In this document: positions 1 through 64,000 of the stretch, in pieces | Layout: every line of letters begins with the position of its first letter | How positions within the stretch are numbered: the first letter of the stretch is position 1 | Assembly: GCA_965240325.2 (NCBI GenBank) | Contig: OZ251244.1 | Location: forward strand, 558,001 to 622,000 | Length of the DNA stretch: 64,000 nucleotides | Direction: 5' to 3' | Source of the DNA: Rebecca billardiae RCC1528 | Lineage: Eukaryota > Protista > Haptophyta | Notes under the pieces: generated by a model | What the model saw: only the letters and a program-made list of their open reading frames with translations | Told to the model about the DNA's origin: nothing | Databases searched by the model: none | Made by a program: the position numbers and the translations under genes

Positions 1-233
1 GCGCTCGCGTACGCCAACCCGCCGCCGCGTACGCTCCCGCCGCCGCCGCCCAGGCCGCCGCGCGTCGACTCGTCCGGCGGCGGCGCCGGCGGCGGCGCCG
101 CCGTCACGCCCGCGCCGTCGGGCGCGCCGGCGTCCGCGGCCGCGGCCGCGGGCGCTGGCGCGGGCAGCTGTGCGCGCGTGCAGCCCACGCCCACGGTGGG
201 CGCGAGTGCGGCCGCGAGCGTGGTGGCCGCCGT

Positions 234-266
<33 letters not shown>

Positions 267-1347
267 GCCCGCGCCGGACGACGACGCGGGCAGCGGCGGC
301 GCGCGCGCGCGCGTGTCGCCGCCGTCCTCCCCTGAGCCCTCGCCAAAGCCCCCGGCCGCGCGCGCGCCCGGCCGCGCCGCGCGCGCCTCCCGCCCCTCGC
401 TCCCCGAGTCGATGCTCTCCTCTGCGCGCCTCTCCGCGCGCGCGTCGGTGCACTCGACGCCCGAGTCGGTGCTCGACGAGCTGCCCGACGCGCAGCGGCA
501 GCGCATCGCCTCGCTCGCCGACGCGGCGCAGATGCGCGCGGTGGTCGCGCGCGTGCGCGGCACGGGCGCTTACACGCTCTCCGCGCGCGAGCTCGAGGAG
601 ATGTGGCGCGCGTTCAAGCGGTTCGACAAGGACGGGTCGGGCGAGCTGCAGGCGGCCGAGCTGCGCGCGCTGATGCGGAACCTGGGCATGCGGCTGAGCG
701 CGCAGGAGGCGGAGCTGCTCGTGCGCCGCCTCGACACCGACCACACGGGCGCCATCGAGTTTGCAGAGCTGCTCGCGTGGTATTCGGACAACATGCACGT
801 GCGTGGACGCACGCGCGGCTCGCGTGCTCGCGCGCCGCGGTGCGCGTGGCGTGGCGGGCGCGCGAGATCGCGAGCGCGACCCGCGCTCACGCCGTGCGCC
901 GCTGCCCCGCCCCCGCCGCTGCGCGCCCCCTTCCCGCGCGTGCAGACGTACGAGCAGGCGGAGGCGGAGCGGCGCAAGAAGCGCTCGAGGCTGCGCGTGC
1001 TCTGGGAGGACAAGATGAAGCTGCCGCGCACCGCCAAGATCGTCATCGCGTGGGCCACGTGCTGGTGCCTGTACATCGGCGCCGCGTACCTCTCGGTCGT
1101 GTTTGCCGTGATGTTTGGCGAGCACGTCTTCTCGGCGCTGCTGCAGGCGTGGGGCCTGGCGCTCACGCAGACGTTCGTGGTGGACGAGCCGTTCATCATC
1201 TGGCTCTACCTGCTCATCCCGACGATCCTCGACGCGCTCACGTCCAACGACCTCGCCGCCGAGCTGCTCGCCAACTTCATCGCCTCGGGGCTGGGGCAGG
1301 CGCTGGCCGGCTGCTTCAACGTCGTCAAGGCCATTGGCGGCGGCTGA
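1..1347 (+). CDS. 3' part of a membrane protein with an EF-hand pair and a polycystin-1/REJ-like C-terminal TM region; gene starts upstream of the window; intron 799-945
   Basis: EF-hand loops DKDGSGELQAAE and DTDHTGAIEFAE; hydrophobic tail with FG...AW..ALTQTFVVDEP resembling PKD1-like TM segments; GTGCGT...GTGCAG intron removes an Arg/Ala junk stretch; stop at 1345-1347. Confidence 0.7.
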
Positions 1348-1633
1348 GCTGGCAGCTAGGTAGTCGTGCCGGGCCGTGCCGGCGCCGGCGCGCCCTCGAA
1401 CTAACGTCAAAATAACCCCATTACATAAATATATATATATATATATGACCGCGTTCCGCGGTCTTTTTCCGTAGAACGAACGTAGTTCGGGGCCCGCGGT
1501 GCACCCTCCGTCGGCTGCGCTGTCTCAGTCTGACATGTGCCTAACAGTTCGCCTGAGCTGCCACCGCCAACTCAGTCACTGCCGCCCACCGGGCCGGCGG
1601 GCCGAGGACTGTCGCCGCGGGCCGCCGCGGGGA

Positions 1634-2617
1634 CTAGCGGCCGGCGCGCGCGCGCAGGCAGGGCGAGAGGCGCTGGCGCGGCGCGAGCCGGCGCGTGCGC
1701 GCGAGCGGGCGCACCTGCTTGAGGTACTCGCCCTGCGCCATGCGCTCGACGACGGGCCGCTGGTCGCTCGTGCCGGCAGAGCGAGAGCGCGCGCCACTGC
1801 TGGCCCCGGCCTGCCGGCTGCGCAGCCTCGCACCGAGACCGACCGAGCGGAGCTCGGGGCGGTGGAACGAGGCGAGCGGCGCGTCGCGCCTGCCGCCGCG
1901 CGTGCGCGCCTGCTCCACCACGCCGCCGTGCTCGCCCGCCGCCTCCTCCGCCGCGTCGGCCTCGAAGACGGCGGCTGCCAGCGGCAGGCTGAGCCGCGCG
2001 CGACTCACTCACACTGTGAGTCACACCCGCGGTCGCCTCGACAGCCATCTATCCACAGCTGCTCGAGCTGCTGGAGGGCGCCGCGACGATGGCAGCGCGG
2101 GCGCCCAGCGCGTCCGTTGCCGCGTCGCTCAGCTCGTCGAGCTCGGCGCCGCACTTCGCCAGCTTGGCGCCTAGCGCCTCCGCGTGTCACGTGCTCGTGC
2201 ACGTCAGCCTGCTGATACGCCGCGGGTAACGCCGCCGCCCATCGGCACTTCTGGCATCTGCGCGCGCAGCTGCTGCAGCTCGACGGCGGAGTCGTCGCGG
2301 CTGGCGGCGAGGGTGCGCACCGCGTCGATTGCCGAGGCCTGCAGCCCGGTGATCGCCGCGTCGACGCGCGCGGCGATTTCCCCACGCAGCTCCTCGCGCC
2401 ACGTGGCCGCCGCTCGCGTGCAGGCAGCTGGGCGCCGCTGCGCGACCCGCTCGCTCGGCGGTCGCTCTGCTCCGGGCGGCGAGCGACGAGCTCGCGTGCT
2501 CCGGAATCGGCTCGCCCTTGCGCGCTGCTCCTCGAGTGACGAACGCGCCCGCGGGCAGGCTGTTGCCCGTCGCCCCCGCCGCGATCTCGCCGCCCCCGCC
2601 GCGATCTCGTCGCGCAT
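1634..2617 (-). pseudogene. Fragmented coding-like relic with coiled-coil-like pieces in several frames
   Basis: Protein-like stretches (WREELRGEIAARVDAAITGLQ; AEALGAKLAKCGAELDELSD; VVERMAQGEYLKQV) separated by frameshifts and stops; no recognisable family. Confidence 0.25.
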
Positions 2618-3352
2618 GCTCCGTGCGCAGCGCGACGCAACTGGTGCGCGCGCTCCGTGCCTGGCGCGCGCCTAGTAGCGGCAGCGAGGCCTGTTAACTG
2701 ACTATGCTTGTTTTACTATGGTCATGTGCTTATTTACTATGGTCACAGTCTACCCACAATTACCCACCCTCGCACACTTGGACGTGGGTTTCGTTGATTC
2801 CTCTGACTATCAAAAGAGCGGACGCGTCCATTTCTCGCTGCAATGGATGTCTCTTGCGGTCTCAAAATTCGAAACTCGGTCTCCTCCAGCCCTGAAAATC
2901 GTCCCCCATGGCCCATCCCTTTTTTCTTTGATCAAAGATCTTTTTGAAACGTGGTTAGGGCCCACGGAGCGGGCTCCACGCTGCGCGCTCCGCCCTGCAC
3001 CGCGGGCCATAACTTTTCGGCTGTTCGAGTCTAGCGTCAGTCTGTATGGTCCTGGGACTCAGCTGACGAGTGGCTTGACTGTCAGAGGGCCTAGGTACCC
3101 CATCACATGTGCCCGGCGGCGCATAGTGCTGCGTCTAATAGTGCGTGGCGCCCGCGCGGATCCCGCGACGGCGATTCCCGCGGCACCGCCGACGCCGGTC
3201 ACCGCCGCGTCACCCGTTCTGCGGCACGGGTAGTTCGCGTACGCTCATCACGTACTGCACGTGTCCGACGTGGACGTCGAAACCGACACTCAGCTATACT
3301 GCTCTAGTGGTTATACTGCTTATTGGGCAAGCCATTCGCGATTATATTCAGC

Positions 3353-4768
3353 TTATATATCGCGTTGGCTGCAGCACCAGTTCACAAATGTGCCGGCAAA
3401 CCGTTGCGGGTCCAACTTGCGGGAGGGATCGTGGCCCTTGCTCGTACACGCGCACGAGTAGCGCATGAGCCGCGTGCACGCGACGCATCGGTCTCGATTG
3501 CGATAGCTGCGGGTGTCGCACGACACGTTCGCGTGCGGATGCGCGCTGACGTGCCGCTGGAGCGCGGCCCCGTAGGACCGGGAAGTGCCGGCCGATGCGT
3601 CAAGCAGCAGACCAGTCGGCCCTCCTGCTTTAGGGCTGATCGATGATGATGGGTGCTCCCGCCATGTGGCCACGTCGACGATCTCGGGTATGAACGACAC
3701 GTGGTCTGCGAGCACAGCACGGTCCACGCACTCGCGAGAGGACACGTTGTAGCCGGCGAAAATAGCAAGGTTCATGCTCCCGAGCGGCTGCCTGCGCAGG
3801 CCAGGCACTGCTGCCATCTGCCGGACGAACACGAGGCTGTCCACGTCCTTGCTCACCGCGATGCGGTGTGCAAAGTACGAGTTCGCCGCTGCCATGAACG
3901 CAAAACGATGATCGCCCTGCGCCGCGCGCCGGACGGCGTCGGCGAGCGTGTCATTGCCCTCGAGGAACGGGATGACGTCAAAGAAGGCTTGATGTGAGGC
4001 GTCCAGCTTGGCAGCTGCTGTGTGGGACGGGTTCGTGTTGAGGAAGGCATGCACTGAGTTGCGGAACACGCTGCATCTGCGCGGATCCCACCACGCGCCG
4101 CTGCCGGGTGCGGCGTAGAGCCAGGGCGGGCCGGGCACGCGGTCCTTGTTGTGTGCCACCTCAATGCGCCCGCAACTCGACAACACCGACTCGTAATACG
4201 CGTCCGGCAAGCGCCAATAGGGCAAGGCCACTGGCCACCAGTAGGGGCGCTCGTACGCGACCATCTGCGCTATCGTGGGGCAGCCGGCACCCACGCGCAC
4301 GCTCAGTGACGTCACGTTGGCGCAGGGCAGGTGCCGCGCGTTCAAGCGTGCGTGGGGCGAGCGGACCTCTGGGCCGCATCCGCCCGTCATTGTGGGGTCG
4401 CTGAAGAGCTCGTCGATCCAATCGGTCGAGCACGCGCGCTCCTTGGCCGCGAGCGCCTGGACACGCTCCTTCAGCACCTGCGGGACAGCCTTTGCGGGCA
4501 TGCGGCTCACGCCTTCGATAAGGGCCGCGCGCATGCCGTTCCGCTCCATCACCTCGCCCTCTGTCAGCGCCTCGCACACCAGCCGCATCAGCGCGAGCAG
4601 GTCGGACGGCGCGTGCCGGCGGAGGGCTTCCACGTCTGCGGCGTCGCGCCACACTCCGACGAGCGCGTCGGGCACCGCCAGCGCTGCGCATGCGCCGCGC
4701 TCGCCGGCGAGCCACGCGGTCAGCACGACGACGGCGAGTACGGTCTGTCGCGGCGCCGAAGCCCCCAT
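3353..4768 (-). CDS. Secreted hypothetical protein (~471 aa), Cys-rich C-terminus
   Basis: ATG at 4768 followed by signal-peptide-like MGASAPRQTVLAVVVLTAWLAG; complex composition; motif IEVAH...WLYAAPGSGAWW; no obvious intron. Confidence 0.65.
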   Translation of the reverse strand: MGASAPRQTVLAVVVLTAWLAGERGACAALAVPDALVGVWRDAADVEALRRHAPSDLLALMRLVCEALTEGEVMERNGMRAALIEGVSRMPAKAVPQVLKERVQALAAKERACSTDWIDELFSDPTMTGGCGPEVRSPHARLNARHLPCANVTSLSVRVGAGCPTIAQMVAYERPYWWPVALPYWRLPDAYYESVLSSCGRIEVAHNKDRVPGPPWLYAAPGSGAWWDPRRCSVFRNSVHAFLNTNPSHTAAAKLDASHQAFFDVIPFLEGNDTLADAVRRAAQGDHRFAFMAAANSYFAHRIAVSKDVDSLVFVRQMAAVPGLRRQPLGSMNLAIFAGYNVSSRECVDRAVLADHVSFIPEIVDVATWREHPSSSISPKAGGPTGLLLDASAGTSRSYGAALQRHVSAHPHANVSCDTRSYRNRDRCVACTRLMRYSCACTSKGHDPSRKLDPQRFAGTFVNWCCSQRDI

Positions 4769-4872
4769 CGAGCCACCTCGTGTCCGACCGAGGTCGGGGC
4801 AAAGCAGGAATGAAAGGGGAGTCGGGGGATAGCAAGGGCGTGCCACACGCTCCCGAAAAGCACCTGGGGGGG

Positions 4873-5135
4873 CTTTGCCTTTTTCCGTATTCAATGTACC
4901 CGCTTCAAATAGACGAAGCCCGTTCCAATAGGAAGATGGTTCAATTTGGCGTATGACCGATGCGGGGAATGCCCCTGATAGGCCGGCGGGCGAAACAACC
5001 AGTTTCAAGCCGAAAAACTGCGTGCTGAATATTTGCGTTCCCCGCATTGGTCCTACGCCAAATGGAACCATCTTCCTATTGAAACGGGCTTCCTCCATTT
5101 GAAGCGGGTACATTTGAATACGGAAAAAGGCAAAG
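4873..5135. mobile_element. MITE-like element with ~100-bp imperfect terminal inverted repeats
   Basis: 4873-4972 (CTTTGCCTTTTTCCGTATTCAATGTACCCGC...) is the reverse complement of 5035-5135 with several mismatches; ~60-bp spacer; G-run and C-run just outside; no clear TSD. Confidence 0.75.
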
Positions 5136-6298
5136 ATACCCCCGCCCCCTCTGGAGGCGGGCTGTCCACAGCGGAGTGGTGTCAAGGCACTTGGTGTATC
5201 GGTCAGTGGTTTGAGGTTGGGTGAGGGTGGTGGTTGGTTGGGGGCTGGCCAGGGTAGGGCTGGAGGCTTCGGCCGCCAGTCTGATCACCCGGAGCCCGTT
5301 ATAAAGGGGAATTTGGTGGTAGTCCAGACCGCAGCGGCCAGCACCGCCAAAGATGGCCGACTCTCACGCATGGTGAAGCTCACCCTGCCAGGTGGCGCCT
5401 GTCTGACGCAAACTGTGGCTCCATGACCATGGAGGGCGGCCGTGACGGATGCAGGCCCCGCTTCTCCACAGGGACCACCGCCGGTGGCAGCCGGCGGCGC
5501 AAGGGAGGTCGTGGCGCGCCTCCTCGTGCTCCCCCGCCGACCGCCCAGCGCGCAGCGGGCAAGCCGGCCCCGCTGGTGAGCCCGCCCGCCGCGCAGGGCA
5601 TGGACGCTGAGGTGCCACAGGCAAACGACGAGCAGCCGCACTCTCAGAAGCGGAAGAAGAAGCCCCGGCGTGGGAAGCGCGGGCAACGGCGCGACGCCGA
5701 GGGCCGACGGATTCGTTCTCCATCGAGCCGTCGCTCCTCGGCGCCGCCGCGCCATCAAGGAATGCCAGGCGCACAAGGCGGCGCGCCTCGGCGCCTGGCG
5801 CCGACCGCTGCACCCACGCCAGCCCCTGCTGCCCCCCTCCACGATGACCGAGACTCGCCCCCGGGCGACGACTTAGGAGGCATCGCCGCAGCGGGCGAAG
5901 CGCACCCTGGACGCCGCCGCAGCGCCAGCCGCCGCCAGCCAGCCAGCTGGCTCGAGCGGCAAGCGCGTACGCATGACCGCGCCTGGGGAGCACGGGGCAG
6001 GCTCGACCAGCTGCTACCAGCGGCTGAGACTGCCAGCTGACATCCGGACCTGCACCTTCGCCCTTGCTCGGGGCACAGCAGGTCCGCATGCGAGCCGCGC
6101 AGCAGCAGGTGGATCGCGTTTCAGCAGATCAAGGCCGCGCTTAAGCTTTTCGATCGCGGTGCAGGCTAGATGCCGCCTCCGATGCCACCAACGCTGACTT
6201 CGTGTCGGCGACCGGGGCCGGGCACTCCGCACTGCGTCTGCCGCCGACGAATCAGGAGATCGACCCGCGCCGGCCCGTCCTACCTGTGATGTATATAT

Positions 6299-6967
6299 TG
6301 TCCGAGGGAATGAAGAGCCCGAAACGACTGAGCTAATAAATCGGTTCGCGCGAACCGATTTAGCTCAGTCGTTTCGGCCTCTTCATTCCCTTCGACACAA
6401 CCGTAAAGTCACCTGTTCGAATCCAGCGACCGACACGCAGGCAACTCTTGGCCTTTCAGGCGAAGCGCTAAGTTCGACCTTGCGAGAGCCTCGCGGCTCC
6501 AGGGGGGGAATGAAAAGTGAGGAGTCGGCAAAAAGACGAACGAAAAAGAGGGGAGCACGAAGAAGATGACCGACAAAGAAAGACGACAGAAACCGAGCAC
6601 GGTCCGCGACGCGCAACCTCCGGGTACAGTCGCCCGGGTGAACAACAAAGACACAAAAAGAGCCTCACAAAGCCAAAGCAGCAAGAAGGGCTCACCGCCC
6701 ACAAAAGACGGAGTCTCTACGAAGCCACAGAGCAGACGAGCACGCAGGGTGGAACACCTGGGAGAGACCAGGCGGGGAGAGAAAAAACCTCGACAACAAA
6801 TCCGTCAGAACACTGGACGGGACTACAGCCCCTCGCGGGGTGTCCCACAGGAGACTTACGGTTATGTCGAAGGGAATGAAGAGGCCGAAACGACTGAGCT
6901 AAATCGGTTCGCGCGAACCGATTTAGCTCAGTCGTTTCGGGCTCTTCATTGATCATTCCCTCGGACA
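6299..6967. mobile_element. Non-autonomous element with ~120-bp TIRs whose outer ~100 bp are near-perfect palindromes
   Basis: Ends TGTCCGAGGGAATG...CATTCCCTCGGACA; palindromes 6299-6397 and 6865-6967 centred on GGTTCGCGCGAACC; A-rich non-coding interior. Confidence 0.85.
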
Positions 6968-7781
6968 CAACATCATGCCAGATTTGCTCCAAAAACGCCC
7001 AAAATTGTCGTCGGCCTCGCCGGCCGGGCCTAAAGACTCAGCGGGGGGCTCTGCCCCCCCCCCCCCCCCCCCCGCGCCTGCGCGGCGGGCGGACCTAGCT
7101 AAGAAACTGAGACTCCGTTAGTCCGTAGGCGCTCGGGCTACCGAACGGCTAAGAAACCGAGGCTAGCAGTGAGATCTCTGACTTCTTATTGCCCGCGATT
7201 GCCTGTACCGGTACCGGCCGTGTCGGTCACAGCTAATCCTGGGTCGTCGCGTCCGAGTGCCAGTAGCACTCGGTTACTCGGAGCGGGCCGAGTGCGGCAC
7301 GTTTAGTGGCATCGGACTCGGAGCCATCGGACCGACTGCATCGACTATCGAGTGCATGACCATCGTCCTATAATGAGTATAAATCACGACTACGCCTCAG
7401 TCTCGATCAGTCTACGGACGGCGGTTATCTAAGCTAGCCGACTAGCCGGTATTCGTCATACTAATACTATTATATTATAATTATTTGAATTGTCGTGATA
7501 TATTATAATATTTAACGACGTGGCAGATTATATATATATGTGTATTATTTATTACAATCATACATATAATTACAACAACGTCGCGGCCGGAGCGAGTCGC
7601 TCACTGGACACTGCGACTCACTGCCTGAGCAGTCGTTAATCTGAATTCATATATATATGTATATATATATATATATTTAAAATTATAATATTAACGTCGT
7701 AGTCCCACTCCCACGATGCGTCACGCGCAGCATTCTGATGTGTGTAAAGCATGCACTACTGATAGACTACCGCGCTGATTA

Positions 7782-8632
7782 TTAGAAGTAGGGGAAGCCC
7801 TTGCCCGTGAGCGCCGCCTGCGTGCACAGGCCCGAGAAGGCGAGCATCGCGAGCCGGCCGTTCTTGATCTCCTTCAGCTTCAGCGACTCGTAGTCCTTGC
7901 CGCCCTTGAAGGAGAGCGGGTCGAAGCCGAGGTCGCCGCCCTCCTTGTTGTTGTTGCCGAGCGCCATCTCGATCGTCGGGCCGAACGCGAGCGTCTCGAT
8001 CGCCGCGACGAAGAGGAAGAGGTGGAACATGTCGCCCGACTTCACCATCGCGTCGTGCGCCTGCAGCGACGTGAGCCCCGCAAACTTCTCGCCGGGGAAC
8101 TTCACCCCCAAGTCGACGGCGATCCAGCCGATCACGGCGAGCATGGTGACGCGGCCGTGCTTCAGCTCGGCCTCCTGCATCCACTTCAGGTTCTGCGAGG
8201 TCGCGAGCACTGCGGATGCGCGGCGCGCGCGGGCGGAGGGCGGAGGGTGGCGCATGCACGCGCATGGTGGGAGCGCGAGCGGTCAGCCGTGGCAGGGCGT
8301 GGGGTCGTGGCGCGAGGGGGCGGCGTCGTGCTGGCACCCGCTTGCGAATGTGCTCGCACGACAGTCACCACGCCCCAAAGCTGATTGGCGCTCCCATCGC
8401 CGCGCCTCAAATACAGCCCTTGCTCGGGAGACGCGATTCGCGCCCGCGCGCGCGCAGAGCGCCTACTCAGCGGGTCGAAGCCAGACGAGCCGGTCAGCCC
8501 GTCAATCACCGGGTTGAGCGGGAGCGGCGGCACGGCGTTCTTGCCCGCCATCGACACCGCGCTGCGCGAGGCCATCGGCCGCCCGACCGGGCCGGTGTAC
8601 GCGAGCGCTGCGAGTGCGAACGAGAGCATCAT
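7782..8632 (-). CDS. Light-harvesting chlorophyll a/c protein, Lhcr-type; exons 8632-8467 and 8209-7782
   Basis: Signal/transit leader; [47 protein letters not shown] and C-terminal GFPYF; GTAGGC...CGCAG intron joins to [15 protein letters not shown]. Confidence 0.95.
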
Positions 8633-8943
8633 CGTGGCTGTGCGGGGTGAGGCTTGCGCTGGGCGCGCCCGCCAACGGCGCTGAAGAAATGACTGCGCTA
8701 ATTTCGCCTGGCGCGATTCCGCTCATCGCTCATCGGATTCGCCCGGAACGACCCCGGCCTCCGGCCACCGTCCGGGTGCGTTGAATATTGATGGCGGTAA
8801 CGGAAATGGTGCTGATGAAACAAAGTTCCGCGCAAAATCGACAGCATTTTCTGATGATGTGTTTTTTCGCGCGCCTTTTCGCGCGCGGGCTTGCCCGGTG
8901 GCACAGCGCATCGAGACTCGTCTTGGACCAAAGAAGATCAACG

Positions 8944-10371
8944 ATGACGTGGCGCATCCGGCGGACGGCGCTCGCGCTCGCGGCCGTGCTCGTGCTGGGC
9001 ATGGCCGTGCCCGCGCGCGGCTCGGCCGAGCCCCCGGACGAGGGGCGGCTCGACGAGACCGACCTCTCCACACTCACGCAGATGCTGCACTGGTCGCTCT
9101 CCAACCAGGATCTCGAGGCGCTGCACTCAAAGGCGGAGGCGATCCGAGCGTCGGCGCCCGCCGAGCGGCCTCCCGGACTTCTGCCCGAGGGCGGCGCGGA
9201 GGGCGGGCCGAAGATCTCACAGATCGACCAGGCCGAGGCCGAGCGGCTGCACGCGCTCAAGGCGGCGCAGCGCGCCAAGGAGCTCTCCTCGATGATGGAC
9301 ACGCTCGTGCCGGATCGAGCGCAGCAGCTGCGCGACGCGCTCGCGCGCGCGCTCGGCGAGAGCGAGGGCGGCGCGTCGACCGAGGCGCGCGTGGGCGGGC
9401 TGCACGAGCTCGAGGAGCTTGTCGAGGACATCGACAACGCGCGCGACTTCGTCACCCTCGGCGGCTTCGCCCGCCTCGTGCCGATGCTCGCCGAGACGGC
9501 GGCACCGGACGTGCAGGCCGCGGCCGCGTGGGCGATCGGCAGCGGCGCGCAGAACAACGCGGAGATCCAGGCGCACCTGTGCGAGATCGGCGCGCCCGCG
9601 TCGCTCGTGAGCATGCTCGTGGGCACGCCCTCCGCCGCGCACTCCGCCGACGTCGACTCGAAGGCCCTCTACGCGCTCTCCGCCATCTCGCGCGACTCGG
9701 CGGTTGGCGCAGCCGCGCTCGTCGCGCACAACGGCTTGGGCGCGCTTGCCCTTGCGCTCCGGCGGCCGTCGACGCGCGTGGTGCGCAAGGCGCTCACGCT
9801 GCTCACCGACCTCGCGCGCAACTCGGAGCTCTCGCCGATCGATGGCGCCGACGCGCGCGCCACCAGCGTCCGAATGGTCGTGCGCCCAGACGGCGACAGC
9901 GGCGGCGCGGACGAGGGCGCAGGCGGCAGCGGCCGCGGCGGCGGCGGCGCGGACGGGGGCGCGCTCGCACACTCGCTCGAGGTAGCGATCGCGAACAACG
10001 CGAGCGCCGTGTGCGACGCGATCGCCTCGCAGCTCGAGGCCGGGCTGGGCGCGCACGACGTGGATACGCTCGAGAAAGCGGTCGAGGCCGCGGATGCGCT
10101 CATCGCCTCGCCGCGCTTTGGGCCTCACATCGTGGGGAGCGCCGCGCTGCTCGGCGCTGGCGACGCGCCGGGCAGGGAGGCGGGTTGCGCGCGCACGCTG
10201 CGGCCGCAGCTGGGCGAGCTGGTCGACGCGGCGCGTACCGCGGCGGGCGCCGCGGCCGCGTCGCCCGATGGCGCGGACGCGGCGCCTGTGTGGCAGCAGG
10301 TTGCGAGCACGGCGATGCGGCTGCAGCGAGCGCTGGCGGACGCCTCTGCTGCATCATCGGCAAGCGAATGA
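8944..10371 (+). CDS. Hsp70 nucleotide exchange factor, SIL1/Fes1/HspBP1 family, with signal peptide
   Basis: MLHWSL, LEELVEDIDNARDFVTLGG, AAWAIGSGAQNN..IQ and KALYALSAI armadillo-like motifs; hydrophobic N-terminal leader. Confidence 0.85.
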   Translation: MTWRIRRTALALAAVLVLGMAVPARGSAEPPDEGRLDETDLSTLTQMLHWSLSNQDLEALHSKAEAIRASAPAERPPGLLPEGGAEGGPKISQIDQAEAERLHALKAAQRAKELSSMMDTLVPDRAQQLRDALARALGESEGGASTEARVGGLHELEELVEDIDNARDFVTLGGFARLVPMLAETAAPDVQAAAAWAIGSGAQNNAEIQAHLCEIGAPASLVSMLVGTPSAAHSADVDSKALYALSAISRDSAVGAAALVAHNGLGALALALRRPSTRVVRKALTLLTDLARNSELSPIDGADARATSVRMVVRPDGDSGGADEGAGGSGRGGGGADGGALAHSLEVAIANNASAVCDAIASQLEAGLGAHDVDTLEKAVEAADALIASPRFGPHIVGSAALLGAGDAPGREAGCARTLRPQLGELVDAARTAAGAAAASPDGADAAPVWQQVASTAMRLQRALADASAASSASE

Positions 10372-10886
10372 GGCTACTCCCGATGCAGCCGCGCCGCCGC
10401 CGATGGCAGCGTCACTCGTCAAGGCGCCGGTGGCCTGCGCGAGTCGCCGAAGGGAGCTCCTCGGCGGCCGCGCGTGGACGCGCGCAGTGGCCGTCCTTGC
10501 CACGGCGGTGCTGCGGTGATCGTGTGATGATGAGCATGTGCATCATGCAGGCTGCAAGTCCGACGAGGACAGTAGTACTGTGTGTGCGTCTCGTGTACTT
10601 AGTCGCGGAACTGCGGTCGTACTCCGGCTAGATCGGACGACGACGACCATCAGCAGCTAGGTCAGACTGACCGCGCCTGGCGCCCGTGGCGGGCGGTCAG
10701 ACCCGCCTGTTGGCGTTGCCGTGTTGGCTTATTGTTTGCTAAATTATTATAGTATATATATATACTAATATATTTAAAATAAGGAAATAAAAGGCGGTAA
10801 CTATTGGATCAGTGTTCGAAAAGGTCGGCCGATTACTATTTATTCATCATCATCAAGAACCGTTAATGACTATATATATATATATA

Positions 10887-10988
10887 TGTCCGAGGGAATG
10901 AAGAGCCCGAAACCGAAACGACTGAGCTAAATCGGTTCGCGCGAACCAATTTAGCTCAGTCGTTTCGGCCTCTTCAACGCCTTCGACA
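10887..10988. repeat. Solo copy of the ~100-bp palindrome that forms the ends of the 6299-6967 element
   Basis: TGTCCGAGGGAATGAAGAGCCCG...GGTTCGCGCGAACC...CTTCGACA directly after a (TA)n run; 6-bp internal duplication (CCGAAA). Confidence 0.9.
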
Positions 10989-11429
10989 TGTTGCATGGAT
11001 GCTGCGGTGCACTGGCCAGGAGTCAGTCATCAGGAGAAGTCGGGACTTGGCCTGTACTCGTAGTCGGGCCGCGCGCCGCGTCCCCGACGGGGCCGACTGC
11101 GCCTCGCCCCTCGGCGGACCACTCGTCAGCCGGGACGACGTAGTCCCGGTTTCTTAGTGTGACTATGCGTATATAGCGAACCAGCCAATCGCTAGCCTCA
11201 GTTTCGCTAGGCCAGATCCGCAAGATATAGCAAGCCCCATCAGTTTCTTAATAACGTCGTGACAGCTCCTTATTAGTTATATTGCCCGCAATTGCCTGTA
11301 GTTATACCGCGGGTCACGAGCCATGACGTAACGCGGATCGACCGACATTCGACCGTGTCTAGACGACTCTAGTCACTACTATACTATTAGTGACCGGGCG
11401 GGTGTGCGCTGCCCCGCCCGGGGCAGACG

Positions 11430-13394
11430 TCAGAGTGCGCGTGGACCCACGCGCACGCTCACGTGCAGGCGCTTGGCGGGCGAGTCGTCGCGCCCGCCGA
11501 CTGTGTGCACGCTGCCGTCCGCGCATACCAGCAGTGCCTGCACCATGCCGCACGAGGCAGCGACGACGCGTGCGGCGGCGGTGCTGCCAGTGACGGCGGC
11601 GGCATGGTCGCCGCTCTCAGAGCTTGGCAATGTCGCAGCTTGCTGCCTGCTTCGGCGGTGCTCATGGCGCGCGCGAGCGCTATCCTCGGCAGGAGCGGCT
11701 GTCGAGCTGGGCATATGAACGTCCTCGCCGCCCGGCTCCACAGAGCCCTGGCCCTGCGGCGGCAGGGGAGCGGCCGCCGCCGGTGCCGCCGCCGCCGCCG
11801 CCGCGGCGGCGGCCGTCGTTGGTGGGGCTTGGCCAATCGCCCCAGCTGCCTCTGCCTGAGAAGCAGACGAGACGGGCAGAGGCCGTAGCACAGGCCTCAA
11901 CAGCGGCGGCGTCCCAGCGCGCTCGCCGCCGCCTCCATCGGCACCCAGCGCCTCAGCCTCTCGCGACACCGCGCCCATGCAAAAGGCACGGCCGTCGGCG
12001 GCGCCGACAATGGAGCGCGCCACTCCCGCGGCGATCGCTGTGACACGCACACCCCTCAGCGCGCACACGCGCCTGGGAAGCAGCAGCTTGTTGCCGTGGG
12101 TGAGCGCCGGGTGGCCGAGGCTGCCGCCCTGGTCGAAGCCGCACGAGTAGAGCGCGCCGCCCTCGGCGAGGATCAGCGAGTGCGCCATCCCCGCCGCCAC
12201 CGCCTCCACCGCCACCGACGCGAGTGCCTGCACCCTCGATGGAGTCAGCCTTGGCGCGGTGTCGCCATGCCCGAGCGATCCGTCCGCGCCGTCCCCGAAC
12301 GAGTGCAGCGCGCCGTCCGCGGTGATGACGAGCGTGTGCACGGCGCCGGCCGACGCACTCACCGCGAAGCGAGCCCGCTCACACCCGCCGCCGAACGCCG
12401 AGACACGCGCAGGCGCGGCCCTCATCGCCTGATCGCCGTGGCCGAGCCGGCCGCGCAGGCCCATTCCCCAGCTGTAGCAATCTCCCGAGCTTGTGATTGC
12501 GACTGAGTGGTCGAAGCCCGCGCTGACGCCGACGGCGCGCACGCTGGCCAGGCCCTCGACCAGCCTCGGCGTGTGCTGGCTCTTGAAGTCGCCGTGGCCC
12601 AGCACGCCGCCCGCGCCGCCGCCCATCGAGAACACGCGTCCATCCACGCTCAGCACGAGAGCGTGTGCGGCCCCCGCCGACGCGGCGACGATGCGTACGC
12701 CCTCGAGCGCGCGCACGGGGCGTGGGGCGCGCACGGGGGGCACGGCGTCGTGCAGCCCGTGCCCGAGCGCCGCGAGCACGCCCGAACGCCCGTCCAACGC
12801 GCCGCCATCGTCGACGCCTTGCGCGAGGCCCTCGTCTACGCCGCCGCCCAAAGCAGTTGGGTCGGCGTCCGGGGTAGCGCGGGCGTGGCAGGTGAGGAGC
12901 CGCCCGGCCGCGTCGACGAGTGCGATGATGGCCGTGCCCGCCGAGCTGGTCGCGTGGCCGCGGTAGAAGCGCAGTCGCCGCTCGCGCAGCAGCAGCGCCT
13001 CCGTCCACGACGGCGCGCCCGCCTTCAGCCAGCGCGGCGGGGCATGGTGCGCGCGCGCGCGCAGTGCACATTCCACCAGAGACATCGCTCTGGGCTCACC
13101 GTTGAAGAAGCGGCCGGTGCGCATGAGCGCGGCAATGTCCTCGGGGCTGTCCATATGGCCGACAATGCGCACGATCAGCTCGGTCGGAAGGTCGGACAGG
13201 CGCAGGGAGCGGCATGGCGCGAGCGCTGCGCCCGACACTCGGTCCCGCGCGCGCCGGCTGAGCACGGCGTCAAGCCTGCGCACGAGAAAGTGCGCGGTGT
13301 GCAGCTGCTCGGGCGAGAGCCGATGCGCCTCCTTCTCCGCCTCGATCAGCGCCAGCTCAAGCGCGCACAGCGCGCGCGGCTCGTCGGAGAGCAT
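11430..13394 (-). CDS. F-box-like plus RCC1-repeat protein (possible short terminal intron near 11460)
   Basis: LSDLPTELIVRIVGHM F-box-like motif; repeated SAG..H(S/T)L...DG..(Y/F)S.G.G..G.LGHG RCC1 blades; ATG at 13394. Confidence 0.85.
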   Translation of the reverse strand: MLSDEPRALCALELALIEAEKEAHRLSPEQLHTAHFLVRRLDAVLSRRARDRVSGAALAPCRSLRLSDLPTELIVRIVGHMDSPEDIAALMRTGRFFNGEPRAMSLVECALRARAHHAPPRWLKAGAPSWTEALLLRERRLRFYRGHATSSAGTAIIALVDAAGRLLTCHARATPDADPTALGGGVDEGLAQGVDDGGALDGRSGVLAALGHGLHDAVPPVRAPRPVRALEGVRIVAASAGAAHALVLSVDGRVFSMGGGAGGVLGHGDFKSQHTPRLVEGLASVRAVGVSAGFDHSVAITSSGDCYSWGMGLRGRLGHGDQAMRAAPARVSAFGGGCERARFAVSASAGAVHTLVITADGALHSFGDGADGSLGHGDTAPRLTPSRVQALASVAVEAVAAGMAHSLILAEGGALYSCGFDQGGSLGHPALTHGNKLLLPRRVCALRGVRVTAIAAGVARSIVGAADGRAFCMGAVSREAEALGADGGGGERAGTPPLLRPVLRPLPVSSASQAEAAGAIGQAPPTTAAAAAAAAAAPAAAAPLPPQGQGSVEPGGEDVHMPSSTAAPAEDSARARHEHRRSRQQAATLPSSESGDHAAAVTGSTAAARVVAASCGMVQALLVCADGSVHTVGGRDDSPAKRLHVSVRVGPRAL

Positions 13395-13557
13395 CTCGTT
13401 GCCCGCGAGCGCCGGTTCACAAGCGGCCGGGCGTGAGATGATTTGGGCGGCGCCCGTTCGCACAACCTGGCAGTTCGTCGCTCCAAGTGGACAGCGGGCG
13501 CTGGAGAGCTCCAGCATTGGCAGTTGAAAGGTCGTCCTTTGTTTGGTTGAAAGTCAG

Positions 13558-14304
13558 TATATATATTAACGACGTGGTATGCAACGGGCAGGCGTCAGAG
13601 TCAGCAAGCTGTAGCAGCAGATCGAGCAGCAGAGACAAACACCAGGATCAGCGCTCCTCGCCGTCGTCCCCCCCCTCATAGTCGCCCATCACTCCATCGC
13701 CGAGCGGAAGCTCGACGCACCGTCTGGCGTCGACGCGCACGCGCCACCGCGGTGGTCGCGGTGCCACGCGTCGTCAGCCGTCGTCTCGAAGTAGTCGTCG
13801 TATGCAGCGCCCCCGCGGGCGCGTGCCCCCGGGCGCACGTGCGCCATGCGCGCGCGGGCGATGAGCATCTTGGCCTGGCCACGCAGGCAGCGCATGCCCA
13901 GCTCGCGCCGCATGGTGCCGAGCAGCGCGCGCTCGGCGGCGGGGCGCGAGGGCGCGCTGAGGCGCGCGCGCCACGTGTCCCGCCCCATCTTGGCGATCTT
14001 CTTGAGGGTGAGGTCCACCTCCGCGCTCCACTCGCCGAACGCCCCCACGACAATCGGGACGATCGCGGGGAAGGTGTCGAGCCGCGCCTCGTATGGGCCC
14101 ACCTGGCCCTCAAGCGTGCCGTAGACCTCGCGGTCGAGGAGCTGCAGCTGCTTGCGCCGCTCGCGCGGGACGAGTTCCGCGCGGTGGCGCACCGCACCGT
14201 TGCGGCCGTCGCTCACCCTGTAGCGCGACTGGCTCAGCGAGATGGTCTTGACCTCGAACAGGGTACAGTTGCCGTGCACCTCGGCACTCAGGTCCACCAC
14301 CATA
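13558..14304 (-). mobile_element. 5'-truncated non-LTR retrotransposon: C-terminal restriction-like endonuclease region plus 3' UTR
   Basis: ORF 14303-13689 has D...LFEVKT, AV..RA..V, GP....L and PIVVGAFGEWS, the layout of RLE domains in CRE-like elements; TATA-type sequence at both borders; no RT present. Confidence 0.7.
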
Positions 14305-14756
14305 TACAGTTTTCTAAGAATAAGAGACGCACCAAGGGGAGTCGACGCACACAGCAGGCGAAGTCAGTGTGATGACGACGAGTTCCGTCCGCCCGGAATG
14401 TATCAGAATCGAATGGTGGCTGATTGTTTGTCAATGACAGACTGAGACAGCGGTCCTAGTCAGTGTACTGGGCTCATGTACAGCGAACGGTAGTAGCGCG
14501 TACGTACTATACGGCGGTACCGGCCTTAGTTCGCAGCAGGCAGAGCACTGGTGCAGCTGTCATCAGCACTCAGCACGGGCTCCGCACGCGGAGCCCTGCG
14601 GCGGCGGGTCCGACGCGGGCGGCACGCAGCGGCCGGGCCGCACAAATGCCGGCCACCGTGGCCATCCACACCTACTCCGATTCGACGCAGGCGGTACGCT
14701 ACGACCGCTCACCCACTCGCAGCCCCCTGGTCCGACTCGTCGGGGGCAAACGCTAC

Positions 14757-17233
14757 TCACTTGTACTTGCTCATGAAGTTTGCGTGGAAGGCCTGCATCT
14801 TGCCCACCACCGCCGCGATGTCACCCTCGGCGGGCAGGAAGGCGAAGCGCAGGTGGTACGTTCCGGGAACCTGCTTGAAGCCCGAGCCGGGCACGATGCA
14901 GATGCCCGTCGCGTCGAGCAGGTGCTCCGCGTAGAACGCGTCGGCGGCGACGCCCTCCTTCTTCGCCTCCTCGAGCGCCTTGGGCGGCAGCTTGAGCTGC
15001 GGGAAGAGGTAGAGCGCGCCCTCCGCGCGGTTGCACGACACGCCCTCCATCTTGTTAAACGCGTCGCAGAAGAGCTGCGCCCGCCGGTGGAGCGAGCCGA
15101 GCAGCTCGGTGCGCTCCTTCTCGTACAGCGGGTACGACGGGTCGCCCTTCTTGGGTGGGTTGAGCATCAGCTCGATCGTGAGCTGCCCCGCCACGTTGGC
15201 GCACAGCCCGAGCGCGATCATGCGATAGATCGCCTGCTTCGCGTCGTCGCAGATGCCGAAGCACTCGACGTACCCGCCGCGCCGGCCGCACTCGCCGAGG
15301 AAGCCCTTGGAGACGGAGTGGAACGAGAAGAGCTCGATGTCGTCCGGGCCCATGCCCTCGTCCAGGACGACCTGCGCCACGCGGCGCGCGCACGGGCAGG
15401 TGAGCGTGGGCGCGGGCGGAGGTCGCGGGGGACAGAGCGGACAGTGTTCGCGCCGCGCCAGCCAGGCTGCGCGCGCGCGCAGCTCGCGCGCCGCGCGCTG
15501 CCGCGACTGCGCGCGGCCCGCGCGGCCACGCCAGCGGCCGCGCACCGCCCAGCAGCGAGGCGAATCCCCGCCCGTCCGCGCGGATGCGCGCGCCGCCCCT
15601 CCTCCGCCCGACAGCGCCCCCGCCGGTGTACACTGTGTTAGTGTACACCGCCCACCGCGCGGCACACACCGCCCGCCAGCGCTGCCGAGCGTCCCCCAGT
15701 CCCATCCGTGCGCCGCGCCGCTCCCAAGCCACCGGCTGCAGCCACGCACGCACGCGCTGGCACGGCACAGCATGGCGGGACAGTACGCGCTGGCACAGTA
15801 CGGGGGTACGCACTGGCACGGCACAGCATGGCGGGACAGTACGCGCTGGCACAGTACGGGGGTACGCACTGGCACGGCACAGCATGGCGGGACAGTACGC
15901 GCTGGCACAGTACGGGGGTACGCACTGGCACGGCACAGCATGGCGGGACAGTACGCGCTGGCACAGTACGGGGGTACGCACTGGCACGGCACAGCATGGC
16001 GGGACAGTACGCGCTGGCACAGTACGGGGGTACGCACTGGCACGGCACGGCATGGCGGGACAGTACGCGCTGGCACAGTACGGGGGTACGCACTGGCACG
16101 GCACAGCATGGCGGGACAGTACGCGCTGGCACAGTACGGGGGTACGCACTGGCACGGCACAGCATGGCGGGACAGTACGCGCTGGCACAGTACGGGGGTA
16201 CGCACTGGCACGGCACAGCATGGCGGGACAGTACGCGCTGGCACAGTACGGGGGTACGCACTGGCACGGCACGGCATGGCGGGACAGTACGCACCTTCTT
16301 GAAGGAAGTGAACGGCTTGTCCTGCGCGTACAGGTTGGTCTGGTACACCTCGTCGGCGATGAGCACGAGGCGCTCCTCGGCGCAGAGCCGCACGATCTGC
16401 CGCTGGTTCTCCAGCCCCAGCGTGTTGCCCGTCGGGTTCCCCGGGTTGATCACGACGAGCGCGCGCGGGCACTTGCCCTGCGCGCGCGCCGAGCGGATCG
16501 CGCGCTTCACCTCGACGACGTCGAGCGCCCAGCCGGCGGCCTCGTCGAGGTAGTAGCCGACGAGGCTGCCCTGGAAGAGGTTGATCGAGCCGGAGTAGAG
16601 CGGGTACTGCGGGATCGGGCAGAGGATCGCGTCGTCCTCGCAGCGCAGGCACACCTGCAGGCACAGCTTCACCGCCTCGCTCGCGCCGTCCGTCAAGAAG
16701 ATCTCCTCAGGCTTGGCCGGGTGGCCGTCGCGCTCGGCGATGAAGCGCGCGACCGCCTCGCGCACGTAGCGGGCGCCCTGGCTCTCGGAGTACGCGCCGG
16801 TGCCGCCGGGCACGTGCGACAGCAGGTCGCGCGCGCGCTGCCGCACGTCCGCGGGGAAGTGCTCGCGCGCAGACTTGTCCTCGAGCAGCTGCGGGTAGTC
16901 GCACAGCGCGAGGACCTGGCGCACGAAGGTGACGGGCTTCTGGCCGAGGGCCTGCGGGTTGCCGATGTTGCACTCGACGATCCGGTCGAAGGGCAGGCCC
17001 TTGCCCTCACCCGTCTCCAGCTGCCGCCGGTACGCGTTCGCCTTGAGCGTGAGCTTGCCGCGGACGGCCGTGACGGCGTTCGCAAAGCGCGGCGAGATGC
17101 CGCCGACGACGAGCGACTTGCCGGCCGGGCGCGCGGCATGGCGTCGCTTCTGGAGCAGCCTGCCCAGCGCGTACGCGACTGCGGACGCCACGCCCACGCC
17201 GATCACGCGCAGGGCCACGCTGTCGGTGCCCAT
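14757..17233 (-). CDS. Alanine aminotransferase (PLP-dependent, class I/II); exons 17233-16295 and 15371-14757
   Basis: CNIGNPQ, GAYSESQG, IFLTDGAS, PIPQYPLYS, INPGNPTG, ADEVYQ, SFHSVSKGFLGECGRRGGY (PLP lysine), GICIVPGSGF.Q..GTYHLR. Confidence 0.96.
15755..16294. repeat. 56-bp minisatellite, ~9.6 copies, inside the aminotransferase intron
   Basis: Unit CACTGGCACGGCACAGCATGGCGGGACAGTACGCGCTGGCACAGTACGGGGGTACG recurs at 15811, 15867, 15923 ... 16259; copies near-identical. Confidence 0.95.
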
Positions 17234-17622
17234 CACGCGGCCGTGAAAGGACCGCCCGAGACAGGAGCGCGGCCGCACAACCCCGCGAAGCGGTCCTAAC
17301 TTGAACGGCTATTGCTCATTGGCTCAACAACCACGTGGCCATCGTTCAGCCTTTCCGCCCGACCAATCAGCGTTTTTCCTCTCATCAGCTAGGCGCGCTT
17401 TCCGTCCGAATTTATTCTCCGCGGGACCAAAAAAGGTTAAAAAGCCCAGTCCGGGCGAGCTGAGCGGCGACGACAGCTCGCACTCCTCGGCAGAGTCGCA
17501 GCTGGCGGCCCCGCGGCCGGGCCGGGCGCGACTCCCACCCGGACACTGCACTCGCACCGGAAAAGGCGCATCTGCAAGAGGGATTCGGAGGCGGCGCGAA
17601 CGGGTCACCGCAGCGTCGGCTA

Positions 17623-19284
17623 ATGATGCTCGCCACGCTCGCGACGCGCGCGCGCGCGCTCGGCGTCCGCGGCTCCGCGGCGCGGCGGCTGCTGTGCTCG
17701 AGCTCGCTGAGCGATGCGGCCGTGCTCGACAAGCTGGCCAGCGGCCAGATGGCCATCCACAAGCTCGAGGCTGAGCTCGGCGATCCGGTGCGCGCGATGC
17801 GGCTGAGGCGTGAGCACATTCAGGCGCGGCTCGGCGCGGGCGGCAAGGCGGACGCGCTGGGCGCGCTGCCGTCCGAGGCGCTCGATGCGACGGGGTTCTA
17901 CGGCCAGGTCGACGGCGCGTGCTGCGAGAACGTCGTGGGCTACGTCCCGCTGCCAGTCGGCACGGTCGGGCCGTACTTGATTGACGGCAGCGAGTACTAT
18001 GTGCCGATGGCGACGACCGAGGGCGCGCTCGTCGCGTCGACGCACCGCGGCGCGCGCGCGATCACGCAGGCGGGCGGCGCGCACACCGAGCTGCTCGCCG
18101 ACGGCATGACGCGTGCGCCCGCGCTCGCGCTGCCCACGCTCGAGGCGGCGGCCGAGCTGAAGCGCTGGCTCGAGTCGCCAGAGTCGCTCCCTGAGCTGCA
18201 GGAGGCGTTCACGTCGACGTCGCGTTTCGGCAGGCTGCTCGCGGTGAAGGTGGGGCTCTCGGGCAAGTACGCGCACGTGCGGTTCAAGTGCTTCACCGGC
18301 GACGCGATGGGCATGAACATGGTCTCGAAGGGCGTGAACAAGGTCGTCGAGTCCATCCTGGAGAAATTCCCAGGGTCGGAGCTCCTCGGGCTCTCCGGCA
18401 ACTTTTGCACAGACAAGAAGCCGAGCGCCGTGAACTGGATCGACGGGCGCGGCAAGTCGGTGGCGGCGGAGGCGGTGATCCCGGGCGACATCGTTGCCTC
18501 CGTGCTCAAGTCCACGCCCGAGGACATCGGCCGGCTCAACATGCATAAGAACCTCATCGGTGCGGCAGCGCTGCCGCGGCCTCGCGCGCCGCGGCCTCGC
18601 GCATCCGGCCGCGCGCGCGCGCTCGTGCGCAGGGCTCCGAGCTCTCAGCGTGCCGGGCGGAGCACGCGCGCGCGCGCGCGCTCTGCTCACCCCCTGTGCC
18701 TCCCCGCCTGCCCCCGCCCGCCCGCAGGCTCGGCGCTCGCGGGCTCGATCGGCGGGCAGAACGCGCACTCCTCGAACATTCTCACCGCGGTCTTCCTCGC
18801 GGCCGGCCAGGACCCGGCACAGAACGTGGAGTCGTCCACGTGCCTCACGCTGATGGAGGCGATCCCGCCGAGCAGCCCCGGCGGCAAGTCGGTGCGCGGC
18901 GCGCCGACCCGCGCGCGAGGTCGGGCGGGCGCGCGCGCGCTCGCACTCGCACCGCACGATCGGAGCGCGTCGCCTCACGCGCGCCGCCCTGCCGTCCCCG
19001 CGCGCGCGGCGCGTGACCGTGCCCAGGCGCTCTATGTCTCGTGCACGATGCCGTCGATCGAGGTGGGGACCGTCGGCGGCGGCACCAACCTGGCGGCGCA
19101 GGCGGCGTGCCTCGGCCTGATGGGGCTGAAGGGCTCCGGCGAGAAGCCGGGCGCGAACTCGCAGCAGCTCGCGCGCGTCGTCTGCGCGTCCGTGATGGCG
19201 GGGGAGCTGTCGCTGATGGCCGCGCTGTCTGTGAACCACCTCGTGAAGGCGCACATGGCGCTGGGCAGGCGTGACCGCAAGTGA
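17623..19284 (+). CDS. HMGR: Class I HMG-CoA reductase, catalytic domain only; introns 18560-18727 and 18892-19026
   Basis: CCENVVGY, PMATTEGALVAS, GDAMGMNM, SGNFCTDKK, GQDPAQNVES, GTVGGGT, GELSLMAAL...HLVKAHM. Confidence 0.97.
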   Translation: MMLATLATRARALGVRGSAARRLLCSSSLSDAAVLDKLASGQMAIHKLEAELGDPVRAMRLRREHIQARLGAGGKADALGALPSEALDATGFYGQVDGACCENVVGYVPLPVGTVGPYLIDGSEYYVPMATTEGALVASTHRGARAITQAGGAHTELLADGMTRAPALALPTLEAAAELKRWLESPESLPELQEAFTSTSRFGRLLAVKVGLSGKYAHVRFKCFTGDAMGMNMVSKGVNKVVESILEKFPGSELLGLSGNFCTDKKPSAVNWIDGRGKSVAAEAVIPGDIVASVLKSTPEDIGRLNMHKNLIGAAALPRPRAPRPRASGRARALVRRAPSSQRAGRSTRARARSAHPLCLPACPRPPAGSALAGSIGGQNAHSSNILTAVFLAAGQDPAQNVESSTCLTLMEAIPPSSPGGKSVRGAPTRARGRAGARALALAPHDRSASPHARRPAVPARAARDRAQALYVSCTMPSIEVGTVGGGTNLAAQAACLGLMGLKGSGEKPGANSQQLARVVCASVMAGELSLMAALSVNHLVKAHMALGRRDRK

Positions 19285-19799
19285 GCGCGCCGCTCCGAGC
19301 CCGCACCGGCGGCTTGGCCGGCGCTGCTGCGGCCAGGCCACTCTTCGACCTCACTTACTCGCCCACTCACATTCCTCACGTGTACTCACGTGTGTAGGCA
19401 GGCTGCGGCGGCATGGCCGAGCTCGCCGCGGCGTGCGCGCCGGCGCAGCTGGGGGCGGCACGGTGCGTGGCGCTGCTGCGCGGCGCCGCCTGGCTGCTGC
19501 GCATGCCAGCAGACGGCGCGGTGCCGCCACCTCTCGCCGGCGGCCCTCGTAGTCTGACGTAGAATCCAGGAGCCAGACGCAGAGACCGCCGGTGCGACTC
19601 AACTACGAATGCACGGTCGCGTTGTGTGTCGTACGAGGGTACCCGTACGAGCTGGCTGCTGGGCAGCGTTCGTTAGCAGGGTGTCAAGGCAAGAAAAAAT
19701 CGCGACGAGTGTAAATTCCGAACAGAAATGGGCGCGCGCCTTTTATTCGGACCTCACCACGAGGCCCCGCGCTCGCCGCGCTCGTGGTGAGGCTGCCGC

Positions 19800-22700
19800 A
19801 TGGCGGCACGTGGGCCGCTGCGGGCGTGGGCGCAGGCCGCGCTTACGCTGGGTGGCGGCGCGCATGCGCTGCGCGCGGCGTGCCGCCTGCGCGTACCGTC
19901 GCGCTCCGCGGCGCTCGGCGCCGCCGGCGGCGGCACGGCGCGCGCACCCGTCCTTCGGCGGCTGCTTCACGCGTCCGCGCGCGCGCGCGTACACGCCGAG
20001 CCGAGCGCCGATGCTGCCGAGGCGGCGCGCGCGCCCGATGCGCCCAGGACCGCGGCGAGGCCCGCCGCGGCGTCTCCCGCGCCCGCGCGTCACCCGGCGG
20101 CGCCGCACATCCGGCTGAACAAGGAGCTGCTCACCAAGCGCTCCGTGCGCGGCGTGCTCGGGGTTTGGGAGCGCGCGCGAGCAAAGGGCGGTTTCAACGG
20201 CGTCAACTTTGCGACCGCGCTGTCGCAGATCGCGCGGTATCGGTCGGCGAAGGACGCGACTCGGCTGGCGACGGAGACGCGCCTCATCACGCTGCTCGAC
20301 AGCCTCGCCGACGGCATCCAAGCTGCCGAGCGCGAGGCCGACGGGCGCGCGCCCGCCGTCGGCCGCCCAATGGTCGGCGCGGAGACGGCGCGCGCGCCGC
20401 ACGCCGGCCAGCCGGTGGCGGTGGAGCTCGACGACCGCGCGCTCTCGTCGTGCGCGCACTCGCTCGGGATGCTCGCGATGAGCTGGGGCAAGGCGCGCCC
20501 GCCGGCCAACGACCGCGTCCTCGCGCTGCTCGCCGCCGCGGCCGTACGGCGGACGGCGCGCCTCGCCCCGAGACACCTGGCCTGGGCAGGGTGGGGTCTG
20601 GCCGTTTCCGGGAACCTTCGCGTCGCGTACGCTGTGGACGCGCTGGCGAAGGCGGCGCTGCCGCGGCTCGGCGATTTCGACCTGACGGAGCTCTCGTCGC
20701 TCGCGTACGCGATCGCGATCGCGCGCGTCGACGCGCGTGCCAGCTTGCTGCCGGCCATCGCCGAGGCCACGCACGCGCACATGGTCGGAGCGGGGCCGGC
20801 GGCGGCAGCGGCGGCGGCGTCGGCGTCGGCCGAGGCGGCCGAGGCGGCGCACGCGGATGCGGCGAGGCCCGCGCGCGCCGCGGGCGCGCGCGACGAGCCG
20901 CTCGACCTGCGCGCGATCATCTACATCGTCTGGTCCCTCGCCAAGTGCGACACGCGCACACCGGCCGCGATCGCCGTGTACAAAGCCGTCACGCACGAGC
21001 TGACGCTGCGCGGCGCGCGCGAGCAGCTGTCGTCCTCGGTCGTCTCGATGGCGGTGTGGGCGCTGGTGAGCGTGCGCGCGCCGGCGTCGGGCGTGTTCGA
21101 GGTGCTCGGCCCCACGGTCGAGGCGCACGCCGCGCGGTACTCCGTGACCGAGCTCTCCACCGTCAGCTGGGCCTACGGCTCCGCCGCGCATCTTTGGGGC
21201 GTGCACGCGGCCGCGCCGCTTACCAGCGTGGCCGCGGCCGCGCAGGACCGGCTCGGGGAGTTCTCGCTGCCGCAGGCGTCGAGGCTGCTGTGGGGGCTGG
21301 CGTGCGCGCAGCAGGTCAGCGCGCGGAGCGCGCAGCTCGCGCGCGTCGCCCCGCCCGGCACGCGCCCCGCCCCGGACTCCGCTCCGGACTTTACCCCGGT
21401 CCTACTCGCATTTGAGCCTCACGTTGCGAGCGCGCTGCGCGCGCTCGTCCCCGGCGCGGCGGCGGGCGACGAGCGCGGCGAGGGCGAGGGCGAGGGCGTG
21501 GGCGGGCGCGCGCGCGCGCGCTCGGCCGCGCCGCCGCCGGACAGCATGCAGATCCGCCGCGCGATGATCGACGTCGCGTTCGCGTACGCCGTCGCGGGCG
21601 CACACAGCGAGCGGCTGCTCTCAGCTCTTGTCGCGGCCGCGCTGCCGAGGCTCGAGCAGTTTGAGGTGGGCGGCCTGGCTCACCTGGCGGACGCGCTCTC
21701 GCGCGCGCGCACGCCCGAGGGCGCGCTCGCGATCGAGCCGGGCTTCTACGCCGCGCTGGGCGACGCCGCGTGCGCGCGCGTCAGCGCGCTGCCCATCGCC
21801 GACTCCGTCCGACTCACGGCGGCGCTGGCGCGCGCGCGCGCGCCGCACGCGCCACTGCTTTCAGCAATCGGCTCGGTTGAGGCGGCGCGGGCTGAGGCAT
21901 TGGACGATTCGCAGCTCACGCTGCTCGCCGTGAGCTTCGCCGACCAGCGCGTGCGCCACGGCGCCCTGTTCGCCGCGCTCGCGCACACCGTCGAGTCGCG
22001 CGCGAGCACCCTCAACCGCGCCGCAGTCGCCCACATCGCCCGCTCGTTCGTCCGCCTCGGCTACGCGCCCGCGCCGCTGCTGCGCGCTCTCGAGCGTCAG
22101 ACTCTGAGCAACAACGCGGGCAAGCTGACGGCCGCGCAGGTGTCCAAGCTGGCGTGGGCGTTCGCGATGGCGGGCATGGGCGGCCCGCAGCTCTTCGACA
22201 CCCTCGCGCGCCGCGCGTCCGCCAAGGCCTACGCCATGAGCCGGACCGTCGCTGCGGACGCGCTGCTGGGCTTTGAGCTCGCGCGGGCGCGCGCCGCGGC
22301 CGACCGCGGCGCGGACGGCGCCGACGGCGGCGGCGCGGACGGCGGCGGCGGCGAGGCGGCCATGGGTGGCGAGCACTGGACGACGCTGCTGCATCAGATG
22401 TGGACGAAGGAAGCGCCCATCGACATCGGGCGCATCTCCGCCGAGGTGCTCTGCAAGCTCAACGACGCCCTGGCCGTGCGTGCTCTCGGCGGCGCCGCGC
22501 GCGCCGGCGAGACGCCTGTCTCAGACGCACCCACATGGGTGGCTCTCGAGAGAGCGAGCCGCGCTGCGGCGGCCGAGCGCGGCGCGCGCGCGGCCGAGGG
22601 CGCGCGAGAGCTCTCCGCCGCGCTGAGCGAGCTCGGCTGGGTGCACGTGCTCGAGCCCTGCGCGCAGGACTCGCACCTGCTCGGTGAGGCCGTGCAGCTC

Positions 22701-23369
22701 ACGGGCGCGAGAGGCGGTGGCAGCGGCAGCGGCAGCGGCAGCGGCAGCGGCAGCGGCAGCGGCAGCGGCAGCGGCAGCGGCAGCGGCAGCGGCAGCGGCA
22801 GCGGCAGCGGCAGCGGCAGCGGCGGCGGCGGCGGCGGCGCCGACTGCAGCGGCAGCGGCAGTCCTGTGACTGTCCTGCTCGAGTCCGGGTGCGATGCGCT
22901 CACGGACCCGACGGACGCAGCGCCCGCCGCGAGCCCAACGGGCTTCGCCCTCTGGCGCGCCGACGTGCTCGCTCGGCGTGGCGCTCACGTCCTGCGAGTG
23001 CCGAGCGAGGCGTGGGAGAGCGCGCGGCGCGCGGGCGGCGCGGACGCGGCAGCCGAGGCCTTGGAGGGAGCGCGCGCGCCGCGAGCGCGGCTGGCGCGCA
23101 GCCTGCTCGCTGCAATCGACGAGGCGGCGCGCTCGCTCCCGCCCGCGGCCAGTGGCGGCAGCATCATCACCTTCGACCTGCGCCCCGCCGCCGGCGGGGC
23201 TGCGCCGCACGACGCTGGTGCGTCGCCCACCGCCGCTTCGCCAGCGGCAGCCGTGCTCGCCACCGCTGGCCACTCCGCTGGCGACGCTCACGGCCACGCT
23301 GCTGCGACGGTGGCGGCCGATGATGCCGAGTGCCGCAGTGACGGTGCGGCGCTGTCGTCATCGCGGTAG
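19800..23369 (+). CDS. Organelle-targeted helical-repeat RNA-binding protein with degenerate C-terminal RAP domain (FASTK/HPR-like)
   Basis: Arg/Ala-rich presequence; FNGVNFATAL; repeats such as FDLTELSSLAYAIA, YSVTELSTVSWAYG and LTAAQVSKLAWAFA; RAP-like PTGFALWRADVLARRGAHVLRVPSEAW. Confidence 0.8.
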   Translation: MAARGPLRAWAQAALTLGGGAHALRAACRLRVPSRSAALGAAGGGTARAPVLRRLLHASARARVHAEPSADAAEAARAPDAPRTAARPAAASPAPARHPAAPHIRLNKELLTKRSVRGVLGVWERARAKGGFNGVNFATALSQIARYRSAKDATRLATETRLITLLDSLADGIQAAEREADGRAPAVGRPMVGAETARAPHAGQPVAVELDDRALSSCAHSLGMLAMSWGKARPPANDRVLALLAAAAVRRTARLAPRHLAWAGWGLAVSGNLRVAYAVDALAKAALPRLGDFDLTELSSLAYAIAIARVDARASLLPAIAEATHAHMVGAGPAAAAAAASASAEAAEAAHADAARPARAAGARDEPLDLRAIIYIVWSLAKCDTRTPAAIAVYKAVTHELTLRGAREQLSSSVVSMAVWALVSVRAPASGVFEVLGPTVEAHAARYSVTELSTVSWAYGSAAHLWGVHAAAPLTSVAAAAQDRLGEFSLPQASRLLWGLACAQQVSARSAQLARVAPPGTRPAPDSAPDFTPVLLAFEPHVASALRALVPGAAAGDERGEGEGEGVGGRARARSAAPPPDSMQIRRAMIDVAFAYAVAGAHSERLLSALVAAALPRLEQFEVGGLAHLADALSRARTPEGALAIEPGFYAALGDAACARVSALPIADSVRLTAALARARAPHAPLLSAIGSVEAARAEALDDSQLTLLAVSFADQRVRHGALFAALAHTVESRASTLNRAAVAHIARSFVRLGYAPAPLLRALERQTLSNNAGKLTAAQVSKLAWAFAMAGMGGPQLFDTLARRASAKAYAMSRTVAADALLGFELARARAAADRGADGADGGGADGGGGEAAMGGEHWTTLLHQMWTKEAPIDIGRISAEVLCKLNDALAVRALGGAARAGETPVSDAPTWVALERASRAAAAERGARAAEGARELSAALSELGWVHVLEPCAQDSHLLGEAVQLTGARGGGSGSGSGSGSGSGSGSGSGSGSGSGSGSGSGSGSGGGGGGADCSGSGSPVTVLLESGCDALTDPTDAAPAASPTGFALWRADVLARRGAHVLRVPSEAWESARRAGGADAAAEALEGARAPRARLARSLLAAIDEAARSLPPAASGGSIITFDLRPAAGGAAPHDAGASPTAASPAAAVLATAGHSAGDAHGHAAATVAADDAECRSDGAALSSSR
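22719..22820 (+). repeat. (GGCAGC)17 coding microsatellite encoding a (Gly-Ser)n tract
   Basis: Perfect hexamer run in frame within the RAP-like region. Confidence 0.95.
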
Positions 23370-23528
23370 CATCAATAGCCGTACTGAGACTGGGCCACCG
23401 AGTGCCACGTCCGTCCGTGACGTCCGTCTCGCGACTCGCACCGGATGCGCCAGTGCCGGGCCGCCAGTCCGCGCGGCCACACGCCCACACGGGGGCGGAC
23501 AGTCGGCACAGTCGCTGCCGTGCGCACC

Positions 23529-24203
23529 ATGCAGTCCGTGACCGGCACGCACCCGGAGCAGCGGCGCACGTCGCCGCCGCGTGGCGGCGCGGCGGCGCGC
23601 GGCCGCATCCACGACCCGACGCGCTACCTGTCGCAAAGTGCGCACGCGGCGATTCTGGAGCGGCTGGAGACGAGCGGCGGCGCGCAGACCGACAGCCGGC
23701 GCGGCTCGCGCCGCCCGTCGATCACCGGCCTGCGCAAGACGTCGCGGCTGCTGCTCCGCTCGAGCATGCAGCAGCGCCCCAGGACCGCCAGCGGGACAAT
23801 GAGCAACAGGCAGAGCAGCGGCTTCAACGGCAGTCGCTCGTCGACGGCGACGGGCACGCCGCTGGCGCAGGGCTTCAGGAAGGCGAGCATCGCCGTGCTG
23901 CCCGACGAGCGATGCGACAGCGACGTCGACGATCGCGACAGTCCCGCCCGCGGTGGCTCCGGCGCCCCGCCCGCTGGACTCGTCAGCGGCCTCAGCGGGC
24001 GCTCGAGCTCAGGCGGCGGCTGCGGAGCCTGCTCGGCGGCGTCGATGGCGACGACGGCTCCGCCCGGCAGCGGCGGGCGACAGCAGCAGGGGAATGCGCC
24101 CGCCGCCGCCTGCCGGTGGGGCGACGGCCGGGCCATGCCAGCAGTGGTCCTACCGCCCATCAGCACGGCGGACGAGGCTACGACTGGCAGCACGACGGCG
24201 TAG
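23529..24203 (+). CDS. Hypothetical Ser/Arg-rich low-complexity protein
   Basis: ORF from MQSVTG with GC3-biased codons and a short ordered patch (IHDPTRYLSQSAHAAILERLE); no family recognised. Confidence 0.35.
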   Translation: MQSVTGTHPEQRRTSPPRGGAAARGRIHDPTRYLSQSAHAAILERLETSGGAQTDSRRGSRRPSITGLRKTSRLLLRSSMQQRPRTASGTMSNRQSSGFNGSRSSTATGTPLAQGFRKASIAVLPDERCDSDVDDRDSPARGGSGAPPAGLVSGLSGRSSSGGGCGACSAASMATTAPPGSGGRQQQGNAPAAACRWGDGRAMPAVVLPPISTADEATTGSTTA

Positions 24204-24284
24204 GCGGTAGGGTCTGCCATAGTACTAGTAGGCTGCTTAGCTAGCTACTGCTAGCTAGTGGAGTCGTCGTCTATATATATATAT

Positions 24285-27200
24285 GTCTAGCCGTCCTCGT
24301 GAACGCCGACGCCAACTGCTGGCCGAAGGTGGGCACGCCGCCTGGCATGTCGATGCCGAGGCGGCTGCGTGTGTTCCTACTCAGTGGGATTTACGTGTCC
24401 TCATGCCTTGGCGAGCGGCAGCAGATGCGGTGGGCATGCCGCTCGCCGTCGACGAGACGCGGTGCGTGAGTGATCCCGTTTCATGGTGTGTTGGGGAGCA
24501 CCGCGTGGAGGAGAATCCCATTGAGTGATGGGAAGGAAAGGGGGCATCGGGATCACTCACGCACCGCGTCTCGTCGACGGCGAGCGGCATGCCCACCGCA
24601 TCTGCTGCCGCTCGCCAAGGCATGAGGACACGTAAATCCCACTGAGTAGGAACACACGCAGCCGCCTCGGCATCGACATGCCAGGCGGCGTGCCCACCTT
24701 CGGCCAGCAGTTGGCGTCGGCGTTCACGAGGACGGCTAGACGTGGGGTTATTGGTACAATAACTGATTGTCTAAGAGGACGACAAGAACGCCGGGCGCCA
24801 GCGCCGCTCATCAGCCACATCGCCCTCTACCAGACCATCGCCTCAAAGGGCGCTGCTCCCGGACAAACAGTCTGTCCGGGTTGTTCTGCCGCCCAGGAGA
24901 TCGATTTCCGGCGCCGGCCTCTGCCGCCTGCTTCGCCAGGCGCGGGCGCGCGAGATGGCTGCAGCCGGGCTCGTGGCCCTGCGTCGCCGGCGGCGGCGGC
25001 TCGCACGCGGGTGGCGCGCCGCCTGCTTCGCCAGGCGCGGCGTGCGAGATGGCTCCAGCCAAGCTCGTCCTGCGTCGCCGGCGGCGGCGGCTCGCACGCG
25101 GGTGGCGCGTCGCGTGCACCGACCAACATCTTTCGGCAACTCGGCGGTAAGCAACGCTCCGCATCGCGCCCCCTCGCGCTTCGGGCCACCGCCTCTTCTC
25201 TCTCTGTGTGCGTGCGCACCCTGTGGCTCTTCCGCACCCGCCCCGATCGCACCGTTCCCTCTTCGCCACATGCCTCCTCCTCCGTGGGTGCGCCCCCACG
25301 CGGATCGCTGCTCCATCTCTCCCGCCCTGCCTCGGGATCGCCCCGGTGCCAACGCCAGCCGGCTCCTACACAAGGACCGCTGGCGGCACACCGCGCGCCG
25401 GGCCCCGTGCGCACCCGCGGGCCATTCACAGCATCCGCAAAGGCCGTCTAGCCTTCTCCTGCTTCCGCAGCGCCGCGCCTCGGGGCCGGCTGCCTGCTAT
25501 CTCTCCTATTCGGGTTCCGTCTCACTCGCACTGCCCCACCTGCCCAGCCCCCGCTGGCCGGCCCTCGTGCGTGCGCGACTCACACGTGCCTTGCCCCCTT
25601 TCCTTCCCATCACTCAATGGGATTCTCCTCCACGCGGTGCTCCCCAACACACCATGAAACGGGATCACTCACGCACCGCGTCTCGTCGACGGCGAGCGGC
25701 ATGCCCACCGCATCTGCTGCCGCTCGCCAAGGCATGAGGACACGTAAATCCCACTGAGTAGGAACACACGCAGCCGCCTCGGCATCGACATGCCAGGCGG
25801 CGTGCCCACCTTCGGCCAGCAGTTGGCGTCGGCGTTCACGAGGACGGCTAGACGTGGGGTTATTGGTACAATAACTGATTGTCTAAGAGGACGACAAGAA
25901 CGCCGGGCGCCAGCGCCGCTCATCAGCCACATCGCCCTCTACCAGACCATCGCCTCAAAGGGCGCTGCTCCCGGACAAACAGTCTGTCCGGGTTGTTCTG
26001 CCGCCCAGGAGATCGATTTCCGGCGCCGGCCTCTGCCGCCTGCTTCGCCAGGCGCGGCGTGCGAGATGGCTCCAGCCAAGCTCGTCCTGCGTCGCCGGCG
26101 GCGGCGGCTCGCACGCGGGTGGCGCGTCGCGTGCACCGACCAACATCTTTCGGCAACTCAGCGGTAAGCAACGCTCCGCATCGCGCCCCCTCGCGCTTCG
26201 GGCCACCGCCTCTTCTCTCTCTGCGTGCGTGCGCACTTTGTCTCTTCCGCACCCCCGATCGCCACCGTTCCCTCTTCGCCACATGCCTCCTCCTCCGTGG
26301 GTGCGCCCCCACGCGGATCGCTGCTCCATCTCTCCCGCCCTGCCTCGGGATCGCCCCGGTGCCAACGCCAGCCGGCTCCTACACAAGGACCGCTGGCGGC
26401 ACACCGCGCGCCGGGCCCCGTGCGCACCCGCGGGCCATTCACAGCATCCGCAAAGGCCGTCTAGCCTTCTCCTGCTTCCGCAGCGCCGCGCCCGCGGGGC
26501 GGGCTGCCTGCTATCTCTCCTCTTCGGGTTCCATCTCACTCGCACTGCCCCACCTGCCCAGCCCCCGCTGGCCGGCCCTCGTGCGTGCGCGACTCACACG
26601 TGCCTTGCCCCTTTCCTTCCCATCACTCAATGGGATTTCTCCTCCACGCGGTGCTCCCCAACACACCATGAAACGGGATCACTCACGCACCGCGTCTCGT
26701 CGACGGCGAGCGGCATGCCCACCGCATCTGCTGCCGCTCGCCAAGGCATGAGGACACGTAAATCCCACTGAGTAGGAACACACGCAGCCGCCTCGGCATC
26801 GACATGCCAGGCGGCGTGCCCACCTTCGGCCAGCAGTTGGCGTCGGCGTTCACGAGGACGGCTAGACGTGGGGTTATTGGTACAATAACTGATTGTCTAA
26901 GAGGACGACAAGAACGCCGGGCGCCAGCGCCGCTCATCAGCCACATCGCCCTCTACCAGACCATCGCCTCAAAGCGCTGCTCCCGGACAAACAGTCTGTC
27001 CGGGTTTGTCGCCGCGGAGATCTGCTGTTTCCGGCGCCCCCTGGCTGCTTCGCCAGGCGCGGGCGCGCGAGATGGCTGCAGCCGGGCTCGTGGCCCTGCG
27101 TCGCCGGCGGCGGCGGCTCGCACGCGGGTGGCGCGTCGCGTGCACCGACCAACATCTTTCGGCAACCCGCCCACCCAGGGCCCGTTGGTCTGGTGCTCGG

Positions 27201-27890
27201 GCGGCGGGACCACAACACCCGCCGTCCGACCGCCCGGTCCTGCGGCGCTGCACTTAGGGCTCTTGGGATTTACGTGTCCTCATGCCTTGGCGAGCGGCAG
27301 CAGATGCGGTGGGCATGCCGCTCGCCGTCGACGAGACGCGGTGCGTGAGTGATCCCGCGCGGACGTCCGCTGACGGAAGGCTGAGCGCCTGCGGACTCGT
27401 CGACTGAACCTCCACCTGACCGCCCGGGAGCAGCACTGCTGGGGACCTAACCTGAAAAACCCAATCGTGTTGGGAGGCAGGGGGTCACATGAGCCCTAAG
27501 TGCAGCGCCGCAAGACCGGGCGGTCGGACGGCGGGTGTTGTGATCCCGCCGCCCGAGCACCAGACCAACGGGCCCTGGGTGGGCGGGTTGCCGAAAGATG
27601 TTGGTCGGTGCACGCGACGCGCCACCCGCGTGCGAGCCGCCGCCGCCGGCGACGCAGGACGAGCTTGGCTGGAGCCATCTCGCACGCCGCGCCTGGCGAA
27701 GCAGGCGGCAGAGGCCGGCGCCGGAAATCGATCTCCTGGGCGGCAGAACAACCCGGACAGACTGTTTGTCCGGGAGCAGCGCCCTTTGAGGCGATGGTCT
27801 GGTAGAGGGCGATGTGGCTGATGAGCGGCGCTGGCGCCCGGCGTTCTTGTCGTCCTCTTAGACAATCAGTTATTGTACCAATAACCCCAC
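24285..27890. mobile_element. 3.6-kb non-coding foldback/tandem element inserted in (TA)n
   Basis: ATATAT|GTCTAGCC...AACCCCAC|ATATAT; left hairpin arms 24285-24478 and 24548-24741; tandem units 24742-25853 and 25854-26867; right inverted arms 26868-27262 and 27491-27890. Confidence 0.9.
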
Positions 27891-28228
27891 ATATATATAG
27901 AAGTTCGTCGTCGCAGTCGTAGCAGCAGCAGCCACTACTGTATACACTCTACAGCAGATGACTACTACGACTGATGGCACTGCATATCATGTTGACGAAT
28001 GATGACGAGGACGATGTCGAGTCCGAGCACGGAGCAGTCGTCGTCACACTCGTCTGTCGTCACACTGACACTCTGACGACACTCACATCATGATGCCATC
28101 GTCGTAGTCGCGCACGCGCGACTCGACAACGCGCGATACGCGGCGCTGCTGCCGCTGCTAGCTAGTACGTCTTATCGTCGATCAACTACATGACGCGAGT
28201 TCATCAGACTCCGTCAACCACGCGGCGC

Positions 28229-30288
28229 TCAGGCGGCCCGCAGCAGCAGGCGATGCTGCGTGGCTCGCCCGAGCGCGCCCGCGCTCCGCAGCAGCTTGAG
28301 CCTCGCGCCGTCCGTGGCGGTCCGGAAGGCGGAGTTGACCTTGTCCATGAAGGGGAGGAGCACGCCCAGCTCGTACAGCGGCGCGGCGATCGCCAGCAGC
28401 AGTAGGCACACGCCGAAGAAGAGGACCGCCCAGATCTCCGCGGTGCGCAGCATCGAGCCCGCCCGCTGCGCGCGCGAGCCGTGCACGACCACGGCCGAGC
28501 GCAGCGGCGTGTTCACGTGCTGCCACCGCCGCAGCACGATGGAGAGAAAGGCGGGTAACACGAAGAGGAGCAGCGCGGCGCACGCGCCCGAGAGCACGTC
28601 GTACACGCACGCGAGGTACTGCTCGGGCACGCCGAGGCCCACGCCGCCCGCCGCGACCAGCAGCGCGCACACCGCGAGCGAGTGCGCCGGACCGGCCGAG
28701 CCCGGAGTCGCAGCCTCGGCGGCATGCACGCGCGTCGCCGCGCGCCTCGCCGCCGCGGCGCGCCGCCGGTCGGCGAGGCGGCGGCCCGAGCGGTCGCGGC
28801 AGTTGTGGCAGCAGGTGCAGCCGCCGACGCACGCGGCGCAGCGGGGCGCGCACAGCGTGCTGAACGCCGACTGCAGGCAGCGCGCGGCGACCAGCCCCTG
28901 CTGTGGCATCCCCAGCAGCAGGCACACCAGCGCGGCCAGCTGAAGGGCTGCTGTCGAGGAGTCGGGTCGCGCAGGATTGGCGGAGGGCGGCGGCGGCGTG
29001 CCGGCTGCATCGGCTGAGTTGGGCGTGAGGCCCTGCAGCACGCTGAGCGCCGTGCCGGCCGGGAACGCGAGGCGAGACGCGATCGCCACGGCGAAGAAGG
29101 CGCACGCGCAGCTGTCGCCGTCGGGATCGGCGCGCGCGGCCGCGGCGCACGGCGGCGCGCGCGATCGGGCGCGCACGTGTCAGCTCGGTGGGAGCGCGCG
29201 CGCGCGCGCGGATCGGTGGCGGCGCGCGCGCGGCACCCGCCGCACGGGTCGGCCCCGCGCCGCGCGCACCCGACCAGCATCACGCGCACCAGCCACTCCA
29301 TCTTCGTGCGCTTCGAGACGAAGCGCGACGAGCGCAGCTTGTGCTCGAGCTCGCGCGTGTCGCGCGCGTTGGCGCGCCGCAGCTCGGCAAAGAGCATCGG
29401 CAGCGTGGAGTGGCCCTGCATGGCGACGCACCAGAGCAGGACGAGCCGCGCGTACTCGAGGTTGCTCGCCACGTCGTTGCTCAGCTCGAGCGCCAGCTGC
29501 AGCTTGTGCCGCCCGAGCGAAAGTGCATGCAGCGCGATCGAGGCAACAAACAGTGCCAGCGCCATGCCTGAGCCCGCACTCGCCGCGCGCAGCGCGCGCA
29601 GCGAGGACGCGCGCATCATGGGGAAGAGCAGGCTCGCGAGCGCCGCCATCATCACGATCGTGCCAAAGTGCATCAGCGGCGAGTCCCGCGTGATCTCCAC
29701 GCCCGACAGGATCGCCAGGATGCTCGGCAGCAGCTGGTAGAGCAGCCGCGTGCACGCGGCCAGCTGCGCGACCTGGAAGACGACGGTGCTCCAGTCGACG
29801 AGCGCGCGGCCGGCGCAGCCGGCGATGGTGTACGCGACGTCGGAGTACGTCCCGCACCGCGTCACCTCGGTCACCTCCAGCAGCATCCCCGCCGATCGGT
29901 CGATCAGCAGCGGCACGGCCGCGCAGAGCACGATCAGACCCGAGACGGAGCACTTGCCCGCCGTGCGCGTGACGTCGAGGAGCGAGTGGCCCGCCGTGAC
30001 GGCGAAGAGCGTGATGAGCGTCTGCATCATCGACGCGCCGCGCAGCGCGCCGAACGACGTGGTGAGGTGGTTCGAGTTGAGGTCGAGCTTGCGGCCGCGC
30101 GGGTTCGCGGGCAGGTCGATCCCAAACGCGGCCGAGTCGGGCTCGAGGCTGGTGAGCGAGACGGCGCTCGACGAGGGCGTGTCGGAGGGGTGGGCGCCAA
30201 CGTTCGGCCCGCCCGCGAGCAGCGACTCGTGCGCGTCCCACTCGTCCGGGCCGAGCATCATCCCGGGGCTGCTGCCCGACGACGGCAT
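28229..30288 (-). CDS. Amino-acid transporter, AAAP/SLC38-like; intron 29112-29269
   Basis: About 10-11 hydrophobic segments; GASMMQTLITL...AG, TYSDVAYTIAG, SSLRALR..S, AMQGHSTLPMLFAEL and V.SGA.....FVLP match the family layout. Confidence 0.75.
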
Positions 30289-30867
30289 CTTCGCGGGGAT
30301 CGCGCCTGCTGCTTGCTGCACGGGGCCGCGGTGATGGACAGCGAGCCCGCCGCGACGGGAAGACGAGCCTCGTGCGGTGGAGCGCTCTCGCGATGCCGAG
30401 CGAAAATACCGCAAACTCGGTCTGAAACGTTTCTTCCTCAAAACCAGCACTACTGATTCTTTGATACTTCAGAGCGTCCGGCGCCTTCGTCGGACATGCC
30501 GTGCGGCCTGCAACAAACGGGTCTCTGCCGGCTCTGCCCCAAACAGGCACATCGGCTCCGCGACAGACTGCGCCCAAGCTCTGACGTCCGCCCGGGACCG
30601 CGGCACCCAGGATTCCCCGCCCAGGATCATACACCGACACATGCGCCGCGTGCCGATGGTGACGATACTGATTGGTGGCGGCTCGGCTTGCCAGGCCACC
30701 ACGGTCGTGAAGAGGCAATCCCATCCGTCGCCTCGAGCTTCGGACAGCCCCTGGGCCTCCCTCACACGCAGAAACAGCAGCCAACGGACCATGCGGTAAA
30801 CCCGTCTCCAGCGCCACAGCCAGCTGCGCTGCCCTGCGCTTTGCACTCCCCGCACTTAGGAGATCGT

Positions 30868-31385
30868 TTACGGCACAGGTGGAAGGTTCTTCACCTTTGG
30901 CAGGTAGTACATCTCGACGTACTGGTCGACCATGTAGTCCGGAATATCGCACACCCACTTTGGCAGCCCCGCGCCGTCCCCCGGGTAGCGCATGTACTTG
31001 CTCGAGCCGAATTGCCAGGGCACTGCGCACGCGGCCGGCATGGGCGTGGCGCGTATCGCACCACTCGGGATCGGCTGACAGCGGGGGCGCAGCGAGTGGT
31101 GGGGGAGGCGGGGGCGATGCACATGGCGATGGATAAGCGGGGGCGCAGGCACGCACGCTTGTACGGATCCGGATGCGCCCAGTGCTTGAGCATCGCGTCC
31201 GCGTCGTCGCACAGCTTCTCGGCAAGCGCCGGGCTCTGCACGTGGCGGTTGGCCTCAAACTGCTTGCGCAGGTCCTTCGCCTCGGCGATGAAGAGTTCGC
31301 GGTCGACGGTCCAGTTGAACAGGGTCTTCAGCGACCGCCGATACAGCGTACACACGCGCAGCGTGTGCGTGCTGGGCGCCGCCAT
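30868..31385 (-). CDS. NDUFB9: Complex I accessory subunit B22 (LYR family); intron 31023-31156
   Basis: VCTLYRRSLK...W, R..FEANR, HPDPYK|LPWQFGSSKYMR after splicing. Confidence 0.9.
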
Positions 31386-31552
31386 GCCTCGCACCTCGGT
31401 GGCCTCCTCGGCGATGGCAGCCCTCGCCGAGTCGGGGGAATAAAATAGCGTGTGGGGATTGATTTTCTTTTTGAACCGCCCGGGCCCGGACTCGCCAACC
31501 GCCTCGCCTTGCCGCAGCGCTCTCCAGGCACCGCGCGTTCGAAGCGGGCGCC

Positions 31553-32050
31553 ATGAGCCTGGCCACCTCGCGGCTGGCGGCCGAGCGCAAGAGCTGGCGG
31601 AAGGACCATCCGCACGGGTTTGTCGCGAAGCCCGCAACGCGAGCTGACGGCTCGGCCGACTTGCTCACCTGGCACTGCCGCGTGCCCGGCAAGGAGGGCA
31701 CGATCTGGGAGGGCGGCGTGTACCCGGTGAAGCTCGCGTTCTCGACGGACTACCCGACGCGCCCTCCCGTCTGCTCGTTCGAGCAGCCAGGCTTCTTGCA
31801 CCCGAACGTGTACGATGACGGCAAGATCTGTCTGTCGATCATCAACGACCCCGCGCAGGGCGGCACGTGGAAGCCGGCGATCACCATCAAGACCATCCTC
31901 CTCGGCATCCAGGAGTTGTTGGACGACCCAAACATCAAATCGGCCGCGCAGCAGCGGGGGTACGACCTGTACAGGCATAACCGCGCGCAGTACACCAAGC
32001 TGGTCAAGGCGCAGGCGCAGCGCTTCGCGCCCACCGATCTCACCCTCTGA
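31553..32050 (+). CDS. UBC9: SUMO-conjugating E2 enzyme
   Basis: RLAAERKSWRKDHPHGFVAKP, PGKEGTIWEGG, HPNVY..GKICLSI, WKPAITIK.ILLGIQELL; intronless. Confidence 0.95.
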   Translation: MSLATSRLAAERKSWRKDHPHGFVAKPATRADGSADLLTWHCRVPGKEGTIWEGGVYPVKLAFSTDYPTRPPVCSFEQPGFLHPNVYDDGKICLSIINDPAQGGTWKPAITIKTILLGIQELLDDPNIKSAAQQRGYDLYRHNRAQYTKLVKAQAQRFAPTDLTL

Positions 32051-34153
32051 CCACTTACTCGACTCCCCGTCAGTTGAGAAGTACCGACACGCTGAGCCCG
32101 AGTACTGACTCGGGCAGCGCCACTGCCGCGCCGTACCGGTCTACCGGGCCTCGCCAATGCCCAGTGGCCAGTGAGTCAGCGGCCGTCTAGCGCCGCGATT
32201 GATCATACCAGTAGTCGGCGATCGTCGGGCCGCGCGAGCCTCTGCCGTGTCGTCATGTGCCCGCCGATCGGTCAATCGAGACAAACAACAGCAGTATAGG
32301 CCATCCTTGGGCTTGGGCCATCGCCCTGTCCGACCGCGCGGACAGGTTGAAAAATCAACCAACACCTGTGTGGACGGCTGGGTAGACGCGACCTGTCCAC
32401 CCGTCTTTCGGACTACAAAACATCGCGCCCGTCCCATGGCGGCCGGCGCGTGGCGCGCGTGCTTGGAAACCACGGAGCACACGAAGGCCGGTGGTTTCCG
32501 ACCTTCGCCGCCACGGCCCGCCGCCCCGTTCGCGCGCAATCGGTACCACAGTCTGGTGCCCAGTTCCTCTTGATCACTCCCGCATCGGCAGTGGCGCGAA
32601 GCCGAAGCGCAATCGGGAAGAAGCACAAGGGGAGATCTTGGAGCGACGAGCCTTCAAGGAGGCTGCCGTCGCGAACGAGCAGGATGCGCCTGTTGCAGTT
32701 TGTGCGTGCATCCTTGCACGAACGCGTGCTGGTCTCCTGCTGCACTGCTCATACCGTACGCACGAGCGCGCAACCGTGCGCACGCGCTCAGTCAAGAGCC
32801 CGGGCAGGTGGCTCGGACCACAGGCGCGAGTGCTTGTGAAGCTCGCCTCACGAGGCCTTCGTAGAAAAAGGCGGCCAACTGTAGCGTGCTAAGGAAGCAG
32901 AAGACGATGCTCGCAAAACGCGTCCAGCGCGCGAGGGCGAAGCTTGCTACGGCGCGCGCGGCCTCTGCTGTTGTAGTTCGGGCCGCTGCTCCGGCCGTGC
33001 AGGCGTCTGGCGCGGGGTCCTCGGAAAAGCAGGCGAACTCGGGCAGTCTGCCTTTGCTGCCGGCAAGACGTATCGAAAGCGCACACATTTGGTCGTGCGC
33101 GTGGCGCGCTCGCGCGCCGTGACGCAGCGAGCAGGCGATCCTTGACAAGCGCCTCGCTGACGCTCAGCAGGCCGAAGCGACGAGCGCGGCGCTCGACCAC
33201 GACGACAGGCACGCCCTGAGTGAGGGGGAAGGCACCTTTCGAGACAGCACTCAGGCGCGCGACGTCGAGTATGTCATTGATCGCGCGCTTGTGTGAGCAC
33301 GGCAGCAAGACCAAGTCGCGCGAGGTGGAGCAGGCGGTAGCGCGCCTCTTCGCATTCCGAGGATGTGTGCGGCCCGCGGTTCTGTCTGTCGGCTTGAGTG
33401 GCTTCAGGCAGCGCTAGTCTTATAGTAACTACTACATTATTAATTGCATCATCAGTCGTCGTGCGCCAGGGGCGCCGGCCTCACTCTGTTTCATGCTGAT
33501 AGCGCGTCATGATATGAAGTGCTCACTGCTCAGTGCTGCTCGGCCAGACTCAGATGACAGTCGGAACTCGGAAGTGTGCCTGACCACCTGTGTCTGTCGG
33601 ACTCTATCGGCGACTATCATCGCTCGTCAGTGGCCGTTCGCGCGGCGCGGTGATATACTTCATCTGCGGACTTAGCAGGCTGTTCGTCCGAGCTGAGCGC
33701 CGGCTGCTGACGGCGTATGCCCTCAGACGACCCGCGATGGCTGTGTCTACTGTGACCAGACACCCGCGCGGGCGTCGCGGGCCGCGCGGCCGCCGGTCCG
33801 GAACTCCGGAACGCCGGTCCGGAACGCCGGCGGGCCCGGGCCCTGACGCCCGACGCCAGGCTCGAGCGCGGGCCCATCAGCGCTGTGTGAGCCGTATATA
33901 TATTTATTATCATATACAACGACGCCATGTTACTTTTGGGACAGCGCGGCCGTGCAGCACTAGCAACTAAGCCTGATGCAGCATATCAGTAGTCGTCGTC
34001 AGTGATTGATGAGCGAGCACGCGCGCCGCGCGGAGCACCAGGCTGCATGCATCGATGTGCGCATGGGATGCAGCCTCAAGTGGCTTGGGGCAGCGACTTC
34101 CTTGCCGCACACCTCGCACACGTTCTACGAGACGTCTACGGCTATTCGACAGC

Positions 34154-36883
<2,730 letters not shown>

Positions 36884-38069
36884 TGCGATCGGCGGCGGGG
36901 CCTGCGCGAGCGGCACGAAGCGCGGAGATGGTCGCGCGAGGCGAGGGCGCGAGTCAGCGGGCGCGAGCGTCGGGCGCGATTGTGCGCACGCGAGGCTGCG
37001 CCCAGGGCGCGCGCAGCGCAGCACTCGCGCGCCGCGCGCGGACGCCGTGTCTGACTTACGAAGGGCGCGGGAAGGCTGCGTGCGGGTTGAGCGGCTTGGC
37101 GGCGGAAGGCGGCAAGGCGCAGCCGTGCGCTGAGGCGCTTGCGCTCGCGTGCGCCGCTGCAGCCGCGGCGCCCGCTTGAAATCAGCGAGGCGAAGACCGT
37201 TGGCCGCAGCGAAGTCATTATAATTGAGCGAAAGTCCGGGCGCCCGGGAGCGGTGGAGCGCCAGAAGTGGCGGCTTCCGGATTCGGAACACGCCCTCTCG
37301 AGCCTCCCGCTCGTCATCTCTGGCTCCGTCATCCGTGTGCGAATCGTCCGCGTGGAGCCAGTAGCTACAGTAGACGTACAGCAAGACTATCTCCCTTGCG
37401 TACGTACAGCAGTGGCCAGGCAATGGTTGCGATGGTGCCAGCTCTTCGGAAGCGGGCGGCCCGTCCGCCCGTGTGAGGCGTGTGACCGTGTCGGCGTGCC
37501 AATGGCGTCCGACGAGGGCGACGGTGCCGAGGCGGAGACTGTGCCGGGGCTGGCGCCCAGCGCGGCTCTCGCCTCTCCGGGACGGTCTGACGCACCGTCT
37601 GAAGGCCGCACCGGGCAAGTGCAACGTCATCCGTCATCGAGCCGCATCAGCCGCGCTCATGAACAGATGTGCCACCGCCGAATCGGGCCGCGAGCACGGC
37701 GTGCGCCATGGCCGATCGCTGCCGTGGCTTGGATCGGGCTTTTCCAGCGGCATGCTGAGCTGGGCCGATCGCTGTGGCCGACGAGGCGCCCGCCGACGGG
37801 CACGTATGGTGCCCTGCAGCTGGCGATCGCGTGAAGCTGGTCTTCGCTTCACCAGGGCTAGTCATTGTGCGGATGGGTGCGTGTACGGCCTTGGGCACAT
37901 GACTGTTGGCTGCGGGCTGCGGCGCACTGCCGGGGCCGCGCGCTCGCTTTCGCAGTGTTCTCGACGCACGCACGTGACAAATCGGCGCCGGTAAGAGTAC
38001 GGCTCGCTGCTGCTCGCGCAGGCTGCCACTCTCTCCGTCCGGCTCGAGGCGCTCCCCGGGCGTGGCCCC

Positions 38070-38570
38070 TTAGCAGAGCACCCAGTCGGAGTCGCTGCCG
38101 CCGCCAGACGCGTCCTCGTCCTCCGCCTCGATGGCGCGCACGTCCGTGACGGGGTCGTCCGCCGCGTCCGAGGCGCACGCGTCCTCCTCGATCACCACGC
38201 CGTCGTCCGACTCGTGAGCCGTCGGCTCTGCCGCGCCGTCCGCCGGCTCAGGGGCCTGAGATGCGTCGGCGCTCGCCCAGGCGGCCCGCGCGGGCGGCGG
38301 CGGCGTGACCGCTCGGCCGGCCTCCGCCGCGGAGAGTGCCAGCGCGATCTCGAGAGCTTCTTGCTCGACGGGATTTGCGGCGTCTGCGTGCTCAGTGGGA
38401 TGCTCACTCTCCGTCGACCGGCGGATCGCCTCCTGCATCGCCTCCTCCTCCGCCTGCTGAAGCTCCTGTGCCCGCGCCGAGGCGGCCAGCGCACGCGCGA
38501 GCTCCTCCGCCTCGCGGTCGGTCTCGACGCGGTGCCCGTACGGGTGGCTGGCAGTCGAGCCGCCATCCAT
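38070..38570 (-). CDS. Small acidic protein with three UIM-like motifs and a C-terminal Trp motif (~166 aa)
   Basis: EAEELARALAAS, EEEAMQEAIRRS and EQEALEIALALS fit the UIM pattern; ends SDSDWVLC. Confidence 0.7.
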   Translation of the reverse strand: MDGGSTASHPYGHRVETDREAEELARALAASARAQELQQAEEEAMQEAIRRSTESEHPTEHADAANPVEQEALEIALALSAAEAGRAVTPPPPARAAWASADASQAPEPADGAAEPTAHESDDGVVIEEDACASDAADDPVTDVRAIEAEDEDASGGGSDSDWVLC

Positions 38571-38766
38571 GCGAAGCGCGCGGCATGCGTTGAGCCCGCC
38601 GCCCCTCACTGGCGGCTGCTGCCGCACCGAGGCGGACAGCATCCTCACGTCCGCCTGCTGCCTTGTGCCTCTTCGTCACGGTGGACGGGTCTTGCACATC
38701 TCCCGGGAGCCGGAACGCCCCGGACTCGCGCCGCCGGCCGAGCGCGCCAAGCCGCCCGTCATCAGC

Positions 38767-40104
38767 ATGTCCGCTGCGACGGTGATCGCGCTGTTGAGCG
38801 CGAGCCACGGGTCGCTGGTGCGGGAGCGCGGCGTGCTGCTCGACACGACCGGCGCCTTCTACCGGCCCCAGTCCGCCATCTCGCGCGACCTCTCCGTCCT
38901 CGCCGCGTCGGTGCACGCCGAGGAGACCACGTCCGGGCCGCTGCGCGTGCTGGACGCGTTTGGCGGCTGCGGCTCGCGCGCGGCGCGCTACCTCGAGCGC
39001 GGGGTGGCGTCGCACGTGCACGTGAACGAGGGGTCGCCCGACTTGGGCCCGACCATCCGCGCGAACCTCGCGCCCTTCGGCCGCGAGGGCGACGCGTGGC
39101 GCGTGACGCACGACGACGCGCACCTGCTACTGATGCAGAACGCGGGCGCGTTTGAATACGATCTGATCGACGCAGACTCGTTCGGGCTGAGCGCGCGCGC
39201 GATCGCCGCGGCGATGTGGTCGGCCAAGATCGGCGGTCTGCTCTACGTCACGCACACCGACGGCCGCGCGCACACCGCGCCGGAGCGCACGCTCGCCACG
39301 TACGGCGCGTGGCCGGCGCCATCCTCCTCTGTCCACACCGCTGTCAACGAGCAGGCGCTCCGACTGCTCGTTGGGCGCGCGGCGCAGGAGGCGGCGGTGC
39401 ACGGGCTGTGCGCGCGGCCGCTCTTCTCGCACTACTCGCCGCACGGGCCGTGCTTCCGCTCGATGCTGCACATCACGCGGCCACACGCCAAGGCGGCGAG
39501 GCGCGCGGCCGAGGCACCGGCCGGGGCGTCGAGCGCTGCCGAGCGCGGCGGCGCGCGAGCGGGCGCGAATGCGCGCGCCGTGAGCCACAGCGAGCTCGCC
39601 TCGAGCTTCGCGTTCGTCAGCACCTGCACCTCGTGCGGCCAGCACGCGCGCGTCGGGTGGGACGAGCTCGGCGCGTCCGCCTGCCGGTCGTGCGGCACAA
39701 CCGCCGCACCCGGCTCACTGGCGGGGCCGATGTGGACGGCGGCTCTGAGCGACTCGGCGTTTGTCGCTCGGATGCGCGAGCGCGCGGCGGCGTGGGGCGA
39801 GGAGTACGCCGAGGCCGCGGCGGCCCTCGCCTCGCTCGCCGCGGAGGCGGCGGTCGAGGCCGCTCCGGGCGGCGGCGCGCTGCTCTCGTACCACGCGCAC
39901 CACGTCGCGTCGCGCGCCGGCCTGTCCGGTCCGGTCCGGATGGACGCGCTGATCGAGGTGCTGCGCTCGGGCGGGCACCGCGCGTGCCGCTCGCACTGCA
40001 GCCGCTTCGCGATCAAGTCGGACGCGCCGATGCACGAGCTCGTCGCGGCCGCGCGCGCCGTCGCCGGCGTGCTGCCGGCGTCAGTCTCCGCCGCCGCCTG
40101 GTAA
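38767..40104 (+). CDS. TRM1: tRNA (guanine26-N2)-dimethyltransferase, Trm1 family (start may lie further upstream)
   Basis: FYRPQSAISRDLSVL, LRVLDAFGGCGSR, YDLIDADSFG, GGLLYVTHTDG, EQALRLL, CxxC..CxxC, GPMW, RSH...IKSDAP. Confidence 0.9.
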   Translation: MSAATVIALLSASHGSLVRERGVLLDTTGAFYRPQSAISRDLSVLAASVHAEETTSGPLRVLDAFGGCGSRAARYLERGVASHVHVNEGSPDLGPTIRANLAPFGREGDAWRVTHDDAHLLLMQNAGAFEYDLIDADSFGLSARAIAAAMWSAKIGGLLYVTHTDGRAHTAPERTLATYGAWPAPSSSVHTAVNEQALRLLVGRAAQEAAVHGLCARPLFSHYSPHGPCFRSMLHITRPHAKAARRAAEAPAGASSAAERGGARAGANARAVSHSELASSFAFVSTCTSCGQHARVGWDELGASACRSCGTTAAPGSLAGPMWTAALSDSAFVARMRERAAAWGEEYAEAAAALASLAAEAAVEAAPGGGALLSYHAHHVASRAGLSGPVRMDALIEVLRSGGHRACRSHCSRFAIKSDAPMHELVAAARAVAGVLPASVSAAAW

Positions 40105-42286
40105 CTCTGCACGTCAGCGCGTTTAGATGGTGCATAGACTTTACCCCTCTTTAGGCTACGAATTCTGGATGTCTTGAGAATTCTCATCGCATTCAAGATT
40201 GGCTGTGATATATCCAGATAATACAAAGAATGGCGAGATATGCTTTACGACCGGTGCGCACATAGCCCGCATACACGATTGCACCACTATAAAAGAATGA
40301 ACTCTACTATGCAGCCCATCTGTCGTGAATAAATGGTGCCTATGTCAAAGCGACGGTCGTAATCCGATCGAATACGTACACGGTAAATGGTGCCTATGTC
40401 AAGGTGATGGTCGTAATCCGATCGAATACGCAAACGGGTACGTCGATTACAAGATAGAGCCCGGACGACCGGACGTGGCCGACGACTCTTCCTTTCCAGC
40501 CTCGTTGCATCCAGCGCATCTGCCCAGCGCAGCGAGCCCTCGCATGCGCACGCGCTGCGCGATCACCAGCAGATAACGACGTCACCATGCACGGCGATGT
40601 CATGATCGGCACGGAGCGCGCCGCTGGCAAGCACACGATCGTACGCGATCACGCCAGCGCCGTTGCACCCAGTCCGTCTTCACCTGCACCTTCCATGTTC
40701 CGTGGTTCGGCCACATCGATCGATGCAGCACGCAGTGCAGCTGACGTCGTCGCCCGGCCGCACCATTCGCTCGAACACATCCTCGGTGAGCATCTTCCTC
40801 GTGTACGCGCATTGCTTTCCAAGCTGCACCCGTGCCGCAGCGCGCCGCCGGACATCGCCCTACTTGCTGCTGCGTATGAATCCAAACGATGTGGGAAACC
40901 TCGTTCACATTTCTACCCGATCGACGCTCATCGCAAGGCGTGTGATCAACGCGTGCGGCAGCTCGAGACGCTACTTAAACGCGATGCCCACGACGTGCAC
41001 GCAGCGATCTGGCTCGGGCACGCTCTCCCGCCGCCGCCCTGCGCTGGTACCTGCTGCAGCCGTGCGGTTCCATCTGGAGCGTTCACCAACGATATCTGCT
41101 CTGCCGCCAACAACACGTCCACGAATGCCGACTCGCCGATGATGCCCGACCTCTCACACGCCACGCCGCCGTCGATGCACGCTTGCACCATCTCGCAACT
41201 CCCAAACTTTTCCGCCGCCATCGGTGCCACACCTGCGCGCGCTTACGACATGCTTGCTGCGCACGACCTTGTCCTGAGCACGGCAGATCTTCACGCTCTC
41301 GAGCTGCAGTGCACCGCCGTCAGCTCCCACCGACCGCTCTCACAACTCGTTCCGGCGGCGGACTACCATTCCGTCAACAACCGATTGTGGCGGCTGGGCG
41401 TGCGCATCAACCTCATTTCGCCCGCCTTGCACGGCCGCATCTGGCCGCAGCAGCAGTCCGCCGTCGCCGCCTCTGCCCATGCTCCCACCACCACCGCCTC
41501 CAACCCCACTCCACCCAACCCGCTCGGCGCTGCGTCGTTCTCGGCAGCCCAGTCGAGCGCAGCGGTGGCAGGCGACGACGAAACCGACACGTTCAAGGCG
41601 CTCCTCGTCGCGCTCGAGCACTTCGAGAAGCCGATCGACGACGACCACGGCCGCGCGCGCAAGGATCTGGACCTGCTCATGCAGGCGTGGCTGGCGGCGC
41701 ACTCCAAAGCTCCGCCGCTGCAGCCTGGCTACGTGACGGCGCACAACCAGCCCAACCGCAAGGCGAACGCGGCGCGGCACGCTCTTCTCGTTCGCCATCT
41801 CGCCGCGCACCACCACGGACTGCACGAGCGCTGCTTCCCGTCCTCGCCGAGCGAGCGCGAGCTGCGACGCGCGCGCGAGCTGCTCAACCCTTCCGAGCTG
41901 CGCCGCGCCGAGGAGGAGCGCTCGCGCCTCGACGCCTTCTCGACGCTCGACGCTCGCGACGCCGCGCTGCTCGAGGAGTCGGACGAGCGCGACGGCGACG
42001 AGCCCGCTGCTGACGGCGAGCCGAGCGATCCTCCTCCGCCTTCGACCTCGCGCGCGCCTTTCCTTCACCTCGTCCCCGATCCGGACGTCCCACCCTTCAT
42101 CCCCGCCTACGACTGGGCCACCATCCACGCCGGCGCCGCCGTGCCGCCGGACGCCCAAGTCGGACGCGCCGATGCACGAGCTCGTCGCGGCCGCGCGCGC
42201 CGTCGCCGGCGTGCTGCCGGCGTCAGTCTCCGCCGCCGCCTGGTAACTCTGCACGTCAGCGCGTTTAGATGGTGCATAGACTTTAC
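40014..42286 (+). repeat. 131-bp direct repeat (40014-40144 and 42156-42286) duplicating the TRM1 3' end around a 2011-bp insert
   Basis: CAAGTCGGACGCGCCGATGCAC...GCATAGACTTTAC present twice and apparently identical. Confidence 0.92.
40145..42155 (+). mobile_element. Probable truncated mobile-element insert with a lower-GC 5' region, a 54-bp tandem duplication (40331-40438) and a long ORF from 40587 cut by the duplicated segment
   Basis: Composition differs from flanking genes; >500-codon ORF with no recognised domain runs into the duplicated TRM1 tail in a different frame and stops at 42290. Confidence 0.5.
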
Positions 42287-42523
42287 TTAGCATAAGCTAC
42301 GAATACTACTACTAGACACTAGTAGTCACAGTAGCTAGTCGACTGACACTTCTCGGTAGTTTGCGGCTCATCCAGACGCAGATCTCGTCCGAGATGACGC
42401 GAGTGGCACTCAAGCAGGGATTCGAGATTCGTCATCTGGCCGTCATCGCTTGGTCGGCAGCCGCGAAGCCGCCCATCACGGCCGCCGCCACCTCGGCTCA
42501 CCGGATCACCGCCGTCTGTACCA

Positions 42524-43567
42524 ATGGCCGGCCACGTGCTCGTCATGTGCGCGGGGCTGCTCGCGCCGAGGGCACTAATACGCGCACCCTCTGCTCCTCA
42601 TGCCTGGCCGCGCATGCTCGCGGCCGATCAGTCGCCCGTCCGGGGCGAGCGCGGTGGCGGCGTGCGCGATGCGTTCGCCAGCTCGGTCGAGTCGGTCATG
42701 CGGACGGCGATCGGCGCGCAGGTGCAGGCGCTGGAGCTCGAGCTGCAGCAGAGTGCGCAGCGCATCCAGGAGCTCGAATCCACCAACCAGCAGCTCCAGT
42801 CCGAGATCGAATCCCTTGTCGGCGAGCTCAAAGAGGCGAGCGGCGCGCAGCAGCAGGCCGCGGCGGCCATGCAGGCGATGACGGCACACGTGTCGCGGCT
42901 GGAGGGCGCGCTGGTCCAAGCGAGGCGCGAGGCGGCGGCGTCGTCGGCACGCTCGAGAGAACAAGTCGCGCGCGTGTCGCAGGTACTCCGCGAGCGCTCC
43001 TCCGAGCTCCAGGCCGAGCTGCGCCAGACAGCCGAGATCCTGGAGTCTGAGTCGGCGCGCCGCGCGCGGGCGGAGGCTGCGCTCATGCAGGTGGCGGGCG
43101 TCCAGCCCGGCGCGCGGCCATCGGCACGGGTGACGCAGGCCGAGCAGGCGGCGCAGGCGGCGCAGGCCGCGCAGGCGGCCGCAGCACGGGCGGCCGCGGC
43201 GAGGGGCCAGCCGAGCCAGTGGCCGCCCAGCGCGCGCGCGCAGCCTAGCCCAACCCCAGCTGGCCCAGGCCAAGCGCGGCCGGAGCCGGCGCGGGGCCCG
43301 GCCGGCGGCCCAAGCCCAAGCCAGCAGGCGCGGCGCGCGCGGCTGCGGCAGGCGTTCGAGCGGTTCGACCGGGACTCGGACGGCGTGCTCGACGTGCCCG
43401 AGATCATGCAGCTCTTCCGCACGCTCGGGTACGCCGTGAGCGAGGTGGACGCACGCGCCCTCATGAACATGTTCGGCCGGGAGGCGCCGGCCGACGGGCG
43501 GCCGGGCGCGCGCGCCGTCGGCTTGGACGAGTTCGAGAAGATGATCCAGCAGCTGCAGCGGCAGTAG
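42524..43567 (+). CDS. Coiled-coil plus EF-hand protein with bipartite-like (plastid-type) leader
   Basis: Heptad-rich Q/E/L region; LRQAFERFDRDSDGVLDVPEI EF-hand and a degenerate partner (VGLDEFEKMI); leader MAGHVLVMCAGLLAPRA. Confidence 0.75.
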   Translation: MAGHVLVMCAGLLAPRALIRAPSAPHAWPRMLAADQSPVRGERGGGVRDAFASSVESVMRTAIGAQVQALELELQQSAQRIQELESTNQQLQSEIESLVGELKEASGAQQQAAAAMQAMTAHVSRLEGALVQARREAAASSARSREQVARVSQVLRERSSELQAELRQTAEILESESARRARAEAALMQVAGVQPGARPSARVTQAEQAAQAAQAAQAAAARAAAARGQPSQWPPSARAQPSPTPAGPGQARPEPARGPAGGPSPSQQARRARLRQAFERFDRDSDGVLDVPEIMQLFRTLGYAVSEVDARALMNMFGREAPADGRPGARAVGLDEFEKMIQQLQRQ

Positions 43568-44970
43568 CATCTGGTAGCGGCGTGCAGCGCGGCATCGTCG
43601 GCGACTGTACTCTGCGCCCTCGCCTGCGCATCAGCGCACAGCCGCCATGACGGCTCGCTCGCCACCTGCCCCACCGCCGTCGGCATCGTCCCAGCACTCC
43701 CGCGACGATTTGTCCCAGCAGACCCAGGGGCAGGGCCAGGTCGCGACGACGCGATCGCGGGCAGTACTACCCCGTCGCGCAGTGCCAGAAGTGACGATGG
43801 GCACGCGCTGCCGCTCCGGCGCGGTCATACTCATAGAGTATGACCGACGGCGACAGACGACAGACTCTGCTCACTCAGTTACTCAGACTGGCACTTGTCA
43901 TAATCACAGTCACCGACACCGGCCACACCGGCCACCGGGTGCGGCTCCCTCTGGCAGACGACACCCGCGGTCTCGACTCACTCGAGTCTCGGGCCACGGG
44001 CAGTCGGGGCTTAGGCGAGGCCCGGTCGCGGCGTCAGTACGGTCCGGGACCGAGGGCGAGTGCGCTGCTAGCGGCTGCTACGCCACTGACCGCACTGTAC
44101 CGTACTTGCCGTCCACGGTCCGCCGTAGCATTATATCACGTCAGGGCACTGTGACTGCGGAGTCAATCAGTGTATAGCCACGGTACTTGTACTACGGTGT
44201 CGCCTTAACTCAGCTGCTGCGCCGCCGTGCCGCTCCGAGCTGCATCGTCACTGTACGACGATTACTGACTGCTTACTTAAGCCGTGCTGATGCTGACCGG
44301 ATCGGCCAGTAGTAGCTAGCCGCATCAGACCCGCGAGTGAATCCGCCGCGGCCGCGCGCGGCCGAATCTGCTGACGACTGCATGACGACTGATCGGATCG
44401 GATAGTCATTAGTCTGCGCTGATGATACCATTAGGTTCACGGCCCAGCGATCGTCGGAGTTATCGTCATCAGTCGGACCGTCGGCGTCGACCTGCGCCCG
44501 GCGCGTGGCCGCGCGGGTCCGCGGCGCGGGCCTGGCGCGGTCCGCCCGGGGCTGACCGGGACTACTGTCTACTCCGCGCGTCCGAGCGCGGATGATACTG
44601 ACTACGATGACGCGCCGATTAGATGATCGATATGATATATCGCGAGTGCAGCATCAGCCGCCGCTGCGCAGCACTGAGACAGCACTGCAGTGCTGCTGCA
44701 CGCGCGGCGCGGCCGCACTAGCTCCGTCAGGCGTCTCCGCGGCAGGCGGCGGCAGCCGATCACGATGGGCCCGATGGCGTGAACGCGGGCCGGTGTAACG
44801 GTGAACGGCCGCGTGACTGGCGACGGCAGCACCGAGCGCAGAAGAACGGGCTGGCTGCGCGCCGCCATCGTGGGGCGCATCGAAGTCGAGTCGTCATCGT
44901 CGCCGTACTGATCGCAGCAGCCGCTACAAGCGCGTGCTGCCTCGCTCGTCCTCATCGACTAAGGATCGAG

Positions 44971-64000: not shown

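Follow-up and report, generated by a model that had tools for sequence, protein, structure and literature searches.

The 3.6-kb element at positions 24285-27890 of the window (the whole 64,000-nt stretch of Rebecca billardiae RCC1528 DNA that was analysed) is probably a rearranged, multi-unit copy from a non-coding family of split-direct-repeat tyrosine-recombinase retrotransposons (order DIRS, Ngaro/PAT-like), in which the inverted joints are by-products. The element has GT...AC ends and lies within a TA run, starting at 24285 (TCTATATATATATAT/GTCTAGCC, the slash marking the boundary) and ending at 27890 (CAATAACCCCAC/ATATATATAG). Three inverted copies of its own end-to-start joint, GGCTAGAC/GTGGGGTT, are found inside it, exact at 24741/2, 25853/4 and 26867/8, together with two head-to-tail units of 1112 bp and 1014 bp. 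The left end folds back without a mismatch (24285-24478 against 24548-24741, 194/194 complementary, loop of 69 nt). The preliminary description had given this span, the ends, the TA run, the joints, the left fold-back and the two units, and all were recovered at their positions. The right fold-back, described there as ~390 bp long, is present (26868-27268 against 27485-27890, loop of 216 nt) but imperfect, being gapped and ~92% complementary, with best blocks of 174 nt (98%) and 115 nt (97%). The outer ends are, as had been claimed, not inverted repeats of each other, with the exception of a 5-bp dyad in which GTCTA at the terminus pairs with subterminal TAGAC. The genome contains 75 occurrences of the 12-nt joint word (0-2 for the reversed control) and 158 of the hairpin-plus-joint pattern (1 for the control), a recurrence that is not due to chance. 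The element has four ORFs of at least 200 aa, none of which gave a Pfam domain. An Rfam search of the element returned no family at E up to 5, and a self-cleaving ribozyme defining the ends was rejected on this result.

Table 1. Segments, joints and breakpoints of the element and its flanks, in window coordinates.
Feature	Position	Strand	Remarks
Left (TA)n target flank	24272..24284	.	
S1, left terminus: first 262 nt of long unit Uy, comprising shared segment A (1-194) and 68 Uy-specific nt	24285..24546	+	100% to canonical copies
Breakpoint 1: one filler T between S1 and inverted core	24547	.	spanning 24-nt word unique in genome
S2, inverted segment A, 194 nt	24548..24741	-	100%; perfect left fold-back with 24285-24478
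Joint 1 (24741/2) in two-stem hairpin	24737..24773	-	
S3, inverted long-unit variant, 1112 bp, with ~100-bp internal duplication	24742..25853	-	
Joint 2 (25853/4), hairpin as in joint 1	25849..25885	-	
S4, inverted long unit, 1014 bp	25854..26867	-	98.3% to canonical Uy
Joint 3 (26867/8), hairpin as in joint 1	26863..26899	-	
S5, inverted 3' part of short unit, subfamily F1b	26868..27268	-	92% to canonical Ux
Breakpoint 2: strand switch at TGGG(A) microhomology	27264..27268	.	24-nt word unique in genome
S6, right terminus: short unit Ux 101-727	27264..27890	+	100% canonical
Right-end half of terminal signal	27859..27890	+	TAGAC, AATCA, GTTATTG-TAC-CAATAAC hairpin, CCCAC
Right (AT)n target flank	27891..27899	.	

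The family to which the element belongs, F1, comprises ~175-190 insertions, nearly all in (TA)n (174 left and 187 right outer ends in the genome), and is very young. Its standard form is a dimer of 1744 bp, A-x-B/A-y-B (Ux 727 + Uy 1017), in which the joint is in direct orientation and the two units share segments A (194 nt) and B (307 nt). Exact Ux+Uy dimers were found at ~12 of 28 other loci, the remainder being shortened, chimeric or multimeric. The Ux-Uy order is constant in dimers, though both joints look equivalent. There are 75 family joints in the genome. On C1-C16, 14 joint-bearing elements have the joint in direct and 3 in inverted orientation, and 48 elements have none. Many of the joint-less elements are single units, multi-copy and in size classes of ~484 bp and ~700 bp; the internal joint is therefore not strictly required, and recombinase-only movement at the DNA level is possible. 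Moreover, the ends of F1 are invariant, in agreement with the earlier proposal of a non-autonomous mobile element with precise ends and internal copies of its own end-to-start joint. The proposed AT/AT targets were likewise borne out, with TA runs in 15 of 17 left and 22 of 25 right flanks at other loci. Among the other copies, then, the GT...AC ends are invariant and TA flanks usual, but the inverted joint is confined to a minority.

DIRS-order elements with split direct repeats make no target-site duplication; here, short ones would be masked by the TA runs on both flanks. One truncated copy (L023) has a clean 30-bp target duplication, which is not a recombinase product. The AC/GT joint and the AT/AT target have no identical core in common. 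Truncation in dimers is one-sided (8 vs 0, P = 0.008) and, read in the coding sense, affects the 3' rather than the 5' end.

The segments of the element come from more than one subfamily. S1, S2 and S6 are 100% subfamily a and S5 is 100% subfamily b, all 401 nt of S5 being 100% identical at at least 12 other loci; S3 matches canonical sequence over 836 nt at 100% and 285 nt at 96.5%. Both breakpoint words occur once in the genome, with a 1-nt filler or microhomology at the breakpoints, and S6 starts in a family breakpoint hotspot (Ux positions 100-113; 6/14 breakpoints, P about 1e-7). The element is a two-subfamily chimera joined by two strand switches, and the fold-backs are scars of these switches, the right arm coming from the other subfamily. 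Other chimeras include an F2 patch in C18 and, in F3a/F3b, a 99%-identical gene block inside diverged shells. At least four other copies have an inverted core (L020/C10, C14:640162-641862, C1:3280939-3282148 and C34), with sizes and breakpoints that differ from those of the copy at 24285-27890. Such copies make up 3 of the 17 joint-bearing elements on C1-C16, to which the 24285-27890 copy and C34 are extra, and no inverted-core form was seen at two loci. As both of its breakpoints are single in the genome, the inverted form of the 24285-27890 copy has not propagated. Taken together, the unique breakpoints and the differing inverted cores elsewhere identify the inverted joints as recurrent by-products of template switching.

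It is distinctly unlikely that the inverted core formed in place after insertion, by fork template switching or gene conversion, or that it is an assembly error. Both breakpoints are unique, and a perfect palindrome with so short a loop as the 194-bp left fold-back can be produced by assemblers or by replication errors. However, outer ends and TA flanks alike are clean, the assembly has only 41 contigs, and at least four other loci hold a like product with other breakpoints. Furthermore, the core contains two subfamilies, each 100% identical to copies elsewhere, so rearranging one inserted copy in place could not yield it. A reading of the inverted joints as a functional DIRS-type ICR, which aligns both ends on a single strand and defines a distinct self-splinting class, we consider very unlikely. 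Such a reading draws on the exact complementarity of the joints to the right end plus the left end, on the share of inverted cores among joint-bearing elements (3/17 on C1-C16) and on the experimental finding that the ICR is essential in DIRS-1 (PMC7192593). Against it, no inverted-core form recurs at a second locus, the canonical multi-copy forms have a direct joint or none, and the right arm, from the other subfamily, is only ~92% complementary. The inverted joints are no designed DIRS-type ICR, no working self-splint and no new class. The preliminary description had taken the inverted joint for a family trait and supposed that the class may be undescribed; the first does not hold given the census on C1-C16 and the single breakpoints, nor does the second, the architecture being the one known from Ngaro/PAT elements, with split direct repeats. 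The contrary outcome it had named, a one-off template-switch rearrangement, applies to the inverted joints and not to the invariant ends.

The sister families have a ~40-nt signal in common with F1, and no other sequence. When the right end is joined to the left end, this signal gives a two-stem hairpin with the AC/GT joint at the base of its outer stem; in the order TAGAC, 5-nt loop, GTTATTG-GTA-CAATAAC, 5-nt loop, GTCTA, it is the hairpin in which the joints of Table 1 sit. Across five families, 60/60 stem positions are Watson-Crick, four pair positions show compensatory changes and the folding z-scores range from -2.3 to -3.5. The feature that really juxtaposes the ends is this small hairpin (5 bp + 7 bp), which every copy has. 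The split-direct-repeat layout is kept in at least four families (in F3b, A is 264 nt, B 452 nt and the spacer 87 nt), and one sister family targets (CA)n instead of (TA)n. A metagenome scan for the hairpin-joint pattern gave 120 matches, chance or unrelated, none homologous to the families.

The terminal GTCTA and subterminal TAGAC could also be viewed as the asymmetric TIRs of a Helitron2-type rolling-circle element with a 3' hairpin and short tail, which we regard as extremely improbable. The layout fits the published account of Helitron2, with a 3' ATIR upstream of a hairpin and 20-30 nt away from the end, 5' truncation and variable target duplications (PMC3627910); moreover, the genome has five RepHel ORFs. 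However, the five RepHel loci (10-12 kb read at each) are without such termini or TA-run boundaries, and the signal is carried by RT-RNase H-recombinase elements. A Helitron link through an F1-like piece near the C33 Helitron was dropped, the piece being an independent copy of 478 bp within a TA run.

The sister families of F3 type share the architecture and the signal, and on the opposite strand they encode an RT-RNase H-tyrosine recombinase polyprotein. All recombinase genes (5/5) lie within F3-type units. The recombinase has the catalytic motifs RKAE, HSFR and RW..Y, which are conserved with relatives and conform to the R...HxxR...[H/W]...Y pattern of tyrosine recombinases; its match to PF00589 scores 25.9 bits. 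RT and RNase H are found in F3 and not in the non-coding F1 itself. An exhaustive protein search recovered 1449 relatives, as against 3 by word-indexed search, and the long relatives have the conserved motifs D..F[NH]QF, SSN.AQR, YTDD, DAAKEG and NP.ADA.SRG. The F3 frame aligned with the profile of the relatives from motif C on (hhalign, 100% probability, E = 5e-107), and the N-terminal segment falls among RVT_1/RNase H clusters of a protein atlas (score 0.96-0.97). Searching the genome with the RT segment gave 10 loci, tied to F3 joints by coordinates; 8 of them have an F3 joint 2-3.5 kb away, and at one the RT and the recombinase lie in a single 1317-aa frame. The genome thus holds 1 locus with RT and recombinase in frame, several RT-only copies and 4 recombinase-only copies. 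Pfam gave a single weak RVT_1 match on 24 relatives, and the F3 RT is too divergent for RVT_1 to detect. The view that the clade has no RT was discarded in the face of the motifs, the hhalign result, the 10 genomic RT matches and the atlas scores; that call was wrong because Pfam RVT_1 is blind to this RT. A C5 DNA methylase occurs in 4 of 24 distant relatives, and no methyltransferase match was found in the F3 frames read (these leave out the N-terminal part of RT-bearing copies). A PDB sequence search with the polyprotein profile returned low-complexity matches only, and no RT/recombinase element with the exact F1 hairpin variant was found in the genome. The recombinase gene copies show 9 synonymous and 7 non-synonymous differences, too few for Ka/Ks. 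As the terminal signal is shared with sisters that encode RT-RNase H-recombinase, F1 is therefore likely to be a non-autonomous tyrosine-recombinase retrotransposon (Ngaro/PAT-like). The suspected link to tyrosine-recombinase (DIRS-order) elements is thereby upheld, and elements with RT and tyrosine recombinase, which the preliminary description proposed to look for among longer copies, exist in F3.

Target-primed reverse transcription by a Penelope-like element or a LINE, the units arising from end-to-end template jumps, is highly improbable. Microsatellite targets, truncation at one end, tandem and inverted partial copies and the lack of a hammerhead all resemble Naiad/Chlamys (PMC8557442), and the 30-bp duplication at L023 would fit. 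Nevertheless, the single GIY-YIG match in the genome is away from all copies, none of 55 RVT_1 matches comes within 8 kb of a joint, truncation affects the coding-sense 3' end rather than the 5' end, and RT-RNase H-recombinase elements physically share the terminal signal. The Penelope-like reading was dropped once the recombinase frame ran on into RNase H and RT. A DNA-only, Crypton-like pathway is unlikely, if less so: here the recombinase would excise circles bounded by the left and right ends and reinsert them via the joined-end hairpin, and replication of these circles as DNA would give rise to the concatemers and strand switches. In its favour, joint-less single units are the majority and fall into repeated size classes, the hairpin is complete only in a circle in which right end meets left end, and active Chlamydomonas Cryptons excise and also gain copies (PMC9977147). 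However, the recombinase shares its reading frame with RT-RNase H, at least four families keep the split-direct-repeat layout, and the breakpoint hotspot matches a transcript or cDNA end. No empty excision site was seen either, which counts for little here.

Under the retrotransposon reading, F1 RNA would be copied in trans by RT encoded in the sister families, and the internal joint would provide those terminal sequences that the transcript lacks. The recombinase would then recognise the joined ends and insert the element into alternating purine-pyrimidine microsatellites. The 24285-27890 copy would have arisen in one such cycle through at least three template switches, with the strand switching twice, at 24546/8 and ~27264-8, and the subfamily at least once. 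The outcome would be correct outer ends around an inverted core running through three joints. More tentatively, split-direct-repeat elements might be able to flip to a DIRS1-like layout in a single replication cycle, and might have done so repeatedly in this genome, a possibility that we consider rather doubtful. Integron integrases act on folded attC, and if such flipping were real the family could be used to probe recombinase action on a folded joined-end hairpin in a comparable way. It would also be a natural system for studying how ICR architecture evolves. In that case, the inverted-core copies would represent the 'intermediate forms' described by Szitenberg et al. as not observed (PMC4157794).

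The F1 family is useful in being very young and high-copy, with exact ends, a strict microsatellite target and a covarying hairpin that exists only in joined ends. To our knowledge, the replication of tyrosine-recombinase retrotransposons is among the least understood transposition pathways, with experimental data for DIRS-1 only. Separate RT-only, recombinase-only and gene-less derivatives are available here in one genome, and the start, stop and jump points of the polymerase are recorded in abundant copying accidents. The 24285-27890 copy would offer a concrete case of a direct-repeat element gaining an ICR-like layout in one step. Moreover, Pfam-based screens can miscall the whole clade as RT-less.

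Lastly, we compared the element and its relatives with known systems. With Helitron2/Helentron they share a 5-bp terminal/subterminal inverted pair around a 3' hairpin and a short tail (PMC3627910), but there is no RepHel link and the target is TA, not TT. The likeness to Naiad/Chlamys Penelope-like elements extends to partial tandems, neighbouring inverted copies, one-sided truncation, microsatellites and no hammerhead (PMC8557442); in contrast, no GIY-YIG/Penelope RT partner was found in the genome and the sister families encode a recombinase. Cryptons likewise have a tyrosine recombinase, lack terminal inverted repeats and insert under the guidance of their joined ends (PMC3212892, PMC9977147), but here the recombinase is fused to RT-RNase H and the repeats are long and split, as opposed to terminal direct repeats of 4-6 bp. 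As in DIRS1-like elements, the internal sites of this copy are the exact complement of right plus left ends, and the last of them adjoins the terminal fold-back, like the ICR beside the right repeat (PMC7192593). The differences are that its outer ends are not mutually inverted beyond the 5-bp dyad, that it has three ICR-like sites in whole inverted units rather than one 88-bp ICR, and that its layout, with unique breakpoints, is not inherited. Furthermore, the junction of DIRS1-like elements follows a rule of 3 bp identical to the target (PMC3266345), from which the AC/GT joint in an AT/AT target departs.

The closest likeness is to Ngaro/PAT-like elements. The families described here differ from these in their near-exclusive (TA)n target, replaced by (CA)n in one sister, in an AC/GT joint without a short core shared with the target, in the covarying two-stem hairpin across that joint, in an RT that Pfam RVT_1 misses and in their many joint-less single units. 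However, the A1-internal-B1/A2-spacer-B2 layout in coding orientation is the same as in Ngaro/PAT-like elements, including the algal Kangaroo and TOC3, as is the polyprotein order RT-RNase H-recombinase in the sister families. Ngaro elements lack a methyltransferase domain, and none of DIRS type was seen in the F3 frames read. Non-autonomous TOC1 of Chlamydomonas depends on its relatives, and the non-coding F1 derivatives can be likened to it.

On re-reading, the preliminary description of the element was accurate as to its bounds, its three inverted joints (right end joined to left end), its left fold-back of 194 bp, which is perfect and has a 69-nt loop, and the head-to-tail pair that comes next (units of 1112 and 1014 bp). 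The right fold-back is also present but imperfect, its arms being ~92% complementary with gaps. No match was found for its ORFs in Pfam or for the element in Rfam, and a Pfam search of the neighbouring long ORFs was likewise without a match. The host genome is eukaryotic (72 Mb, 41 contigs, ~70% GC). A minus-strand frame opening with ATG is apparent ~60 nt to the left of the insertion, and the site may be its promoter or 5′ leader.

At least 40 sites in the genome match the element's first 262 nt with 100% identity. Across 28 other loci of this non-coding family (F1), a dimer of 1744 bp is seen most often: a short unit, Ux (727 bp), lies head-to-tail with a long unit, Uy (1017 bp), and the joint between them (CCCCAC/GTCTAG, a slash marking the junction) is direct. 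Ux and Uy have their first 194 nt (A) and last 307 nt (B) in common and differ in the middle; their order is fixed in dimers although both joints look alike. The terminal sequences and flanks expected from the preliminary description were borne out on other copies: outer ends are invariant and lie within TA runs (left 15/17, right 22/25), the exceptions being mostly GT or AC. One truncated copy has a target duplication of 30 bp. Patterns for the outer left end, the outer right end and the internal joint matched 174, 187 and 75 times genome-wide, compared with 0-2 matches for reversed control patterns. Sixty five elements on contigs C1-C16 have both ends, of which 48 contain no joint, 14 a direct joint and 3 inverted joints only. 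Many of the joint-less single units fall into size classes that recur, such as ~484 bp, seen at 8 loci, and ~700 bp, with four copies 8-15 kb apart on C5, which bears on whether mobility needs an internal joint. These units seem to be mobile, and therefore the recombinase encoded by a sister family may also move DNA directly.

Features of the element under study (window copy), of family F1, of its sister families F2, F3 and F4 and of other elements in the genome
Feature	Location or extent	Strand or orientation	Remarks
Window copy	24285 to 27890		TA run/GTCTAGCC to AACCCCAC/ATAT
Joints GGCTAGAC/GTGGGGTT	24741/2, 25853/4, 26867/8	inverted	
Segment S1	Uy 1-262	plus	100% to canonical unit
Filler between S1 and S2			single T
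Segment S2	A	inverted	100%
Segment S3	long-unit variant	inverted	
Segment S4	Uy	inverted	98.3%
Segment S5	Ux 727-322	inverted	92% to canonical Ux
Segment S6	Ux 101-727	plus	100%
Frame opening with ATG	window:24100-24222	minus	
Other inverted-core copies	L020 (C10), C14:640162-641862, C1:3280939-3282148, C34		correct outer ends
Second-subfamily dimer	C1:4020763-4022493	direct	example
Joint-less single units	C1:4311085, C8:706290, C11:998171		examples
Joint-less units, ~700 bp	C5:845777, 859371, 867999, 883190		
Truncated F4 and F1 copies	L016:2386-3262, L007:2384-2872	head-to-head	
F2 element	L046:2601-7323 (C33:121600-126322)		GTCTAGCCACTCC...CTATAACGCCAC, in TA run
Hairpin variant GTTATTGTGCCAATAAC + GCCAC	C14:1864058, C17:2088743, C18:1045859, C20:1489918		
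~36-nt repeat array, F3	L046:9339-9692; L037 (C38) 10318-10516		latter in merged coordinates
Recombinase-only locus	C18		open frame 981 aa
Recombinase-only locus	C23		open frame 963 aa
Recombinase-only loci	C12, C38		damaged
RepHel loci	L031-L035, L041-L045 (C39, C7, C13, C23, C33)		open frames 2606-3640 aa
Inverted-end element	L045, ~C33:775165 to C33:777130	reverse	TACAGTGGGC...GCCCACTGTA, between two TA runs

Segment S5 is not decayed: all of its 401 nt are matched at 100% by 12 or more other loci, members of a second F1 subfamily whose own form is an ordinary direct dimer. The window copy is thus a chimera of two active subfamilies with two strand switches. A single filler nucleotide marks one switch point, and TGGG microhomology the other; 24-nt words spanning each breakpoint were found once in the genome. 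The inverted joints had been read as a self-splint like DIRS elements' internal complementary region (ICR), and the element as possibly of an undescribed class. Canonical joints are direct and the breakpoints of the window copy are unique, leaving a new self-splinting class unsupported; the inverted joints are most likely passengers of a copying accident. Internal inverted joints do occur in other copies, at four or more loci whose breakpoints differ, but in only the 3 of 65 elements on C1-C16. The window locus is one of several independent direct-to-inverted conversions, and is noteworthy in that this step was considered unobserved by Szitenberg et al. (PMC4157794).

Further copying accidents in F1 include chimeric units, internal duplications and multimers. 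Dimers are truncated on the left-end side (8) and not the right (0; P = 0.008), and 6/14 breakpoints gather at Ux 100-113, just outside a long hairpin, with that of the window copy at 101. Among the sister families, a patch of F2 joint sequence is present in the C18 element, and a 99%-identical gene block, beginning 25 nt past the stop codon, is common to F3a and F3b within diverged shells. Truncated F4 copies are found head-to-head with truncated F1 copies, and one begins at GGGATTT, ~112 nt from its left end, corresponding to the F1 hotspot.

Families F2, F3a, F3b and F4 have only ~40 nt of the right end and 5-15 nt of the left end in common with F1; F4 has the first 15 and last 45 nt of F1 and no other part of it. 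Once the right end is joined to the left, the two fold up with an outer stem of 5 bp and an inner stem of 7-8 bp, separated by a 5x5 internal loop; the AC/GT joint sits at the base of the outer stem. Stem positions are Watson-Crick in 60/60 cases across the five families, the outer stem changing from TAGAC:GTCTA to GACAC:GTGTC and the inner from GTTATTG:CAATAAC to GTTATAG:CTATAAC or GTTATAA:TTATAAC. The hairpin-plus-joint pattern has 158 matches in the genome versus 1 in the control. It is this small fold, which no copy lacks, that really brings the ends together, a role previously given to the inverted joints.

The F2 hairpin variant is the commonest G-type joint in the genome. At the C33 locus of F2, a 698-bp unit is an internal-deletion copy of the adjoining downstream 4025-bp unit, and a 275-aa ORF had no Pfam match. 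Another hairpin variant, at four loci, probably marks a further family of the clade. Metagenome contigs L059, L061 and L064 and ~30 others (Ga0056108/133/134/135) contain a repeat, GTTATAC...TAATATAAC + GCCAC/GTCAC, in a host of 45-50% GC. Its similarity to the families is superficial, limited to the hairpin-joint signal, and it may be a coincidence or a distant analogue.

All 5 Phage_integrase matches in the genome lie within F3 units and are encoded on the other strand, against the left-to-right orientation used here; the catalytic pattern R...HxxR...W...Y is present. Pfam searches found no reverse transcriptase (RT) in the F3 recombinase protein or ten long relatives, and 0/55 RVT_1 matches in the genome lay within 8 kb of a joint, as if the clade lacked an RT. 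That reading is rejected. An exhaustive protein search recovered 1449 relatives, the long ones having aligned, ordered motifs N-terminal of the recombinase (D..F[NH]QF, SSN.AQR, YTDD, DAAKEG, NP.ADA.SRG). The F3 frame aligned to their profile with 100% probability (E = 5e-107), opening exactly at motif C, and a protein-language-model atlas placed the N-terminal segment with RVT_1/RNase H clusters (0.96-0.97). Searching the genome with the RT segment gave 10 loci with frames to 1481 aa, 8 of them, placed by coordinates, 2-3.5 kb from an F3-type joint. On C33, a 1317-aa frame holds both RT and recombinase. Taken together, these data identify the clade as tyrosine-recombinase retrotransposons. 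By locus, one carries both genes, several RT only and four recombinase only. F1 itself is gene-less, with the sought RT- and recombinase-encoding relatives found in F3, which agrees with its earlier description as a non-autonomous mobile element.

F3 elements have a ~36-nt tandem repeat array just 3′ of the recombinase stop codon. Logan runs ERR14847148/50/51 (contigs L053-L055) contain an F3 polyprotein gene stretch, 94.6% identical, whose upstream surroundings differ; in one form the sequence passes from mid-gene directly to the 36-nt repeats, making it a deletion derivative. In some distant relatives of the polyprotein, a C5 cytosine DNA methylase precedes RT-RNase H-recombinase at the N-terminus (P0023 and three others), and two have a CXXC zinc finger in that position.

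Alongside the observed architecture, shared terminal fold, physical link to RT-RNase H-recombinase genes, TA target and template-switch scars, we propose the following cycle. The F1 transcript would lack its extreme ends, as does that of DIRS-1 (PMC7192593), and the hotspot ~100 nt inside the left terminus may mark where such a transcript or its cDNA stops. An RT provided in trans would copy the transcript, the internal joint restoring the ends, and the joined ends would form the hairpin used by the recombinase for insertion into alternating purine-pyrimidine repeats. The window copy would have arisen by two strand switches and at least one subfamily switch on concatemeric templates.

Lastly, DIRS1-like, Crypton, Penelope-like and Helitron2 assignments each failed membership tests. 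The joined-end fold resembles Helitron2 asymmetric terminal repeats (PMC3627910); the signal was not carried at the genome's five RepHel loci in the 10-12 kb read at each. Four of these loci are >99% identical over ~3 kb before diverging at different points, and internal rearrangement of the C13 copy includes inversion of a 1.4-kb block. The inverted-end element at L045 adjoins a short F1-like copy and looks like a Tc1/mariner-type insert in the same TA island. DIRS1-like elements follow a 3-bp rule of joint/target identity (PMC3266345), whereas the AC/GT joint of F1 has no identical core in its target. Ngaro/PAT elements have a split-direct-repeat layout (PMC13465315, PMC4157794) and, in coding sense, every family of the clade reads A1-internal-B1/A2-spacer-B2. 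F1 works like the split-direct-repeat tyrosine-recombinase retrotransposons, has their testable defining features and is a gene-less derivative. Unusual features are the microsatellite target, the covarying joined-end hairpin and an RT missed by standard models.
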